Below the pieces are notes generated by a model. It did no database searches, was not told the origin of the DNA, and was given only the letters and a program-made list of their open reading frames with translations. Positions 1 through 57,761 of a DNA stretch of 57,761 bases are shown here, in pieces (positions within the stretch are counted from its first letter, which is position 1; each line of letters opens with the position of its first letter). This DNA comes from an uncultured bacterium (GTDB taxonomy: Bacteria; Latescibacterota; Latescibacteria; Latescibacterales; Latescibacteraceae), in NCBI GenBank assembly GCA_964456585.1, contig CAYWBT010000001.1, forward strand, positions 1-57,761. The letters are read 5' to 3'. The translations under genes were made by a program, and so were the position numbers.

Positions 1-42
1 ACTTTCCATCCTTAATATCAACAGCCGGAATAACGAGCATGG

Positions 43-639
43 TTATAACTCCATAAAGTTTTTCAGAATCGCCAGCCCCTTCTGCTGACTCTTCTCCGGG
101 TGAAACTGGATGCCGTACACCCGGTCGCGCCCGACAACCGAAGCATAGTCTATGTGGTAATCCGTTTCGGCGATGACGTGTTCCCTCTCCTCCGGATCGA
201 CATAGTAGGAATGCACGAAGTAAAAATACGAGTGATCCGGTATGCCGGTGAGCAGGGGGTTCTCGCGCCGTATATGGGCCTGATTCCAACCTATCTGCGG
301 GACAAGCCCCTCCGGGAAGAGTCGAACCTTCCCCCTGAAGAGACCGAGACCCGTGTGTGTTCCCTTCTCTTCGCTCTCGGTGAACAGCACCTGAAGCCCG
401 AGACAAATCCCGAGAAATGCCGCGCCGTTTTTTATCGCCTCGATGATGGCTTCGTCCAGGCCGCGTTTCCGAATGTTCTTCATGGCGTCACCGAATGCGC
501 CGACACCGGGAAGAACAAGGTGTGAGGCATTTCGCAGGCCCTCCGGGTGTTTGACCAGCGACGTCTCTCCGCCGACAGCTTCGAATGCTTTCCGAACGCT
601 GCCGAGGTTCGCCATGCCGTAATCTATAATAACAACCAT
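43..639 (-). CDS. hisH: Imidazole glycerol phosphate synthase, glutamine amidotransferase subunit HisH
   Basis: 198-aa ORF. Class-I amidotransferase layout: N-terminal VIIDYGMANLGS, nucleophile elbow GICLGLQ, C-terminal GIQFHPEKS. Length is typical of HisH. Confidence 0.9.
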   Translation of the reverse strand: MVVIIDYGMANLGSVRKAFEAVGGETSLVKHPEGLRNASHLVLPGVGAFGDAMKNIRKRGLDEAIIEAIKNGAAFLGICLGLQVLFTESEEKGTHTGLGLFRGKVRLFPEGLVPQIGWNQAHIRRENPLLTGIPDHSYFYFVHSYYVDPEEREHVIAETDYHIDYASVVGRDRVYGIQFHPEKSQQKGLAILKNFMEL

Positions 640-883
640 TTGCGCATCCTCAAGGTAATTTTAGACTTATAAAAGAATCAGTCCCGAGTGCCCGCTGAAA
701 TACTCAGCATGCGCGGCGTTCCCCACTATTCGGTGAAGGGTGGGAGACAATACAAAATGTCGGTGCAGGAATTGAATCTGCTTTTCACCGCTCACGGGAG
801 ATGGGGATGGTGCACTGTTCTTTTTTTCCCGCATATCCTTCCGGCAGGCGGGAATGGTACCGAAGGCGATATCAGACGTATCT

Positions 884-1684
884 CTACGAGCCAAGCTCTT
901 TCGACCGCAGCGTCGCCGCTTCAACAGCCTCGATGATTGTGCTGCGGAAGCCCCCAGCCTCGAGGGCTGCGATACCTTCAATGGTCGTCCCCGCGGGCGA
1001 AGCAACCAAGTCCTTCAGGGTAGCTGGATGGATGTCGTTTTCCATGATCATCTTCACCGTACCGAATACGGTCTGGATCGCAAGCTGAAGGGCCACCGGA
1101 CGCGGCAGTCCCATCTTGACACCGCCGTCGCTCAACGCCTCGACCATGAGCGCCACATAGGCAGGACCGCTCCCCGAGAGACCGGTAACCGCATCCATGT
1201 TTTTTTCCGGCAGTTCCAGCACCATGCCGGTAGCATTCATGATTTCCTGCGCCAGTTTGGCATGCTCTACGAGTGCGCGCGAGCCCCGTGAGATCACTAT
1301 CGCCCCTGAACCGATGAGGCAGGGCGCATTCGGCATAGCCCGTATCACCGGGATATCGGTGAGGACTGCTTCGATCTTTTTGGTGGACAATCCGGCTATA
1401 ACAGACAGCACCAACCGGATGTTCGCGCATCCCTTCAATTCGGAAAGAACGCTTCCGGCATCGGCAGGCTTGACCGCAAGGATCACCGTATCCGCAGCAG
1501 CGCCGACTTGCTCAACGGACATGGAGATAACGTGCCCCATGTTCTTGGCGTTGGACAGCTTCCCCGCATCGACATCAAAGATGTGAATATCGGAGGGCAG
1601 GTAACGTTTCGATTTTATCAGCCCGTTCGTGATGGCACTCCCCATGTTTCCATAGCCGATAATTCCGAGTGTACCCCGATTCAT
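884..1684 (-). CDS. proC: Pyrroline-5-carboxylate reductase
   Basis: 266-aa ORF. N-terminal Rossmann GIIGYGNMGSAI, MPNAP motif, and C-terminal P5CR signature LSGSGPAY ... VASPAGTTIEG. Confidence 0.9.
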   Translation of the reverse strand: MNRGTLGIIGYGNMGSAITNGLIKSKRYLPSDIHIFDVDAGKLSNAKNMGHVISMSVEQVGAAADTVILAVKPADAGSVLSELKGCANIRLVLSVIAGLSTKKIEAVLTDIPVIRAMPNAPCLIGSGAIVISRGSRALVEHAKLAQEIMNATGMVLELPEKNMDAVTGLSGSGPAYVALMVEALSDGGVKMGLPRPVALQLAIQTVFGTVKMIMENDIHPATLKDLVASPAGTTIEGIAALEAGGFRSTIIEAVEAATLRSKELGS

Positions 1685-1728
1685 AATCCCCCCTGTCGAG
1701 TCAGTGTAGTCTCCATACTTCCCTGGTG

Positions 1729-2649
1729 TCAGACGTACAGCAACCAGCCGTACCGATCTTCCACCCTGCCGTAGACGATATCAAAGAAGGCTTTCTGAAG
1801 GCGCTCAGTAACCGGACCGCGGACACCGTCACCGATACGAACGTTGTCGATCGAAGCGACGGGTGTCACTTCGGCCGCCGTGCCGGTGAAGAACACCTCG
1901 TCGGCGATGTACAGCATCTCGCGCGGCAGTGCCTGTTCCACAACCTCGATCCCCATCTCGCGGGCGATGGTTATGATAGAGTGACGGGTGATGCCATGCA
2001 GAACGCTGGCTCCGACCGGCGTTGTATACAGAATGCCGTCCCTGACAAGAAAAACGTTCTCCCCCGATGCCTCGCTGACCATGCCGTTAACGTCGAGACC
2101 GATACCCTCGTCAAAACCACTGGCGAGCGCATCCATCTTGATGAGCTGGCTGTTCATGTAGTTCGCGCCGACTTTTGCCATATTTGGCAGCGTATTGGGA
2201 GCCATCCGATTCCAGGAGGACACACACACCTTTACACCCTTTTCGAGGGCTTCTGCACCCAGGTACGCGCCCCAGCCCCAGACAGCGATGACCGTTTCAA
2301 GAGGACAGTGCGCGGGATTGACACCGAGTTCACCGTACCCCCGGAAGACAATCGGGCGGATATAGCAGGCGTCCAATCCGTTGACTCTGATAGTTTCAAG
2401 AATCGCGTCAAGGATCTCGTTTATGGTATAGTCCGGTTCGGTACGGTATATTTTCATCGAATCATACAAGCGCTTAACATGGTCATCCAGGCGAAAGCAC
2501 GCAGATCCTTTCTCTGTCTTGTAGCAGCGCGCACCCTCAAAAAACGACGTCCCATAGTGGAGTGCGTGGGAGAGCACGTGAAATTTGGCATCATCCCAGT
2601 TAACAAATTCCCCGTTATACCAGATTTTATCGGCTTTCTGCATGGCCAT
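1729..2649 (-). CDS. ilvE: Branched-chain amino acid aminotransferase (fold-type IV PLP enzyme)
   Basis: 306-aa ORF with [37 protein letters not shown] and [10 protein letters not shown] motifs typical of IlvE. Confidence 0.9.
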
Positions 2650-3000
2650 AAGTTTTCCTCCGCAGGTAAGAGCAAGCAGGCAGTATAATCAAAAATTATC
2701 GAAAGAGAAAGAATACCATATAAATATAGTAAAAGAAAGAGGAAAATCAAAAACATTGCTCCGTGCCGTCCTCCCCCTTTTCAGAATATACGACACATGG
2801 ATCACCGGCTGTCATCGCACGGCAAAGAGGTATAAAGAGGGGACATCCTCTCTTTTACTTTTATTATTGCAAAATATAGAATATATTACTATGATATTAA
2901 AACGCTCAAGACCAGAAAAATGCACACTTCACTGCGTGTGATCGCATACTGCCCTGCGCCACGTCTTCTCAGGTAAAGCAGGGCATACGGATGGCATGGC

Positions 3001-5493
3001 ATGTCGAAAAACACTTCGAAAAAACCCACCGCCGGTAAGAGCAAGAAGAGTGAAATATTCGGGATGATTCTGGTCATTTTTTCGCTTCTCCTCTTAGCCT
3101 CGGTCGCAAGCAATAATCCTGTCGATTGGCCCGGTTCTTCCCATGCTTTCGATGAGCCGTCGAAGAACCTGATCGGACGGTACGGTGCTTTCATGTCTCA
3201 TTACATGCTCGAGTGGTTCGGATATACGTCCTATGCGATCGTGCTCATCATGGCGGTTGCCGGCGGCGTGATATTCCTCCACCGGAAGCTCCGTACCCTC
3301 CTTGCGCCGATCTTGTTCGCCGGTGTCTGGGGAGTATTTCTGCCGCTGCTCGTCGCACTGATCACGGACATCGGGGCTGACAATACGCGTGTTGAGCCAG
3401 CCTTCCGGTACGGCGGCATTTTTGGCGGCCTTCTTGCTCACAACCTGGTTACCTATCTCGGCAAGACGGGAACGTATCTCGTTTCGCTCGCGGTGCTCCT
3501 CGTTTCCCTGGTGCTTACAACAAACCTGAAGCCGTCGTCGCTCGTGGAATTCATCGGTGCCGTATTCAAACCTCTCGGTTCGACCATCATCGATATTATC
3601 AAACACACCGCGAAGCGTACCCGTCCTTCCAAAAGAACAAGGCAGAACAGCATGCCCGGTGGCCGCATCGTGGAAAAACATGCAGACGACAGTCCGTTCC
3701 TTACACCGCTCGGCGGTGGCGGGAGGGAAGAACGGATGCCTTCCGATCAGGAATCCGGAGAGCGCGATTTTCCGGCAGGACCGGCAACACCCCCAATTGA
3801 ACCAACAATTTCCGACAAACGAAGGGGCCCGGAACCACGGGAAGAAGCGATTGCCGATCATGAAGAAGAAGAAAAACAACTCTCCGAAACGCTTGACAAG
3901 ATACGGGAGCATGAACCGATCGAGTACATTTATCCGGGCCCTGAGCTTCTCGACGAACCGAGGACCGACGAATACAGTGAAAGCCGTGAGGAAATGCTCG
4001 GACAGGCGCAGCGCATCGTGGAGAGTCTCAGGCACTTCAACATCGACGCCGAAGTACGGCAGATCACTCCCGGACCGATTGTAACACGGTATGAATTGAC
4101 ACTTGCTCCCGGAATCAAGGTCGGCAGAGTTGTCGGTCTCTCCAACGACCTCACTATGGCGCTCCGCGCAAAGGGCGGCATCAGGATCATCGCCCCGATT
4201 CCGGGCAAAGCAGCCATCGGCATCGAAGTACCAAACAAAGTCCGTGCGATCGTCTCCTTCCGCGAAATCGTCGAGTCGGAAGCCTTCATGTATTTGGACA
4301 AGCCCCTTGCGCTCGCCATCGGGAAGGGAACGTCCGGAGAGCCCGTCGTCACAGATCTAGCGAAAATGCCTCACCTGCTGATCGCCGGGTCCACCGGTTC
4401 AGGCAAGAGCGTTTGTATCAATACGATAGTGGCGAGTATTGTCATGAAAGCCGCCCCGAGCGATGTGCGCATGATCCTTATCGATCCCAAGGTGGTAGAA
4501 CTCAGTATATACAACGCTATCCCGCATCTCCTTACCTCGGTTATCACCGACCCGAAGAAAGCCGCCGGTGCACTCAGGTGGGCAGTCCACGAAATGGAGA
4601 CACGGTATCGCAAGCTGGCATTGCTCGGTGTGCGTAACATCCACCAGTACAACGAAAAGGTCGATGAACTGCTTAGACAGACAGCGATAGAAGAAATGGA
4701 AACCAACGAGGCTTCCACAGATGAAAACCTCACCGATGAGGAACAACTCCCCCTGCCAAATGTAGAAAGCGGTACCGAAGACACGAGAGAGCAGCCGGAA
4801 CACCTGCCGCTGATCGTGATCATCATCGATGAGTTTGCTGATCTCATGGTCGTTGCCTCGAACGAAATCGAGGAATCGATCGCCCGGCTCGCACAGATGG
4901 CACGGGCGGTGGGAATGCACCTCGTGCTGGCGACACAGCGTCCCTCGGCAGATGTCATCACCGGATTGATCAAGGCGAACTTCCCCTCGCGGATTGCATT
5001 CAAGGTCATGCAGGCATCCAACTCCCGCATTATACTTGACGAGGGAGGGGCGGACAAACTCCTCGGCCTGGGAGATATGCTCTTTCTCCAGGCGGGCAAA
5101 CCCGAACCGGTTCGTATGCACGGCGCGTTGATAACCAGCGAAGAGTGCCAGTGTATCGTCGACTTCATCGAATCGCAGACTGAGGAGCACCCGACGCGGA
5201 TCAACGATGATGAGTTCCAGAAAGAGGAAGAGGAAGTCCAAAACACCCTCGGCCTGCGTAATCCCAACGAACGCGATTCGCTCTTCTTCGAAGCCGCACG
5301 TCTGGTGGTCAGGCACAACCAGGGATCGGTCAGTCTCCTTCAGCGTCGGCTCAAGGTGGGCTACGCTCGTGCGGCACGCCTGATTGACCAGCTCGAACTG
5401 AACGGGATTGTTTCACCGTACGATGGCTCAAAGGCTCGCGAGGTGCTCGTCGACGACCTGTACATTGATGAACTCGAGGCAGGAGACTTTTAA
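3001..5493 (+). CDS. ftsK: DNA translocase FtsK
   Basis: 830-aa ORF. N-terminal multi-TM region, acidic/Pro-rich linker, Walker A GSTGSGKS, Walker B LIVIIIDEFADL, and a C-terminal gamma winged-helix (SVSLLQRRLKVGYARAARLIDQLE). Confidence 0.93.
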   Translation: MSKNTSKKPTAGKSKKSEIFGMILVIFSLLLLASVASNNPVDWPGSSHAFDEPSKNLIGRYGAFMSHYMLEWFGYTSYAIVLIMAVAGGVIFLHRKLRTLLAPILFAGVWGVFLPLLVALITDIGADNTRVEPAFRYGGIFGGLLAHNLVTYLGKTGTYLVSLAVLLVSLVLTTNLKPSSLVEFIGAVFKPLGSTIIDIIKHTAKRTRPSKRTRQNSMPGGRIVEKHADDSPFLTPLGGGGREERMPSDQESGERDFPAGPATPPIEPTISDKRRGPEPREEAIADHEEEEKQLSETLDKIREHEPIEYIYPGPELLDEPRTDEYSESREEMLGQAQRIVESLRHFNIDAEVRQITPGPIVTRYELTLAPGIKVGRVVGLSNDLTMALRAKGGIRIIAPIPGKAAIGIEVPNKVRAIVSFREIVESEAFMYLDKPLALAIGKGTSGEPVVTDLAKMPHLLIAGSTGSGKSVCINTIVASIVMKAAPSDVRMILIDPKVVELSIYNAIPHLLTSVITDPKKAAGALRWAVHEMETRYRKLALLGVRNIHQYNEKVDELLRQTAIEEMETNEASTDENLTDEEQLPLPNVESGTEDTREQPEHLPLIVIIIDEFADLMVVASNEIEESIARLAQMARAVGMHLVLATQRPSADVITGLIKANFPSRIAFKVMQASNSRIILDEGGADKLLGLGDMLFLQAGKPEPVRMHGALITSEECQCIVDFIESQTEEHPTRINDDEFQKEEEEVQNTLGLRNPNERDSLFFEAARLVVRHNQGSVSLLQRRLKVGYARAARLIDQLELNGIVSPYDGSKAREVLVDDLYIDELEAGDF

Positions 5494-5497
5494 TTAT

Positions 5498-6163
5498 ATG
5501 AAGTTCACGATCACGGTGAAGTGGGCCGTCGTAGTCCTCGTATGTGCGGGTGTGCTCGCTATTCACGGCAATACGGCGGCAACAAAAGAGAACGATCCGG
5601 AGAAAATTGTCGCCCGGGTTGAGAAAACCCTGCAGAACATGAAAACGCTTTCCTGCTCTTTCAAACAGGTCTACTACCGGAAGGTAACCGACAGCACGGT
5701 CAGTCTTTCCGGCATGTTTTTTTTGAAAAAACCCTACTTGCTCCGCATGGAGAATCAAAACCAGACCGTTGTAGTCGACGGGAGTCTGGTCTGGCTGTAC
5801 GTTCCGCGGAACAACCAGGTGCAAATTTCCGACTTCGTACCGACTGAGAAGGATTTCCCGACCCCGCTCAGTCTGTTCGAGCGTTATTCCGGCAGCGGTT
5901 CGATAGGTTTTTACGGTGAAGAGGATCTGAACGACAGTACATGCGCAGTGCTCACCATCGATTCCGATGAGCCGGGGAAGAATCGTGTGACTGTCTGGAT
6001 AGATCGGCACCTCCATTTTCCGGTTAAAACAGTCGAGGAGTCACCGAACGGCGATACGGTGTGCTACCTGCTCAAAGAGGTGAAACTCAACGAAGCGATC
6101 ATCGACAGCGTCTTTACCTTCACCGTGCCGGAGGGTGTCGAGGTCATCGATCTGCGGGAATGA
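5498..6163 (+). CDS. lolA: LolA-like outer-membrane lipoprotein carrier protein
   Basis: The ATG at 5498 (MKFTITVKW...) gives a signal peptide followed by a LolA-like body (CSFKQ..., GMFFLKKPYLLRME, LVWLYVP). It sits directly downstream of ftsK, as in the classical ftsK-lolA arrangement. The ORF-track start at 5408 would overlap ftsK and lacks a signal peptide. Confidence 0.72.
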   Translation: MKFTITVKWAVVVLVCAGVLAIHGNTAATKENDPEKIVARVEKTLQNMKTLSCSFKQVYYRKVTDSTVSLSGMFFLKKPYLLRMENQNQTVVVDGSLVWLYVPRNNQVQISDFVPTEKDFPTPLSLFERYSGSGSIGFYGEEDLNDSTCAVLTIDSDEPGKNRVTVWIDRHLHFPVKTVEESPNGDTVCYLLKEVKLNEAIIDSVFTFTVPEGVEVIDLRE

Positions 6164-6250
6164 TCGGGAAAGACATCAGGTACTGCCGGCATCCACAGAA
6201 ACCGTCTTCCCTGTTATGTAGGTTGACAAACGTTTCTTTTAAATCGAGCG

Positions 6251-6500
6251 TTTCGTCTACAATCGGGTGAGGCTCCGGTTTTTCGTTTGGGCATACAATC
6301 CGGGAAATGTGGTGAGACGCTGTTTCTTCCAGGGATACTAAAACATTGGTCGATTCGCAGCCTTCTCGCGAAGTTTATTAAAACCGGAGCGTCAGTATCG
6401 TGGACCAGACGGAAAGATTGCCAGAGACAGTAGATATGTCACGTTTCAGATCGCTGAAGATGCAATAAAAAAAAGCTGTTTGCCGAGATATTGTCTCGGA
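6251..6500 (+). pseudogene. Decayed C-terminal fragment of an IS1380-like (DDE group-1) transposase, copy 1
   Basis: The translation reads RFVYNRVRLRFFVWAYNPGNVVRR..., then after a stop and frameshift KHWSIRSLLAKFIKTGA, then in another frame RYVTFQIAEDAI. This matches the conserved C-terminus of IS1380-type transposases as I recall it (..NQ.RL.L..LAYNL.NFLR.L.LP..IKHWSL.SL..KLIKIGA.VV.H.RY.TFQ.AE.A.). It is broken by stops and frameshifts and has no N-terminal catalytic part. Confidence 0.6.
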
Positions 6501-6941
6501 AAGAATGATATGATGCTAGTATGTTTAACTACACCGATTAGATTGTTTGAGTGGATACATGTCTTCAAAATGATGTAATATGCTGTATATAATTCAGATA
6601 TGTAGCTTTTATGCACGATCAACTTGACAATATTGCATTCCTTTGGTATACTATAATTATTGGTTTAACCCAGCTCTGGATTGGTTATTAAGAAAGTTAT
6701 AAATCGTTGATGTTCCTAGCCGGTAACATCGACAAACTTTTTTTTAACACCTCATAATTTTGATACGGAAATTCATATTTATTTGGTGGTTCGTTTTTAT
6801 GAGCGGATTACAGGAAATTATTTTGATAGATTCTTAAAACGGAAAAAAGATAGTTAACACGTCAAATTCTACCTAAGTGGTATTTTACTATTTTATTAGC
6901 GCATTAGAGGTTGCGATAATTGTAGTGTTGTGTAATGGAGA

Positions 6942-8237
6942 ATGTTCATAATGAACAACGTAGAAATTTTTTCCTCAGGTAAAAATTCTATTGATATACA
7001 AGGAATGGATGATTTTATACAGTTTAGTCGGTACGATCCTTATAAACCCGAATTATTTCTACATGGAATTGAATTATATGAAAATCTAATAACCAAGTAT
7101 GGTACAATTCTATATGCGCGGGGTACTAAAATTACTCCAAAACATTTAGAACGGCTTTTACAGTTAAGGGAATCTAATCCTAACCTGGATTTTCCTTTTA
7201 TATTAAAGAAAAATGCAGAACTTATTCAAAGTTTTCGTAATGAGATTAAAGAGAATCTATTTATTTTAGTTAATCGACAGACAAAGAAAAGCCAGTTTAA
7301 AGCTTTATTGTCTCAAATCAATGTAGATATTGAAAGTTTTATTGATGACATACTTGCAGATGAAAACATCACTCTTGCACTCTATCATACCAGATACACG
7401 TGTAATAATTCTGAGAAAAAAAAATCAACATTATTCTTTGAGCATTCCCTTAATGTGGCAATTTTCTCGTTAGCCATTGCATCATCTTTCGATTACTCGA
7501 AAATTATTGATAAAGACAAATCAAAGCTGGCTGATATTTTCAAAGTAGGTCTTTTTCATAATTACGGTTCGTTAAGCACGATAGATAGTATCTTGAAGGC
7601 ACCTGATGATACTATATTTGATCTTTATTGGGAAGCAAATCGGAAAGGCTACTCCGCTTTTAAACATACACTTTTAAATTATGATATTCTTAATGCATTT
7701 CGATTGTTGGGCAATTACCATAAAGGGCAAAAAGATTTTATCAAGAGTACTGATTGGCCGGCTGTTATCGCAAATATAGTTTTGGTGGCTGATACATTTA
7801 TCACCAGAGAGAATGGTCTTTTCAGCGAGTCTCAATCTATTACAAGTGTGGTTGATTATTTAAACATTAAGGTTACGGAAAATGAGTTTAACCTTTTACC
7901 GGTACTTACTTTGACAAAAGGATTAAACCTCCGTAAAATATTTGACTTCTATAAAGAGTTAAATAATCTTATCAAAGAATGCCCTTATAATTCCGGCGTT
8001 GCCTACCCACTACGCGGTTTCAAAAGTCCGACTCTCTTTGTTTGTAAAAAAGGAGTCAATGTATGTAAGCATCTTGATCAAAGTAAAAAAGCTGTTAATT
8101 TAAGTTACCCTTTAGGAGAATTGAAGCCGGGCAACTATCATATGTGTTTACACTTAACAAATAAATTAATGACGTTTTATAAGAAGCATTATGTTGAAAT
8201 AAAAGAGGTCGTTGCTGTAAATAAAAAACCTCAATAG
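6942..8237 (+). CDS. Orphan degenerate HD-GYP-like domain protein (predicted catalytically inactive) with a Cys-rich C-terminus
   Basis: 431-aa ORF, the only long ORF in a strongly AT-rich segment. The central region aligns by eye to HD-GYP domains, but key residues are replaced: EHSLNVAIFSLAIA is retained as the first His motif, LFHNYG replaces LLHDIGK, NYHKGQKD replaces HHE..DG.GYP, and VLVADTFITRENG replaces VADVFDALTS.R.Y. The N-terminus resembles the regulatory region common in HD-GYP proteins (ILYARGTKITPKHLERL). Confidence 0.5.
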   Translation: MFIMNNVEIFSSGKNSIDIQGMDDFIQFSRYDPYKPELFLHGIELYENLITKYGTILYARGTKITPKHLERLLQLRESNPNLDFPFILKKNAELIQSFRNEIKENLFILVNRQTKKSQFKALLSQINVDIESFIDDILADENITLALYHTRYTCNNSEKKKSTLFFEHSLNVAIFSLAIASSFDYSKIIDKDKSKLADIFKVGLFHNYGSLSTIDSILKAPDDTIFDLYWEANRKGYSAFKHTLLNYDILNAFRLLGNYHKGQKDFIKSTDWPAVIANIVLVADTFITRENGLFSESQSITSVVDYLNIKVTENEFNLLPVLTLTKGLNLRKIFDFYKELNNLIKECPYNSGVAYPLRGFKSPTLFVCKKGVNVCKHLDQSKKAVNLSYPLGELKPGNYHMCLHLTNKLMTFYKKHYVEIKEVVAVNKKPQ

Positions 8238-9150
8238 TTACCGCAAAACGCTCCATGTTATTTCGAAAAACAAGCTTATTTATTGCTTTCTGCATTGTTC
8301 ACCCATCGTTTCCGGAAAGTTGTATGCTGCTTTGAAGTAATTTAATTAAAAACTGCTATTTTATGTACTAAATCGATAGCTCCAATAATCTTTTTTTTCA
8401 TTGCAAAGCATCGCCTGCAGTGTCCATGCATCCCACATCATCTTCGAAACACCTATCCCATATTACCCTACAGAATTGTTTTGCGGGAATGACAAGTGGA
8501 GTGGAGAATACTATACTGAAGACTCGAGAATGTCAGCGAGCGAACCGTGATGTTTTCATCATAATTGTCTTTTGAAATTTCTCTCTCTTCTTCAATTACA
8601 ACCGAATTTCATTGTAGTTTATCCTTTCTTTTTTCATGCTCGTTTCTTATGTTTGAATGGTGATGCTGTCGTAATAAATTGAACCGACGACAACTCATGA
8701 ATACGTTTTTTCACGTTCTTGAAAAGCAGATACTAAGAACATGAAGTATTTCATGAGTTGATTCTTGTACCTGATCGCTTGTTGCCTTGCTATCATAAGC
8801 GAGGTCAGGCATACCTGCGAGAAAGAGCTCAGACACTTCAGGGGAAGCCAAGCACTCGAGATCAGATGAATCGAGAATAAGGCTATCGTCTATTCTTTAG
8901 GAGAGAACAATGTCAGCTCCTCGTGAGGCAACATTGAACCGACAATCAGCCCTGTTCTCGTCATGTGTATCTCCCCGGATGAATGCACCATTCCATCGGG
9001 ATTTACAACATAGTGTGTAAACGCCGAACTGGACTAAATACTGGCGCACGTATCTGTAATGAATGACTTTTCAAACCATATGCATTCATGATGCTGAAGC
9101 ATATGGTAGATGAATAAAGAAACAGCCACCCATAAAAAGTGTACATCTGA

Positions 9151-10833
9151 ATGAGAACAACGGCATTATTTCATATTATCCTGACATTCTTTGTCATTCA
9201 CGCATCACCTGCTGATTCCGCATCCTACTGGATCTTTTTCCATGACCGGGGAACGATCGATGTTGATCGTGCCGTTGCCGCAAAAATGGCATCGCCGGGC
9301 GAGCCGAAGTACGCGTGCAGACGGGCCCGCATCATGGGGCGTGAGCGTATTTTCGACGAGCGTGACCTCCCGGTCGATCCGTCCTATGCCGGTACGGTCC
9401 GGGACATCGCCGGCGGGCTCCGGACGGTGACCCGGTACCTGAACGGTGTTTCGGCGGAACTCGATGCGGACGCGCTTGAGCAGGTGCGGAGGCTTCCCTT
9501 TGTACGTGCGGTCATGCCGGTATCCCGGTTTATCCGTTCGCCGGAGCCGGCTGCACGTCCGGCGGTTGAGGAACGAGCGGCACTCTACTCGTACGGGAAC
9601 TCGTTCGATCAACTCAACATGATTAAGGTCATCGACCTGCACAAGATGGGATACTTCGGCAGCGAGATCAGGATCGCAGTGCTCGACAGCGGGTATGATG
9701 GTCTCGAACATACTGCCTTCGACAGCCTCACCGTTACAAACAAGCGGGACTTTGTCGATGGCGACGATGATCCTTCGGGAGACAGCCACGGCACCAAGGT
9801 GCTCTCGGTCATGGCGGCGCTGGACAACGGCAGGATGATCGGTGCTGCGCCCTATGCCACCTATCTGCTCGCCCGCACCGAGATCGTTCAAAATGACCAG
9901 GAACTTCCCATCGAGGAAGACTACTGGGTCAGCGGCATCGAATGGGCCGATAGTCTGGGGACCGACATTGTCTCTACCTCGCTGGGCTATACGACCTTCG
10001 ATGATGGCAGCGGCTACGAGTACGCGGATCTCGACGGGAACACGGCGGTGACCACCATCGCGGCGAACATTGCGGTCGAGCGGGGAATCGTCGTGGTCAC
10101 CTCGGCGGGAAACGAGGGAAGCAAAGACTGGTACTATGTCACCACACCGGCGGACGGTTTCGATGTTATCGCGGTCGGCGGAATCGACCGGAGCGGTGAG
10201 ATCGTTGCCTCGAGTTCACGCGGCCCGACCTATGACGGGAGAATAAAGCCCGATGTGGTCGCTCTCGGCCAGCAGGTTACCGTGGTCAATACTGCTTCTC
10301 GCGACTCCTACACGTCGGGGCAGGGCACATCCTATGCCGCGCCATCTGTCAGCGGAGCTGTCGCCCTCATCCTCGAGGCAAATCCCGCCTGGGGACCGCT
10401 TGAGGTAAAGGAGGCGTTGATCTCGACCGCCTCCCTCGGAAGAGACGGGGCAGATAACACCTACGGGTACGGTATTGTCAACGCGTTTGCGGCATCGGGA
10501 CTCGAAGAGCCTCAGCAGCCGGTGGCGAGGTTTTCCGCCCGCGATCCCTATCCGCAGCCGGTCAGGTTCAGCACCAGCACAAGCATGATCTACTTTCCGG
10601 TTGATCTGCCCACGGCGGGGACGGTTCTGATACACATCTACAACTTCGCCGGCGAGATGGTGAATGTCATCGAAACGAGCTTCCAAAGCGCCGGAAACAA
10701 GCACGACAAGATCGAGGCACCCCACTGGAACGGGACCAATTTCACCGGTGACGATGTCGCTCCGGGTATCTACTACTACACACTGAATTTCGGCAACGGG
10801 GTCAAGAAAGGTAAAATCGCGGTGATACAATGA
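9151..10833 (+). CDS. Secreted subtilisin-like (S8) serine protease with C-terminal T9SS/FlgD-Ig-type sorting domain
   Basis: 560-aa ORF with a signal peptide (MRTTALFHIILTFFVIHASPADS). Catalytic triad motifs are AVLDSGYD, HGTKVLS and GTSYAAPSVSG. The C-terminal ~75 aa (VLIHIYNFAGEMV ... WNGTNFTGDDVAPGIYYYTL ... KGKIAVIQ) match the T9SS C-terminal target / FlgD Ig-like pattern. Confidence 0.88.
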   Translation: MRTTALFHIILTFFVIHASPADSASYWIFFHDRGTIDVDRAVAAKMASPGEPKYACRRARIMGRERIFDERDLPVDPSYAGTVRDIAGGLRTVTRYLNGVSAELDADALEQVRRLPFVRAVMPVSRFIRSPEPAARPAVEERAALYSYGNSFDQLNMIKVIDLHKMGYFGSEIRIAVLDSGYDGLEHTAFDSLTVTNKRDFVDGDDDPSGDSHGTKVLSVMAALDNGRMIGAAPYATYLLARTEIVQNDQELPIEEDYWVSGIEWADSLGTDIVSTSLGYTTFDDGSGYEYADLDGNTAVTTIAANIAVERGIVVVTSAGNEGSKDWYYVTTPADGFDVIAVGGIDRSGEIVASSSRGPTYDGRIKPDVVALGQQVTVVNTASRDSYTSGQGTSYAAPSVSGAVALILEANPAWGPLEVKEALISTASLGRDGADNTYGYGIVNAFAASGLEEPQQPVARFSARDPYPQPVRFSTSTSMIYFPVDLPTAGTVLIHIYNFAGEMVNVIETSFQSAGNKHDKIEAPHWNGTNFTGDDVAPGIYYYTLNFGNGVKKGKIAVIQ

Positions 10834-11366
10834 ACGAGCGCAACGACGAAAAGAAGGAATTCGCCAAGCTCTGGGCTCCCTGGCGAATGAAGTATATCGA
10901 GGGCATCGACACCGATGATGACGGGGAGTGCATTTTCTGCTCCAAACCGGAGGAAGATAACGATGACGCCAATTTCATCGTCCACCGCGGGAAGACATGC
11001 TTCGTTGTCCTGAACATCTTCCCCTACAACAACGGTCACCTCCTCGTCGTGCCCTACCGGCACACGTGCGAACTCTCCGATCTCGATGACGAAACGGTGC
11101 TCGAAATGAACAGCCTCATCGCCACGATTGTCGAAACGATGAAAGAGACTATGCGGCCGGACGGTTTCAACATCGGGATGAATCTGGGACGCTCCGCCGG
11201 GGCAGGCATTACCGATCACCTCCACATCCACATTGTCCCCCGTTGGAACGGCGATACCAACTTCATGCCGGTGATCGGCGGCACCAAGGTCATTTCCGAA
11301 TCGCTCGAGGACAACTACCGGAAGCTGAAGAAATACCTTGCATCGAAGATAACCGCGGATTCCTAA
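10830..11366 (+). CDS. HIT family nucleotide hydrolase/transferase (Ap4A phosphorylase-like)
   Basis: 178-aa ORF with the LWAPWRMKYI N-terminal motif and the histidine triad HLHIHIVPRW. Its ATG overlaps the protease stop (ATGA). Confidence 0.85.
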   Translation: MNERNDEKKEFAKLWAPWRMKYIEGIDTDDDGECIFCSKPEEDNDDANFIVHRGKTCFVVLNIFPYNNGHLLVVPYRHTCELSDLDDETVLEMNSLIATIVETMKETMRPDGFNIGMNLGRSAGAGITDHLHIHIVPRWNGDTNFMPVIGGTKVISESLEDNYRKLKKYLASKITADS

Positions 11367-11504
11367 AACGGTCGCCGGACACACCTGAAAGCGGGTGATA
11401 TCCCGGTACGGTGATCGCCTTACAGTCTAAACCCGTATTCCCCCTATCAAACCTGAAAAAATGCTTTCACAATATGTCATACTAAGTATGCGCTGAACTG
11501 GACG

Positions 11505-11650
11505 CGGCTCCCATGCAGGCATTTCGTCTCCAATCAGGCGAGGCTCTGGTTGTTCGTTCTGGCATACAATCTGGGAAATTTCCTTAGACGCTTGGTTCTT
11601 CCAAAGTAAATAAAACATTGGTCATTTCGCAGTTTCCTCTGGAGACACCT
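11505..11650 (+). pseudogene. Decayed C-terminal fragment of an IS1380-like transposase, copy 2
   Basis: It translates as LPCRHFVSNQARLWLFVLAYNLGNFLRRLVLPK(stop)IKHWSFRSF. At the nucleotide level it is roughly 75-80 percent identical by eye to 6251-6360, in the same orientation. It is truncated on both sides. Confidence 0.55.
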
Positions 11651-11679
11651 ATCTATCGATTTTTTATCAAAACGGCTGG

Positions 11680-12468
11680 TTACATTTTCTTGGATATTTC
11701 ATCATAGTAGTTAACGACACCCTCGGCGAGGTGGGAGGGGATAATCAATATGCCCTCTATCCCAGTGAGCACTACATCGCCAGGAAGTACTGTTACACTA
11801 CCGAGATTAATTGGTGTATTGAGCCCCATGAGCATAACACCTTTCTGGTGTGTGGCAGTCCACCCACGGCATATGCTATTGAATCCTTTAATCTTACGGC
11901 GTATACCGGTCGCATCATGACCACCGCCATTGACGATCAATCCCCTGCATCCTCTTTTGCGCATTTCTAATCCAACGGATTCCCCGGCTACCGGACCATT
12001 TTCAATTTTTCCGAACATATCAACTACGACGACATCCCCATCCACAAGTGTATTCACAATCGGGGAAATATATCCCCCTCCTTTGACAATATTTTTGTAT
12101 CGTTCTTTGTTGACAGCATCCACATCGGGTCGGATCGGCATATAATAGGCGGTGACCGCTCTACCAACCATGATCGGATTATCATGGCTTCGGTACCAGA
12201 TACCACCCTCGAACTGATTTTCATGGCCATGTTCTGAACGGATGTAATCCATGGCATCGTCAATAGGGACTTCTTTCATACGCTCCAAAATCTCATCGGA
12301 CACTTTCGGTCGGCCGTCTGGGAATCGTTTACCTTGCCATAACGAAGTATAAGCAATAAGATCCTCTTTTGTGAAAACACCAACTTGAGCTACGGCATCA
12401 ACAACAAATAATACAGATAAGATTGCAGTTACAACAAAAACCAAGAATTGTTGAGTTTTATACATCAT
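11680..12468 (-). CDS. RraA-family (RraA / HMG-CHA aldolase-like) protein with N-terminal signal peptide
   Basis: 262-aa ORF. Signal peptide MMYKTQQFLVFVVTAILSVLFVVDAVAQ. The core GDVVVVDMFGK...GPVAGESVGLEMRKRGCRGLIVNGGGHD matches the RraA-fold signature (GDV.V.D ... G....... G.. G.V..G..RD), with the terminal RD changed to HD. Confidence 0.65.
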   Translation of the reverse strand: MMYKTQQFLVFVVTAILSVLFVVDAVAQVGVFTKEDLIAYTSLWQGKRFPDGRPKVSDEILERMKEVPIDDAMDYIRSEHGHENQFEGGIWYRSHDNPIMVGRAVTAYYMPIRPDVDAVNKERYKNIVKGGGYISPIVNTLVDGDVVVVDMFGKIENGPVAGESVGLEMRKRGCRGLIVNGGGHDATGIRRKIKGFNSICRGWTATHQKGVMLMGLNTPINLGSVTVLPGDVVLTGIEGILIIPSHLAEGVVNYYDEISKKM

Positions 12469-12544
12469 TATAACGATAACGCTCCTTTCATGTGCTAATT
12501 CGATGTTTCATGTACATCGTCAATAGCTTTGGTAGTTTTAACCG

Positions 12545-12587
12545 ATATTCCCCAGCTATGATAAAAGTCAAGGGACAAAATTTTATA
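12545..12587 (-). promoter_or_regulatory. Conserved promoter-like module upstream of the RraA-like gene
   Basis: On the coding strand it reads TATAAAATTTTGTCCCTTGACTTTTATCATAGCTGGGGAATAT (-35-like TTGACT, -10-like AATAT about 16-17 nt downstream). It is about 80 percent identical to 17032-17074, which lies upstream of the tandem bicupin gene. Confidence 0.4.
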
Positions 12588-12963
12588 TTTCAAATGATAC
12601 TATCACTCAAGTTACTTGCCCGTTTTGTGAAATCAAAAGTTTTTCTTTTCCATTTGCGTCAATGAAGTATATCGAACAGCCAGATTTGCCAGATACGGTA
12701 TCTCCATATACAACCGTTAAATTGCCTTTCCCAAAATCAAGTGGTTTTCGGAGATACTCGCCCGGATTGAACGATTACGATTCAATCCTGCATAATACCA
12801 CTGTTTTTGACTGATTCAAGGGACAGATGTCTCTAACCATGGATATTACAGTACTTATCAAGCATGCGTGCTACAAAATTAAACGATCAGAATACCGAAA
12901 TGTTTGCAAAATTATTCAGTTTATGATATACTGGTTTTTCAAGAAGATTCTTGGAAAATTAAA

Positions 12964-12992
12964 CAGCTTATGATTTTGATATAGGGAATATT
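12964..12992 (+). promoter_or_regulatory. Weaker copy of the same module upstream of the 13038 bicupin gene
   Basis: CAGCTTATGATTTTGATATAGGGAATAT resembles the TGACTTTTATCATAGCTGGGGAATAT core. It has the same orientation relative to its gene and lies about 45 nt upstream of the ATG. Confidence 0.3.
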
Positions 12993-13037
12993 CACTGAAA
13001 CCACAGAAAGTCGGGTGGAAATTCAAGGAGGGGCGGT

Positions 13038-13958
13038 ATGAAGAATTTTCGGCGCATTTTTGGACACATTTTCTTGGGCGTGATCAGTTTGGCCGCTTGT
13101 TTGACTGTCGCGGATGCACAGGAGGCGGATACTGTATACAGACTGGAAACCCGGCCCTATGACCCGGAACTCGATGCAAATATCGACATGTATATATCCA
13201 ACTGGCGCGACGCGACTGCGATCAGGACTCACGGGTGTCTTGTGGAGCGCGAGATATTAACGCATGGCGATCCGAATCATCCCCGGCGAAAAGGGGCGGT
13301 ACTGAAATATGTCAACCGTTTCTCCTACGCGACGCTTTACGCCAGAAACGAAACCACACCGTTCACACCGGAAGGCGAGCAGGAAATATTCTATATCACC
13401 TCGGGAACAGGACAGGTCCGGTCGGAAAAAACAACGGCTGTCCTCTCGACGGGCATTTTCGTCCTTGTTCCAGACGGAGTTGCATTTACCATGGAAAACA
13501 CCGGCGACGAGCCGCTTTCCATGTATGTAATAGTCGAACCCATCACCCGTGAGGACTTCACGCCGCATGACGATATCAAGGTGGTTGACGAGAACAAACT
13601 GCCGATACTGACAACAACCGGCCATTGGTCGATGATTATCAAGCAGGCATATAAACTCACGGACGACCTCTCAATAATCGAATACGTCAACACGATTACA
13701 TTCGATCCCATGACCATCGGGCATCCCCATGCCCATGTTGACGGGTGCGAGGAAGTCTGGACCGAGGTCGAAGGCGAGAGCATTCTTTTTCTGGGCAAGC
13801 AGGTCCGCATGCAGCCGCCGGGAACCGCCTATCTGTGTCCGCCCTATGGGAACTGTACCCACTCGAACATCAACGTTACCGATGCCCCGGTCAAACTGCT
13901 GTACTTCGCCGTGCGAAACGACTGGTCCGAAAGTGACGGGATAAAAAGGGTGAAATAA
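13038..13958 (+). CDS. Secreted bicupin protein (one degenerate plus one metal-binding cupin)
   Basis: 306-aa ORF preceded by an AGGAGG RBS. Signal peptide ends ...LTVADAQE. The second cupin has GHPHAHVDGCEEVW (H.H...E) and PPYGNCTHSNIN (P.G..H...N) metal-ligand motifs. It is a paralog of both halves of 15248..17005. Confidence 0.75.
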   Translation: MKNFRRIFGHIFLGVISLAACLTVADAQEADTVYRLETRPYDPELDANIDMYISNWRDATAIRTHGCLVEREILTHGDPNHPRRKGAVLKYVNRFSYATLYARNETTPFTPEGEQEIFYITSGTGQVRSEKTTAVLSTGIFVLVPDGVAFTMENTGDEPLSMYVIVEPITREDFTPHDDIKVVDENKLPILTTTGHWSMIIKQAYKLTDDLSIIEYVNTITFDPMTIGHPHAHVDGCEEVWTEVEGESILFLGKQVRMQPPGTAYLCPPYGNCTHSNINVTDAPVKLLYFAVRNDWSESDGIKRVK

Positions 13959-14050
13959 GGGATCATTTTTAGAGGCAATACTATGGACAGGTCATTACTG
14001 AATTGCCGCCAGACAACGGTGAAGGGAGATTACCCGTGTATCGTTCCAAA

Positions 14051-14977
14051 ATGAAAAGAAATCCCGTCTTAATATTATTTTTCTTATCGGCTTGTCTTTA
14101 TGGCGGCACCATTTCGGCGCAGGAGACACAATCATTCACGATGAATCCGGTTGGGCCGGAAGCATTCGAGATCATACTTCAATCATACGAATACGACAAA
14201 GACATGCCTCTCAACACGGAAATAACCGAAATCTGCGACTCTGACAATTGTACCCGCAAAAAGTTCGTTTTCGACGGTATGCATGACAGCCGCGTTCCCG
14301 GATACCTGGCAATACCGAAACAGGGGGATGGACCCTTCCCCTGTATAATTCTGCTGCACGGACACACGGGCAACAAGGATGAATGGTGGCGGGACGACAG
14401 TTTTTACAAGGGGGGTCTGGTTACGAAAGCTTTCCTTTCAAATGGTTTTGCTGTGCTGGCCCTCGACGCGGCGTATCATGGAGAACGAATCCCTGGGGAC
14501 GAATCTCTCAAACCCGGGGAGCTCCGTAAACGAGGATGGCACAACAGATCGGTCGATATGATCGTTCAGTCGGTTACGGAATACCGCCGCGCAATCGATT
14601 ATCTGGAAACCCGTCCCGAAATCGATACGACCCGTCTCGGTGTGCATGGATACAGCATGGGCGGAATGATGGCTTTTCTCCTGACGGGGACCGATGGCCG
14701 CATTAAAGTAACCGTATCATGCGTCACGTGGAACTGGGACAATCCCATCGGCAAATATCAGCTTATCGCACCCTATAATTTCGCCCGGGCGATCGGAGAC
14801 CGTCCATTCCTCATGATGATGGGCCAGTCCGATCCACTCCTGCCTGCCGAAGCCGCTAAACGGCTTTACGGGCTTGTGGAGAAACAATCCACCAGTTTTA
14901 TCATGTTCGACTGCGGACATCAGCTTCCGACAGACTATATCGGAAAATCGCTCGGCTGGTTTCAAAAGTACTTATAA
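14051..14977 (+). CDS. Secreted alpha/beta hydrolase (dienelactone hydrolase / acetyl-xylan-esterase-like)
   Basis: The start at 14051 (MKRNPVLILFFLSACLYGG) gives a signal or lipoprotein-type leader. Nucleophile elbow GVHGYSMGG, oxyanion region IILLHGHTG, C-terminal His in FDCGHQLP. Confidence 0.8.
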   Translation: MKRNPVLILFFLSACLYGGTISAQETQSFTMNPVGPEAFEIILQSYEYDKDMPLNTEITEICDSDNCTRKKFVFDGMHDSRVPGYLAIPKQGDGPFPCIILLHGHTGNKDEWWRDDSFYKGGLVTKAFLSNGFAVLALDAAYHGERIPGDESLKPGELRKRGWHNRSVDMIVQSVTEYRRAIDYLETRPEIDTTRLGVHGYSMGGMMAFLLTGTDGRIKVTVSCVTWNWDNPIGKYQLIAPYNFARAIGDRPFLMMMGQSDPLLPAEAAKRLYGLVEKQSTSFIMFDCGHQLPTDYIGKSLGWFQKYL

Positions 14978-15081
14978 AATGGATTGCGTGATACATGTTT
15001 ATTCCATAGATGGTGAGGTCAAATATCGCCGGGTGGGGCGGGCGGCACGGTTCACTCCACCGTATCGTAAATCCATTCGCG

Positions 15082-15231
15082 CTACTGGTCGATGTTTTTG
15101 TTCAGCCTGTATTTTTTGATGTGACTGCGGTAATCGGGGCCGGTCACCTCAATTTTCGAGAGATCGTCCGTTCCCAGACCGGCGTTCGCACACCACTGAA
15201 GGTATTTAAGCTCGCTGTAGTCGATTCCCAT
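15082..15231 (-). pseudogene. C-terminal remnant of a DUF362-type protein
   Basis: A 49-codon ORF, MGIDYSELKYLQWCANAGLGTDDLSKIEVTGPDYRSH..., looks like the conserved C-terminal end of DUF362 proteins (MG.D....yL..A...GLG..dl..IeV.G). The upstream part is missing and the remnant abuts the stop of the 15248..17005 gene. Confidence 0.4.
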
Positions 15232-15247
15232 TTAAACCATAAATCAT

Positions 15248-17005
15248 TCACTCTTTGACAGTAAGGCTCTCTATAACATCCTTACTTGCCTCTATTCGTT
15301 CTTTGTTATAACGGTTACCCATGTATATCATCAGCATCTCTTCGTCAGTTGAATTAATGGTGCAATGGGGAACCTTGAAAGTCGGTTGGACAAGAAATGC
15401 TTCCCCCTCTTCCTGCCAGCGAAGGTGTTTGCCGAAAAAGAGAAGTGATTTACCTTTCAACTGGAACCATATTTCTTCGAGGTCATCCGGGCATGTATGA
15501 GGGTGAGCGATATTAAACGCATCAAACGTTATTACACCCATACTAATGGAATTTGCGAATTTCGGACCGGCGAAAATGCTCCGGTGAATGTGCGCCCAGT
15601 GCCAGCCGCTGCCGACACCGGAATCATGGTAATTCCCAACAATCATTTCGTTCATGGGTTCGAATCCATCATAGATTCCTTCCACCATTATTAGCATTTC
15701 CAGAGCCGTATCATCTGAAGTATTGAAAAACTGATATTCGAGCTGAGCCGGTATGAAAATCCCTGTGCCGTCGCTCAGTTCAGCAGTTTCACCACCGGCT
15801 TCGACCTTGCCTTTTCCTTTTATTACAAAGAAAATTACCTGCTCTTTTTCATGGACAGTCGGCTGCGTTCTGCACTTCGTACTTAAGACGCCGTGATTGT
15901 AAGCTTTGAGAATTTTCAATACTGCACCTGGTCTGGGTGGATTCAAAGGGTCACCGGGGAAAAGAATTTCCCGTTCAATAAATCCTCCATGCCCGATATG
16001 CTGATGCGAATCTTTCCATGAACGTTTATAGAGATCGATGTTGACATCCGTTTCAGGATTACGGCGCCCCCAATCGGAAAACTCCTCAAAAGAAGGGTAC
16101 GTATTCAGGCTTTTGCTTTTTGCGGACTTTTGTTGATCATGTCGGATGCTGAGATGCAGCCACAACATGGGCTTATTTGTATGGTTAATGGAAGAGTGCG
16201 GTACCCTGCCGTTCGGCGGAACGAGAAATGCCTCACCAACTTTTTGATATCGTAGGTGTTTACCGAAAAGGAGTAAACTTTCACCTCTCAACTGATACCA
16301 TATATCCTCTGTTCCTTCCCTGTGAACATGAGGATGGGCAATATCGAATGCATCTATGGAAACAACGGAAAACTCTATGGGATTCGCGAATTTTGCATCT
16401 TGTGCAATATTTCGGATTACATAGGCCCAGTGCCATCCTGTTTTCGGGAAGACGTCATTATAATTTTCAACCTCCATCTCTATCATGGGCATGAATCCAT
16501 CAGGAATGTCCTCGACAACAATGACCATTTCAAGGGAAGTTTCCGAAGTATTGTAGAACTGATACTCGAGCTTAGCCGGAATAAATATACCTGATCCCTC
16601 GAAAATTTCAGCTTTTTTCCCTCCGGCTTCAACCCTTCCGGCTCCTTTTGTCACGAAAAAAAACACTTGTTCCTTTTCATGGACAGTCGGCTGCGTCTTG
16701 CAATTTCCACTCAAAATCCCATGATTGTACTCCTTAATATACTTCAGTACTGCACCTGGTCTGGGTGGATTCAAGGGATTACCGAGAAAAAGAATTTCCC
16801 GTTCAATAAATCCTCCATGCCCGATATGCTGATGCGAATCTTTCCATGAACGTTTATAGAGATCGATGTCGGTATCCGTGTCAGGATATCGCTGGTTATA
16901 CTTTGATAGTTCATAAAATGAAGGCCGTTCCGTCTGATTTTCACCTGAAACCGGACAACTGAAAAAGAAAGCAAAAACCGCCGTAATCAAAAGAAATCTC
17001 TTCAT
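15248..17005 (-). CDS. Secreted tandem double-bicupin protein (two ~276-aa bicupin modules fused)
   Basis: 585-aa ORF with leader MKRFLLITAVFAFFFSCPVSG (lipobox-like FFSC). The two halves are clearly homologous: both contain DIDLYKRSWKDSHQHIGHGGFIEREILF, NPPRPGAVLK, TQPTVHEKEQV, and AHPH...E / P...VPH..IN metal motifs. Confidence 0.82.
   Translation of the reverse strand: MKRFLLITAVFAFFFSCPVSGENQTERPSFYELSKYNQRYPDTDTDIDLYKRSWKDSHQHIGHGGFIEREILFLGNPLNPPRPGAVLKYIKEYNHGILSGNCKTQPTVHEKEQVFFFVTKGAGRVEAGGKKAEIFEGSGIFIPAKLEYQFYNTSETSLEMVIVVEDIPDGFMPMIEMEVENYNDVFPKTGWHWAYVIRNIAQDAKFANPIEFSVVSIDAFDIAHPHVHREGTEDIWYQLRGESLLLFGKHLRYQKVGEAFLVPPNGRVPHSSINHTNKPMLWLHLSIRHDQQKSAKSKSLNTYPSFEEFSDWGRRNPETDVNIDLYKRSWKDSHQHIGHGGFIEREILFPGDPLNPPRPGAVLKILKAYNHGVLSTKCRTQPTVHEKEQVIFFVIKGKGKVEAGGETAELSDGTGIFIPAQLEYQFFNTSDDTALEMLIMVEGIYDGFEPMNEMIVGNYHDSGVGSGWHWAHIHRSIFAGPKFANSISMGVITFDAFNIAHPHTCPDDLEEIWFQLKGKSLLFFGKHLRWQEEGEAFLVQPTFKVPHCTINSTDEEMLMIYMGNRYNKERIEASKDVIESLTVKE
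15921..16040 (-). repeat. Near-identical nucleotide block, copy A of the intragenic duplication
   Basis: 15921-16040 matches 16749-16868 at an offset of 828 nt (276 codons, in frame). The stretch 15961-16040 reads identically to 16789-16868 by eye. Confidence 0.85.
16749..16868 (-). repeat. Near-identical nucleotide block, copy B of the intragenic duplication
   Basis: See copy A. The flanking parts of the two modules are much more diverged. Confidence 0.85.
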
Positions 17006-17031
17006 TTATACTCTCCCGTAGTAAGTAATCC

Positions 17032-17074
17032 TATATTTCCAGCTATGATAAAAAGTCTAAGGATCAAATATTAT
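17032..17074 (-). promoter_or_regulatory. Conserved promoter-like module upstream of the tandem bicupin gene
   Basis: On the coding strand it reads TATAATATTTGATCCTTAGACTTTTTATCATAGCTGGAAATAT, about 27 nt upstream of the ATG at 17005. It is homologous to 12545-12587. Confidence 0.4.
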
Positions 17075-17647
17075 AGAGGCTTCTCTATCACATGATTTAT
17101 GATTCTTCTCAAAGGGTAGCCTCTTCTTGTCTAGCCCGTAACCATTCTATACAATAGTATCATATAAAATTTATAAGCAGTTAAATTCTTCACAATCTTG
17201 TTGATAATTAAATATTACCTCTTCCAAGTTCTTATGCAAGTTTTTCTGTATTCACTTCTTAATTTTTTTTAATAATACGCTTGAAAAACAATGAAATACT
17301 TCATTTTAGAGACACGTATCCATTAAATTTCTAACAGCAACATAGTTAAACAGAATAGCATCGCGTTATTCTTTGATGTATTGCCATAGGTTCGGTTTAG
17401 CCGTAGGACAGGTGTCTCTCCTTGTCGTATTTAGCATGTAAACCCTTGATAATACTCTGTTAGCAGGTCTTTTTAAGCCGAAATATGCTTAAAAAATAGC
17501 TTGCTTCAAGTCTAGAAAAATGAATATATTAAACTACAAATCGTCTTAAATCTAACTATACTTAACATGATTTTGAGATGAAAAATATCGATGTTGTTGT
17601 TTTTTTAAGCTCTTGTTTTTTAAATATGAAATGGACATAACAATCGT

Positions 17648-19429
17648 ATGGTACAACTTCAAAATTCTTCCCCGCATACTTTCCACATCCCCGTTATGGG
17701 CACAGGATTCACCATAGACACTCCGCTCCGTGTAGCACGATATGGGATTTCATCAGTCATATCACTCGTTGATGATGTTCTCATCGAACAGATGAGGAAC
17801 TATCACTGCGAAAAAGCTGGAAAATCCTATGAAGAGATTCCCACTTCAGACAGAGATGCCCGGGCACACCGCATTACAGCGTATCTGAATCTCATCGACG
17901 ACCTGGTGAAAAAACAGGTGGAAGAGCTTCGGAATTCACCGTTTGAAGAGGAAAGTGAAATAACCCGATATTACACAATGTTGCCTGAATCCCGTTTGAA
18001 AGACGACTATAATACTATGCTTACGACACCTGATCCTGAGGAAAAAGCTCGCAGGCAGGCCGATCTCAGAAAACAGGTGGCACCCGGCGCTATCGATGTC
18101 AACATCATGACAAAACTGGACTGCAACAGATATAAGAATGGTGTCATGCCGCCGCCGGAGTTTTCCGATGCGAAATCTGCGCTCCGCGGTTATGCCAGAA
18201 GCACGCTCCGTTCCTCAATGGTCTGCTCAGCTGGAATGAACAGAGAGTTTTATAATTATTTCACTTCGTTCGATGATTTTTTCCCTAACGGCGATGGCGC
18301 GCTTCAAAAAAAGATCACTCTGAAAGTGAGTGACTTTCGTTCTGCAGAAATTCAGGGGAAATTCCTGGCTAAACGTGGACTGTGGGTGTCCGAGTTTCGC
18401 ATAGAATCCGGCCTTAACTGTGGCGGGCACGCCTTTGCTACGAAAGGCGTTCTTCTTGGGCAGATATTGAAAGAGTTCAAAGTAAAGAGAGAAGAACTGC
18501 TGGAAAAGCTTCACACTGTGTACAATGATACTCTCACTACCCTCGGTCGCCCTGTATTCGATGAACCATTTGATATTCGCATTACCGTCCAGGGTGGTAT
18601 CGGCACGGCGAGTGAGAATGAAATGTTACTCAAATATTACAACGCTGACAGTACCGGCTGGGCGACACCTTTTCTGCTTGTTCCTGAAGCGGTGAATGTC
18701 GATGAGGCGCATCTTGCAAAGATTTTGGCTGCACGTGATGAAGACATATATTTGAGCGATAGCTCCCCTCTCGGCATACCGTTCTGGAACCTTCGCACTT
18801 CTGCAAGCGAGGAGGCACGCAGGAAACGTATACGCCAAAACAAGCCGGGTAGTGGCTGTGTGAAAGGGTATCTCAAGTTCGATACGGAGATAACCGATTT
18901 ACCTGTCTGCAGGGCATCGGCGATCTATCAGAGGAAAAGGCTTAACCTGCTTGAAAACGAAAGTCTGCCTCCCGAACAGTATCAAGCGAAGAAGGAAGAC
19001 ATTCTCAGTAAATCCTGCATCTGCAACGACCTTGCCGGAGTAGCAACTGTCAGGCTCGGTATTGATCCTGAAGCTACATCCGCAGTGTGCTGCGGCCCAA
19101 ACATCGTGAACTTTACAAAAATAATATCCCTCCAGGAAATGATTGATCATATATACGGGCGCATTTCCCTTCTTTCCAATCCCGAGCGTCCCCACATGTT
19201 CGTCCGTGAGCTGATGATCTATATCGACTATTTCCGGAAAGAGGTTGAGAAAGGCTCACGCGAACTAACAAACCAAACCCAAAAATATCTCACCGAATTC
19301 AAGAAGAATCTTCTCGATTGCATTGAGGATTACCTGAATCTTGGGGAGCAGTTCATCGAGGAGCAGAAGGAACGGATCATCAGTGATCTTACTACGCTCA
19401 AAAAGAAGCTGGAAAGTATATCGCATTAA
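17648..19429 (+). CDS. Conserved-looking hypothetical protein; possible NMO/IMPDH-like FMN TIM-barrel with Cys-rich C-terminal region and coiled-coil tail
   Basis: 593-aa ORF. HIPVMGTGFTIDTPLRVARYGISSVISL, ESGLNCGGHAF and ITVQGGIGT resemble the three signature segments of nitronate-monooxygenase-type barrels (PI.Q.PM ... EAGGH ... AGGI). Cysteine motifs GSGCVKG, PVCRAS, KSCICNDL and AVCCGPN follow. The function call is weak. Confidence 0.45.
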   Translation: MVQLQNSSPHTFHIPVMGTGFTIDTPLRVARYGISSVISLVDDVLIEQMRNYHCEKAGKSYEEIPTSDRDARAHRITAYLNLIDDLVKKQVEELRNSPFEEESEITRYYTMLPESRLKDDYNTMLTTPDPEEKARRQADLRKQVAPGAIDVNIMTKLDCNRYKNGVMPPPEFSDAKSALRGYARSTLRSSMVCSAGMNREFYNYFTSFDDFFPNGDGALQKKITLKVSDFRSAEIQGKFLAKRGLWVSEFRIESGLNCGGHAFATKGVLLGQILKEFKVKREELLEKLHTVYNDTLTTLGRPVFDEPFDIRITVQGGIGTASENEMLLKYYNADSTGWATPFLLVPEAVNVDEAHLAKILAARDEDIYLSDSSPLGIPFWNLRTSASEEARRKRIRQNKPGSGCVKGYLKFDTEITDLPVCRASAIYQRKRLNLLENESLPPEQYQAKKEDILSKSCICNDLAGVATVRLGIDPEATSAVCCGPNIVNFTKIISLQEMIDHIYGRISLLSNPERPHMFVRELMIYIDYFRKEVEKGSRELTNQTQKYLTEFKKNLLDCIEDYLNLGEQFIEEQKERIISDLTTLKKKLESISH

Positions 19430-19620
19430 TGATATTCTTTGAAGTATACACCTCTGTCAAGACAAAACATATGTAGTTTAAAGTGTAAAATCTCCAACTC
19501 GCTGCTCCTCAGGAGCACCCTGTAGAGACTTTTGTGAAAGCATACTAAAACCGTTTGACAGTAGCGTGAAATAAATCTATTTTATTATGTCTTGTGTTTC
19601 GAGAGAAAGTATCAAAACGT

Positions 19621-20466
19621 ATGGACACCGATAAAAAAAAATGGATTTCCATCATGCTCGTTCCGGAAGACGGAACGAGCATGCGGAAATGGCGTATCTC
19701 AACCAGACGATATACCTTTCTTAAAACAGGATTATGGGCCGTTGTTTTTTTTCTCTGTGCCGGCTTTGTATCCATGGGAGTATTGACCTACATGGGTTTT
19801 CAGGTGCGCAGGTACCAGCTTGCAAATGAAGAACTGCTCAATGCCGCGTCCAAGATCGAGATAATCGCCGGCAGGCTTGCCGCCTATGAAGAAAAAGAAC
19901 GCAAGCTGAGAACGATCCTCGGCGCCGACCTCGATCTTCCTCAAGCCATGACCGTTGAAGAGTATGCCCGCACGTTCCATGGATTGGAAGACAGCACGAT
20001 TACCGGCGTGAGCGGTATCGACCAGGTAATCACCCGCGAGGAATCAAAGGTGCGACGAATACCGACCATCTGGCCGATCAATCCCTGGCAGATAACAAAG
20101 GAGTTTCAGTATACCGGCAATCCGCGGGTGGATCACCTCGGTATCGATATCCTGTCGTGGGGGAGCGGCCGATCTGAGGTCATGGCAACCGCGGACGGCG
20201 AAGTAATATTTGCCGATACGAGTAAAAATCTCGGTCTGCGAATCGAGATCGATCACGGAAACGGCTGGGTGACCGAGTACGGTCATAATTCCAGTCTCCT
20301 GGTAAAATACGGCGACACGGTACGGAAGGGTCAGACTATCGCGCTCTTTGGAGGCGAGGGAGGCGCAAGCAGCGGCCCGCACCTCCACTACGCCATGTTT
20401 TACAACAAACAGCCGATAAATCCCCTGGACCACCTTGATACTACGAAGCTGGCAAAGAGTGAATGA
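19621..20466 (+). CDS. M23 family (LytM-type) metallopeptidase, membrane anchored
   Basis: Start at ATG 19621 (the ORF-track GTG at 19594 is possible). It has an N-terminal TM helix, a coiled-coil, and the M23 motifs HLGIDI and GPHLHY. Confidence 0.85.
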   Translation: MDTDKKKWISIMLVPEDGTSMRKWRISTRRYTFLKTGLWAVVFFLCAGFVSMGVLTYMGFQVRRYQLANEELLNAASKIEIIAGRLAAYEEKERKLRTILGADLDLPQAMTVEEYARTFHGLEDSTITGVSGIDQVITREESKVRRIPTIWPINPWQITKEFQYTGNPRVDHLGIDILSWGSGRSEVMATADGEVIFADTSKNLGLRIEIDHGNGWVTEYGHNSSLLVKYGDTVRKGQTIALFGGEGGASSGPHLHYAMFYNKQPINPLDHLDTTKLAKSE

Positions 20467-20669
20467 ATGAGATATTTCCGTATATTTCCTCTTTTACTGT
20501 TATCGAACGGTGTAACCGGGGGATGCCCGCCGTTACCCTTCCGATAATGCCAAATGTGGCATGAAGGAGAAAATCGGAGATGATGTGAAAAATTTCCTCT
20601 ACAGAGAAGACATTTTTTTGTATATTGTCATAACTATCGATCAAAATACTGCAATTTCAGGGAGGTTGC

Positions 20670-21059
20670 ATGGCGAGAAATAACGAGTCTGAAGGCGCCA
20701 TGAATACCATCATCGGCAAGGGAACACGGCTGGAGGGTTCACTGGAAGTTGCGCAGAGCCTTCGGATAGATGGATATTTCAAGGGGTCGATTAAAGCATC
20801 CGACACGCTCATCGTCGGGGCAACCGGCGAGCTTTCCGATGTATCAGTCAGCGCAAAAAACGCCGTCATCGGCGGGAAGATCAAGGGTAACATCACCGCT
20901 TCCAGCAAGATTACACTGGAAAGCTCCTCGAGGCTGGAAGGCGATCTGACCGCGAAACTTCTCATTATCGAAGAGGGAGCGCTCTTTACGGGCAACTGCA
21001 AGAGCGGTGATTCGATTGCTGTCCCGAAACCGATTCTCGATGAGAAACCGCTCTCCTAA
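20670..21059 (+). CDS. Bactofilin (polymer-forming cytoskeletal protein)
   Basis: 129-aa ORF preceded by a GGGAGG RBS. It shows the typical bactofilin beta-helical repeats: IGKGTRLEGSLEV...LRIDGYFKGSI...LIVGATGEL...AVIGGKIKGNI...ITLESSSRLEGDL...LIIEEGALFTGNC. Confidence 0.85.
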   Translation: MARNNESEGAMNTIIGKGTRLEGSLEVAQSLRIDGYFKGSIKASDTLIVGATGELSDVSVSAKNAVIGGKIKGNITASSKITLESSSRLEGDLTAKLLIIEEGALFTGNCKSGDSIAVPKPILDEKPLS

Positions 21060-21083
21060 TGTCACAGCGGGGTAACATCTGTC

Positions 21084-21500
21084 ATGGTATCACAGGGCAC
21101 CACCGAAAGTTTGTATGATGCGCGCCGCTTTGTACGAGGCATACAAAAGCGGGCTCTGCTTGTCGCTTTGAGTGTTGGCGCCCTTATGGCGGTTTTCTGG
21201 TCGCGTTCGGGTTGCTATGGATTCCTTGCCGGTTCGGCTGTCAGTATCATCAATTTCCAGCTCATGTCGGTCGATGCCTATACACTGGCGAGGAGACGGC
21301 CGCGTAACGCACGTAAGTTTTTTTTCACCAGGGGAATTATACGGTCTGCGATCATGTTCGGCTTCCTTGCCCTCATCGCGACCCAAACCGATTACAATAT
21401 GATCGCGGCATTCATTGGAGTTTTTCTTGTCAAGATAGTTCTCTTCATCGGTCAAATCGTTGAGGGAATGCATCCTGCCAGAAAGGCTTCCGGGAGTTAA
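21084..21500 (+). CDS. atpI: ATP synthase protein I-like small membrane protein
   Basis: 138-aa ORF with about four hydrophobic helices, located immediately upstream of atpB. The call rests on position and topology only. Confidence 0.55.
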   Translation: MVSQGTTESLYDARRFVRGIQKRALLVALSVGALMAVFWSRSGCYGFLAGSAVSIINFQLMSVDAYTLARRRPRNARKFFFTRGIIRSAIMFGFLALIATQTDYNMIAAFIGVFLVKIVLFIGQIVEGMHPARKASGS

Positions 21501-21506
21501 GGAAGA

Positions 21507-22349
21507 ATGAAAGGCAAACATCTCATACTTCTTGCACTGACAATTCTCATTCTGGAAATCATTGTTCTTGCCGTCTTTGGCGGTTTCAGTGCCGATGCGA
21601 ATAAAGCGGGAAAGGTGTTGGCAACTATCGGCCCGCTCACCTTGTACAAGTACGACATGGGTCTCATAGATTTTCAAAAAGTCCCCCAGTGGAACCTCGA
21701 TGGAACACCGGAAGGCGAGCCCACGTTCTGGGGTCTGAACAAGGCTACCACCGTGATGCTCCTGATCATCGATGTATTCATCATTGCCATGTCATTCCTG
21801 GCAACCAGGAGGCTCAAGATGATTCCCGGGCGGATTCAGAGCGTGTTCGAGATCGTTGTCGAACTATTCTCCAACCTGGTAGAACAAGCGCTCGGTGAAG
21901 ACGGAAAGCGTCATATTCCCATGCTCGGATCGCTGTTTCTCATATTGTGGATATCGAACATCATCGGTTCCATACCCTTTGCGGTCGAGCCGACGCGCGA
22001 TCTCAATGTCCCGCTGGGGCACATGCTGGTTGTCATATTCGTGGTTCATTTCGAGTCGATCCGGGTCAAGGGTCTCGCGGGGTATTTGAAGAGTTATAAC
22101 GAACCATTCTTTGTGATGATGCCCCTCAATGTCATCGGCGAAATTGCCAAGGGCGTTTCGCTCTCGTTCCGTCTCTTTGGTAATATTCTTGGTGGCGCGA
22201 TCATTGTGATGGTTATTTCGTACCTCGCGAAGTACACGATCCTTCCGGTTGGTCTTAACTTGTTTTTCAGCCTTTTTGTCGGCACGATCCAGGCGTTTGT
22301 ATTTACCATGCTCGGCATGACCTATATCGCGGTTGCGATGGGAGACTGA
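21507..22349 (+). CDS. atpB: F-type ATP synthase subunit a
   Basis: 280-aa polytopic ORF with the conserved stator arginine region LSFRLFGNILGG and the C-terminal QAFVFTMLGMTY motif. Confidence 0.92.
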   Translation: MKGKHLILLALTILILEIIVLAVFGGFSADANKAGKVLATIGPLTLYKYDMGLIDFQKVPQWNLDGTPEGEPTFWGLNKATTVMLLIIDVFIIAMSFLATRRLKMIPGRIQSVFEIVVELFSNLVEQALGEDGKRHIPMLGSLFLILWISNIIGSIPFAVEPTRDLNVPLGHMLVVIFVVHFESIRVKGLAGYLKSYNEPFFVMMPLNVIGEIAKGVSLSFRLFGNILGGAIIVMVISYLAKYTILPVGLNLFFSLFVGTIQAFVFTMLGMTYIAVAMGD

Positions 22350-22365
22350 GAAAAGAAAGGGCACC

Positions 22366-23094
22366 ATGGGAGAAATACCGGTTTCCACATGGATTTTCAT
22401 CGCGAAGTATATCGGCGCAGCCCTCGCAGTGGGGATCGCTGCTTTCGGCAGTGCCTATGGCGAAGGATACATCGCCTTCAAGGCTTCCGAAGCGATCGCC
22501 CGTCAGCCGAAAGCCTCGAGCGAAATCGTGCGCACCATGCTCATTACCCAGGCTGTCGCTGAAACGGCGGGAATCTTCGGACTTTTAATGTCGATTATCC
22601 TTCTGTTCGTGGCAAAAACCGAGGGTGGTATGGCGTTTGCAGTGGCACTGCTCGCTTCCGGTCTCTGCATGGGTGTTGGCGCGATTGGTGCCGGTGTCGG
22701 CTCCGGACAGGCGGGAGGTGCGGCTTGCGAATCCATCGGTCGTTTCCCGCGGCTCTCTTCCAGCATTCTTTTGACAACGCTCGTGGGACAGGCGATTGTC
22801 CAGACCGGATGTATTTTCGCACTCGTCATCTCGATGCTGCTCAGCCTCATGTCTCGCGACACAGACAGCATCGTCATTATCGGGGCGACGCTCGGCGCGG
22901 GTTTCGCCATGGGGTTCGGTGCAATCGGTGCCGGTATCAGCACAGGCTTTACCGCGAAAAAAGCGATCTGGGGCATGTCGCGCGATTCACGTATCGGCGG
23001 CGTGCTCACCAGGACGATGCTTCTTGGGCAGGCGGTTGCACATGCGGGAGCGATTTATTCACTCATTATTGCATTTATTTTACTCTTTCAATAA
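22366..23094 (+). CDS. Triplicated (three-hairpin, six-TM) ATP synthase c-subunit fusion with a single ion-binding carboxylate
   Basis: Start at ATG 22366 (MGEIPV...), after a GAAAGGG RBS. It contains three tandem units, each with a Gly-rich helix 1 (G.G.G.G), a polar loop (ARQP / GRFP / SRDS) and a helix 2. The position of the conserved ion-binding Glu is QAVAETAGIF in unit 1, QAIVQTGCIF in unit 2 and QAVAHAGAIY in unit 3. The frame is continuous with no stops. Confidence 0.8.
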   Translation: MGEIPVSTWIFIAKYIGAALAVGIAAFGSAYGEGYIAFKASEAIARQPKASSEIVRTMLITQAVAETAGIFGLLMSIILLFVAKTEGGMAFAVALLASGLCMGVGAIGAGVGSGQAGGAACESIGRFPRLSSSILLTTLVGQAIVQTGCIFALVISMLLSLMSRDTDSIVIIGATLGAGFAMGFGAIGAGISTGFTAKKAIWGMSRDSRIGGVLTRTMLLGQAVAHAGAIYSLIIAFILLFQ

Positions 23095-23105
23095 AGATTT
23101 TTTAG

Positions 23106-23384
<279 letters not shown>

Positions 23385-23531
23385 GGCGCTGGTGTTCGAA
23401 AGCGTGCACGCAAAAGGTTCTTGATATCGAGATGATCCCCTGAAAGCGTCCGGTATTGGTCTTTCGGGCGAATGCCTCCGGGCCGATGGGGAACGTATCG
23501 GAGCTATGTCGGGAGCCGGAGAAAGGTATCC

Positions 23532-24008
23532 ATGATAAAGATCAATGCAACACTTATTCTGACGGTTTTCAACTTTGTCCTCCTCGTCGCGGTGCTCGCC
23601 GTGATACTCTGGAAGCCGATGTTGAAATTTCTCGACGAGCGTATGCAGAAGATCAAAGAATCGCTGAAGCTCGCCGAGGATAACACGAGACGCGCAGAAG
23701 AGATGAAAACAGAGCATGACGAGATTATCAAACAGGCCCGTAAGAAGGCGAACGAATTAGTCGACAACGCCATGTCAACAGCTTCAAATGAGAGCCGTGA
23801 TATCATCGCTCATGCGCGCGAACAGGCACATGCGACCATCGAATCAGCCCGTGAAGAAATCGAGATGGAAGCTGAGCGTATCAAGCGGGATCTTCGCCAG
23901 GATGTTGCTGAAATGACGGTGAGTATTGCGAGCAAGATTCTTGAGCGAGAAATCAAGGAGGATGACCACCGCGATCTGATTAACCGATCTCTCGATGCCT
24001 TCGAATAG
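23532..24008 (+). CDS. atpF: F-type ATP synthase subunit b
   Basis: Start at ATG 23532 (MIKINATLILTVFNFVLLVAVL), after a GGAGAAAGG RBS. It has a single N-terminal TM helix followed by a long charged helix, and it sits in the atp operon. Confidence 0.85.
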   Translation: MIKINATLILTVFNFVLLVAVLAVILWKPMLKFLDERMQKIKESLKLAEDNTRRAEEMKTEHDEIIKQARKKANELVDNAMSTASNESRDIIAHAREQAHATIESAREEIEMEAERIKRDLRQDVAEMTVSIASKILEREIKEDDHRDLINRSLDAFE

Positions 24009-24227
24009 TCATCGCGACGGTGTATGATAGAGAGAGATTACGCCACATCCCCGGGAATCACGATGCCGCAGATGTGCCTGTTGGATAAGGTGTTAAGCGG
24101 TATGGATTCGGCATAATCATCCGGGATAAAATGAGGAATATTTCTCCCATTGGCACACCTGCTGTGCGACATCTGCTCAGCATGAACCGTCGGCGGGAAC
24201 GAGAGCTCACAACAGGTAGAGACTGTT

Positions 24228-24764
24228 ATGGTACATGCGAGAAAAGTTGCGAAGCGTTATGCAAAGGCATTCCTTCATGAAAAAATGGGGACGGATGATA
24301 TCGACCGGTTGACCGGCGAGATACAGTTGTTAGTCACCACCCTCGCTACGGAAAAAGAAACAGAGGTATTTTTCATCAGCCCTGTTTATTCCCGTGACCT
24401 CAAAATCAAGATTGTGAACGATATCTGTAAAAAATTCGGTTTCTCTTCACATACCGTTTCCCTGCTCGAAATTTTAATTAATAACGACAGGATAAATATT
24501 CTCGCCGCTGTTTTCGAGGAACTCCGTGACGTTTCCGACAAGATTCACGGCCGCGTCCGGGTTAAACTGACAACTGCCGACGAACCCTCGCCCCCGATGA
24601 TCGAGAAGCTCACCGAAAAGATCAGCGGCTACTTTGGTCAGAGCGCCATCCTGGAGAGAAACGTCGATAGTTCGATAATCGGTGGTTTTATTTTCGAAGG
24701 CGAGGGTCAGTACATCGATATGAGTGTTTTAGGACAGCTGCGGCGGACGTTTGCCGAGCTGTAA
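24228..24764 (+). CDS. atpH: F-type ATP synthase subunit delta (OSCP)
   Basis: 178-aa ORF with the N-terminal VAKRYAKAF motif typical of delta subunits and a C-terminal SIIGGF segment. It lies between atpF and atpA. Confidence 0.85.
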   Translation: MVHARKVAKRYAKAFLHEKMGTDDIDRLTGEIQLLVTTLATEKETEVFFISPVYSRDLKIKIVNDICKKFGFSSHTVSLLEILINNDRINILAAVFEELRDVSDKIHGRVRVKLTTADEPSPPMIEKLTEKISGYFGQSAILERNVDSSIIGGFIFEGEGQYIDMSVLGQLRRTFAEL

Positions 24765-24842
24765 ACATGATAGTCGAAGAATATTTAACTACTATGGACT
24801 CTGAAGAATAACACGCAAGCATGGAGGCGGAAGGCGGCTGTA

Positions 24843-26354
24843 ATGAATATCAGACCAGAAGAAATTAGTACCGTCATTCAGCAGGAAATAAGCGATTTTA
24901 AGGTCGAAATGGATGTCCAAGAGGTCGGCACCGTGATTCAGGTAGGCGATGGTGTCGCGCGTGTCTACGGCCTGCGGAATTGCATGTATTCCGAACTGAT
25001 CGAGTTTCCGCACGGTGTATTCGGCATGGCTCTCAACCTCGAGGAAGACAACGTGGGGTGTATTCTCTTCGGATCGGATACGCTTGTGAAGGAGGGAGAT
25101 ACCGCAAAGAAGACCCGTCGGGTTATGTCGGTTCCTGTTGGAGAAAACGTACTCGGCCGGGTAATCAATCCCCTCGGTCAGCCGATCGATGGTAAGGGTG
25201 AGATAAAATCGACCGAGATGAAACCGATCGATATCAAGGCTCCTGGTGTTATCAATCGCCAGCCGGTCAGGGAACCGTTGCAAACCGGTCTCAAATCGAT
25301 CGATTCGATGATCCCCATCGGCCGCGGACAGCGCGAGCTCATTATCGGCGACCGTCAGACCGGTAAAACCGCTCTTGCGATTGACACGATCATCAACCAG
25401 AAAAAAACCGATGTTGTCTGCATTTACGTTGCCATCGGGCAAAAAATGTCGACGGTGGCGAACGTTGTTGCTGCTCTCGAGGAAGCCGGCGCAATGGACT
25501 ATTCCATCGTTGTCGTGGCAAGCGCGTCCGATCCCGCCCCGATGCAGTATATAGCACCGTTTTCCGGTGCAACCATCGGCGAGTATTTTCGGGATACTAG
25601 CAAGCACGCGCTCATCATCTACGACGATCTTTCCAAGCATGCCGCAAGCTGGCGCCAGGTCGCCCTCATCCTCCGTCGCCCCCCCGGACGCGAGGCCTAC
25701 CCGGGTGATGTCTTTTACCTGCACTCAAGGCTGCTCGAGCGTGCCGCAAAAATGAACGACGAGTTAGGCGGAGGATCTCTGACGGCGCTCCCCATCATCG
25801 AAACACAGGCGGGCGACATATCGGCATATATTCCCACGAATGTTATTTCAATCACTGACGGTCAGATTTATCTTGAGTCGAATCTTTTCAACTCGGGATT
25901 TCGTCCTGCCATCAATGCCGGTCTCTCGGTATCTCGTGTCGGTGGAAACGCTCAGATAAAGGCAATGAAACAGGTTGCCGGACAGCTCAGGCTCGACCTC
26001 TCGCAGTACCGCGAACTCGAAGCTTTCGCCAAGTTCGGTTCCGACCTCGACAAGGCAACCCAAGCGCAGCTTCGGCGGGGTCAGGTAATGATGGAACTCC
26101 TGAAGCAGGACCAGTATTCTCCGGTGCTGGTTGAAAAGCAGGTCGCCGTTCTGTTCATGGGCATTCGTGGATATCTTGACGATGTTCCCCTCGATCAGAT
26201 CAAAAAGTTCGAATCGGAATTCCTGAAGTTCATCGAAAGCGAAGGAGCGGAGGTTCTCAAAACCATCATCACGGAAAAGGAACTGACCGACAAGACCACG
26301 GAAAATCTCATAAAACTCATTACCGACTTCAAATCAACATTTGTCGAGAGTTAA
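24843..26354 (+). CDS. atpA: F-type ATP synthase subunit alpha
   Basis: 503-aa ORF. Walker A GDRQTGKT, Walker [12 protein letters not shown], and the [21 protein letters not shown] signature. Confidence 0.97.
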
Positions 26355-26363
26355 AGGATAACG

Positions 26364-27227
26364 ATGGCAACAATCAGGGAAATTAAACGCCGCATCACCG
26401 CGATTAAGTCTACGCAGAAAATTACCCGTGCCATGCAGATGGTTGCGGCGGCAAAACTGCGTCGCGCCCAAGAGAATATTCTGAATGCACGGCCGTACGC
26501 GATTGGACTTGATAAAATCATTGCAGAAGTCGCCATGAGAACCAAGCGCGACCTTCATCCGCTCCTTACCGATCGGGTAGACGGCGGAAAAAACCTGCTC
26601 GTGGTAGTGACCGCGGATTCCGGCCTGTGTGGCGGATTCAATTCGAACCTGATCAAGGCTGCCCGCCAGTACATGGAAGACCACTCCGATCAGTCATACG
26701 ATATTTTCTGCATCGGCAGGAAAGGACGCAATTTCTTTCGACATGAAAACTATAGTATCGTCGGCGAGAAAATCCTGTTTTTCAATTCCCTGAAGTACGG
26801 AGATTCGATCGATGCAATCTCCAAGATCACCACGTTGTTCCTGGCGGGTGACTATACCCGGGTGGAGGTCATATACAATCAATTCAAGAGCGCCATCCAG
26901 CAAGTCATCACGACGAAGCAGATTCTCCCGCTTATCCCCGCCGAACCCGAGGAACAGATCAATCCCATCGATTACCTGTATGAGCCCACTGAATACGAGG
27001 TGTTTGACAAGCTCATACCCTACCATCTCGAAGTACAAATGTATCGGATTATGCTCGAGTCGTACGCATCGGAAATGGGTGCCAAGATGTCTGCCATGGA
27101 TGCTGCTACGGAGAATGCCAATGATCTCCTGAAAACACTATCGATAACATACAACCGGGCTCGCCAGGCGATCATTACCAAGGAAATCACGGAAATTGTC
27201 GGCGGTGCCGAAGGATTGAGCGCTTAA
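26364..27227 (+). CDS. atpG: F-type ATP synthase subunit gamma
   Basis: 287-aa ORF. N-terminal IKSTQKITRAMQMVAAAKLRRAQ and C-terminal NRARQAIITKEITEIVGGAE motifs. Confidence 0.93.
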   Translation: MATIREIKRRITAIKSTQKITRAMQMVAAAKLRRAQENILNARPYAIGLDKIIAEVAMRTKRDLHPLLTDRVDGGKNLLVVVTADSGLCGGFNSNLIKAARQYMEDHSDQSYDIFCIGRKGRNFFRHENYSIVGEKILFFNSLKYGDSIDAISKITTLFLAGDYTRVEVIYNQFKSAIQQVITTKQILPLIPAEPEEQINPIDYLYEPTEYEVFDKLIPYHLEVQMYRIMLESYASEMGAKMSAMDAATENANDLLKTLSITYNRARQAIITKEITEIVGGAEGLSA

Positions 27228-27253
27228 CAACCAGTTACGGAGCACCAAAGAGG

Positions 27254-27289
27254 GCCGCACAAGGTGTTGTTGTGCGGCATTTTCTCTTT
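27254..27289 (+). terminator. Rho-independent terminator after atpG
   Basis: GCCGCACA ... TGTGCGGC forms an 8-bp GC-rich stem (27254-27261 / 27271-27278), followed by ATTTTCTCTTT. Confidence 0.6.
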
Positions 27290-27468
27290 AAACCAAACCG
27301 TGTTCTTTCAACCGCTCTTTTCGACTTCGTCGAGGGTACAAGGCACAACCATCAAGAAGAAACGGCAACACCGTTCCTCGTGAATGTTGCACCCCAGTGG
27401 AACTATAAGATTGTAATCCATAGTGCATATTGTATTCGCGTACACTCAACCACAGGAGGTCATTGTTT

Positions 27469-28752
27469 ATGCCGGAAATTCACCCGTTCAAGGGCCTGAG
27501 GTATGATCCTGAGAAAGTTGGTGATCTGCAAAGCGTTGTCGCACCACCCTATGATATCGTGTACGACGAGTGGCGGGAAGATCTGTACAAACGGAGCCCC
27601 TACAACATTATCCGGCTCATCAAGACGAAGGATGAACCGGGCGATAACGACAGGATCAACCGGTATACGAGGGCACGAGATTACCTGAAGACATGGATGC
27701 GCGACGGAGTGCTCAGGATGGAGGAAAAACCCGCCCTGTACGTCCGAGCGGATACCTACCAGGTTAATGGTGAAACGAAAACCCGCTATGGATTTATCGC
27801 CCTGGTACGGTTGGAAGAATTTGGCCACAGTATTCATCCGCACGAAAGAACACTTGCGGCTCCCAAGATAGACCGGCTGAACTTGATCAAGGCGACCGGG
27901 ACAAACCTCAGTCAGATATTCTCGACGTTCTTCGATCCCGGGCACGAGATTCAGGATATCCTGCTCACCATCGCCCGGAAGGAACCGGATTTTGCCTTTA
28001 CCGACTGCCAGGGTATCGGCCGAAAGATGTGGCTGGTGTATGACGAGGATATCATAGCACGGATCCAGGAACTCATGAAAAACCGCGACCTGATCATCGC
28101 CGACGGCCACCATCGTTACGAAACTTCGCTGGAATACCGTAACTACATGGAGCATACCCGCTTACACGACAATGAACCGTTCGACTATGTTACCATGTAC
28201 TTTTCCAGCGCCAACGCCGATGGCATGACCATACTTCCCACCCACCGTAAGGTCGGCGGTCTCGAACACTACGATGAGACGAGGTTCTTTGCCAGTCTGG
28301 AAGAGGAATTCGAAATCTCGCCGTGCATGCGTGCGTCCCTTGACGAGATACTCGACCGCATCAGGGAAGATTCTGATTTAACGAATGTTTTTGGCATATT
28401 TACCGGTGCGTGCTACTCGATGGTAAAGTTACGGCACCCGACCTCTCCCAAGCAGCTTGATGTTGATGTGCTTCATGATAGTATCATCGAAAAGAAACTG
28501 GGAATCACCCGTCAGGATATCGCCGAAGGCAGATACATCCATTTTTGCAAGAGCCCGGAACATGCGTACGACGATGTGAACAACGGTACGGACCAGCTCT
28601 CGTTCTTCATGAATGCGCTGACCCCGGAGGAACTCTTCCGCGAGGTCCTCGAGAAGGGGATAAGAATGCCCCAGAAATCGACCTACTTCTACCCGAAGAC
28701 CATGTCCGGATTGGTCATGTATAAGCTTGACCGTGAATCTCTCGGTGGATAA
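27469..28752 (+). CDS. DUF1015 domain-containing protein
   Basis: Start at ATG 27469 after an AGGAGG RBS. The N-terminus MPEIHPFKGLRYD, plus VAPPYDI and IADGHHRYET, are hallmark DUF1015 motifs. Confidence 0.85.
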   Translation: MPEIHPFKGLRYDPEKVGDLQSVVAPPYDIVYDEWREDLYKRSPYNIIRLIKTKDEPGDNDRINRYTRARDYLKTWMRDGVLRMEEKPALYVRADTYQVNGETKTRYGFIALVRLEEFGHSIHPHERTLAAPKIDRLNLIKATGTNLSQIFSTFFDPGHEIQDILLTIARKEPDFAFTDCQGIGRKMWLVYDEDIIARIQELMKNRDLIIADGHHRYETSLEYRNYMEHTRLHDNEPFDYVTMYFSSANADGMTILPTHRKVGGLEHYDETRFFASLEEEFEISPCMRASLDEILDRIREDSDLTNVFGIFTGACYSMVKLRHPTSPKQLDVDVLHDSIIEKKLGITRQDIAEGRYIHFCKSPEHAYDDVNNGTDQLSFFMNALTPEELFREVLEKGIRMPQKSTYFYPKTMSGLVMYKLDRESLGG

Positions 28753-28930
28753 TGGTAAGGCGGTGATTTCCCGGCAGACTAACTTCCGTAAGAGTTTCAT
28801 GTTGCCTCATGGGAAGGCATGAGACTCTGGAAATGCATTCAGCCCGGCGTGACGGGCATTTTTTGAAACCGGGAAACCATTGCTCTGTGTATTCTGCTGT
28901 TTTCCGCTTCTCTCTCCGGAGTAATTCGTT

Positions 28931-30685
28931 GTGGATGATTTTATCGTATTCAAGGAAGAAGTCAAGAGCCGTATCGACATCGTGGATGTGGTCAGCGAAT
29001 TCATGGAACTGAAAAAAGGTTCGCCCAACTACCAGGGATTGTGCCCGTTCCACAAAGATACCGCCCCCTCGTTCACTGTCAACCGCGAGCGCCAATTTTT
29101 CTACTGTTTCGGTTGCAACAAGGGTGGAGATGTTATCACGTTCCTGCGGGAAATCACCGGTATGAGCTTCATTGAGGCCCTTGAGCAGCTCGCCGACCGT
29201 GCCGGGCTTAAAATGCCTGAAAAACATGCGGCCAATCCCGCACTCCGTGAACAGACCGACCTGATTATCGCAGCAAACATCGCCGCCGCCGAATACTTCC
29301 ACCGTACCCTCTTCGAGCCGGAAGGTAAGGACGGCCTGGAATACCTGCGGGGACGGGAACTGACTGAAGATACGATACGGGAGTTTCGCCTCGGCTATGC
29401 TCCGAAAGATCCGAAAGGGCTCGTTAATTTAGTTCGGGGGAAAAAAATTCACCCGGGCTCACTCGAGGCTGCGGGTATCCTGAAATCGAGCAGTTACGGC
29501 GGTACTCCCTACAACCGGTTCGGCGGTCGTGTCATCTTTCCGATCATCGATCAGGCCGCCCGTTTCATCGGGTTCGGTGCACGGCTCCTGGAAGGAGAGG
29601 GAGCAAAGTATATCAACTCACCCGACTCTGTGGTCTACCACAAAAGCCGCGTGCTCTATGGACTATACCAGGCGCGTGAGCACATTAAGCGGACCAGAAC
29701 GGCAACGGTGGTCGAGGGCTACATGGATGTTCTCTCGCTTCATCAGGCCGGCATACTTAACGTTATCGCCTCCTCGGGAACTGCATTTACTCCCGATCAG
29801 GGCAGAATTATCACCCGTATGGCACGGAGTGTCATCCTTCTCTTCGACGGCGACAGCGCAGGTATAACCGCGGCATCGAGAGGGGCGGACAATCTCCTGG
29901 CGACCGATCTGAAGATCGGCGTTGCTGTACTTCCCGAGGGACACGATCCCGATTCATATGTTCGCGAGCACGGTCAAGATGCACTCCAGGAGTATCTCGG
30001 TCATGCGATGGATATCTGGGAATTCAAAGTCAACGTCCGGGGCAAGACGCTGACCGGCGCCGAAGACAGGATCGCCCTGGCGGGAGAAATCGCAGATTCC
30101 ATATCGCTCATACCGGATGAACTCAAGAGGGAAGTCTACATAAAGGAGATAGCGGTGAAAATCGGCGTCGATAACGATGCCATGCGGAAGGCGGTCAACG
30201 GCCGTATCAGGAGGAGACGGTTCCGACGGGATGAGGAATCGCCCGCCTCAGGTGAAAACATGAAAATCGAACGGGAGTCCGGTCTTCTCGCTGCTCTCAT
30301 CCAACACCCTGGTTTCGCCCGTACAGTTATGGAGGAGGTGGGGATTAACATTTTCTCCGATCCTGCCATGAGAACGATCGCCGAGGAACTCTTTCACCGG
30401 ATAGTTGAGGGTCTGGACACCTCCCCGTCCGGCCTCATGAGCGGTGTTGTGAATCGCGCCCTCCAGGACATCATCGCTCATGCGGCCATAGTCAAGATCG
30501 ATGAGCAGACCGCAGAGGCCCATGTTAATGGAAACATCCGGTATTTTAAGATCAAGGAACTGCGCGATGAGCGTGCCGATATCAGCCGCTGTCTCACCAG
30601 TGAAAACAATCCCGACGTCATCGCCTCATTGAGAAAACGAAACACTGAAATTATACAACTGCTGCGGGAGATGGAACCGAGCTGA
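28931..30685 (+). CDS. dnaG: DNA primase
   Basis: 584-aa ORF (GTG start). Zinc ribbon CPFHKDTAPSFTV...FYCFGCNKGGDVITF, TOPRIM VVEGYMDVLSLHQAG ... LLFDGDSAG. Confidence 0.93.
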   Translation: MDDFIVFKEEVKSRIDIVDVVSEFMELKKGSPNYQGLCPFHKDTAPSFTVNRERQFFYCFGCNKGGDVITFLREITGMSFIEALEQLADRAGLKMPEKHAANPALREQTDLIIAANIAAAEYFHRTLFEPEGKDGLEYLRGRELTEDTIREFRLGYAPKDPKGLVNLVRGKKIHPGSLEAAGILKSSSYGGTPYNRFGGRVIFPIIDQAARFIGFGARLLEGEGAKYINSPDSVVYHKSRVLYGLYQAREHIKRTRTATVVEGYMDVLSLHQAGILNVIASSGTAFTPDQGRIITRMARSVILLFDGDSAGITAASRGADNLLATDLKIGVAVLPEGHDPDSYVREHGQDALQEYLGHAMDIWEFKVNVRGKTLTGAEDRIALAGEIADSISLIPDELKREVYIKEIAVKIGVDNDAMRKAVNGRIRRRRFRRDEESPASGENMKIERESGLLAALIQHPGFARTVMEEVGINIFSDPAMRTIAEELFHRIVEGLDTSPSGLMSGVVNRALQDIIAHAAIVKIDEQTAEAHVNGNIRYFKIKELRDERADISRCLTSENNPDVIASLRKRNTEIIQLLREMEPS

Positions 30686-30750
30686 ACATCAGCGTTCCAT
30701 ACTTTCGCTTGTCAATCAACCATAACACAGAACTACAGGAATTCTTACGT

Positions 30751-31824
30751 ATGAGATTTCCGATTCCGCTTCTGCTCATCACCTTACTGCTGGGATCCGC
30801 TTCGATCGGCAGGTGCGAGGAAAGCAACAATTCCTTCGAGTACCCCTCGTTTCTCGTACTTCCAGCCTTTTTTTATACCACCGATACGGGTTTCGGCGGT
30901 GGTCTGGCAGGCTTAAAAAGTTACCGGAGCAGTACGGAACATACATCGAATGTGCAGTTTTTCAGCCTGTTTACCCAAAAAAAGCAGTTTACGTCGGCGA
31001 TCCAGTGGGATCACTATTTTTCAGGAAACAATAACCGGTTGAAGATTGGAATAACATACCGAAAGTTTCCAACGGAGTTCTTCGGTCTGGGAAACAACAC
31101 GACAAGCGACAATTATGAGAAATATACACCGGAACACACCGATGCCCTGGTGACCTTCGAACACCGGATTGTCAGTCACCTGAAACTGGATCTCCTTACC
31201 TTTTTCTCCAACCAAGCGCTCGTAAAATCAAAGCAGGGCGGCATGATTCGCTCGTCGGCAGTTCCCTGGAATTCGGGGAGATACGATGTAGGTTCCGGAA
31301 TCGGTATTCTCTGGGACAGCCGTGACAACGTGCTCGCTACGCGCCGCGGTACCCTGGCGAAACTCGAGTACCGCGGGATTATATTCCATGAAGAGGGAGG
31401 CGCTTTCAATAAGCTTTCCCTCGATGTCAGAAGGTTCTATAATCCGATTTCAGATCTCGTGCTCGCCGGAATGTTCTGGATCGAGAATTGTCGCGGTGAT
31501 GTTCCTTACTACCTGTTTTCATCGCTCGGGGGCGAAAGCCGTCTCCGGGGATACGAGATAGACCGCTTCCTGGGAAAAAGTCTGGTGCTTATTCAGAACG
31601 ATATCCGCTTTCCGATATGGCGGGCGTTGGGGGGATCGGTGTTCGTCGCGAGCGGACGAGTGGCCGACACCATGGGCGACCTCTTTTCCGGAACGTTTCA
31701 CACCGCCGGCGGCGCCGGGATCAGGTACTTTTTTAATCGTGAAGACAACCTCGTGATTCGCCTGGATTATGCTGTGGGAAGCGATACAAGCGGTGTGTAT
31801 CTTACCTTCAGTGAAGCGTACTGA
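30751..31824 (+). CDS. Omp85/BamA-family outer-membrane beta-barrel protein (no POTRA domains)
   Basis: Start at ATG 30751 with a signal peptide (MRFPIPLLLITLLLGSASIG). The C-terminal barrel motifs GGESRLRGY, GGAGIRYF and IRLDYAV are typical of bacterial surface antigen barrels. Confidence 0.72.
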   Translation: MRFPIPLLLITLLLGSASIGRCEESNNSFEYPSFLVLPAFFYTTDTGFGGGLAGLKSYRSSTEHTSNVQFFSLFTQKKQFTSAIQWDHYFSGNNNRLKIGITYRKFPTEFFGLGNNTTSDNYEKYTPEHTDALVTFEHRIVSHLKLDLLTFFSNQALVKSKQGGMIRSSAVPWNSGRYDVGSGIGILWDSRDNVLATRRGTLAKLEYRGIIFHEEGGAFNKLSLDVRRFYNPISDLVLAGMFWIENCRGDVPYYLFSSLGGESRLRGYEIDRFLGKSLVLIQNDIRFPIWRALGGSVFVASGRVADTMGDLFSGTFHTAGGAGIRYFFNREDNLVIRLDYAVGSDTSGVYLTFSEAY

Positions 31825-31916
31825 TGAGACTGGTCAGGATGGGGCACGGCGGCCTGCCTACCGGGCACTCCTCTCCCCTCCACGATGATCCGCGGTAGGA
31901 GCCTCCCCCACTGAAA

Positions 31917-32348
31917 CTACACATCCAGCACCACGGTTGCTTTCCAGCCCTGCGGCGTCTGCTCCACGGTGAACCGGTGGTAGGTTACCGCCTTCACATC
32001 AACGTTGAGGTCGTGACGTTGCGGATCGATTTCCTCGCCGTACGCCGACGCCTCAAGCAGAAAACGATCATTCACTTTCTTCAGAGTAACTTCGGAGATT
32101 CGCAGGAAGACACCGTCGGCGTCCTTTAGATACACCAGTTCCTCGAGCAGGCGGAACAGCAGCATTTCTGTAGTATCCGATTCCACCATCAGGTTCCGCC
32201 GCACGCTCTTATGGATCGCATCGAGATTTTCCACCATGACATTCATGAGCGCATCGGCAGACGCGATGATCGTCTCTTCCAGGGTCTGTCCCCACGCATC
32301 GAATGCTACGTCAGCCAGCGCGATATCGTCACGGTAGGTATAGCACAT
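31917..32348 (-). CDS. Archease (RtcB activator)
   Basis: 143-aa ORF. The N-terminal ADVAFDAWGQTLEE, VKAVTYH, and an end in VVLDV match the archease pattern. It is adjacent to rtcB. Confidence 0.85.
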   Translation of the reverse strand: MCYTYRDDIALADVAFDAWGQTLEETIIASADALMNVMVENLDAIHKSVRRNLMVESDTTEMLLFRLLEELVYLKDADGVFLRISEVTLKKVNDRFLLEASAYGEEIDPQRHDLNVDVKAVTYHRFTVEQTPQGWKATVVLDV

Positions 32349-32355
32349 GGCGGTC

Positions 32356-33810
32356 TCATCCCTTGATGTTCCCCACCGGAATGAAGCGAATCACCGGCCG
32401 GGTTATCCCCGATTTCACAACCGTCTCGACCACATCGTCGATGTTCTTGTACGCCTGTCCAACCTCTTCGGCCAAACCGGAATAGGAAGCGGTACGGATG
32501 TAGATTCCACGTGCAGCGAGGTCTTTCTGGACTTTTCTCCCGTTGAACTGTTTCTTTGCCTTTCTGCGGCTCATGGTTCGTCCACTGCCGTGGGCGGTTG
32601 TGAAGAAGGTCTCGCGCGCGGCATTCGTACCGGTCAGGAGATACGATCCGGTTTCCATGCTGCCTCCCAGAATAACCGGCTGGCCGGTCTGGCGGTGAAG
32701 GCCGGAGAGTTCTTTTCTTTCCGGGCCAAACGCCCGGGTTGCACCCTTGCGGTGAACGAGCACCAGGCGTTCTTTCCCTTCTATCTCGTGCTCTTCGAGC
32801 ATGGCGGTATTGTGGGCGATGTCATAGACCTGTTCGAGACCGAGATCATCGGGATCTCTGCCGAAAATATCCGAGAACACCTCACGCACGCGGTGGAGTA
32901 TCACCTGGCGGTTTACATACGACATGTTGATTGCACAGTTCATTGCCGCGAAATAGTCCTGCCCCTCCTTAGAGTGAAAGGGGGCGCAGGCAAGCTCCCG
33001 ATCCGGGGCGGAAATACCGTATTTTTTCATGGCATCGAGAAAAACATGCAGGTAGTCGGTCGCCACCTGGTGACCGAAGCCGCGGCTTCCGCAGTGCAGC
33101 ATGACCGCAACCTGGTCGGGAAGAGTGAATCCGAATTTCCCGGCGACTTCTCGGTCCGCGACGTTTTCCCGCCTGACCACCTGAATCTCGAGGTAGTGGT
33201 TGCCGGAACCGAGAGTCCCGATCTGCTTGATACCCCTCGTAATCGACCGGTCACTCACCTTCGAGGCATCGGCACCGTCGATACAGCCGCGGTTTTCGGT
33301 GTGCTCAAGATCATGAGCGGTGGCGTATCCTCTTTCGGCGCACCAGCCGGCCCCCTGTTCGAGCATGGTTAAAAAATCATCGCGGGAGATGGAAACGAAT
33401 CCCTTCGATCCCACGCCGGCCGGTACCCGCTCGAATAAACGGTCAACCAGTTTCCGCAGGTGCGGCCTGACTTCATCATAGGTGAGCCCCGTCCTGACCA
33501 GACGCATCCCGCAGTTGATGTCGAACCCGATCCCTCCCGGGGAGATAACTCCCTCCGCAGGGTCGATCGCCGCCACTCCCCCGATGGGGAATCCGTACCC
33601 CCAGTGGCCGTCGGGCATACACAGTGCATGGGTGCAGATACCGGGCAGGGCGGCGACATTGGTTACCTGTTCAAAGACACCGTCATCCATGGATTCGAGC
33701 AGCTTTTTCGAGGCATAGATCCGGGCGGGAACACGCATGCCTTTTTTGTAGGACGGCGGTATTTCCCACACCATCTCGTCAACCTGACGTATGCATTTCG
33801 GCGGTGGCAC
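32356..33810 (-). CDS. rtcB: RNA-splicing ligase RtcB
   Basis: 484-aa ORF. PDGHWGYGFPIGGV, GFDINCG, GSGNHYLEIQ, HCGSRGFGHQ, AHNTA and the C-terminal PVGNIKG motifs. Confidence 0.95.
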   Translation of the reverse strand: MPPPKCIRQVDEMVWEIPPSYKKGMRVPARIYASKKLLESMDDGVFEQVTNVAALPGICTHALCMPDGHWGYGFPIGGVAAIDPAEGVISPGGIGFDINCGMRLVRTGLTYDEVRPHLRKLVDRLFERVPAGVGSKGFVSISRDDFLTMLEQGAGWCAERGYATAHDLEHTENRGCIDGADASKVSDRSITRGIKQIGTLGSGNHYLEIQVVRRENVADREVAGKFGFTLPDQVAVMLHCGSRGFGHQVATDYLHVFLDAMKKYGISAPDRELACAPFHSKEGQDYFAAMNCAINMSYVNRQVILHRVREVFSDIFGRDPDDLGLEQVYDIAHNTAMLEEHEIEGKERLVLVHRKGATRAFGPERKELSGLHRQTGQPVILGGSMETGSYLLTGTNAARETFFTTAHGSGRTMSRRKAKKQFNGRKVQKDLAARGIYIRTASYSGLAEEVGQAYKNIDDVVETVVKSGITRPVIRFIPVGNIKG

Positions 33811-33813
33811 GCC

Positions 33814-34317
33814 CTATCCCCCATTGTGCTCGGTAAACCTGAACACGATCGTGCATTGCTGGTCTCCCCCGCAGAGATACTCACTCAGTTCGACCGTGAT
33901 GGAGCTCCCGAATTCGGCTGCCCAGGTCTGGTAATCGATGCTGCAGATACGCGACCCGACCTTGTGAGAAAGGTGCTCGCGGCCCGATTTTTTCATGAGT
34001 TCGTGCCAGGGACACTCATTTATTACGACAGTGAAGCTCTTATGCGGGGTATGATCCGTAATTTCGACCGAGTAGCCTTCCAGATCGAACTTCAGTTTAA
34101 GACATTCGCGGAGTTCATCCAGTCCGCTGCCTAACCCGGTCATGGATTTTATCATGCGGGCCTGAATCTTGGGCAGGATCTTCCATACCTCGGCATCAAT
34201 ATCAAGCGCGGCATCGAATCCGTACTGCTCCTCGACTTTCACGAACCAGAGCCCGTCAACAGCGATGTAGCTTCGGTGAAGATATTCAGCGATTTGCTGG
34301 TCGGTCAGCTTTTTCAT
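33814..34317 (-). CDS. Small cytosolic protein, ATC-hydrolase-like / DUF6125-like (uncertain)
   Basis: 167-aa ORF, 3 nt upstream of rtcB on the same strand. The DGLWF segment and the CPWHE ... LCGGDQQC motifs recall the L-2-amino-thiazoline-4-carboxylate-hydrolase-like family. The assignment is from memory only. Confidence 0.4.
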   Translation of the reverse strand: MKKLTDQQIAEYLHRSYIAVDGLWFVKVEEQYGFDAALDIDAEVWKILPKIQARMIKSMTGLGSGLDELRECLKLKFDLEGYSVEITDHTPHKSFTVVINECPWHELMKKSGREHLSHKVGSRICSIDYQTWAAEFGSSITVELSEYLCGGDQQCTIVFRFTEHNGG

Positions 34318-34725
34318 GGTTCCTCACTCTTTTCTATAACTCATATTGTTTTTGACAATATTTCACCGGTAATACTCATGCCACCTGAAAAATACCGGTA
34401 TTCCTATGAATGTCAAATAATTTCTTGGCCGGATTTTACCAATCGCGTTTTTACGGAAGTCTCCTGGCTTAATCACATTCGACTGTCCGTTCGCCCACAT
34501 CATCGCGAGCTGATCCGGACATCGAGACTCCCCTGCAGGATTACCCGCAAGCCATTTTTACCTTCAGGTGGTTACTTTTTTCACTGTGGTAACAAAATTA
34601 GCTTGGGTATCGAGCGGCAAATGTGTAATAATAGTGTGGAACGAGGTCCGGAAAGGTTCTGTGCTTCTTTGAACACTACCGGTGTATGCCTGTCGTATAC
34701 CGTGAAAAATGTTGGTTTGGACTTA

Positions 34726-35544
34726 ATGATCAATTGCGGCGATTTTGCTACAAACCTGATACAGACGAATGATGGTATCTGGATCCCCCGGGAAGCAGGC
34801 GATCACACCATCTCCATTCCCGGAACCGGGCATGATATATGCTTTGAATTTGAAGATGATTCTTACTGGTTCAACCACCGTAACCACATTATCATCGAAA
34901 CGGTTACGAACTATCACGATCACGGTTGTTTCTTCGAGATAGGCGGCGGCAGCAGCTCTGTCACGAAAGGTCTCATGGAGCGTGGTATCGAGACCGTCCT
35001 GGTCGAGCCGGGCACAACCGGTGTCGAACACGCCCGCAGGCACGGGGTCGAACACATCATTCAGAGTACGGTTGAAGCTGCCGGTTTTAAGCCGGGAGTC
35101 ATGGCTGCTGCCGGATTGTTCGACGTGCTCGAACACCACCGGGAGGACGTGGCGTTTCTCGAGACACTGCACGGCCTTCTCGCTCCAGGTGGAAAGCTGT
35201 TTATCACCGCACCGGCATGTGCGTTGCTCTGGTCGCTGGAAGATTTCGATCTCGGCCACTATCACCGATATTCCCTGCGGAGTTTGGGACGGAAGCTCGA
35301 TCGCGCGGGATACCGTGTTCTCTACGCCACGTACTTTTTCCAAGCGCTTGTCCTGCCGGCATTCATATACCGGACACTTCCCTTCTTCTCCGGTGCAACC
35401 AGGAAAAAGGAGCAACAAGAAACGCCCGGTAAAAACTCAGCATTTTCACACAAGATGCTTGTGCGGGAGTCGAAGCGACTGGCGGCAGGAAAGAGAATGC
35501 GGTTTGGTGCGAGCTGCCTTGTCGCGGCGGAAAAATCCGGATAA
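34726..35544 (+). CDS. Class I SAM-dependent methyltransferase
   Basis: Start placed at ATG 34726; the upstream 150 codons of the ORF-track entry look non-coding and overlap the divergent gene. SAM motif I FFEIGGGSSS, post-I VEPG, motif II-III GLFDVLEHH and PGGKLFITAP. Confidence 0.68.
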   Translation: MINCGDFATNLIQTNDGIWIPREAGDHTISIPGTGHDICFEFEDDSYWFNHRNHIIIETVTNYHDHGCFFEIGGGSSSVTKGLMERGIETVLVEPGTTGVEHARRHGVEHIIQSTVEAAGFKPGVMAAAGLFDVLEHHREDVAFLETLHGLLAPGGKLFITAPACALLWSLEDFDLGHYHRYSLRSLGRKLDRAGYRVLYATYFFQALVLPAFIYRTLPFFSGATRKKEQQETPGKNSAFSHKMLVRESKRLAAGKRMRFGASCLVAAEKSG

Positions 35545-35686
35545 CCTATTCCGATATCCTCTCCCGCTCAACGACAGGCAGACTACTTTCCCGCTCCGAC
35601 GCAGCCACTATTGAGAAACCATCACGGTTACAGCACACGTCTTCTTACAAGATACCACCCTTTCCTTCCCCAACAGAACCGGGAAA

Positions 35687-37918
35687 CTACTCCGGCAACT
35701 TTGCCCGGTACTCATCCTCATACAATCCCATCTTGTCGAGCGGCAGCTGCTTGAATCCAAGCTTCAAGGCCACTGAATCCTCTTTCAGGCGGAAATCCCC
35801 CTGCTCGGCATCGACAAATCCGGGATCGCCCTCCACGAGTACGTTGCCGTACTTTTTCAGTTCCTCAGTAATTTCCTGGTCTCCCTGTTTATACGTTTTG
35901 ATCTGTTCCTTGTTCTTGCCCCAGTCACGTGAATTTGCCACAATCGGATCGGCAATGACGTTTTCCCGTACCCGCACCACCTCAAAATCGAGCTCTGTGT
36001 GCAGATCGAGGAACCGACCGCCGTAACTGATGTTCCGGGCGATCAGGTTGCCGGTGGGAAACGCGGGATCGCCGTCGTTGAAAATCCTCAGTAGCTCGGG
36101 ATACCGCGTGCTGTAGGGTGGTTCACGGTACTTCACATCGTGAAGCCTCTCAACCATGCGCCAGCTGCCGCCGAGTGCATATTCCTTGGCCGATCGATAG
36201 ACGCTGATCCCAATGGATGGATTGCACTTGACGAAGATGTTGTTTTCGATTACGCAGTCGCGGCCGCTGTTGGTGAAGAATCCCTTGTCGAGATCATAGA
36301 AAACGTTCCCGTACAGATGTAATCCTCCGACCGGCATATCGAGATAAACAGTCATTGCCCCGAGGTAGATAGGCCCGTGGATATGGTGGAAGTAGTTGTA
36401 TCGTATAACATTGCCGCGATACGTCCAGTCGAACGCGGTGTAAAATCCCCCGACATCGCCTGTCTCCATGGCAACTCTGGTCATCTCGTTGTACTCGAGC
36501 ACATGCTCATTGCCTTCAAACCAGACACCGAGGTGCGGCGCATCATGGATGTAATTGTGCGCAACACGGTTACCCACACCCTTGATACTGACCGCAGGGC
36601 GATAGGTCTTGATCACTTTTGCAAAGTGGCTGATGTGATTGTTCACCGCATAGTTGCCCGCAGGTGTGAGGGTTTTCCGATCCCCGCCGGTTATGATGAC
36701 ACCGGCGGCGGAAACCTGATGAATATCACAACTGGTTACCCCGTTGTTCGTCCCTTCGTTGATGGTGACAACATCGTTGCCGATATTCCTGAAAACGCAT
36801 CCGGCAATGGTATTGTTCGTTCCCCCGGTGATCTGAACAGCCCCGGCACGCGTTCCCTCGAAGGTAATGCCGCTGAAAGTAACAAACGATGTTTCCTCGA
36901 GTGATATCATCGGTTCATCCAAGACGGGGTAGACGACATCGTTTTCCTGGACTTGTTCCGGAGGCCAGAAGTACAAATCACCGGAACTCTGGTCGATATA
37001 AAATTCTCCCGGTGAATCAAGTTCCTCGAGAATATTGAGGAAATAGTAGCGCTGCTCCTGTTGATATCCATAGCCGTGGTGGGATTCTTCCGGGAATATC
37101 TCCCGCGTTTTCACATCGATTTTTTGTACCTTGAGTATCTCGTCGCTCCAGTCGTATACCCAGTAGCCGTGCACGTATATATCATTTTCATCCGACCATG
37201 AAGCGGGCCTCTTCGAGGATTCAAAATCGTCTTTCCCGTAGGTAAACCTCCCGTAGTGCCGTCCGCGCGGGACACCGAACATGATCCAGCTCGCGCGTCC
37301 CTCGTTGATGCGCTTTTCGCCGGTCTGGGGGACCCCCGCGATGGTCAGCCACCGGTCATTCGGATACCGGGCGATTGTCATGTAGTCGTTTTTGAAAAAG
37401 AGCTCCATACGGGGACCCTTCCTCGGATTGATTTCACCAAAGCTCTCGATTCCCCGGTCCGTGAGATTCGTTGTCAGGATGTTATCCCGATAGGCAGCGT
37501 CGATGCGCTTCAGCACCGCGGGATCGTCGACCGGGTATAGATCGTTGATGAACAGGCCGCCGGTAAACACCACCCGCTCGCCGGGATAGGCAGACCACAC
37601 GATGGGAGCACTCTCGGTACCGGAATCTTCATTCATGAGCGTGAACGACTGCGAGAACTGGTAGATGCCTTCCCGGATGTACACGGTCATCCCGTTGTCT
37701 TCATTTTTCTTGGATTTCCTGACCTCGCGGAGCGTGTCACGGGCCTTGTCGAGGGTCGCAAAGGGGCCGTCCGTACCTCTTTTATTCGGTTCAGGCAACA
37801 TACCGGACCATGTATCGTTGCCATCTTGGGCAACGTAGATCGCGTTTTGGTCGCGAGATGAAGAAGAACCACAGGATAGGGCGAGTAATGCAATCAGCAG
37901 TGCAATGAACGGTTTCAT
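35687..37918 (-). CDS. Right-handed parallel beta-helix repeat lipoprotein (polysaccharide lyase/hydrolase-like)
   Basis: 743-aa ORF with lipoprotein leader MKPFIALLIALLALSCGSS. The central region has repeated ..G..N.I..C.F.N.G. turns (ITGGTNNTIAGCVFRNIGNDVVTINEGTNNGVTSCDIH, VGNRVAHNYIHD, CVIENNIFVKC). Confidence 0.78.
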   Translation of the reverse strand: MKPFIALLIALLALSCGSSSSRDQNAIYVAQDGNDTWSGMLPEPNKRGTDGPFATLDKARDTLREVRKSKKNEDNGMTVYIREGIYQFSQSFTLMNEDSGTESAPIVWSAYPGERVVFTGGLFINDLYPVDDPAVLKRIDAAYRDNILTTNLTDRGIESFGEINPRKGPRMELFFKNDYMTIARYPNDRWLTIAGVPQTGEKRINEGRASWIMFGVPRGRHYGRFTYGKDDFESSKRPASWSDENDIYVHGYWVYDWSDEILKVQKIDVKTREIFPEESHHGYGYQQEQRYYFLNILEELDSPGEFYIDQSSGDLYFWPPEQVQENDVVYPVLDEPMISLEETSFVTFSGITFEGTRAGAVQITGGTNNTIAGCVFRNIGNDVVTINEGTNNGVTSCDIHQVSAAGVIITGGDRKTLTPAGNYAVNNHISHFAKVIKTYRPAVSIKGVGNRVAHNYIHDAPHLGVWFEGNEHVLEYNEMTRVAMETGDVGGFYTAFDWTYRGNVIRYNYFHHIHGPIYLGAMTVYLDMPVGGLHLYGNVFYDLDKGFFTNSGRDCVIENNIFVKCNPSIGISVYRSAKEYALGGSWRMVERLHDVKYREPPYSTRYPELLRIFNDGDPAFPTGNLIARNISYGGRFLDLHTELDFEVVRVRENVIADPIVANSRDWGKNKEQIKTYKQGDQEITEELKKYGNVLVEGDPGFVDAEQGDFRLKEDSVALKLGFKQLPLDKMGLYEDEYRAKLPE

Positions 37919-38115
37919 GGTGTACGTCCTCAGGTAAGTGATTATCGTGTAGTTTCAGTTTTTTACACGTTGTTGGTTTTCCCCGGTGATACGAACAAAG
38001 ACATTTTGACACGGCCGGTTTCATCGAGCGGTGTGTCGCCGGAAGAATCCATCTCTCCCCAACGCATCATTCTTCACACCTGCTGTCCTGATGTATCATA
38101 AGAAGAAATCCCTCC

Positions 38116-38781
38116 TCAAGCCGGAAACAATTCCTGGAAAAACGCCTCCTTATAGACCAGTACGGTGAACTCGTAGAGCGGCGTGTTATGCAGGATCATG
38201 GTGAACCGCGAAATATTCTTTATACACCAGTTCATCATCGTACCGGGATTTGCATAGTACAGACCTTCGCAGTGATAGCCGGAAGACGACGACAGGAAAT
38301 TGAATCCGATTCCCTTGCCCGCCATACGGAACATATTATCGATGCTTCGAAAGATGAATCCTTCCCATTCTGTGAGGGGGCAGTCTCCCATCGCATTGAA
38401 TGTTCCGCTCACACAGTAGTAATCTTTCCCTTTAACCGATTCGCTGATCCGCTCGAATTCATCGCCGATATTCTGTACAGAGAACACACAGTCGGGATAC
38501 TTTTTCCGGTCATGCTCGATGAACTCAGGGAGGATGTCGCTGCCGGAATAGATGCATTCCGGGTAGTAGGGATCGAGAACCTCCTTGAAGTGCGCAAGTC
38601 CGCAGCCTGCCTCATGGACAGTATACGGCCCTGCCACTTCGTACTTGAAAAGTTCGGCAAGGCCCTGGAACCTGACTATCTGGGTTTTCCTGTCGTTCCA
38701 GGAGAGTGCCCGCGGATCGTCACCGTATCGTTTGAACTTATTACGGTAAAACTTCTTCTGGAACTCTTCAATTCTGTTCAT
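38116..38781 (-). CDS. Putative SAM-dependent methyltransferase
   Basis: 221-aa ORF. VHEAGCGLAHF fits SAM motif I (E/D.G.G.G) and SGSDILPEF fits the acidic post-I loop. The rest is not recognisable. Confidence 0.55.
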   Translation of the reverse strand: MNRIEEFQKKFYRNKFKRYGDDPRALSWNDRKTQIVRFQGLAELFKYEVAGPYTVHEAGCGLAHFKEVLDPYYPECIYSGSDILPEFIEHDRKKYPDCVFSVQNIGDEFERISESVKGKDYYCVSGTFNAMGDCPLTEWEGFIFRSIDNMFRMAGKGIGFNFLSSSSGYHCEGLYYANPGTMMNWCIKNISRFTMILHNTPLYEFTVLVYKEAFFQELFPA

Positions 38782-38864
38782 GGAGATACCTTATCATAGC
38801 CGGCAGTATCCAACTTGGCGAAACGCGATCGGTGGCTTTCTTCCCGCCCCGTCACTTTCGCACA

Positions 38865-41036
38865 TTAAAACCGGTACGTGTAGTCCATCTTCAGCATACC
38901 GGTATTCCTGAGCGTCCGGTAGCGGTCCCGTTCGTCCATCAGGTGATTGTAGACGATATAGAGGTCGCTACCGAGCTTCGGTTCCCAGTGAATGCGGTAG
39001 TTGACATTCACCTCGTTCGTTTCGTTGTTCCATTGAACATAGGCACTCGAAGAAAGGCGCGTGGAAACATCCACGTCGATTCTCCCGCCATATTCACGCG
39101 TATCAAATGAACGCTCGGCAATGATGATATTGTTATAGACCACATCAGCCGTGAGGGAATAGAACCTGCTCAGCTTGAAGGTACACGCCACATCAACCAT
39201 ATCGCGCGTTCCGCTATAGAAATCACCCCACTGCATTTCTGCTTCGAAGGAAACAGGCCTGCTTTCGTTCGAAGTGAAATTAGCCTGGTAATACCACCAG
39301 GCATACGTGCCGGGAGAAATGACAACGTCATCGAAAATATCGAAATCCTCATCGAGGTAGTCATATTCGTTCATGATTTCAAAGATAAATTCATCGCCAT
39401 AATCGGTCACAATTCCAAATGGCCGAAATTCGGTTTTGCGTGTCAGAAGCCGGTTATTCATGTCCGTGGTATAATTGACATCGACCGGCTTGAAAAGCAG
39501 CTGTTTGACATGCGGAATACTGGGTCGCGGCCTGATATTTATCCGGGCGATGGAGTTTCTGATCCCGGTACGGCTCACAAACCCGATTTCCGGATTGTAA
39601 TTCGTATCGATGACGTGGTGCAGAACATAGGCATCGATGAGATCGTTCGGGTACGCAACGAATACTCTTCCGGCAAGGTTATCGGTGCCCTTCCCGTCTG
39701 TCAGAGAACCGGAGAGGTATCCCTGAACCTCGAAATTCTTATCGCCGAGAAACGAGTTGGTACGGAGGATGAAATCGGTTCCGAGTACCTGACTGTCATG
39801 GTTATCCCTGTCGAGTACGCTCGTGGCGATGAATCCGATGTATGATTGGTCGAACACATCCTGCTTTATCCGGGCGACCGTATAGTTGGTTCCCGGTATA
39901 CCGTGTTTGCCCTCTGTCTGCATCGAAAGCACACCGAGCCGGAGCGAGCCTGTTTTCTGAATGAATTTTGCGCCGCCGAGAACCGGTATCTCCTCCCTGT
40001 CCGGTGAAATACCAATGCGCCGCGAGTAGAAGAGCCGGGTGCCACCCTGGGTAAAGTCGAAGGTCTCCTGCCCCTCGAGGAAAAAATCCCGCTTCTCGGG
40101 GTAGTGGATATCGAATCGGGTCAGGTTGATCACTTCACGGTCGCTTTCGATCTGGGAAAAGTCCGTTTTCGTGGTCAGCTGGAGCGTTGCATTCGAGGTG
40201 ATACCGTACCTGACATCGAGTCCCGCGCGGAGAACCTCATCGGTGCCTTCGTCCCTGGTTCTCTCCGCACCGGTAAGAAGGTATGGCTTGAGGTCAACCT
40301 GCCTGGTTGCCTTCAGCGGTTTATCAAGGAGGAGCGTACCGGTTTTTGAGAGATCCAGGAAGCGGTCATCCCGGTGCCAACCGCGAAAGTGCAACTCCTC
40401 GTTCTTTCGGCGAATCGTACGCTTAATGTTCAGCCGCCACACCTGGGTGTCGGTGGTTGGAAAACGGAGCGTCTTGAAAGGGATGACAATCTCGCACGAC
40501 CACCCCTGGTCTGTAATCCGAGCACGAACGTCCCAGATACCATCCCAATCGACATTTTCCTTATCTGCCCCCCCGCGAAACGTGGCGTCGTAGCGGAAAC
40601 CGTTCGGATTGGTCGAGAACAGATATCCCATGCGCATGTCGTTATAGGTGTCGAAGGCAAAGGAAATCCTGTCGTCCGAATCAGGGTTTACATCCCGTTT
40701 CAACTGCTTGTGGATGATCTTTTCCGGTTCGCTGTCGAAGCAGATGACTCCAATATAGAAGTTATCTTCATCGAAGGCGAAGCGTACCTCGGTTCTCTCT
40801 GTCGGTGGCGCTCCCTCGCTCAATTCGCGCTGGGTAAAATCGATTACCGGTTCGATACTTTCCCAGAACGGCTCGTTGAGAATGCCATCCAGCCGGACTG
40901 CCTCTTCGATATAGCCCGACTCGACTTGTCCCCGGCATTCCCCCGGTGCCAGGAAAGAACCGGCAGCCACAAGCAATACGAATATCCCGATGAAGCCGCG
41001 CTCACGATTTTTATTCACTACTGGGTGTTTCCCCAC
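38865..41036 (-). CDS. CBM9-like / DUF5916 family outer-membrane protein
   Basis: 723-aa ORF with a signal peptide. The N-terminal LDGILNEPFWE ... FAFDEDNFYIGVICFD ... DDRISFAFDTYND is typical of the carbohydrate-binding family 9-like module. It is followed by a long beta-rich region ending in an aromatic residue (YTYRF). Confidence 0.72.
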   Translation of the reverse strand: MGKHPVVNKNRERGFIGIFVLLVAAGSFLAPGECRGQVESGYIEEAVRLDGILNEPFWESIEPVIDFTQRELSEGAPPTERTEVRFAFDEDNFYIGVICFDSEPEKIIHKQLKRDVNPDSDDRISFAFDTYNDMRMGYLFSTNPNGFRYDATFRGGADKENVDWDGIWDVRARITDQGWSCEIVIPFKTLRFPTTDTQVWRLNIKRTIRRKNEELHFRGWHRDDRFLDLSKTGTLLLDKPLKATRQVDLKPYLLTGAERTRDEGTDEVLRAGLDVRYGITSNATLQLTTKTDFSQIESDREVINLTRFDIHYPEKRDFFLEGQETFDFTQGGTRLFYSRRIGISPDREEIPVLGGAKFIQKTGSLRLGVLSMQTEGKHGIPGTNYTVARIKQDVFDQSYIGFIATSVLDRDNHDSQVLGTDFILRTNSFLGDKNFEVQGYLSGSLTDGKGTDNLAGRVFVAYPNDLIDAYVLHHVIDTNYNPEIGFVSRTGIRNSIARINIRPRPSIPHVKQLLFKPVDVNYTTDMNNRLLTRKTEFRPFGIVTDYGDEFIFEIMNEYDYLDEDFDIFDDVVISPGTYAWWYYQANFTSNESRPVSFEAEMQWGDFYSGTRDMVDVACTFKLSRFYSLTADVVYNNIIIAERSFDTREYGGRIDVDVSTRLSSSAYVQWNNETNEVNVNYRIHWEPKLGSDLYIVYNHLMDERDRYRTLRNTGMLKMDYTYRF

Positions 41037-41246
41037 TACGTGCTCTCCTCGATATTTGATTGTTTCAGGTTATTGTTCAAGATGAAATAAAAGTATATCA
41101 AGATACCCTCTGCAGCACAACAGCTTTTTCGAAAAAAAGCGCTAAAAAGAGCCGGTGGGATACTTGGTGACAAACCTCATTCACCGAAAATGTATTATGT
41201 ACCATCGACAACCTGAAACTTGACATGCGTGAGATAAATAAGGATA

Positions 41247-42440
41247 TTGCATCATACGGGAGATGAATCGCTTATGAATGGTATATCTATGATCGCAGCC
41301 TTTGTGTTGATCGGCGGAGGAATGGTGTATCTTGCTGCCTGTCTTATCGCGTTCACAGGGCATGTTCGTTCGCACAAACGTTTGGAAAACATCACACCGT
41401 CCGTCTCGGTGATTATCGCCGCCCGCAACGAGGAAAAGACCATCGGCGAACTTCTCGGCGACCTCCTCCGGCAGGATTATCCCGCGGACAAACTCGAAAT
41501 CATTGCGGTTGACGACTGTTCCGAGGACGGTACAAAAGCGGTTATCGAGGAATTTTCCGCCAGTGATAAACGAGTCCGTCTCGTTGAAACGCGGTTTTCA
41601 CAATCGCCGTATACCCACAAGAAACGCGCTGTTCACGATGGCATACTATCCTCGACCGGCGAGATTATCATAACCACCGATGCCGACTGCCGGATTCACC
41701 ATACCTGGATTCTCACCATGGTGAGCTATTTCACGCCGGGTGTAGAACTCGTTGCCGGCACCGTCGTCGAAGAAGCGCACGGATTACTCGGCCTTATGGA
41801 GTCGCTCGAACTGATCGGCATACAGTCGATGGCGGCCGGATTCATGAATAGACGGTTTCCCCTTACCTGCAATGGCGCAAGCCTCGCTTACCGGCGTTCC
41901 GCGTTCGAGCGGGTGAATGGCTTCGAAAACATCGGGCAGTTGGTCTCGGGTGATGACGATCTACTCATGCAGAAGATCGCACAGGGCGATCCTTCCCGGG
42001 TGGTATTCGCCTTTGGAAGGGAAACCGCGGTCATATCACGGCCGAGCGCCACCCTCGGAGAGTTTCTTGCCCGAAGAAGCCGCTGGGCTTCGAAGATTTC
42101 CCGGTATCCATCTTCCGGTGCGGTTGCTCTGATGGTGGTATTCTTTACCTTCTTCACCATCATATCCGCCTGGTTTGTGCTCGCAGTGGCGGGCTTGGCC
42201 GGATTCGGGATTTTCGCGGTGGGATACGGGCTGAAAACCGCGGGGGACCTCCTGTTGACCACGTACGGAGCGGTCAGGATGAAACAAGCTAAGTATCTGC
42301 TTGTGTTTCCCCTTGCCGAAGTGTTGCATGTTCCCTATATCATTGGGGTGACACTGCGGGGGTATTTCGGGTCGTTCGAATGGCGCGGCCGCCAAACCGC
42401 AGCATTCAGCACGGAAACCGGAGAACAGGCTCATGATTAA
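41247..42440 (+). CDS. Family 2 glycosyltransferase (membrane-integrated, synthase-like)
   Basis: N-terminal TM helix, SVIIAARNEE, VDDCSEDGT, TDADC, the GDD..L region, RRSRWASK (Q/R..RW) and C-terminal TM helices. The true start may be ATG 41274. Confidence 0.85.
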   Translation: MHHTGDESLMNGISMIAAFVLIGGGMVYLAACLIAFTGHVRSHKRLENITPSVSVIIAARNEEKTIGELLGDLLRQDYPADKLEIIAVDDCSEDGTKAVIEEFSASDKRVRLVETRFSQSPYTHKKRAVHDGILSSTGEIIITTDADCRIHHTWILTMVSYFTPGVELVAGTVVEEAHGLLGLMESLELIGIQSMAAGFMNRRFPLTCNGASLAYRRSAFERVNGFENIGQLVSGDDDLLMQKIAQGDPSRVVFAFGRETAVISRPSATLGEFLARRSRWASKISRYPSSGAVALMVVFFTFFTIISAWFVLAVAGLAGFGIFAVGYGLKTAGDLLLTTYGAVRMKQAKYLLVFPLAEVLHVPYIIGVTLRGYFGSFEWRGRQTAAFSTETGEQAHD

Positions 42441-43134
42441 GCGCATGAAAGAATCGCTCACCTTCGTTCCCCCGGCGATGCTGAAAAAGTTACTCGGTCG
42501 GTGTGTCTGGGAGGGCACGCCCCAATCGAAGACGTTAGCGCTGACCTTCGATGACGGGCCTGATCCGGACATTACGCCTCTCGTCCTCGATATCCTCGAT
42601 GAACTCGACAGCCGCGGGACGTTCTTCCTCGTGGGCGACCGGGTGAAAAAGTACCCGCAGATAAGCAGGAGCATTCTGGAACGCGGACATGTCATTGGTA
42701 ATCACTCGATGACACACCAGCGAATGTTGTTCATGAAGCGGCGTGAAGCGGCATACGAGATTGACGAGGCACAGAAAATGATCAGCGATGCAGTCGGGAG
42801 TACGCCGAAGTGGTTTCGCCCGCCGTATGGGCTCTTCAACCTCACGACCGCCCGACTCGCCCGGGAGTGGGCGCTTCCGCTCGTCCTGTGGACAGTGCTT
42901 TCGGGAGATTACACGGACAATCCACCCGACCGAATACTCGCCCACATTGAATCCTTTATCCGCCCGGGAGCGATACAGGTTTTTCATGATACTGTTCAGG
43001 GAGGTGGAATCGAACTGGTAAACCTGATCCGCCACATCGGACAGCAAGCTATAAAAAAGGGGATCGGGATCGGAAGCATCGAAGATCTATCCCTGGTGGA
43101 GAACGGGGAGGACATCGAACTACATGACAGTTGA
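42433..43134 (+). CDS. Polysaccharide deacetylase (CE4, NodB homology domain)
   Basis: LTFDDGPDPD, GNHSMTH, FRPPYG and VFHD motifs. It overlaps both flanking GT2 genes (8 nt and 11 nt). Confidence 0.88.
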   Translation: MIKRMKESLTFVPPAMLKKLLGRCVWEGTPQSKTLALTFDDGPDPDITPLVLDILDELDSRGTFFLVGDRVKKYPQISRSILERGHVIGNHSMTHQRMLFMKRREAAYEIDEAQKMISDAVGSTPKWFRPPYGLFNLTTARLAREWALPLVLWTVLSGDYTDNPPDRILAHIESFIRPGAIQVFHDTVQGGGIELVNLIRHIGQQAIKKGIGIGSIEDLSLVENGEDIELHDS

Positions 43135-44248
43135 CATTCTCGCGCTGGTCATTGTCGTCTATGCGCTTGTCTATCTTGTGTTCGCCGTCCTGATCATGGC
43201 CGGAGAGAAACGCCTGAAATCCGCAAGCCTTCCTGTCGAGCTTCCCCGGATATCGGTCGTCATCTGCGCCCGTAACGAGGAACACAATCTCCCGCGAACC
43301 CTCAACAGTATTATCAAGCTCGACTACCCACGGGACCGGCTCGAGGTGCTTCTCGTGGATGACGAGTCGGAAGACCGCACCGGGGAAATATGCCGGGAGT
43401 ACGCGGCGCGCGACCGCATGTTCAGGGTGCTCTCCACTGCGGGAGAATCCCACGATCTGAACGCCAAACAGCGCCCGTTGAATCTTGGTGTCCGGGAATC
43501 GACCGGGGAAATTGTGTGTATCACCGATGCCGATATCGAGGTCCAACCGGGATGGATCAAGGGACATCTCTCGGCCTACGATGAAACGATTGGAATTGTG
43601 GGGGCAACAACCCGGGTCGACACCTCTTCCGGGAAGCTGTTCGACCGTCTCCAGTGCTCCGATCTGATCACCAAGCACGCGGTGGCGATGGGCTGCTCCG
43701 GACTCGGATTCCCAATCACCGTCATGGGAAACAACATGTCCTTCAGGCGTGAAGCTTTTGATGCGGTCGGTGGTTTTTTCGGCGTGTCGGCGAGCATCGT
43801 GGAGGACATGGCTCTCATGAACGCTATCGTGCGGCAGACAGGCTATACATCACGGTGGGTAACCGATGAGAGCGGCGTGGTTGTTTCCGCCCCGGAGGAG
43901 AATGTAGCAACCTTTATCAGGCAGCGTCTCCGATGGGTGTATGAACTCTCCGATTTTTCCTTCGTCGGTCGGCTCATGATGTTTATCGAGGGCATGATGA
44001 TTGTCTCGTTTATCACCTCTCTTGCCCTGACTTACTGGACATTAAAGCCGCTGGCAGTGGTGTGCCTTTCGTGGATAGCGGGGTACCTTATCATGCTTTC
44101 GGGGCTTTCCGGCGCACGACGGAGCGATGCTTTCACCATCCCGGCAATGATTGTTTTTCAAATGTATTATGGTACTCTTTTCTTTGCAAACCAGATATTC
44201 GGGAAGAAGCAGGTTGTCTGGAAAGGCCGGGTGTTTGGTAAAAAATAA
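43124..44248 (+). CDS. Family 2 glycosyltransferase (second, membrane-integrated)
   Basis: SVVICARNEE, VDDESEDRT, TDADIEV, the VEDMAL region, QRLRW and C-terminal TM helices. Confidence 0.85.
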   Translation: MTVDILALVIVVYALVYLVFAVLIMAGEKRLKSASLPVELPRISVVICARNEEHNLPRTLNSIIKLDYPRDRLEVLLVDDESEDRTGEICREYAARDRMFRVLSTAGESHDLNAKQRPLNLGVRESTGEIVCITDADIEVQPGWIKGHLSAYDETIGIVGATTRVDTSSGKLFDRLQCSDLITKHAVAMGCSGLGFPITVMGNNMSFRREAFDAVGGFFGVSASIVEDMALMNAIVRQTGYTSRWVTDESGVVVSAPEENVATFIRQRLRWVYELSDFSFVGRLMMFIEGMMIVSFITSLALTYWTLKPLAVVCLSWIAGYLIMLSGLSGARRSDAFTIPAMIVFQMYYGTLFFANQIFGKKQVVWKGRVFGKK

Positions 44249-44302
44249 TCCTGCGTGAACACAGGATTTTCCTGAGGGCAGGGGAGCCCGAAGAGGAAGT
44301 AT

Positions 44303-45331
44303 ATGGGATCGATTGCAATTGTACAAACCGCGTTCATCGGTGATGTCATCCTGGCGACGCCACTCTTCGAAGCGGCACGCAGGTCGTGTCCCGATGAGAG
44401 AATAATCGCGGTCGTTCGCTCGGGGTGTGAAAACCTTGTCGAGAACAACCCGTTTGTCGACACGATTGTGGTGTGGGACAAGCGCGGAGCTGATCGTGGC
44501 ATTGTTGGCCTGATACGTTTTGCGGGAAGGCTCCGCCGGCTCGGGGTGACCACAGCGCTCATTCCCCACCGGTCGTTCAGGACGGCGCTGGCTTTATTTC
44601 TTTCGGGGACTCAAACCCGTATCGGTTTCGCGAAAGGCGGGGGAACGTTCCTGCACAGCGCACGGATTCCATATCGTACCGATGTCCACGAAGTGGACCG
44701 TAACCTCATGCTTGCAGAAGCTCTCGACTGGGATATGGGATCGGTCGAACCATCGGTCTATCCTGATGATTCCGACAGAAACATTGTTACCGATATTTTG
44801 ACCGGTATCGAGGAATTCTGCGTGCTCGCTCCCGGATCGGTCTGGGCGACAAAACAGTGGCCCGGCGAATACTTTGCCGAACTCGGAAGCGTATACGCTC
44901 AGCGAGGACAGGGAGTTGTCATCAGCGGGGCTGCATCCGACCAGGATGTCTGCCGCTTCGTCGCCGATGGTGTTTCCGGCGCGGTGAACGCCTGCGGTAA
45001 ACTGACCCTGCGGCAGTCGTTTGAACTCTACCGGCGCGCGCGTTTTGTCCTCACCGGAGATACCGCCCCGCAGCATCTCGCGGCTGCGGCGGGTACGTGG
45101 ACGTTTTCGATTTTCGGCCCGACTGTCCGGGATTTCGGCTTCTGGCCCTATACCGACCGGAGCGTGGTTATCGAGGAATCCATGGACTGCCGACCCTGCA
45201 GCGTGCATGGTCCCCGTGCCTGTCCGATAGGAACGCACGCCTGTATGCGCAACATCTCCCCCGGACGGATTGTCTCAGTGATCGATGAAGCGCTGGAAAG
45301 GGAACACAACCAGGCAACTGCGGAAACGTAG
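44303..45331 (+). CDS. Family 9 glycosyltransferase (heptosyltransferase-like)
   Basis: N-terminal IAIVQTAFIGDVILATPL, PGSVWATKQWP and LTGDTAPQHLAAA motifs are characteristic of GT9 / Waa heptosyltransferases. Confidence 0.83.
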   Translation: MGSIAIVQTAFIGDVILATPLFEAARRSCPDERIIAVVRSGCENLVENNPFVDTIVVWDKRGADRGIVGLIRFAGRLRRLGVTTALIPHRSFRTALALFLSGTQTRIGFAKGGGTFLHSARIPYRTDVHEVDRNLMLAEALDWDMGSVEPSVYPDDSDRNIVTDILTGIEEFCVLAPGSVWATKQWPGEYFAELGSVYAQRGQGVVISGAASDQDVCRFVADGVSGAVNACGKLTLRQSFELYRRARFVLTGDTAPQHLAAAAGTWTFSIFGPTVRDFGFWPYTDRSVVIEESMDCRPCSVHGPRACPIGTHACMRNISPGRIVSVIDEALEREHNQATAET

Positions 45332-45499
45332 GGAATGAAAACAGCAGGAACAGCCCGGAAGACAGAATGAACGGGATATTTTGATGAAGTAATAAGAAAA
45401 CGTTCCTGTACGCAACGCGTTATTTTTTCACCGCTCGCGGCATTAGGTAAAATCCGTTATACTACCAGTGGCACCATATTTATCCGGAGAACACACTTC

Positions 45500-46483
45500 A
45501 TGGAAGCCGCTTATTACACAACTCGTGAAGATGGGAAGGTCGCCTGTACCCTCTGCCCGAATTTCTGCATCATCGCCGAGGGAAAGAGCGGTGTCTGCCG
45601 GGTACGGGCGAACCTGGGCGGTACGTTGTATGCCGAGTCATACGGGGAAGTTGTTTCCCTCTCGATTGATCCTGTCGAGAAGAAGCCGCTCTATCACTTT
45701 TACCCGTCGAAGCCCATCCTTTCCACCGGGCCGAACGGGTGCAATCTGCGGTGTCTCTTCTGCCAGAACAGCGAGATATCACAGAAGAAGTCGGTGACCA
45801 GCTCTGTCCCGCCGGAAGAACTCGCCGCAATGGCCTCGCGGGACGGTTCTATCGGCGTCGCCTACACCTACACCGAGCCTTTCATCTGGTTCGAGTTTAT
45901 TCGTGACGCCGGCACGCTGGTGCACGAACGCGGCCTGGTCAATGTGCTGGTCACGAACGGCTATGTGAACGAGGAACCCCTCGTCGAATTGCTCCCGGTC
46001 ATCGACGCCATGAATATCGATATCAAGGCGATGCGGCCGGAATTTTACCGTGAGCTCTGCGGAGGGAACCTCGATGATGTGCTGCGGACTGTGGAGATTG
46101 CGTCCCGATCCTGCCATATCGAGGTGACAAACCTCATCATCCCCGGCCGGAATGATACGGACGAAGATTTCCACACGCTGGTTGACTGGTTGTGTGGAGT
46201 CAGTCCTTCCATACCCCTGCATTTTTCACGGTATTTCCCGCGGTACAAATTTTCCGAACCGGAAACACCGATCAAAACACTCGAGCGGGCATATGAAATA
46301 GCACGGGAAAAACTGCACTATGTCTATGTCGGGAATATCCATCTCGAAGGCACCTCCGACACGGTGTGTCCAAAGTGCGGGAACCTGCTCGTTCAGAGGT
46401 CGTACTATCATGTGCGGGTATCCGGAATCAAGGACGGGGCATGTTCACAGTGCGGGCGTCTTGTCGATATCGTGGGCGTCTGA
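45500..46483 (+). CDS. amrS: AmmeMemoRadiSam-system-type radical SAM enzyme (PFL-activase-like)
   Basis: N-terminal CTLCPNFCIIAEGKSGVCRVR auxiliary Cys motif, radical SAM CNLRCLFCQN, and C-terminal CPKCG...CSQCG zinc-ribbon-like pairs. Confidence 0.8.
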   Translation: MEAAYYTTREDGKVACTLCPNFCIIAEGKSGVCRVRANLGGTLYAESYGEVVSLSIDPVEKKPLYHFYPSKPILSTGPNGCNLRCLFCQNSEISQKKSVTSSVPPEELAAMASRDGSIGVAYTYTEPFIWFEFIRDAGTLVHERGLVNVLVTNGYVNEEPLVELLPVIDAMNIDIKAMRPEFYRELCGGNLDDVLRTVEIASRSCHIEVTNLIIPGRNDTDEDFHTLVDWLCGVSPSIPLHFSRYFPRYKFSEPETPIKTLERAYEIAREKLHYVYVGNIHLEGTSDTVCPKCGNLLVQRSYYHVRVSGIKDGACSQCGRLVDIVGV

Positions 46484-46595
46484 ATCGACTATACTCAGGA
46501 TATCCGTCCGGAAAATTGTCTCCACCGCGGGGACAGTATCCGAATAGTCCCGATGTAAAAATAGAACGACGAGTGTGCAACGATACTGAGGAAAA

Positions 46596-46985
46596 ATGAA
46601 CCGACTTGTAATGAAATACTGCAGGAAGGGCGATGTGGTGCTGGTGATTTCCCTGCTCCTGGTGTCCATTGGAAGCATCGCCGGTGTTCGTAACTTGTAT
46701 TCCGGCGGACGGCATGCAGTTGTTGAGGTCGATGGCAAACATACACTGGAACTTTCTCTCGATAAAAACGTTACAGAAACGGTACGGGGTCCGCTGGGTG
46801 AAACCGTTATTGTTATTGAAAACGGATATGCGGAGATCGAAGAGTCTGCCTGTCCGCACAAGTACTGCGTTCGAATGGGGCGCATTAGTCATATGGGGGA
46901 AGTAATCATATGCGTTCCCAATCGAGTGATGGTTACTATACGCGGCGGCAGTGAAGAAGATTCTTTCGACGGGGTGACACAATGA
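46596..46985 (+). CDS. NusG domain II-containing protein (DUF1312)
   Basis: 129-aa ORF with an N-terminal TM helix, then CPHKYCV...G..IICVPNRVMV, typical of NusG-II family proteins. The ATGA overlap with the next gene reproduces the known pairing with the Gx transporter. Confidence 0.72.
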   Translation: MNRLVMKYCRKGDVVLVISLLLVSIGSIAGVRNLYSGGRHAVVEVDGKHTLELSLDKNVTETVRGPLGETVIVIENGYAEIEESACPHKYCVRMGRISHMGEVIICVPNRVMVTIRGGSEEDSFDGVTQ

Positions 46986-47515
46986 CACCGGGGAGCACCG
47001 AAACAAAACGTCTGGTGCTGCTTTCTCTGCTTTCAGCCAGCGGACTCGTACTTTTTGTCTTCGAGTCCACCCTACCACTCCTGCCCTGGTTCAGGCCGGG
47101 TCTGGGCAACATTGCAACTATCATAGCCCTCATGCTCTTTGGCTTCAGTGATGGGTTGAAGGTGACCATCCTTCGAATCGTGCTCGGGGCACTCGTACTG
47201 GGTCGGCTCCTGACACCGGTTTTCATCCTGGCATTTTCCGGTGGTTTGGCTTCAGTTTTTGTTATGGGCATAGTCAGGCGGTACACGTCACGACGGCTCT
47301 TTGGACCGGTCGGCATCAGCGTTTTCGGTGCAGTTTCTCACAATCTGATGCAGCTGTGTGCGGCATATTTACTCTTTGTCAAAAGCCTCGAAATATTTAT
47401 ATTAATTCCGTTGTTCCTTGGAATGGCTGTCCTGACAGGTACGCTGACCGGTCTCGTGGCCGCCATGATACTCGAAAGAATCACCGGCCGGAATCAGTTG
47501 CTCTCCGTGAAGTAA
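46982..47515 (+). CDS. Gx transporter family protein (heptaprenyl diphosphate synthase component I-like)
   Basis: 177-aa polytopic ORF. The FESTLPLLPWFRPGLGNI motif is typical of this family. Confidence 0.72.
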   Translation: MTPGSTETKRLVLLSLLSASGLVLFVFESTLPLLPWFRPGLGNIATIIALMLFGFSDGLKVTILRIVLGALVLGRLLTPVFILAFSGGLASVFVMGIVRRYTSRRLFGPVGISVFGAVSHNLMQLCAAYLLFVKSLEIFILIPLFLGMAVLTGTLTGLVAAMILERITGRNQLLSVK

Positions 47516-47596
47516 TCACGCGCAGGAAACCGGCCTGACAATAACTTGAACCGTGTGATGTGTTTTTCATCACATGCACTCCGGGATTCACCACGC

Positions 47597-48130
47597 ATGA
47601 GAATCGGGAAAACGCGCGTCGAGATTACCGGGAAGGACATTGCCGAACTCGATGTCCAAGGCATAGTAAATCCGGCGAATAACATGCTCTGGCTGGGCGG
47701 CGGTATTTCGGCAGAAATACGTCATACCGGCGGCGATGCCATAGAGCAGGAGGCGCTCAAAAAGGCACCGGCAGCTATCGGGGAGACAATCGTGACCAGC
47801 GCGGGATCGATGCATGCACGGTGGATATTCCATGCGGTCATTGCCGGCCAGGATCTTGTGATCACTGACGACGCCCTCCTAAAAGCAATGCACGCAGTAC
47901 TGGTTCAGGCGAACACAACCGGCTGCCGATCCCTTGCTGTTCCTCTGCTCACTATCGGCACCCACGACATAGAAGTGCACCGGGTTGCTCATATACTAGT
48001 GGACGAGATAGTAAACTATCTTGTCACTGAAAATCGCTCGCTCGAAAGGATTGTCATCGTGGAGCACGACGAGAGTACCCGTCACATACTTGAGACGACG
48101 TTACAGGAAAAATTCACAAAACATGCCTGA
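47597..48130 (+). CDS. Macro domain (ADP-ribose binding/processing) protein
   Basis: Start placed at ATG 47597. GIVNPANNML, GGGISAEI and FHAV motifs match macro domains. Confidence 0.8.
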   Translation: MRIGKTRVEITGKDIAELDVQGIVNPANNMLWLGGGISAEIRHTGGDAIEQEALKKAPAAIGETIVTSAGSMHARWIFHAVIAGQDLVITDDALLKAMHAVLVQANTTGCRSLAVPLLTIGTHDIEVHRVAHILVDEIVNYLVTENRSLERIVIVEHDESTRHILETTLQEKFTKHA

Positions 48131-49421
48131 GAAAAAAAATAAACTGAAGAATATAGAGCCGTGGATTGATGACATCTATCGTTGTTTTCGCTGTGGCTTG
48201 TGCAGAAGTGTCTGCCCCTCTTTCGAAGAATCGGGCCTCGAGTCTTCCTCCCCCCGTGGACGGGTACAGTACGCCCGGGCGGCCCTGGAAGACAGTATCG
48301 CCCTGGACAGTATGTTCGAAGATCGGATACTTGATTGCCTGAGTTGCAGGCGCTGCGTGGAGATTTGCCCTTCCGGTGTCCGCACCGACCAGATTGTCAT
48401 GGCGGCACGCGCGGAATTGGTCGAGCGCGGCAGGCTCAATCCTATAAAAAAAATTCTTTTCAATGGATTTCTCAAGCATGCCGGACTGATGAGCACCGGA
48501 GCGAGAGCTGGCTCGCTGGGACAGAGACTGTTTATGGAAACCGGAAGCTCACTTGCGGAAGTGATGCCGTGGCTCGCGGGTATGGAGGACAAAAAAATCC
48601 CCGTTCTGTCAGATGATCAGGCGATGAACCGGTTACCGGTGGTTAATCCGGTAATCTATGGATCGAAGATTTTGCGGGTGGGCTACTTTATCGGGTGCGC
48701 CACGAACTTCATATTCCCCCACATTGCCGAGGCGACGGTTCGAGTGCTGACACGGAACCGGGTTGAAGTGGTGATACCCCGAGGACAGGTCTGCTGCGGC
48801 ATACCGGTCTACTCGTCCGGTGATTTCGAGAATGCGCGGAAGCTTGCCGAAAAGAACCTGAACATCTTCCGCGGTCATGACCTCGACTGTATAGTAACCG
48901 ACTGCGCCTCCTGTTCTGCTGCACTCAAGCACGATATTACCGAACTCCTCGGCATGAAGGGCTTCGAGGTGCCGGTTTACGATCTGAACGAGTTTCTGGC
49001 CACCATACTGGAGATCGATCGGAATTTTGCCGCAGTCGACATGACGGTTACCTATCACGATCCCTGTCATCTCGTGCGGGGGCAGGGCATCTCCGCGGAA
49101 CCGCGCGAACTGTTAACCATGGTTCCCGGAGTCGAACTCGTTGAAATGAACGATGCAGACACATGCTGCGGTGGTGCAGGAGCCTTTTCCTATACCCATC
49201 ACACCCTCTCGAGAAAAATCGGAAGGCACAAGGTTGAAAACATACGCGCCACGGGCGCGGATTATGTGGCAACGCCCTGTCCGTCCTGCAAGATGCAGAT
49301 CGACGATCTTCTGCACCACGAAGGAATTGCGGTGAAAACAATTCATCCAATTGAAGTACTCGATATGTCATACCGCAAAAAAGATATCGAAGACAATGAG
49401 ATACTGATACTCGATGCGTAA
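48123..49421 (+). CDS. (Fe-S)-binding protein with two 4Fe-4S motifs and two CCG domains (GlcF / HdrD-like)
   Basis: Start at ATG 48123, which overlaps the macro-gene stop (ATGCCTGA). CFRCGLCRSVCP and CLSCRRCVEICP ferredoxin motifs; CCG...DCASC and CCGGAG...PCPSC cysteine-rich CCG domains. Confidence 0.85.
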   Translation: MPEKKNKLKNIEPWIDDIYRCFRCGLCRSVCPSFEESGLESSSPRGRVQYARAALEDSIALDSMFEDRILDCLSCRRCVEICPSGVRTDQIVMAARAELVERGRLNPIKKILFNGFLKHAGLMSTGARAGSLGQRLFMETGSSLAEVMPWLAGMEDKKIPVLSDDQAMNRLPVVNPVIYGSKILRVGYFIGCATNFIFPHIAEATVRVLTRNRVEVVIPRGQVCCGIPVYSSGDFENARKLAEKNLNIFRGHDLDCIVTDCASCSAALKHDITELLGMKGFEVPVYDLNEFLATILEIDRNFAAVDMTVTYHDPCHLVRGQGISAEPRELLTMVPGVELVEMNDADTCCGGAGAFSYTHHTLSRKIGRHKVENIRATGADYVATPCPSCKMQIDDLLHHEGIAVKTIHPIEVLDMSYRKKDIEDNEILILDA

Positions 49422-49443
49422 CCGGTTTCAAATAGAAACCGGT
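49421..49443 (+). terminator. Perfect 9-bp hairpin right after the Fe-S gene stop (possible terminator, no U-tract)
   Basis: ACCGGTTTC-AAATA-GAAACCGGT. No T-run follows it. Confidence 0.3.
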
Positions 49444-49591
49444 ACGAGACATTCCCTGAGGCGGTGGATTTGCGATGAATCGCTGAGGTCCTTACCGAGA
49501 AAACGAGATAGTATCAAAGACGCAACAGGCACGTGCACCTTGAAACGCACATCTTGAAAACCACAATGTATAATGATAATCCGGGGGTTGT

Positions 49592-51370
49592 ATGAACATT
49601 TCATTCATGATAAGAAGATTTCGTCTTCTTTATACGATACTCTTCGCTGTCTCTCTTGCGTATCTTTCCGGCTGTGCTGCAATGAAACCGGGGAGTAAAA
49701 CGCTCGAACAACCGGGGGGAGCAACACGAGAAGAGGTAAAGAAAATTGCCGGGAACCTCTTCCTGGAAGGCAAGATGGCGGAAGCGAAAGAACAGTGGGG
49801 AAATGCAATCGCCGCCTATACCGAGGCACTCCAGTACGATCCCACCTCCGACGAGATTGCGATCGCCCTCGCCAAGGTATTCATTCGGGATAAAAAGATT
49901 CGTGCTGCGCTGTATTATACCAGGATGGCGATACGGTCCAACGCTGCTGAACCAAATTACTGGATGGTGCTTCAACTGCTCGAGAAGCAGGTGGGTAGGA
50001 TTGATCAGGCGGCGGAAGCACTGGAAATGTACATGAAACTGAATCCAGAGCCCACGCTCTCCATGGTTCTTCAGCTTGCTGACTACTACTTCACCCTCGA
50101 CAGAAAAAAGGATGCCCGGAAGCTGCTCATGTCAAAGGCACGGGGAGATGATTTGACTGCATCCGATCTCTATGAAATCGCCTCCTTCATGGCGGAACAC
50201 CACCAGATAGACGATGCGATCTCTCTCTCCCGGGCAATTGTCGACCGCGACCCGCTCGACATTCAGGCATGGATGTTAATTGGCAACATTTATAACTCCA
50301 TCGGACGTGAAGACGAGGCACTCAAGACTTACAAGAATGCCCTCCTGAAAGATCCGGATAATCTGTATATTATGGTGTCCATCGCCAACCACTGTCTCAT
50401 GGAAAACGACTGGGAGTGCTGTGTTTTCTATTTTGAGAAAACCGCTGCCCTCGGGGCGGAAAAAGCGGAAGAGGCCGGGATTGACTACGATGAGATATTG
50501 AAGACGCTCACGGCGGTCTATTTTTATGCCGGACGAGACGATGAGGCGCGCTTACTATACGATCGGCTCAAGGGTGAGGAGAAGGACGACACCGATCTCT
50601 ACGTTTCTCTGGGCAAGGCCATGAATTATCTCGAACGCTACGAGGAAGCCGCCAACTACTACCGGACCGGATTGGGAAAGAATCCCGACTCCCTCGGCGA
50701 AGAAAGCGCCTATAAAGCATTTGCCGGGTATGCACGCTCGCTGGTCAAGCTCGAACGAGGCGAAGAAGCGCTGGATGTTATCCGCACGGAAGCTGGAACG
50801 TACATCTCGCACACGACGCTGGTCAAGGAACTCGAGGCCGGCATTTACACGGAACTCAAGCAGTATTCCGACGCCATAGCGATTTATGAATGGCTGATCT
50901 CGGCCGATCCGGAAAACCGCGGATACCTCATGAGTGCCAGCATCGCATACGACCTTGCAGGGCAGTTCAAAAACGCCGAGAGCATGCTCTTGAAAGTTCT
51001 CGACCTGACGCCGGACGATCCGCTCGCCCTCAACAATCTCGCCTATATGTACATCGAAAACGACGCCCATCTTTCACGTGCAGTCTCCATGGTGAAGAAG
51101 GCCCTGAAGGTGCAGCCTGAAAACGGGGCGTATCTCGATACCCTTGGCTGGGCATACTACAAGACGGAAAAGTACAAGGAGGCCAGAAAATATATCGAGC
51201 AGGCACTCACCTTTGCCGACTCGGCGGACAAGGGGATCATTTTCCATCATTACGGTGACGTTCTGGTCAGGCTCGGCAAAAACAGTGCAGCAATCGACGC
51301 CTACCAGAAAGCGCTCGATTTCGGCGAAGACCGGGATACTATTCAGTCCAAGATAGATAGCCTGAGGTAA
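49592..51370 (+). CDS. TPR-repeat lipoprotein
   Basis: 592-aa ORF with leader ...AVSLAYLSGCAA (lipobox). It carries many TPR-like repeats (W.N.A.AY..AL..DP, A.N.LAY.Y). Confidence 0.85.
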   Translation: MNISFMIRRFRLLYTILFAVSLAYLSGCAAMKPGSKTLEQPGGATREEVKKIAGNLFLEGKMAEAKEQWGNAIAAYTEALQYDPTSDEIAIALAKVFIRDKKIRAALYYTRMAIRSNAAEPNYWMVLQLLEKQVGRIDQAAEALEMYMKLNPEPTLSMVLQLADYYFTLDRKKDARKLLMSKARGDDLTASDLYEIASFMAEHHQIDDAISLSRAIVDRDPLDIQAWMLIGNIYNSIGREDEALKTYKNALLKDPDNLYIMVSIANHCLMENDWECCVFYFEKTAALGAEKAEEAGIDYDEILKTLTAVYFYAGRDDEARLLYDRLKGEEKDDTDLYVSLGKAMNYLERYEEAANYYRTGLGKNPDSLGEESAYKAFAGYARSLVKLERGEEALDVIRTEAGTYISHTTLVKELEAGIYTELKQYSDAIAIYEWLISADPENRGYLMSASIAYDLAGQFKNAESMLLKVLDLTPDDPLALNNLAYMYIENDAHLSRAVSMVKKALKVQPENGAYLDTLGWAYYKTEKYKEARKYIEQALTFADSADKGIIFHHYGDVLVRLGKNSAAIDAYQKALDFGEDRDTIQSKIDSLR

Positions 51371-52170
51371 TGGCACGATCGGCATACACAGGTGCGGCGG
51401 TTCTCGCGGCTACTGTCGTCCTTCTAACCGTGCAGGGGTGCAGTCTGAGACCTTCGCCGGGCATTCCGCGCGATATTTCCGTTGCCCAGGTGCTCAGCGC
51501 GATTGAAACGTATACGATCCGGGTGAACGATTTCTCGGGGAGCGCTCGCGCCGGCATCAGGACAGAAAACGGGTCCTATTCGGCACAGGTCCGCCTCAGG
51601 TATCATGCTCCCGATCACTTCCGCATTGATATCAAGGGTTTCGGCGGCATAACGACCGCTCGTATCGGTGTTCTTGCTGATTCAATGGTTGTGTACGTAC
51701 CGCCGGAAAATCTCTATATTACCGCCGAACGGTCGGACAACGTTCTCGGACTTTTAGTGCCGGATAGCAGGATTAACCTCGAGGCACTCCTCTCGGTATT
51801 CGACGCTGAGAACCAGGTGCGGGATCACCATGATGAGATCATCGGCGCCATGGAACATCTTGGCAGGCGTGTATCGCTTGAACTGAAGCGCGGAGATGTT
51901 CTTCACCGGTATACGGTCGAGGGACCGGAGCTGCGTCTCGTTAAAGAGGATATCAATCGTGCAGACGGTACGGTGTGGCACAAAACGTTTTCTGATTACC
52001 GGCGGTATAACGGCGTTTACTTTCCGGGAACGATTACTCTCGACCGCGGCGGGACTGTTTTTACCGCAACATTTTCGAACTGTGTAATCAACTCCGGTCT
52101 CACGGATGCTGATCTCACCTTCACTATTCCTGATTCGGCGGAACGATACACTATTGGCGACGAGCGATAG
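51370..52170 (+). CDS. DUF4292-like (LolB-fold) outer-membrane lipoprotein
   Basis: 266-aa ORF with lipobox LLTVQGCS. The FSGSARAGIRTENGSYSAQVRLRY...FRIDIKGF pattern and its position after a TPR lipoprotein are typical of DUF4292. There is a 1-nt overlap (TAATG) with the upstream gene. Confidence 0.6.
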   Translation: MARSAYTGAAVLAATVVLLTVQGCSLRPSPGIPRDISVAQVLSAIETYTIRVNDFSGSARAGIRTENGSYSAQVRLRYHAPDHFRIDIKGFGGITTARIGVLADSMVVYVPPENLYITAERSDNVLGLLVPDSRINLEALLSVFDAENQVRDHHDEIIGAMEHLGRRVSLELKRGDVLHRYTVEGPELRLVKEDINRADGTVWHKTFSDYRRYNGVYFPGTITLDRGGTVFTATFSNCVINSGLTDADLTFTIPDSAERYTIGDER

Positions 52171-53503
52171 GAAAAAGGGGCGGACACCACGGGAGACAGC
52201 CCTGCACCTGCTCAGGAGGATCGAAACAGGCGGCGCGTATGCTGACCGGATTCTCGCCTCTCGCGAAGTAGGTGATTTGGCGCTATTGGACAGGTCTTTC
52301 GTCCGTGAACTCGTTCTCGGTGTGCTCAGATGGAAGCTCCGGCTCGACCACATCATTGATCGGTACTATACGGGAAAACCATCGTCGCTCAAGCCGGCTA
52401 TCAGGATGATACTCAGGCTGGGACTCTACCAGATGATGTTCTTGGACGCTGTCCCCGAATGGGCGGCGGTTAATGAAAGCGTTGAAATGGCCTCCCGCGT
52501 ATCCGGGCGCGGAGCGGCAGGACTGGTCAATGCCCTGCTCAGGCGCTTCAGCCGTGAAGGCGAACCGCCGGTTCCTGCGGGTGATCCCACGGAACAAATC
52601 TCTGTGGAACAGTCCTTCCCCCGGTGGATTACACAGCGGTGGATAGATCAGTTCGGGCAAGAAACCGCGGAAGCGGTGATGCAAGCATCGAATGAAAAAC
52701 ACGCGGTGTCGATCCGTGCAAATACGAGACAGACGTCGGTCGGATCACTGATAAGTGCCCTCGCAGACGAAGGCTTCGAAGCGGTGGAATCTGAAATGCC
52801 GGGATACCTTGTCGTTCCGAAAGCGACCGGGCTCTTTGACAGTTCTCTCTTTCGAGAAGGTCGCTTCATCGCACAGGACGGTGCAGCGGCAATGGCAGCC
52901 ATTCTTCTGGATCCCAAGCCGGGGGAACTGGTTCTCGATCTCTGTTCCGCCCCGGGTGGAAAGACGACCCACTGTGCGGAACTGATGAACGACTCTGGAA
53001 GGATTGATGCGGTGGACAGGAATCGCGCACGGCTTGGTCTGGTTCATGATGCTGCCGAACGGCTCAGTCATCGTTCCATTACCTGTATCGAAGGTGACGC
53101 TGCAATGTTCGGGAGTGACGGGGAAAAGTGGTACGATCGTATCCTTCTTGATGTCCCCTGCACCGGGACGGGAGTCTTTTCAAAACGTCCCGACATGAAG
53201 TGGCGGAAAAATCGGAGAGATCTCGAACGAATCGCTACCCTGCAGTTCGAGATGCTGGTCAATGCCGGACGGCTCCTCAAGCCCGGTGGCGTGCTGGTGT
53301 ACAGTACCTGCTCTCTCGAACCGGAGGAAGACGAAGTGGTGGTGCACCGGTACCTTGAATTGACCGCCGAAGAGCGCGGATATGACGTTGCGGAAATGAG
53401 AGATGACCGTTTCAAAAAGTATGAACGGGAGGTCGGCTACCTGATTCTCCCGCACGAGATGCACGGTGCCGGAGCTTTCGCGGTAAAATTGAAGCGAGGA
53501 TGA
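52106..53503 (+). CDS. rsmB: 16S rRNA (cytosine967-C5)-methyltransferase RsmB
   Basis: N-terminal NusB-like domain (PRETALHLLRRIETGGAYADRIL), SAM site LDLCSAPGGKT, and catalytic DVPCTGTGV and YSTCSL motifs. The start is uncertain: an in-frame TTG at 52154 would reduce the 65-nt overlap with the upstream gene. Confidence 0.88.
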   Translation: MLISPSLFLIRRNDTLLATSDRKKGRTPRETALHLLRRIETGGAYADRILASREVGDLALLDRSFVRELVLGVLRWKLRLDHIIDRYYTGKPSSLKPAIRMILRLGLYQMMFLDAVPEWAAVNESVEMASRVSGRGAAGLVNALLRRFSREGEPPVPAGDPTEQISVEQSFPRWITQRWIDQFGQETAEAVMQASNEKHAVSIRANTRQTSVGSLISALADEGFEAVESEMPGYLVVPKATGLFDSSLFREGRFIAQDGAAAMAAILLDPKPGELVLDLCSAPGGKTTHCAELMNDSGRIDAVDRNRARLGLVHDAAERLSHRSITCIEGDAAMFGSDGEKWYDRILLDVPCTGTGVFSKRPDMKWRKNRRDLERIATLQFEMLVNAGRLLKPGGVLVYSTCSLEPEEDEVVVHRYLELTAEERGYDVAEMRDDRFKKYEREVGYLILPHEMHGAGAFAVKLKRG

Positions 53504-53504
53504 C

Positions 53505-54326
53505 ATGGCAACAACGATGCACAGCGATGGGAAAAAGGGACGAGTAACGAGTAAATCCGGAGGAAAAAAGCCCTGGCGCACATTTTTTTTCTTCCTCTTA
53601 AAGCACGGGGTACTCTTGGGTACCGCCTTTATCGGTGCCGGGATTTTGTTCGTAATCACCATGGATCAGTTTGTCATGCCCCTCGTGGTCAAGCATGGCA
53701 CGGTTGAGTTTGCCCGGAACTTCCAGGGAATAACGGTCGAGGAAGCGCGGAGTATCATTGATAACAGGTTCGTACTCCAGTCTGATTCGACTGAGTATAA
53801 CAACGAATTCCCGCTAAATACAATTTTTTACCAGTATCCCGCTCCCGGTACAGAGATCAAGCCGGGGCGCACCATATTCACCATCGTTTCGAAGGGACCG
53901 AAACCCATCAACCTGCCGAATGTTACCGGCATGCCGGTCCAGGATGCTATCCTGACGATTGAAGCTCTCGGTCTCACGATCGATCATCAGGAATGGATTC
54001 ATTCAAACGAATACCGGGTCAAGGGTATTGTTGCACGGCAGTATCCACCGGGCGCCCAAGAGGTTCCGGAGAATACCCGGATAATCCTGTATATTTCGGA
54101 CGGCAAACCTGAAACTGATGTTATCATGCCCGACCTGATTGACCTGGGGCTGTCCGCCGCACTGGATACCCTCTACGCGTACCAGTTCGACCGGAATAAA
54201 ATCAGGATACAGAAGGAGCAAGCTCCGGAGCTTCTTCCCGAAACGGTGATCGATCAGCACCCCGATCCGGGGAGGCCGACACCAGTCACCATCGAGGTCA
54301 ATCTCGTCGTTTCCACCTCCGAGTGA
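53505..54326 (+). CDS. Stand-alone membrane-anchored PASTA-domain protein (three PASTA repeats)
   Basis: 273-aa ORF with one N-terminal TM helix. It has three ~65-aa repeats with the PASTA pattern (for example LPNVTGMPVQDAILTIEALGL and MPDLIDLGLSAALDTL). No kinase or transpeptidase domain is present. Confidence 0.78.
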   Translation: MATTMHSDGKKGRVTSKSGGKKPWRTFFFFLLKHGVLLGTAFIGAGILFVITMDQFVMPLVVKHGTVEFARNFQGITVEEARSIIDNRFVLQSDSTEYNNEFPLNTIFYQYPAPGTEIKPGRTIFTIVSKGPKPINLPNVTGMPVQDAILTIEALGLTIDHQEWIHSNEYRVKGIVARQYPPGAQEVPENTRIILYISDGKPETDVIMPDLIDLGLSAALDTLYAYQFDRNKIRIQKEQAPELLPETVIDQHPDPGRPTPVTIEVNLVVSTSE

Positions 54327-54346
54327 AACAAGCAAGGGGATCAATC

Positions 54347-55018
54347 ATGCATAACGTACAAATCTCTCCCTCGATTCTCGCTGCCGACCTGACGTGTCTC
54401 AAGGATGAAATCGCACGTGCTGTCGAGGGCGGTTGCGACGATATTCATATCGATATCATGGACGCACACTTCGTACCGAACCTCTCCTTCGGTCCCCGGA
54501 TGGTGGAAACGGTGCGCACCTTCACCGATCTTCCGCTGGACGTTCACCTCATGATGGACAACCCACGTGACATGATCGGTGCTTTCGCAGATGCCGGTAG
54601 CAGCTTCATCACTGTGCACGTCGAGGTGCTTGATGATGTGCCCGGTACCCTTGCGGCTATTTCCGACCTCGGCATACGCCCGGGGCTCTCGCTCAAACCC
54701 GACACGCCGGTTGACATGGTGATCCCCTATCTCTCACTCGTTGATATCCTCCTTGTCATGTCGGTATTTCCCGGCTTCGGAGGCCAGGACTTCATCGAGG
54801 AGTCTTACGGACGAATACGGGAGGTCTCTCGAGCGGCAAACCTTCTTCCCTCTCCTCCGCTTATTTCGGTTGATGGCGGCATCGGATTCGAAAATGCGCC
54901 GCTCATCGTCAAAGCCGGGGCGAACCACCTCGTTGCCGGAACAACCATTTTCAGGGAACACCACGCGGAAGAAAACATCCGCCATCTGCGAGAGGTGCTC
55001 ACGCGCATTCGTGGTTGA
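54347..55018 (+). CDS. rpe: Ribulose-phosphate 3-epimerase
   Basis: Start at ATG 54347 after an AAGGGGA RBS. ISPSILAADL, IHIDIMDAHFVPNLSFGP, DVHLM, MSV.PGFGGQ.F and VDGGI motifs. Confidence 0.92.
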   Translation: MHNVQISPSILAADLTCLKDEIARAVEGGCDDIHIDIMDAHFVPNLSFGPRMVETVRTFTDLPLDVHLMMDNPRDMIGAFADAGSSFITVHVEVLDDVPGTLAAISDLGIRPGLSLKPDTPVDMVIPYLSLVDILLVMSVFPGFGGQDFIEESYGRIREVSRAANLLPSPPLISVDGGIGFENAPLIVKAGANHLVAGTTIFREHHAEENIRHLREVLTRIRG

Positions 55019-55121
55019 TGGCAGCGATGAAAAGCGGGGCTGCAGGGGATCGGACCTCGTACGAAACGGTTTGATTTTTTCAGGAAAATTGTGCATATTA
55101 TGCCCGGCAGTTCCTCGATGC

Positions 55122-55207
55122 GGAGGACTAGTCTAATTGGTAAGGCAGCGGACTTGAAATCCGCCGTGGTAAAACACTTCAGAGTTCGAGTCTCTGGTCC
55201 TCCGCCA
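55122..55207 (+). tRNA. tRNA-Ser (anticodon UGA), class II with long variable arm, CCA encoded
   Basis: Hand-folded cloverleaf. Acceptor GGAGGAC/GTCCTCC, D arm GTCT..AGGC, anticodon stem GCGGA/TCCGC with loop CTTGAAA (anticodon TGA), variable arm with GTG/CAC stem, T arm CAGAG-TTCGAGT-CTCTG, discriminator G, CCA. Confidence 0.85.
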
Positions 55208-55307
55208 AATAAACAACAGGGGCTTATAAAATATAGTATAATAACTATTATTAAGGGAGTGTGTATAATATTGTGAATAAAAAGGGAAAAAGAAAAGGAA
55301 AGAATAA

Positions 55308-55575
55308 TTAGATGTCTATAATTGCACCATGAGTATTGTTTCTGTGAACATAATATTTTTCGGTAACCATCACCGATGAGTGACCGAGAAAAGATTTTAC
55401 CGCATAGATATCTGCCTCGCTATCATTGATCGCCCAGGTCGCGAATGTATGACGGAGCGAGTGTAACTACTTGCGCTCGATGCCTGCCTCACGAAACCAC
55501 ATCATCGCCCACTTTGAAACCGTATCCGACGAACATACCATAAACTGCCGGTGACAAAGGCATTTCTCAACCATC
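55308..55575 (-). pseudogene. Tyrosine recombinase (phage-type integrase) C-terminal remnant
   Basis: The minus-strand translation reads ...KWAMMWFREAGIERK(stop)LHSLRHTFATWAINDSEADIYAVKSFLGHSSVMVTEKYYVH... It contains the H..R box, the GH box and the catalytic Tyr region. There is an internal TAG at 55467-55469 and no N-terminal half. It lies about 100 nt downstream of tRNA-Ser. Confidence 0.7.
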
Positions 55576-55582
55576 GAAAATA

Positions 55583-57277
55583 TTACATCTCATCAAGTCC
55601 TCTGGCAAGCTCGATCTGCCGCTTGTACATGAATTGAGTTATAAGCGAGCTGTCTTTTTCATCGACAAGTCTGAATTCGATTCCGTACATGAACTTCTGA
55701 TTTCCTCGCTGGGCAAAAACAAGGGGGGATGAGATGACATCTCCTTCGGGGAGTTCAAACCGTACCGCCATGCATTTTTTAACGGAAATCGGCTCCTCGG
55801 AAAAAATAATCATTCTCGTTCTGCTCAACTCAAGTATCTGGGCTTTGAATCGCTGTCCGGCATGCTGAATCGTGGGAACTGCCAGGGTAATTGGCAGAGG
55901 AACCTTGAGCGCCACGGAGAAGTTTTTTTGCGAGTGAAGGCTAACGGCATCTTCGCCGTATTTCACGTATAAGATATCGTTTTCCACATCAATCTCATGA
56001 ATTGATGTGTGATACTTTGTGGACAGACCAACCAAGGGATTGGCTAAATTGACCACAGTTTCAGGTACTAATTGAATTTTCTGGTTAAAAATAACCGGTG
56101 CTTGAATACCGATTATCTCTTCTGTCCTGAATTTACGACTATCGCTTTTTTTGCTGGTATAGGTAATTGTCGTATTGTCTATGAGGATTTCAACAATAAA
56201 TTCCGAAGGAATTTTGTAAGCTTCAGCAATGATATTTCGTGCCTTGTTTATGTTCTTGATATCCCGCGTTTGAGCTTCAGCAATAACCTTTTTAGACACC
56301 ACGCTGCTGAGGGCCTTGAGTATTTCTTCTCCCTTGCCCAACATCAAATTTGTTCCACAGTAACTGCAGTATCGCGCTTCAGGAGTATTGACAAACGTAC
56401 AGGTTAAACAGACATTGAGTTCGTTTTCCCCGTCATCTTTCTCCTGTTCACTTACTCCGGTAAAACTTTCAACTGCCTCGTGTATGGTAGAATATGTTTT
56501 AAACAGGTCGTTAATCTTGATATAGGTAAAACGATTATTCACCGATTTTTCGGGAAACGTCAGTCTCAACTCATACCCATTCGACTTGAGTGCTTCATTG
56601 GTGGAAATCAGCAATCCCAATCCGGCACTATCGATTTGTACAATGTGAGACGTGTCAAAAACGACTTTGTACCATCCATCGAAAATGATATTTGCAAATA
56701 TTCCCTGAATTATATGGATGTTTTCAATGGTAAAATTTCTGATGTACGACTTGATGATGGTAACGTCACCCTGGTGTTCAATCGATATCGAATCTCTCTG
56801 TGATGCAATTTTACCCGGAGAACCGTTGGTTGTTTCCTCTTTCTGGTTCTCGCCGACGTCTTCGGCATCACCTTTTTTTCTCCCTGCTATCTGACTGGCT
56901 CCTGTGACTCTTCGAATTCGCGTCAAAAGATCACTCGGTTGAAATGGTTTGACGATGTAATCCACTCCACCGGACTGAATAGCCTTTTTTAAATCCTCTT
57001 TCGATTTTTTCCCCGTTAAAAATATGACCGGGATATCTTTTGTTTGTACATTCCTCTTGATGACTTTGCATGTTATAAATCCGTCAAATCCCGGCATGTG
57101 AATATCGAGAATGACAATATCCGGCTTTTTCTCTTTAGCAAGCCGAATACCCTCTTTCCCGTCGGTCGCTTTGAAGACCTTAAACTCAGTATCCTTCAGT
57201 ATTCTTTCAACGAGGTATAGAATTTCAGTATTGTCATCAATGATTACCACTTTTTTCTTTTTTTGATTTTCACTCAT
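55583..57277 (-). CDS. Multidomain signalling protein: REC receiver + STAS + zinc ribbon + YcgR/PilZ-like C-terminal region (degenerate c-di-GMP motifs)
   Basis: 564-aa ORF. REC: VVIIDDN...PDIVILDIHMPGFDG...PVIFLTGK...DYIVKPF. STAS-like: GDVTIIKSY...VVFDTSHIVQIDSAGLGLLIS...GYELRLTF. Zinc ribbon: CLTC....CSYCG. C-terminus: a beta-rich region with PilZ-like spacing (ILELSRTRMIIFSEEP...AVRFELPEG...YGIEFRLV), but without recognisable RxxxR or DxSxxG motifs. Confidence 0.75.
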   Translation of the reverse strand: MSENQKKKKVVIIDDNTEILYLVERILKDTEFKVFKATDGKEGIRLAKEKKPDIVILDIHMPGFDGFITCKVIKRNVQTKDIPVIFLTGKKSKEDLKKAIQSGGVDYIVKPFQPSDLLTRIRRVTGASQIAGRKKGDAEDVGENQKEETTNGSPGKIASQRDSISIEHQGDVTIIKSYIRNFTIENIHIIQGIFANIIFDGWYKVVFDTSHIVQIDSAGLGLLISTNEALKSNGYELRLTFPEKSVNNRFTYIKINDLFKTYSTIHEAVESFTGVSEQEKDDGENELNVCLTCTFVNTPEARYCSYCGTNLMLGKGEEILKALSSVVSKKVIAEAQTRDIKNINKARNIIAEAYKIPSEFIVEILIDNTTITYTSKKSDSRKFRTEEIIGIQAPVIFNQKIQLVPETVVNLANPLVGLSTKYHTSIHEIDVENDILYVKYGEDAVSLHSQKNFSVALKVPLPITLAVPTIQHAGQRFKAQILELSRTRMIIFSEEPISVKKCMAVRFELPEGDVISSPLVFAQRGNQKFMYGIEFRLVDEKDSSLITQFMYKRQIELARGLDEM

Positions 57278-57587
57278 TTTCTTGCACCTGAATTAGTGAG
57301 AGCAACCGCGCTTGAAATATCATGCGCTTCTTCAAGAGGATTCACAAACGATTAACTCGAGTGTAGTATCCCGGTCGTTATTGCACACGGTACAGTCAGC
57401 AATAATCAGTGTTCATCCGGGATCCTAACTGGTTACTAAAAAAAAATCTTTATCGTTTCCAGCGGTTTTACACTCTTAACCGGCACTCTGTATCGTGCGT
57501 TGGAAAATTTCTCTGATAGACTAGTCATCGTCGACCACGAGTATATGGTTGTTTGTAGAAATCTGTTTATTCATATCACACGTCTCA

Positions 57588-57761
57588 TTACTTTTGATCC
57601 AGCACCTGACGGACAGTTTCAGCAAGTTTTTCTTTGTTTATCGGTTTCATTACAAATGCCCGGATTCCTTTCGATTTTGCCTGTTCTTCAGTAATCCTTT
57701 CACTGAAACCGGTGTTGATGATAATCGGGATATCAGGCCTTATATGCAAGAGTTTCTCGGC
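57588..57761 (-). CDS. C-terminal end of a response-regulator receiver domain protein (partial, runs off the window)
   Basis: The minus-strand translation AEKLLHIRPDIPIIINTGFSERITEEQAKSKGIRAFVMKPINKEKLAETVRQVLDQK(stop) matches the alpha4-beta5-alpha5 part of REC domains (conserved T/S and K-P). Confidence 0.7.
   Translation of the reverse strand, partial: AEKLLHIRPDIPIIINTGFSERITEEQAKSKGIRAFVMKPINKEKLAETVRQVLDQK

What the first reader, a model, noticed from the sequence alone, without database searches (positions are those of the whole stretch)
11680..17005. Accessory cluster of signal-peptide enzymes: an RraA-like protein, three paralogous bicupin modules and an alpha/beta hydrolase
Four genes in lower-GC DNA all begin with secretion or lipoprotein leaders. 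They are an RraA/HMG-aldolase-fold protein (normally a cytoplasmic family), a 306-aa bicupin, a serine hydrolase and a 585-aa double bicupin. Each bicupin module has one degenerate cupin and one cupin with an intact H.H...E / P.G..H...N metal site. This layout recalls oxalate decarboxylase/oxidase, quercetinase or other dioxygenase bicupins. An extracytoplasmic set combining an RraA-fold enzyme (oxaloacetate / 4-hydroxy-2-oxoacid chemistry), metal-cupins and an esterase does not match any pathway I can name. It may be an uncharacterised periplasmic or surface module for processing small organic acids or plant/aromatic-derived esters.
Basis: partly seen in the sequence, partly recalled or inferred. 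Interest (0 to 1): 0.66.

Follow-up and report, generated by a model that had tools for sequence, protein, structure and literature searches.

The report
Exported bicupins, RraA-like protein, esterase
Four neighbouring genes in a Latescibacterota genome really do encode exported cupin, RraA-fold and esterase proteins, but they are a chance grouping of three separately expanded, uncharacterised enzyme families, not a conserved pathway.

Summary
All four ORFs exist with the stated domains. Each has an N-terminal signal peptide that recurs across its whole family. The three bicupin modules are paralogs. Each has a degenerate N-terminal cupin and a C-terminal cupin with an H-x-H-x4-E...H...N metal site.

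The interpretation as one extracytoplasmic module is not supported. The RraA-like gene is absent from 35 other bicupin loci (±10 kb). The bicupin family is absent from 80 other RraA-like loci. The esterase is not linked to either gene elsewhere. The genes lie in three transcription units with different GC content, among housekeeping genes.

- **Bicupins:** a small family, named only from Latescibacterota apart from a few generic or doubtful labels. They occur as tandem arrays of 2-5 copies and as fused doubles, often upstream of two cytoplasmic MtaA/URO-D-like genes or beside glycan-degrading genes. No characterised relative was found.
- **RraA-like protein:** a short, divergent member of a large cross-phylum exported clade. 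The usual neighbour of that clade is a Tat-exported enolase-superfamily dehydratase. The window copy has His in place of the Arg that is essential in HMG/CHA aldolase.
- **Esterase:** an ordinary exported Ser-Asp-His carboxylesterase.

Moderately interesting for the families, not for the cluster.

The parts
11680..12468 (-). Exported RraA-like protein, 262 aa. It is a short form of the clade. The predicted signal peptide is residues 1-27 (nt 12388-12468), cleaved AVA|QVGVF.
   Evidence: PF03737 E 1e-13. AlphaFold2 pLDDT 85.9. Foldseek best matches are 5ir2, 5x15, 3k4i and 3noj. Family alignment A2. GC 0.445.
11914..11919 (-). Codons for His184-Asp185. They align with the essential Arg123 and the metal ligand Asp124 of HMG/CHA aldolase.
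   Evidence: Pairwise alignments to 3noj and 5x15. This position is Arg in 197 of 206 clade members. His occurs in only 5 other proteins, all short forms. The role of Arg123 is from PMC5065237.
12469..13037 (.). AT-rich 569-nt divergent spacer between the RraA-like gene and the 306-aa bicupin gene (GC 0.362).
   Evidence: The promoter scan was uninformative.
13038..13958 (+). Exported 306-aa bicupin. The predicted signal peptide is residues 1-27 (ADA|QEA). The N-terminal cupin is degenerate and the C-terminal cupin has a metal site.
   Evidence: AlphaFold2 pLDDT 92.3. Foldseek gives generic bicupins only.
13728..13874 (+). Metal-site motif of the C-terminal cupin, from H231 to N279: H231-x-H233-x4-E238 ... 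H275-x3-N279.
   Evidence: Invariant or nearly invariant in 80 modules and in alignment A1.
14051..14977 (+). Exported alpha/beta-hydrolase carboxylesterase, 308 aa from the ATG at 14051. An upstream TTG at 14003 is probably not used. Cleavage site ISA|QET. Catalytic triad Ser202, Asp261, His290.
   Evidence: Pfam DLH/AXE1/BD-FAE. Family alignment A5 shows invariant S202, D261 and H290 and signal peptides. PDB profile matches: 9pjb at 4.5e-18 and CE7 acetyl xylan esterases at about 1e-8. It lies 92 nt downstream of the bicupin on the same strand.
16106..17005 (-). N-terminal bicupin module of the 585-aa fused double bicupin, including the signal peptide (VSG|ENQ).
15248..16105 (-). C-terminal bicupin module of the 585-aa protein. 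It is 62% identical to the N-terminal module and has Cys in place of His233.
   Evidence: The internal 300-nt DNA repeat 15714-16013 / 16542-16841 is 80% identical. GC 0.439.

Best explanation
The region is a mosaic patch, not a pathway. Three transcription units encode members of three separately expanded families of exported enzymes in a Latescibacterota (WS3) genome. The units are the RraA-like gene, the bicupin plus esterase pair, and the double bicupin.

Shown:
- All four proteins carry Sec-type signal peptides, most likely cut by signal peptidase I at A-x-A|Q. They therefore act in the periplasm or outside the cell.
- The bicupins belong to a small family named only from Latescibacterota, apart from a few generic or doubtful labels. 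One mononuclear metal centre (His231, His233, Glu238, His275) in the C-terminal barrel is conserved. The N-terminal barrel has lost its ligands.
- The esterase has an intact Ser-Asp-His triad.

Inferred:
- The conserved metal centre is the catalytic site. The N-terminal barrel, with the invariant His196-Trp197 linker and Gln115, shapes the substrate pocket.
- The many paralogs (tandem arrays and fusions) diversify substrate specificity, as CAZyme and sulfatase families do.
- The substrates are fragments or decorations of algal or plant acidic and sulfated glycans. The chemistry is a non-oxidative, metal-assisted isomerisation, ring-opening or elimination.
- The esterase strips acyl or methyl-ester decorations.
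- The RraA-like protein descends from a periplasmic keto-acid lyase clade that normally partners with a Tat-exported acid-sugar dehydratase. This short form has lost the enolate-stabilising Arg (now His), the Asp102 equivalent (now Glu) and the C-terminal extension. It probably no longer acts as a class II pyruvate aldolase. It may bind a related ligand or catalyse different chemistry.
For: Taxonomy and family shape:
- Almost all named bicupin homologs are Latescibacterota. All 35 genome loci either carry a Latescibacterota title or come from untitled MAGs that share assemblies with Latescibacterota-named proteins.
- Among 1.84 billion representative proteins, only 133 clusters match at E<=1e-30.
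- Tandem arrays of 2-5 copies and fused doubles recur.

Export: signal peptides are conserved family-wide.

Metal site: conserved as described.

No conserved linkage among the three families.

Glycan-related neighbours of bicupins:
- GH140-like and Sde0182-like genes beside the 80% homolog.
- A carboxylesterase, a GFO_IDH_MocA gene and a fucosidase in L007.
- CBM9.
- In a census of 108 flanking genes: 3 sulfatases, 4 AP_endonuc_2, 3 GFO_IDH_MocA.

RraA-like clade:
- 3,591 homologs across several phyla.
- In a census of 101 immediate neighbours: enolase superfamily 19, SBF transporter 11, RidA 5, amidohydrolase 5, UxuA 4.
- The enolase-superfamily neighbours carry twin-arginine signal peptides and resemble galactonate dehydratase.
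- The essential Arg position is Arg in 197 of 206 members, but His in the window copy (PMC5065237).
- The 89% homolog sits beside a heparinase II/III-like protein.

Precedents for RraA-fold proteins in glycan catabolism: FlDet in alginate catabolism (PMC8563752) and HLB5 (bioRxiv 10.1101/516542).

Mixed GC content and a housekeeping setting argue for piecemeal assembly.
Against: - No function was tested. The link to glycans rests on variable neighbours in other genomes, and no CAZyme lies beside the genes in this window.
- The most frequent neighbours of the bicupin arrays are two cytoplasmic MtaA/URO-D-like genes and DUF362. They are unexplained and could point to different chemistry.
- Signal peptides were judged by heuristics and conservation, not by a trained predictor.
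- The closest relatives (80-89% identity) lie on contigs under 5 kb. The 89% RraA-like homolog has only 221 nt on the side where the bicupin would lie, so the same arrangement in sister strains cannot be excluded.
- Bicupin and esterase are co-directional with a 92-nt gap and no predicted terminator. A carboxylesterase of a different family also neighbours bicupins in L007. A loose bicupin-esterase partnership therefore remains possible.
Confidence: 0.55

Rival explanations
1. The four genes are one extracytoplasmic pathway. The esterase releases an organic acid or aromatic ester, the bicupins transform it, and the RraA-fold enzyme cleaves or decarboxylates the resulting 2-oxo acid.
For: The genes are adjacent and all four are exported. 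Bicupin and esterase are co-directional with a 92-nt gap. An unrelated carboxylesterase neighbours two bicupins in L007.
Against: There is no conserved co-occurrence in 35 bicupin loci or 80 RraA-like loci. The closest bicupin and esterase homologs have other neighbours. The genes form three transcription units with GC from 0.44 to 0.52. The RraA-like copy lacks the Arg needed for enolate chemistry.
Confidence: 0.12
2. The bicupins are O2-dependent metalloenzymes of the oxalate oxidase/decarboxylase, quercetinase or gentisate dioxygenase type. They would act on small acids or aromatics.
For: Foldseek lists oxalate decarboxylase and quercetinase among the top matches. A 3-His-1-Glu site is conserved.
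Against: Identity is 10-16% and the TM-score on the query is about 0.6, no better than for ureidoglycine aminohydrolase-type bicupins, BacB or seed globulins. All NCBIfam hits fall far below cut-off, for example gentisate dioxygenase at 14.6 bits against 442. There is one metal site, whereas oxalate decarboxylase and B. subtilis quercetinase have two by my own knowledge. The lineage is inferred to ferment anaerobically (PMC4454575). The neighbours are glycan-related.
Confidence: 0.08
3. The bicupins are not enzymes. They are abundant periplasmic metal-binding or buffering proteins like cyanobacterial MncA, or carbohydrate-binding accessory proteins.
For: MncA is among the structural matches. 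No catalytic function is known.
Against: Besides the ligands, further residues are invariant across 80 modules (Gln115, His196-Trp197, Glu239, Asn279). Arrays of up to five diverged paralogs, about 48-55% identical to the query, look like diversification of specificity.
Confidence: 0.1
4. The window RraA-like protein is still an active periplasmic 2-keto-3-deoxy-acid aldolase or decarboxylase. It would resemble its long-form relatives or the FlDet dehydratase/decarboxylase.
For: The fold and Asp185 are retained. The clade context is acid-sugar dehydratases. FlDet shows that RraA-fold enzymes can do other keto-acid chemistry (PMC8563752).
Against: Arg is replaced by His and the Asp102 equivalent by Glu. 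The C-terminal extension is missing and there is no enolase-superfamily partner in the window. In HMG/CHA aldolase, R123A is inactive and R123K cuts kcat 181-fold (PMC5065237).
Confidence: 0.15

Closest known systems
HMG/CHA aldolase / oxaloacetate decarboxylase (P. putida, PDB 3NOJ) and the RraA family (PF03737)
   Same: Same alpha-beta-beta-alpha fold (Foldseek E 6e-13). The metal-ligand Asp (Asp185) is conserved. The wider exported clade keeps the Arg-Asp pair.
   Different: The window protein is exported. It has His for the essential Arg123 and Glu for Asp102. All NCBIfam scores are far below cut-off: 40 bits against 179-304 for the aldolase models and 24.5 against 136 for RraA.
RraAS2 (S. 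coelicolor, 5X15), PSPTO_3204 (3K4I), HLB5 'cellulase' (5IR2) and FlDet (Flavobacterium KDGR dehydratase/decarboxylase)
   Same: These are the best sequence and structure matches. The profile gives E 9e-20 to 5X15. Foldseek gives 1.6e-16 to 5IR2. HLB5 and FlDet are RraA-fold proteins encoded beside glycan-degrading genes (PMC8563752). The 89% homolog likewise sits beside a heparinase II/III-like gene.
   Different: Identity is 17-22%. No signal peptide was detected in HLB5; the others are cytoplasmic as far as I know, which was not checked. 5X15, 3K4I and HLB5 keep Arg at the aligned position.
Ureidoglycine aminohydrolase-type bicupins (1SFN, 1SEF, 4E2Q, 1RC6)
   Same: These are the best structural matches, with TM-score on the target about 0.77. 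The bicupins are of similar size. By my own knowledge, their active metal site is also in the C-terminal barrel.
   Different: Identity is 12-16%. NCBIfam scores are 28.7 and 42.9 bits against a cut-off of 200. They are cytoplasmic purine-catabolism enzymes, and no allantoin genes lie nearby.
Oxalate decarboxylase OxdC, quercetinase YxaG and MncA
   Same: Bicupin fold and His/Glu metal ligands. MncA is periplasmic.
   Different: Identity is 10-12%. By my own knowledge, both barrels of these proteins are metallated. Their chemistry depends on O2.
KdgF-type single cupins (uronate linearisation in pectin and alginate catabolism; own knowledge)
   Same: A metal-cupin acting on products of glycan lyases. 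This is the kind of role proposed here.
   Different: KdgF is a cytoplasmic single barrel of about 110 aa. No specific sequence match was obtained. This is an analogy only.
CE7 acetyl xylan esterase / cephalosporin C deacetylase and dienelactone hydrolase-like esterases
   Same: Alpha/beta-hydrolase fold, GxSxG nucleophile and Ser-Asp-His triad. Profile E is about 1e-8 to CE7 structures and 4.5e-18 to 9PJB.
   Different: This is a distinct exported family of about 310 aa, found in Latescibacterota, Bacteroidota and Poribacteria. The AXE1 match covers only part of the model.

Membership tests
RraA-like superfamily (PF03737) | Match to the Pfam model above the gathering score, and the RraA fold | tested here: met
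   52 bits against a cut-off of 24.5. AlphaFold2 model with Foldseek matches to RraA-fold structures only.
HMG/CHA aldolase / class II pyruvate aldolase of the RraA fold | Essential Arg123 that stabilises the pyruvate enolate, next to the metal ligand Asp124 | tested here: not met
   His184-Asp185 align with Arg123-Asp124. This position is Arg in 197 of 206 clade members and His only in the short forms. Essentiality is from PMC5065237.
HMG/CHA aldolase equivalog (TIGR02798 / NF006731) | Score above the curated NCBIfam cut-off | tested here: not met
   40.4 bits against 304.5, and 40.3 against 179.
RraA, regulator of RNase E (NF006875) | Score above cut-off, and a cytoplasmic location with RNase E | tested here: not met
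   24.5 bits against 136. A signal peptide is conserved across the clade.
Exported RraA-like clade with a Tat-exported enolase-superfamily partner (defined here) | Signal peptide followed by the conserved mature N-terminus QVGVF.KEDLI.YTP.W.GERFPDGRPKV | tested here: met
   Alignment A2 and 80 metagenome loci.
Exported RraA-like clade with a Tat-exported enolase-superfamily partner (defined here) | Adjacent Tat-signal MR_MLE dehydratase-like gene, and a C-terminal extension of about 50 aa | tested here: not met
   No MR_MLE homolog anywhere in the window. The protein ends at residue 262 without the extension.
Cupin superfamily, bicupin architecture | Two cupin beta-barrels in one chain | tested here: met
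   Two Cupin_2 stretches. AlphaFold2 pLDDT 92.3. Foldseek matches bicupins with probability 1.0.
Cupin superfamily, metal-binding cupins | Motif 1 G(x)5HxH(x)3-4E(x)6G and motif 2 G(x)5PxG(x)2H(x)3N | tested here: met
   The C-terminal barrel has H231-x-H233-x4-E238 and H275-x3-N279, with slightly altered spacing in motif 2. These are conserved in 76-80 of 80 modules. The N-terminal barrel lacks three of the four ligands. Metal binding itself was not tested.
(S)-ureidoglycine aminohydrolase (TIGR03214) | Score above the curated cut-off | tested here: not met
   28.7 and 42.9 bits against 200.
Oxalate decarboxylase / bicupin quercetinase | Metal ligands in both barrels, and specific sequence similarity | tested here: not met
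   The N-terminal barrel is degenerate. PDB sequence search gives E>0.1 for the single proteins. Identity in the structural alignment is 10-12%.
Mannose-6-phosphate isomerase-type cupins (a sugar isomerase with known context) | Score above the Pfam or NCBIfam cut-off | tested here: inconclusive
   PF21621 reaches 38.5 bits against 27 on one barrel of the 585-aa protein. PF01050 (14.9 and 21.5 against 23.6) and TIGR00218 (27.9 against 116) fall below cut-off. This is a generic barrel match only.
Alpha/beta-hydrolase serine esterases (DLH / AXE1-like) | Pfam match above cut-off, and a Ser-Asp-His triad with GxSxG | tested here: met
   DLH 48.9 bits against 21 and AXE1 35.5 against 21. S202 (GYSMGG), D261 and H290 are invariant in 18 homologs.
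Sec/SPI secreted proteins | n-h-c tripartite signal peptide with an A-x-A cleavage site | tested here: inconclusive
   A heuristic and family-wide conservation support it strongly. No trained predictor and no experiment were available.
Bacterial lipoproteins (Sec/SPII) | Conserved lipobox [LVI][ASTVI][GAS]C | tested here: not met
   LAAC, LSAC and FFSC occur in the window copies. The Cys is not conserved in homologs, which instead conserve A-x-A|Q.

The most novel reading that the evidence does not exclude
The roughly 290-aa exported bicupins are a new Latescibacterota-specific family of metal-dependent enzymes. They act on algal or plant glycan fragments, for example by ring-opening, isomerising or eliminating on uronate or sulfated sugar units. 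The family has expanded and fused in the way CAZyme families do. In parallel, the exported RraA-like clade with its Tat-exported enolase-superfamily neighbour defines a previously undescribed periplasmic dehydratase-plus-lyase route for sugar acids, and the window copy is a degenerate offshoot of it.
Probability: 0.25. Interest if true: 0.7.

Novelty: new variant of a known kind. Interest (0 to 1): 0.4.

Why it matters
Latescibacterota are uncultured, widespread degraders of algal detritus, and much of their exported proteome has no assigned function.

- **Bicupin family:** it is lineage-restricted, heavily duplicated and exported, and it has one conserved metal site. That makes it a concrete candidate for missing steps in the breakdown of acidic or sulfated polysaccharides.
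- **Exported RraA-like clade:** it has thousands of members and is often paired with a Tat-exported acid-sugar dehydratase-like protein. This suggests that keto-acid chemistry usually placed in the cytoplasm may also occur in the periplasm of several phyla.

The four-gene cluster itself has little value as a unit. It should not be annotated as a pathway.

Tried and rejected
- **PDB sequence searches.** Single bicupins gave only E>0.1. The family profile gave generic single-cupin hits, such as TM1287 and DddK, on the degenerate barrel. No functional lead came from this.
- **Foldseek.** It returned every kind of bicupin with similar scores. No specific assignment was possible.
- **Lipoprotein reading.** Rejected, because the Cys is not conserved in homologs.
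- **Oxalate decarboxylase, quercetinase, gentisate dioxygenase, ureidoglycine aminohydrolase and mannose-6-phosphate isomerase.** All rejected as memberships, because scores fall far below the curated cut-offs.
- **Source record.** Looking up the window's own NCBI record through its proteins returned only short identical ENA, JGI and Logan contigs. The organism is therefore inferred from homologs.
- **Promoter and terminator scan.** Uninformative. Terminator-like sites were fewer than in shuffled sequence.
- **Literature.** Searches for Latescibacteria plus cupin, RraA plus signal peptide, RraA plus enolase superfamily plus periplasm, and bicupin plus glycan found no description of these families. 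The Latescibacteria genome paper mentions neither cupins nor RraA.
- **Distant bicupin representatives.** They carry only generic names. One comes from a possibly mis-binned Caulobacteraceae MAG.
- **DMSP-lyase idea.** It was prompted by the DddK hit and the MtaA-like neighbours. It was not pursued, because the hit lies on the ligand-less barrel and no corrinoid protein was seen among the neighbours.

Full report
**What is in the sequence**

- 11680-12468(-) encodes a 262-aa RraA-like protein (PF03737, E 1e-13).
- 13038-13958(+) encodes a 306-aa protein with two Cupin_2 stretches.
- 14003-14977(+) encodes an alpha/beta hydrolase (DLH, AXE1, BD-FAE and others).
- 15248-17005(-) encodes a 585-aa protein with three Cupin_2 stretches passing threshold; four cupin barrels follow from its two bicupin modules.

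The two halves of the 585-aa protein are 62% identical. The 306-aa protein is 34-35% identical to each half. The internal duplication is also visible in the DNA as a 300-nt repeat at 80% identity.

AlphaFold2 gives confident models: pLDDT 92.3 for the bicupin and 85.9 for the RraA-like protein. Foldseek confirms a bicupin fold and an RraA fold respectively.

**Export signals**

No trained signal-peptide predictor was available, so I used a heuristic together with evolutionary evidence.
- All four N-termini have a basic n-region, a strongly hydrophobic core and an A-x-A-type site. These are AVA|Q, ADA|Q, ISA|Q and VSG|E.
- The neighbouring HIT, M23 and 593-aa proteins do not have these features.
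- The same layout occurs in 42/43 bicupin homologs, 25/26 RraA-like homologs and 17/18 esterase homologs, and in all fused double bicupins examined.
- In every family the leader is variable. Conservation starts right after the predicted cleavage site.
- The lipobox-like Cys residues of the window copies are not conserved, so signal peptidase I cleavage is the better reading.
- Homolog alignment places the esterase start at the ATG at 14051. NCBI's 278-aa annotation starts at an internal Met and omits the leader.

**Metal sites**

I examined 80 bicupin modules drawn from the loci collected.
- The C-terminal barrel keeps H231 (80/80), H233 (76/80), E238 (78/80), H275 (77/80) and N279 (78/80). 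This is the classical cupin ligand set.
- Gln115, His196 and Trp197 are also invariant.
- In the N-terminal barrel the two His of motif 1 and the His of motif 2 are replaced.
- There is one exception. The C-terminal module of the 585-aa protein has Cys at position 233, the only such case in 80 modules.

**Is it a module?**

The evidence says no.
- An HMM of the RraA-like clade hit none of 35 independent bicupin loci with ±10 kb flanks. It hit only the window and an identical ENA contig.
- In 80 RraA-like loci from metagenomes, the bicupin HMM gave only three weak generic-cupin hits, with E from 1e-7 to 1e-10.
- The esterase had no homolog in either set.
- The 80%-identical bicupin homolog follows Sde0182-like and GH140-like genes and has no esterase downstream.
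- The 89%-identical RraA-like homolog lies beside a 1027-aa heparinase II/III-like protein.
- The 61%-identical esterase homolog has no bicupin or RraA-like gene in the 10 kb upstream or the 0.85 kb downstream that were recovered.

Within the window the genes form three transcription units with different composition.
- The RraA-like gene has GC 0.445 and the double bicupin 0.439.
- The 306-aa bicupin has 0.524 and the esterase 0.507.
- The window mean is 0.506.

The surroundings are housekeeping genes: FtsK, proC, a HIT protein, an M23 peptidase, the ATP synthase operon, DnaG and RtcB.

One caveat applies. The nearest relatives lie on contigs under 5 kb, so the same arrangement in sister strains cannot be excluded.

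**The bicupin family**

- 363 homologs were found. Almost all named ones come from Candidatus Latescibacterota; a few carry generic or other labels.
- All 35 genome loci either carry a Latescibacterota title or come from untitled MAGs that share assemblies with Latescibacterota-named proteins.
- A profile search of 1.84 billion representative proteins gave only 133 clusters at E<=1e-30. The family is small and lineage-restricted.
- It occurs as tandem arrays of 2-5 paralogs and as fused doubles of about 560-600 aa. The 585-aa protein has full-length counterparts with the same mature N-terminus.
- A Pfam census of 108 flanking genes gave URO-D 16, DUF362 8, AP_endonuc_2 4, sulfatase 3 and GFO_IDH_MocA 3.
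- Individual loci add CBM9, a carboxylesterase, a fucosidase and a GH140-like gene.
- The URO-D-like genes come in two conserved types, 419 aa and 390 aa. They are cytoplasmic and distantly MtaA-like. This link is unexplained.
- No characterised relative was found. PDB sequence searches were generic. Foldseek gave ureidoglycine aminohydrolase-type bicupins, quercetinase, oxalate decarboxylase, BacB, MncA and seed globulins, all at 10-16% identity. All curated NCBIfam hits were far below cut-off.

**The RraA-like protein**

- It belongs to a large clade with 3,591 homologs. Members come from Latescibacterota, KSB1, Verrucomicrobiota, Sumerlaeota and others.
- Almost all members carry a signal peptide followed by a conserved mature N-terminus.
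- Among 101 immediate neighbours in 80 loci, the commonest are enolase-superfamily proteins (19), SBF transporters (11), RidA (5), amidohydrolases (5) and UxuA (4).
- The enolase-superfamily neighbours carry twin-arginine signal peptides. They resemble galactonate and mannonate dehydratases.
- From this I infer a periplasmic acid-sugar dehydratase plus keto-acid lyase pair.

The window copy departs from that pattern.
- It is a short form without the C-terminal extension of about 50 aa.
- It has no enolase partner in the window.
- It has His184 where 197 of 206 clade members have Arg. That Arg aligns with Arg123 of HMG/CHA aldolase. In that enzyme R123A is inactive and R123K lowers kcat 181-fold (PMC5065237).
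- The Asp102 equivalent is Glu.

In three other Latescibacterota genomes a short form sits near a second RraA-like gene. Only one of these second genes was inspected: it is a long form that keeps Arg.

RraA-fold proteins linked to glycan catabolism have precedents. FlDet is a dehydratase/decarboxylase in alginate catabolism, encoded next to an alginate lyase (PMC8563752). HLB5 is a second example (bioRxiv 10.1101/516542).

**The esterase**

- It belongs to an exported family of about 310 aa, found in Latescibacterota, Bacteroidota and Poribacteria.
- Ser202, Asp261 and His290 are invariant.
- Its nearest solved structures are an MHETase-like hydrolase and CE7 acetyl xylan esterases.

**Most likely mechanism**

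Shown:
- The proteins are exported.
- Each bicupin module has one conserved mononuclear metal site.
- The esterase triad is intact.
- The RraA-like copy has lost the aldolase Arg.
- There is no conserved linkage among the three families.

Inferred:
- The bicupins are metal-dependent enzymes. Their paralogs diversify specificity toward glycan-derived substrates, probably through non-oxidative chemistry, because the lineage is inferred to ferment anaerobically (PMC4454575).
- The esterase removes ester decorations.
- The RraA-like protein is a degenerate or re-purposed offshoot of a periplasmic keto-acid lyase.

**Verdict**

The cluster is a mosaic of known superfamilies in an unusual, exported guise. 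Interest is moderate (0.4) and lies in the families rather than in the four-gene cluster.

Noticed in passing
window 6248-6367 and 11519-11639: A noncoding direct repeat of about 120 nt, with two copies about 80% identical. Each copy lies just left of a low-GC stretch: the 6.0-9.15 kb region (GC 0.37, holding a 431-aa ORF with no family hit) and the low-GC RraA-like gene. There is no Rfam match and no coding signal. The consensus fold is weak, with no covariation from two copies. It may be an island boundary, a small RNA or a terminator module.
   Followed up: partly
L004 4570-7036; L005 14235-18143; L010, L012, L016, L017, L020, L023, L025, L039: Latescibacterota bicupin arrays are followed on the same strand by a cytoplasmic MtaA/URO-D-like gene of about 419 aa in nine loci. 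A second type of about 390 aa is also present in at least four of them. This is the most conserved neighbour of the family and it is unexplained.
   Followed up: partly
L051 1389-3512 and 18 further loci among L055-L130: A Sec-signal RraA-like gene lies next to a Tat-signal enolase-superfamily gene that resembles galactonate or mannonate dehydratase. SBF transporter, RidA, amidohydrolase or UxuA genes are often nearby. The pair occurs across several phyla and suggests a periplasmic route for sugar acids.
   Followed up: partly
window 12385-12390, 13116-13121, 14117-14122; alignments A1, A2, A5: The predicted cleavage sites of the RraA-like protein, the 306-aa bicupin, the esterase and most of their Latescibacterota homologs expose an N-terminal Gln (A-x-A|Q). 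This resembles the Bacteroidetes Q-rule, which its authors report as not applying to the whole FCB group (PMC5837995). The S8 protease in the window does not follow it.
   Followed up: no
window 15248-16105 (C-terminal module of the 585-aa protein): This is the only one of 80 bicupin modules with Cys in place of the ligand His233. It also has Gln for the conserved Pro268. The metal site may be altered or decaying.
   Followed up: partly
L131 6208-8783; L132 8001-9800; JGI 3300072015 contig: Short-form RraA-like genes lacking Arg (His or Leu at the Arg position) lie adjacent to or near a second RraA-like gene in three Latescibacterota genomes. The one partner inspected, in L132, is a long form that keeps Arg. 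This hints at hetero-oligomers of active and inactive subunits.
   Followed up: partly
window 6942-8237 and 17648-19429: Two sizeable ORFs (431 aa, GC 0.32; 593 aa) have no Pfam or NCBIfam family. The 593-aa ORF is divergent from the double bicupin and has no signal peptide.
   Followed up: no
window 9151-10833: An S8 subtilase with a signal peptide and weak, sub-threshold hits to the type IX secretion C-terminal sorting domain (CHU_C, FlgD_ig). This is at most a hint of type IX secretion. Por_Secre_tail domains, found on proteins in related Latescibacterota loci rather than in this window, are more consistent with an FCB-superphylum origin.
   Followed up: no
window 14003-14977: The public annotation of the esterase (278 aa) starts at an internal Met and omits the signal peptide. 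Homologs support a 308-aa precursor starting at 14051.
   Followed up: yes

Follow-up and report, generated by a model that had tools for sequence, protein, structure and literature searches.

The gene described here raises the question of what a response regulator does when its output end has the fold of a c-di-GMP receptor and the residues that bind the ligand are gone. It lies near the end of the window (the whole 57,761-nt stretch of DNA analysed), as an intact open reading frame on the minus strand, which encodes 564 aa; it begins with ATG, and an AGGTG lies about 9 nt upstream of this start. The predicted product consists of the following parts.

55583..57277, minus strand: whole coding sequence, 564 aa plus stop, a REC-STAS-zinc ribbon-PilZNR-PilZ response regulator with degenerate PilZ motifs.
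56906..57256, minus strand: REC receiver domain, residues 8-124 (Pfam, alignment, and Foldseek).
56789..56905, minus strand: low-complexity linker, residues 125-163, poorly conserved (column identity 0.33) and predicted to be disordered (pLDDT 24-36).
56459..56788, minus strand: STAS domain of the SpoIIAA/anti-sigma-antagonist type, residues 164-273 (Pfam).
56342..56416, minus strand: four-cysteine zinc ribbon, residues 288-312, CxxC-x10-CxxC (invariant Cys and DZR matches in the family).
56228..56341, minus strand: helical connector, residues 313-350 (helices 318-335 and 340-346 in the AlphaFold model).
55955..56227, minus strand: PilZNR-like N-terminal beta-barrel of a YcgR/MotI-type module, residues 351-441 (PF12945, hhalign, and Foldseek).
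55898..55954, minus strand: inter-barrel linker, residues 442-460, with ..LHSQKNFSVALKVP (column identity and hhalign motif mapping).
55601..55897, minus strand: PilZ beta-barrel and C-terminal helix, residues 461-559 (Foldseek, alignment, and hhalign).

The combination of REC, STAS, zinc ribbon, PilZNR, and PilZ is a new architecture made from known parts. Residue and domain counts for the family refer to an alignment of 34 members. The receiver was matched by Pfam PF00072 at residues 10-122 (E 3.8e-29; 101.5 bits against a cut-off of 30.2), and its (beta-alpha)5 fold resembled the CheY4, PhoB, and RR468 receivers in Foldseek, with a TM of about 0.9. Residues D14, D15, D58, and K110 are invariant in the 34 homologues, T or S is conserved at position 88, and Y107 is at least 90 % conserved; judged by these residues, the receiver is catalytically complete. 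The STAS domain was detected at residues 185-268 (E 1.4e-9; 38.1 bits, cut-off 22.6), its profile matched all 34 members, and its best solved relatives are TM1081 (E 1e-7) and TM1442. The zinc ribbon (residues 290-311) was sub-threshold in the window protein (DZR E 0.006); DZR matched 32 of the 34 members, and C290, C293, C304, and C307, which make up two CxxC knuckles, are invariant in the alignment.

The C-terminal region was modelled by AlphaFold as beta-rich (pLDDT 83), with strands between residues 360 and 537 and a helix at 540-559. In Foldseek, the best match of this region was MotI/DgrA (5vx6, E 1e-8), with both barrels aligned over 220 columns; PlzD, MrkH, PP4397, PlzA, and YcgR were also found, all of them two-domain YcgR-like proteins, and MotI/DgrA and PlzD scored better than MrkH (E 1.6e-5) and PlzA (E 2.2e-4). 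The PilZ barrel gave TMt values of 0.54-0.65 to MapZ, Alg44, and the YcgR PilZ domain. When the full-length model was used, receivers dominated the matches and MotI alone stood out otherwise. Pfam placed PilZ (PF07238) of the window protein below threshold (E 0.21; 12.4 bits against 22.5), while family-wide it recognized PilZNR (PF12945) in 17 and PilZ in 9 of the 34 members. Alignment by hhalign to canonical 220-aa PilZNR-PilZ proteins reached 99.5 % probability (E 5e-23, 204 columns). A profile of the module found no match among all PDB sequences (E > 0.5), and the PilZ homology therefore rests on Foldseek, the family-wide Pfam counts, and hhalign. An exhaustive HMMER search over 1.84 billion representatives recovered, outside the family, only PilZNR-PilZ proteins of about 220 aa or fused to TPR, in which RRxxxR and DISGGG are intact.

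PilZ domains are reported to bind c-di-GMP through the arginines of RxxxR (10.1101/814665). According to hhalign, RRxxxR of the canonical proteins aligns to S449-Q-K-N-F-S454, with the RxxxR pair falling on Q450 and S454 and the preceding R on S449. The window protein lacks Arg throughout residues 442-462, and both RxxxR arginines are absent in 34/34 aligned members and likewise in P0038 and P0133, the most divergent members. The second motif, DxSxxG (DISGGG), is replaced by E483-L-S-R-T-R488, with ELSRxR as the family form, so that the hydrophobic residue and the Ser alone are retained. The inter-barrel linker (442-460) is the best-conserved block of the protein (column identity 0.78); S449 and E483 are invariant, and K451, N452, F453, S454, S485, R486, and R488 are near-invariant. 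Because the replaced segment is the best-conserved block, SQKNFS appears to be re-purposed rather than decaying. As read from the sequence, the C-terminal module descends from canonical c-di-GMP receptors of the YcgR/MotI type and has lost the ligand-binding arginines; it presumably no longer binds c-di-GMP.

The domain call of an earlier note, REC-STAS-zinc ribbon-YcgR-like PilZ with degenerate motifs, was right in every part according to Pfam, AlphaFold, Foldseek, and hhalign: the RxxxR and D.S..G motifs that it described as lacking are those changed to SQKNFS and ELSRTR, and the structure prediction and Foldseek comparison that it had suggested returned the two-barrel YcgR-like fold. The note also knew of no characterised case of this combination. 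Our literature searches (REC-STAS, STAS + PilZ) likewise yielded no description of a REC-STAS-zinc ribbon-PilZ combination and unrelated matches only; by these searches, it is the first STAS-PilZ combination found.

The surroundings of the gene point to a signalling cassette in a mobile region, with the following features in the window.

57588..57761, minus strand: C-terminal receiver of a multi-PAS hybrid histidine kinase, cut by the contig end (47-56 % identity to the kinase C-termini of loci L001, L002, and L006).
57446..57574, minus strand: remnant of an RpfG-like REC-HD-GYP gene that covers its first ~43 codons and contains two in-frame stops (51-56 % identical to the N-termini encoded by the intact genes in L001 and L006).
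55308..55466, minus strand: C-terminal relic of a tyrosine recombinase (..HSLRHTFATW..LGHSSVMVTEKYYVH), a stop-to-stop frame assigned by motif reading, not by HMM.
55122..55207, plus strand: tRNA-Ser(UGA), probable integration site at the left edge of a low-GC island (ARAGORN).

The GC content of the island is 41.6 %, compared with 52.4 % for the genome, which places it in the lowest 1 % of 2-kb windows. The adjacent gene from 57588 onward, reported earlier to end in a receiver, thus belongs to a hybrid histidine kinase, and its proposed link to the present gene is supported by synteny, since in 11 of 12 loci the gene has a histidine kinase as neighbour. Ten of the 12 also carry an HD-GYP gene, its HD/HHE/GYP motifs intact, or a relic of it; the relic in the window spans about 130 nt, and L001 and L006 carry intact genes. 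The linkage to the kinase and HD-GYP genes persists down to 25 % identity. Three loci are flanked by chemotaxis genes (CheA, CheB, MCP, CheX, and CheB-CheR). The earlier note had remarked neither on the island nor on the conservation of an HD-GYP partner and the relic of that partner in the window. A tRNA-Ser integration site shared with relatives was not found; L004 alone has a tRNA-Ser, with another anticodon and on the opposite side of the cassette.

The protein family is very small, with about 38 clusters among 5.8 billion proteins. Within one Latescibacterota-type family, 5 of 12 other genomes carry the gene, and none of 155 elsewhere in the phylum does. The phylum-wide search used the C-terminal 285 aa as query and the metagenome scan used the C-terminal alignment. 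These C-terminal queries were chosen in place of the full-length alignment, with which the contig scan was swamped by the receiver pattern and recovered one true relative, L019.

We propose that the protein is a phosphorylation-gated, c-di-GMP-blind protein-binding adaptor in a kinase/HD-GYP cassette, a reading to which we give about an even chance. In this reading, the gene encodes the second of two response regulators in a mobile cassette of three parts: the multi-PAS hybrid histidine kinase, the RpfG-like REC-HD-GYP protein as a putative c-di-GMP phosphodiesterase, and then this protein, whose output would be protein binding and neither enzyme activity nor DNA binding. The kinase would phosphorylate D58, and the phosphorylated receiver would alter the exposure of the STAS and PilZ surfaces; the re-purposed former c-di-GMP site (SQKNFS / ELSRxR) and the basic C-terminal helix may then dock on a target, most likely the motility apparatus or an HD-GYP/GGDEF complex. 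Since phosphorylation would trigger the docking, it would stand in for c-di-GMP, which is the trigger in YcgR/MotI. We infer both the phosphotransfer partner and the target, and motility is possibly the process acted on. In the window itself the cassette is not intact, because the HD-GYP partner has decayed there.

The closest known systems include flagellar brake or clutch proteins of the PilZNR/PilZN-PilZ type, namely MotI/DgrA (YpfA) in Bacillus subtilis and YcgR in E. coli. They share with the present protein the two-barrel module, the C-terminal helix, and a flagellate host; their module stands alone, whereas here it is fused behind REC, STAS, and zinc ribbon, and no c-di-GMP trigger is expected because RRxxxR and DxSxxG are replaced. 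FliG is encoded in the window's genome and in every holder genome that is at least 80 % complete. However, co-occurrence with the flagellum does not discriminate, as most genomes of the family are flagellate with or without the gene, and in most loci no flagellar or pilus gene is adjacent, which counts against an adaptor acting on motility. Nor does the YcgR-like fold fix the target, because transcription factors (MrkH) and nucleic-acid binders (PlzA) have it as well. Two further caveats apply to the adaptor model: R486 and R488, both conserved, could make up a different ligand pocket, and the role of the STAS domain and zinc ribbon is accounted for solely as an interaction surface.

PilZ domains without the motifs are already known, and their control is mostly unclear. 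Some of them are thought to work by protein-protein interactions (10.1101/814665). The REC-PilZ response regulators described in the same study likewise combine a receiver and PilZ in one polypeptide, but they are direct fusions, and no STAS-PilZ combination is listed there. In Xanthomonas, a comparable set of components works together, consisting of the hybrid kinase RpfC, the HD-GYP response regulator RpfG, and a PilZ protein (XC_2249) that acts by protein contact with no need for c-di-GMP binding (PMC3749722). In contrast to that system, the PilZ-type protein here is encoded within the cassette and has its own receiver, zinc ribbon, and STAS domain; no GGDEF bridge is evident, and the sequences are related at the domain level only.

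In this family a lost ligand site has been replaced by an equally conserved sequence, in a module placed under a phospho-receiver and beside a c-di-GMP phosphodiesterase gene driven by the same kind of kinase. It may thus offer a concrete case in which c-di-GMP signalling and two-component phosphorylation are connected in parallel to one output. A motility brake of the YcgR/MotI type might have been rewired, with receiver phosphorylation acting via STAS and zinc ribbon in place of c-di-GMP, or the SQKNFS / ELSRxR pocket might have been retuned to another ligand. This pair of possibilities is rather unlikely; if either were true, the input logic of this PilZ lineage would be new, and the lineage would have spread in a mobile cassette of kinase, HD-GYP, and effector. 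Practical value is limited by the very small size of the family and its restriction to an uncultured lineage.

Among the alternatives to the adaptor, the PilZ module might still be a small-molecule receptor, in which SQKNFS / ELSRxR binds c-di-GMP in a non-canonical way or another nucleotide turned over by HD-GYP, and the protein would integrate phosphorylation with a second messenger. The strong conservation of the former binding site, the most conserved part of the protein with S449 and E483 invariant, would fit such a role, as would the catalytically intact HD-GYP gene that is nearly always adjacent and the four GGDEF genes, by which the genome makes c-di-GMP. However, every member has lost both RxxxR arginines, the second motif is altered by D-to-E and G-to-R changes, and no precedent was found, which makes a retained receptor function distinctly unlikely.

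For a protein with a STAS domain, the earlier note considered partner switching, beside motility or secretion control, as a process that the receiver might govern. An anti-sigma-factor antagonist that binds an RsbW/SpoIIAB-type kinase, with the receiver setting the timing instead of or besides serine phosphorylation, would agree with the sequence similarity to the Thermotoga anti-sigma antagonists TM1081 and TM1442, which puts the domain in the subfamily of SpoIIAA/RsbV-type antagonists; YtvA (LOV-STAS) and RsbR, like the present protein, carry a sensory or input domain N-terminal to STAS. The window copy also keeps Ser at position 217 (IDS217AGLG), the equivalent of the phosphorylated Ser58 of SpoIIAA, and this STAS domain is the only one detected in the window's genome (94 % complete). 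However, position 217 is Gly in 29 of the 34 members, Ser in 4, and Asn in 1 (and Ala in the divergent P0133), so serine phosphorylation is not a family trait, in contrast to SpoIIAA/RsbV, YtvA, and RsbR, and the STAS domain is internal here, followed by about 290 more residues. Unlike SpoIIAA/RsbV-type systems, none of the 12 gene neighbourhoods contains a sigma factor, an anti-sigma kinase (RsbW/RsbT), or a PP2C phosphatase, and no HATPase_c_2 match above the Pfam cut-off was found in the window's genome. In favour of partner switching, the genome has one small RsbT/RsbW-like kinase gene beside a PP2C phosphatase gene on contig C397, with a borderline score (26 bits against a cut-off of 27.4); its own STAS partner may be unassembled, because the contig begins 157 bp upstream of the kinase gene. 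Partner switching would further leave the conserved PilZ module without a role; classical partner switching, with this timing by the receiver, is poorly supported, and we regard it as very unlikely.

Binding of DNA or RNA by the zinc ribbon and YcgR-like module under receiver control, in the manner of MrkH and PlzA, is highly improbable. Both proteins are among the Foldseek matches, and an invariant zinc ribbon together with a basic C-terminal helix (YKRQIELAKG) would suit it, but MotI/DgrA and PlzD outscore them, and the domain search of the protein revealed no helix-turn-helix or other known DNA-binding domain. Moreover, MrkH and PlzA require c-di-GMP for nucleic-acid binding, according to PMC9915621 and PDB titles, and the corresponding site is lost here.

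Finally, that the window gene is carried along without function in a decaying island, as its position between an integrase relic and an HD-GYP relic in a low-GC region adjoining a tRNA might suggest, is the least probable reading, and decay of this copy was rejected, as its 564-codon frame is intact, it retains 42/42 family-invariant residues, and it deviates, mostly conservatively, at 10 of 125 highly conserved columns, within the family range of 0-30.

The gene studied (the target) is the sole long ORF at its position, has an ATG start with AGGTG about 9 nt upstream, and lies among the following features of the window:

55122-55207: tRNA-Ser(UGA), past the recombinase relic
55308-55466, minus strand: C-terminal relic of a tyrosine recombinase, 'HSLRHTFATW...LGHSSVMVTEKYYVH', beyond the end of the target, by motif reading only
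55583-57277, minus strand: the target, 564 aa
57446-57574, minus strand: pseudogene relic of an RpfG-like REC-HD-GYP gene, about 43 codons, separating the target from the truncated hybrid kinase
57588-57761, minus strand: truncated hybrid kinase, cut by the contig end

In the target protein, the receiver (residues 10-122, E 3.8e-29) and the STAS domain (residues 185-268, E 1.4e-9) scored over the curated Pfam cut-offs; zinc-ribbon (DZR, E 0.006) and PilZ (residues 468-551, E 0.21) matches were sub-threshold, and NCBIfam recognised the receiver alone. All features described in an earlier note on this DNA (receiver, STAS domain, zinc ribbon and PilZ-like C-terminus), including the receiver at the end of the adjacent upstream gene, lie at the coordinates given there. 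Across 5.8 billion protein clusters, about 38 relatives matched the target at full length (34-53% identity, 98-99% coverage); they all came from metagenomes or single-cell genomes and were named, where a name was given, 'Candidatus Latescibacteria/Latescibacterota' and once 'Anaerolineae'; the remaining matches had only the receiver in common with the target. Among the 34 aligned members, Pfam detected REC and STAS in all, DZR in 32, PilZNR (PF12945) in 17 (best E 1.3e-6) and PilZ in nine (best E 1.7e-7). The receiver is catalytically complete, with D14, D15, D58 and K110 invariant in this alignment, and the four-cysteine ribbon (C290, C293, C304, C307) is equally invariant.

The family is small and lineage-restricted, and its function is predicted here from sequence. 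With the C-terminal 285 aa as query against 168 genomes of the phylum, the protein was found in five of 12 further genomes from the window's own taxonomic family and in none of 155 genomes of the 13 other families, and copies from the same genus shared no more than 45-56% identity in their C-terminal part. Against 1.84 billion representatives, an exhaustive HMMER search by means of the C-terminal profile gave only 51 matches at E <= 1e-3, of which 16, at E <= 1e-30, were the family itself or its fragments. Every part of the target is a known domain type, and both REC-PilZ fusions and degenerate PilZ adaptors have precedents. In the searchable literature, we found no description of PilZ combined with STAS and a zinc ribbon, of a conserved replacement of the PilZ ligand site, or of a fixed linkage of such a PilZ protein to a kinase/HD-GYP cassette, in line with the earlier supposition that the architecture had not been characterised.

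Modelled in full by AlphaFold (mean pLDDT 83.2), the protein consists of the receiver, a disordered linker (130-161), the STAS fold, a small ribbon, two helices and two beta-barrels (360-439 and 454-537), followed by a long C-terminal helix (540-559). Foldseek with the full model returned receivers and Bacillus subtilis MotI/DgrA (5vx6, E 2.8e-10, 218 columns). A separate model of residues 314-564 (pLDDT 79) matched the following structures, each over 220-250 columns and hence over both barrels:

MotI/DgrA, 5vx6, E 1e-8
PlzD/VCA0042, 1yln, E 2e-6
MrkH, 5kgo, E 1.6e-5
PP4397, 3kyf, E 1.5e-4
PlzA, 7mie, E 2.2e-4
YcgR, 5y6f, E 7.3e-4

The single PilZ domains MapZ, Alg44 and CeSA reached TM 0.54-0.65 to this model, and a profile of the module found no match among PDB sequences. 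The nearest HMMER matches outside the family were canonical PilZNR-PilZ proteins of about 220 aa and TPR fusions of about 415 aa, which keep '..QRRNFVR..' and '..DISGGG..'. The family profile aligned with 14 such canonical proteins at a probability of 99.5% (hhalign, E 5.4e-23, 204 columns); therefore, the C-terminal module is a genuine, if diverged, offshoot of the YcgR/MotI-type c-di-GMP receptors, and the PilZ/YcgR-like reading of the earlier note agrees with structure prediction, Foldseek and hhalign alike. Three TPR-PilZNR-PilZ proteins of about 415 aa (P0152, P0155, P0162) belong to the module's closest relatives outside the family; domain scans covered P0152 and P0155, RRxxxR was seen in P0152, and P0162 was assigned from its length and match region alone.

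In this module, both c-di-GMP motifs are swapped for other conserved residues. The canonical R-R-x-x-x-R aligns to S449-Q450-K451-N452-F453-S454, and D-I-S-G-G-G to E483-L484-S485-R486-T487-R488. An alternative one-residue shift, pairing the 'NF' dipeptides, places the two arginines on K451 and V455; whichever alignment is taken, neither motif arginine is kept in any of the 34 members, as the earlier note had recognised for RxxxR and D.S..G in the target. The two most divergent members likewise lack the arginines (P0038, 'SRKTFYV' and 'EEISRQG'; P0133, 'STRFFTL' and 'LEICRRG'). According to a PilZ survey, c-di-GMP is bound via RxxxR and [D/N]xSxxG, and domains that lack these cannot bind it (10.1101/814665). 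The linker 442-460 is the best-conserved block of the protein (mean column identity 0.78; receiver, 0.76). All members share S449 and E483, more than 90% share K451, N452, F453, S454, S485 and R486, and 88% share R488. The former ligand site has thus been re-purposed rather than abandoned; a retuned ligand pocket is one, less likely, rival to the protein-binding reading given below.

The kinase/HD-GYP linkage is the strongest functional clue. Besides the window, the following loci of relatives were compared:

L001: hybrid PAS kinase, REC-HD-GYP, target
L115: hybrid PAS kinase, REC-HD-GYP, target, DDE transposase
L130 (same genus, G022): kinase, REC, hybrid kinase, REC-HD-GYP, target, SBP-PAS hybrid kinase
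L112: kinase, REC, REC, HD-GYP, target
L005: kinase, REC, HD-GYP, target, REC
L004: target, kinase, REC, HD-GYP
L006: MCP, CheA, CheB, hybrid kinase, REC and HD-GYP as two ORFs, REC, target
L007 (same genus, G021): kinase, REC, REC, HD-GYP, HDOD, REC, Zn-ribbon protein, FIST, target, CheX
L133 (G011, most divergent member): kinase, REC-REC, hybrid kinase, REC, HD-GYP, REC, target, IS transposase
L002: kinase alone beside target
P0038 locus: target without signalling genes nearby

Window included, 11 of the 12 loci have a kinase next to the target and 10 have an HD-GYP gene or a relic of one, a linkage spanning the whole depth of the family (C-terminal parts 25-57% identical). The truncated gene upstream of the target in the window shares 47-56% identity with the C-terminal receivers of the kinases in L001, L002 and L006, and the relic, which reads 'MNKQISTNNHILVVDDD*SIREIFQRTIQSAG*ECKTAGNDKD' with two in-frame stops, is 51-56% identical to the REC-HD-GYP N-termini of L006 and L001 and occupies the position of the intact gene in relatives. 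The HD, HHE and GYP motifs are kept in all HD_5 proteins inspected. REC and HD-GYP, fused in L001, L115 and L130, are split into two ORFs in the single-cell genome of L006 (8561-9575), which may reflect a frameshift or a misassembly.

MotI and YcgR bind the flagellar motor, and together with the Xanthomonas RpfC/RpfG/PilZ complex they are the best analogies for the target. In that complex, the PilZ protein acts on pilus motors and c-di-GMP is not needed (PMC3749722). The adjacent kinase would phosphorylate D58 of the target, whose output, presumably protein binding, would be gated by phosphorylation and not by c-di-GMP. The window's genome contains FliG, four GGDEF genes, three canonical PilZ genes and eight or more regions with an HD_5 match; therefore, a motility or c-di-GMP-linked role is plausible. 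A less likely alternative is that the target binds nucleic acid, like MrkH and PlzA.

The earlier note also proposed, as one option, partner switching through the STAS domain, which is of SpoIIAA type. Among proteins of solved structure, those nearest to it in sequence are two Thermotoga anti-sigma antagonists, TM1081 (E 1e-7) and TM1442 (E 7e-5), and 'IDS217AGLG' of the target aligns with 'MDSAGLG' of TM1442. The serine after the aspartate, which we take to be the equivalent of the phosphorylated Ser58 of SpoIIAA, is present in the window copy, but position 217 is serine in only four of 34 members (Gly in 29, Asn in one; Ala in P0133), and the phospho-serine is thus not conserved. Sigma factors, anti-sigma kinases and PP2C phosphatases are absent from all 12 neighbourhoods; therefore, classical partner switching is no family trait, though the window copy could still work that way, and this part of the earlier proposal is not supported. 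The target STAS is the sole STAS match in the window's genome (94% complete), where HATPase_c_2 (RsbW-type) gave no match over the cut-off. The sole candidate STAS kinase there is a 106-aa RsbT/RsbW-like ORF (26 bits vs a cut-off of 27.4), overlapping the gene of a SpoIIE-type PP2C phosphatase, after which comes a PAS protein (G000:C397:158-1235, L122); since this 1.6-kb contig begins just 157 bp upstream of it, its own STAS partner may sit in an assembly gap. In G011, at least four STAS-domain ORFs cluster at C8:570479-573731, about 13 kb from the family copy.

The genes for a PAS (hybrid) kinase and an HD-GYP phosphodiesterase form a conserved mobile cassette with the target. Over its final 2.5 kb, the window has a GC content of 41.6% vs 52.4% for the genome, within the lowest 1% of 2-kb windows; past the tRNA and recombinase relic at 55122-55466, GC falls from about 52% to about 41% for the remainder of the contig, which marks the edge of a degraded genomic island. 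In L001 (42-49% vs 55-60%) and L115, too, the cassette has a lower GC content than its flanks. Transposases lie directly beside the cassette in L115, L133, L002 and the P0038 locus (DDE, rve and Y1 genes at L115 9365-10597, L133 7289-8179 and L002 4859-5302), which accords with its low GC content and scattered occurrence. The target could be a decaying passenger gene, but its copy in the window is intact, keeps every family-invariant residue and deviates, mostly conservatively, at 10 of 125 highly conserved columns, inside the family range of 0-30.
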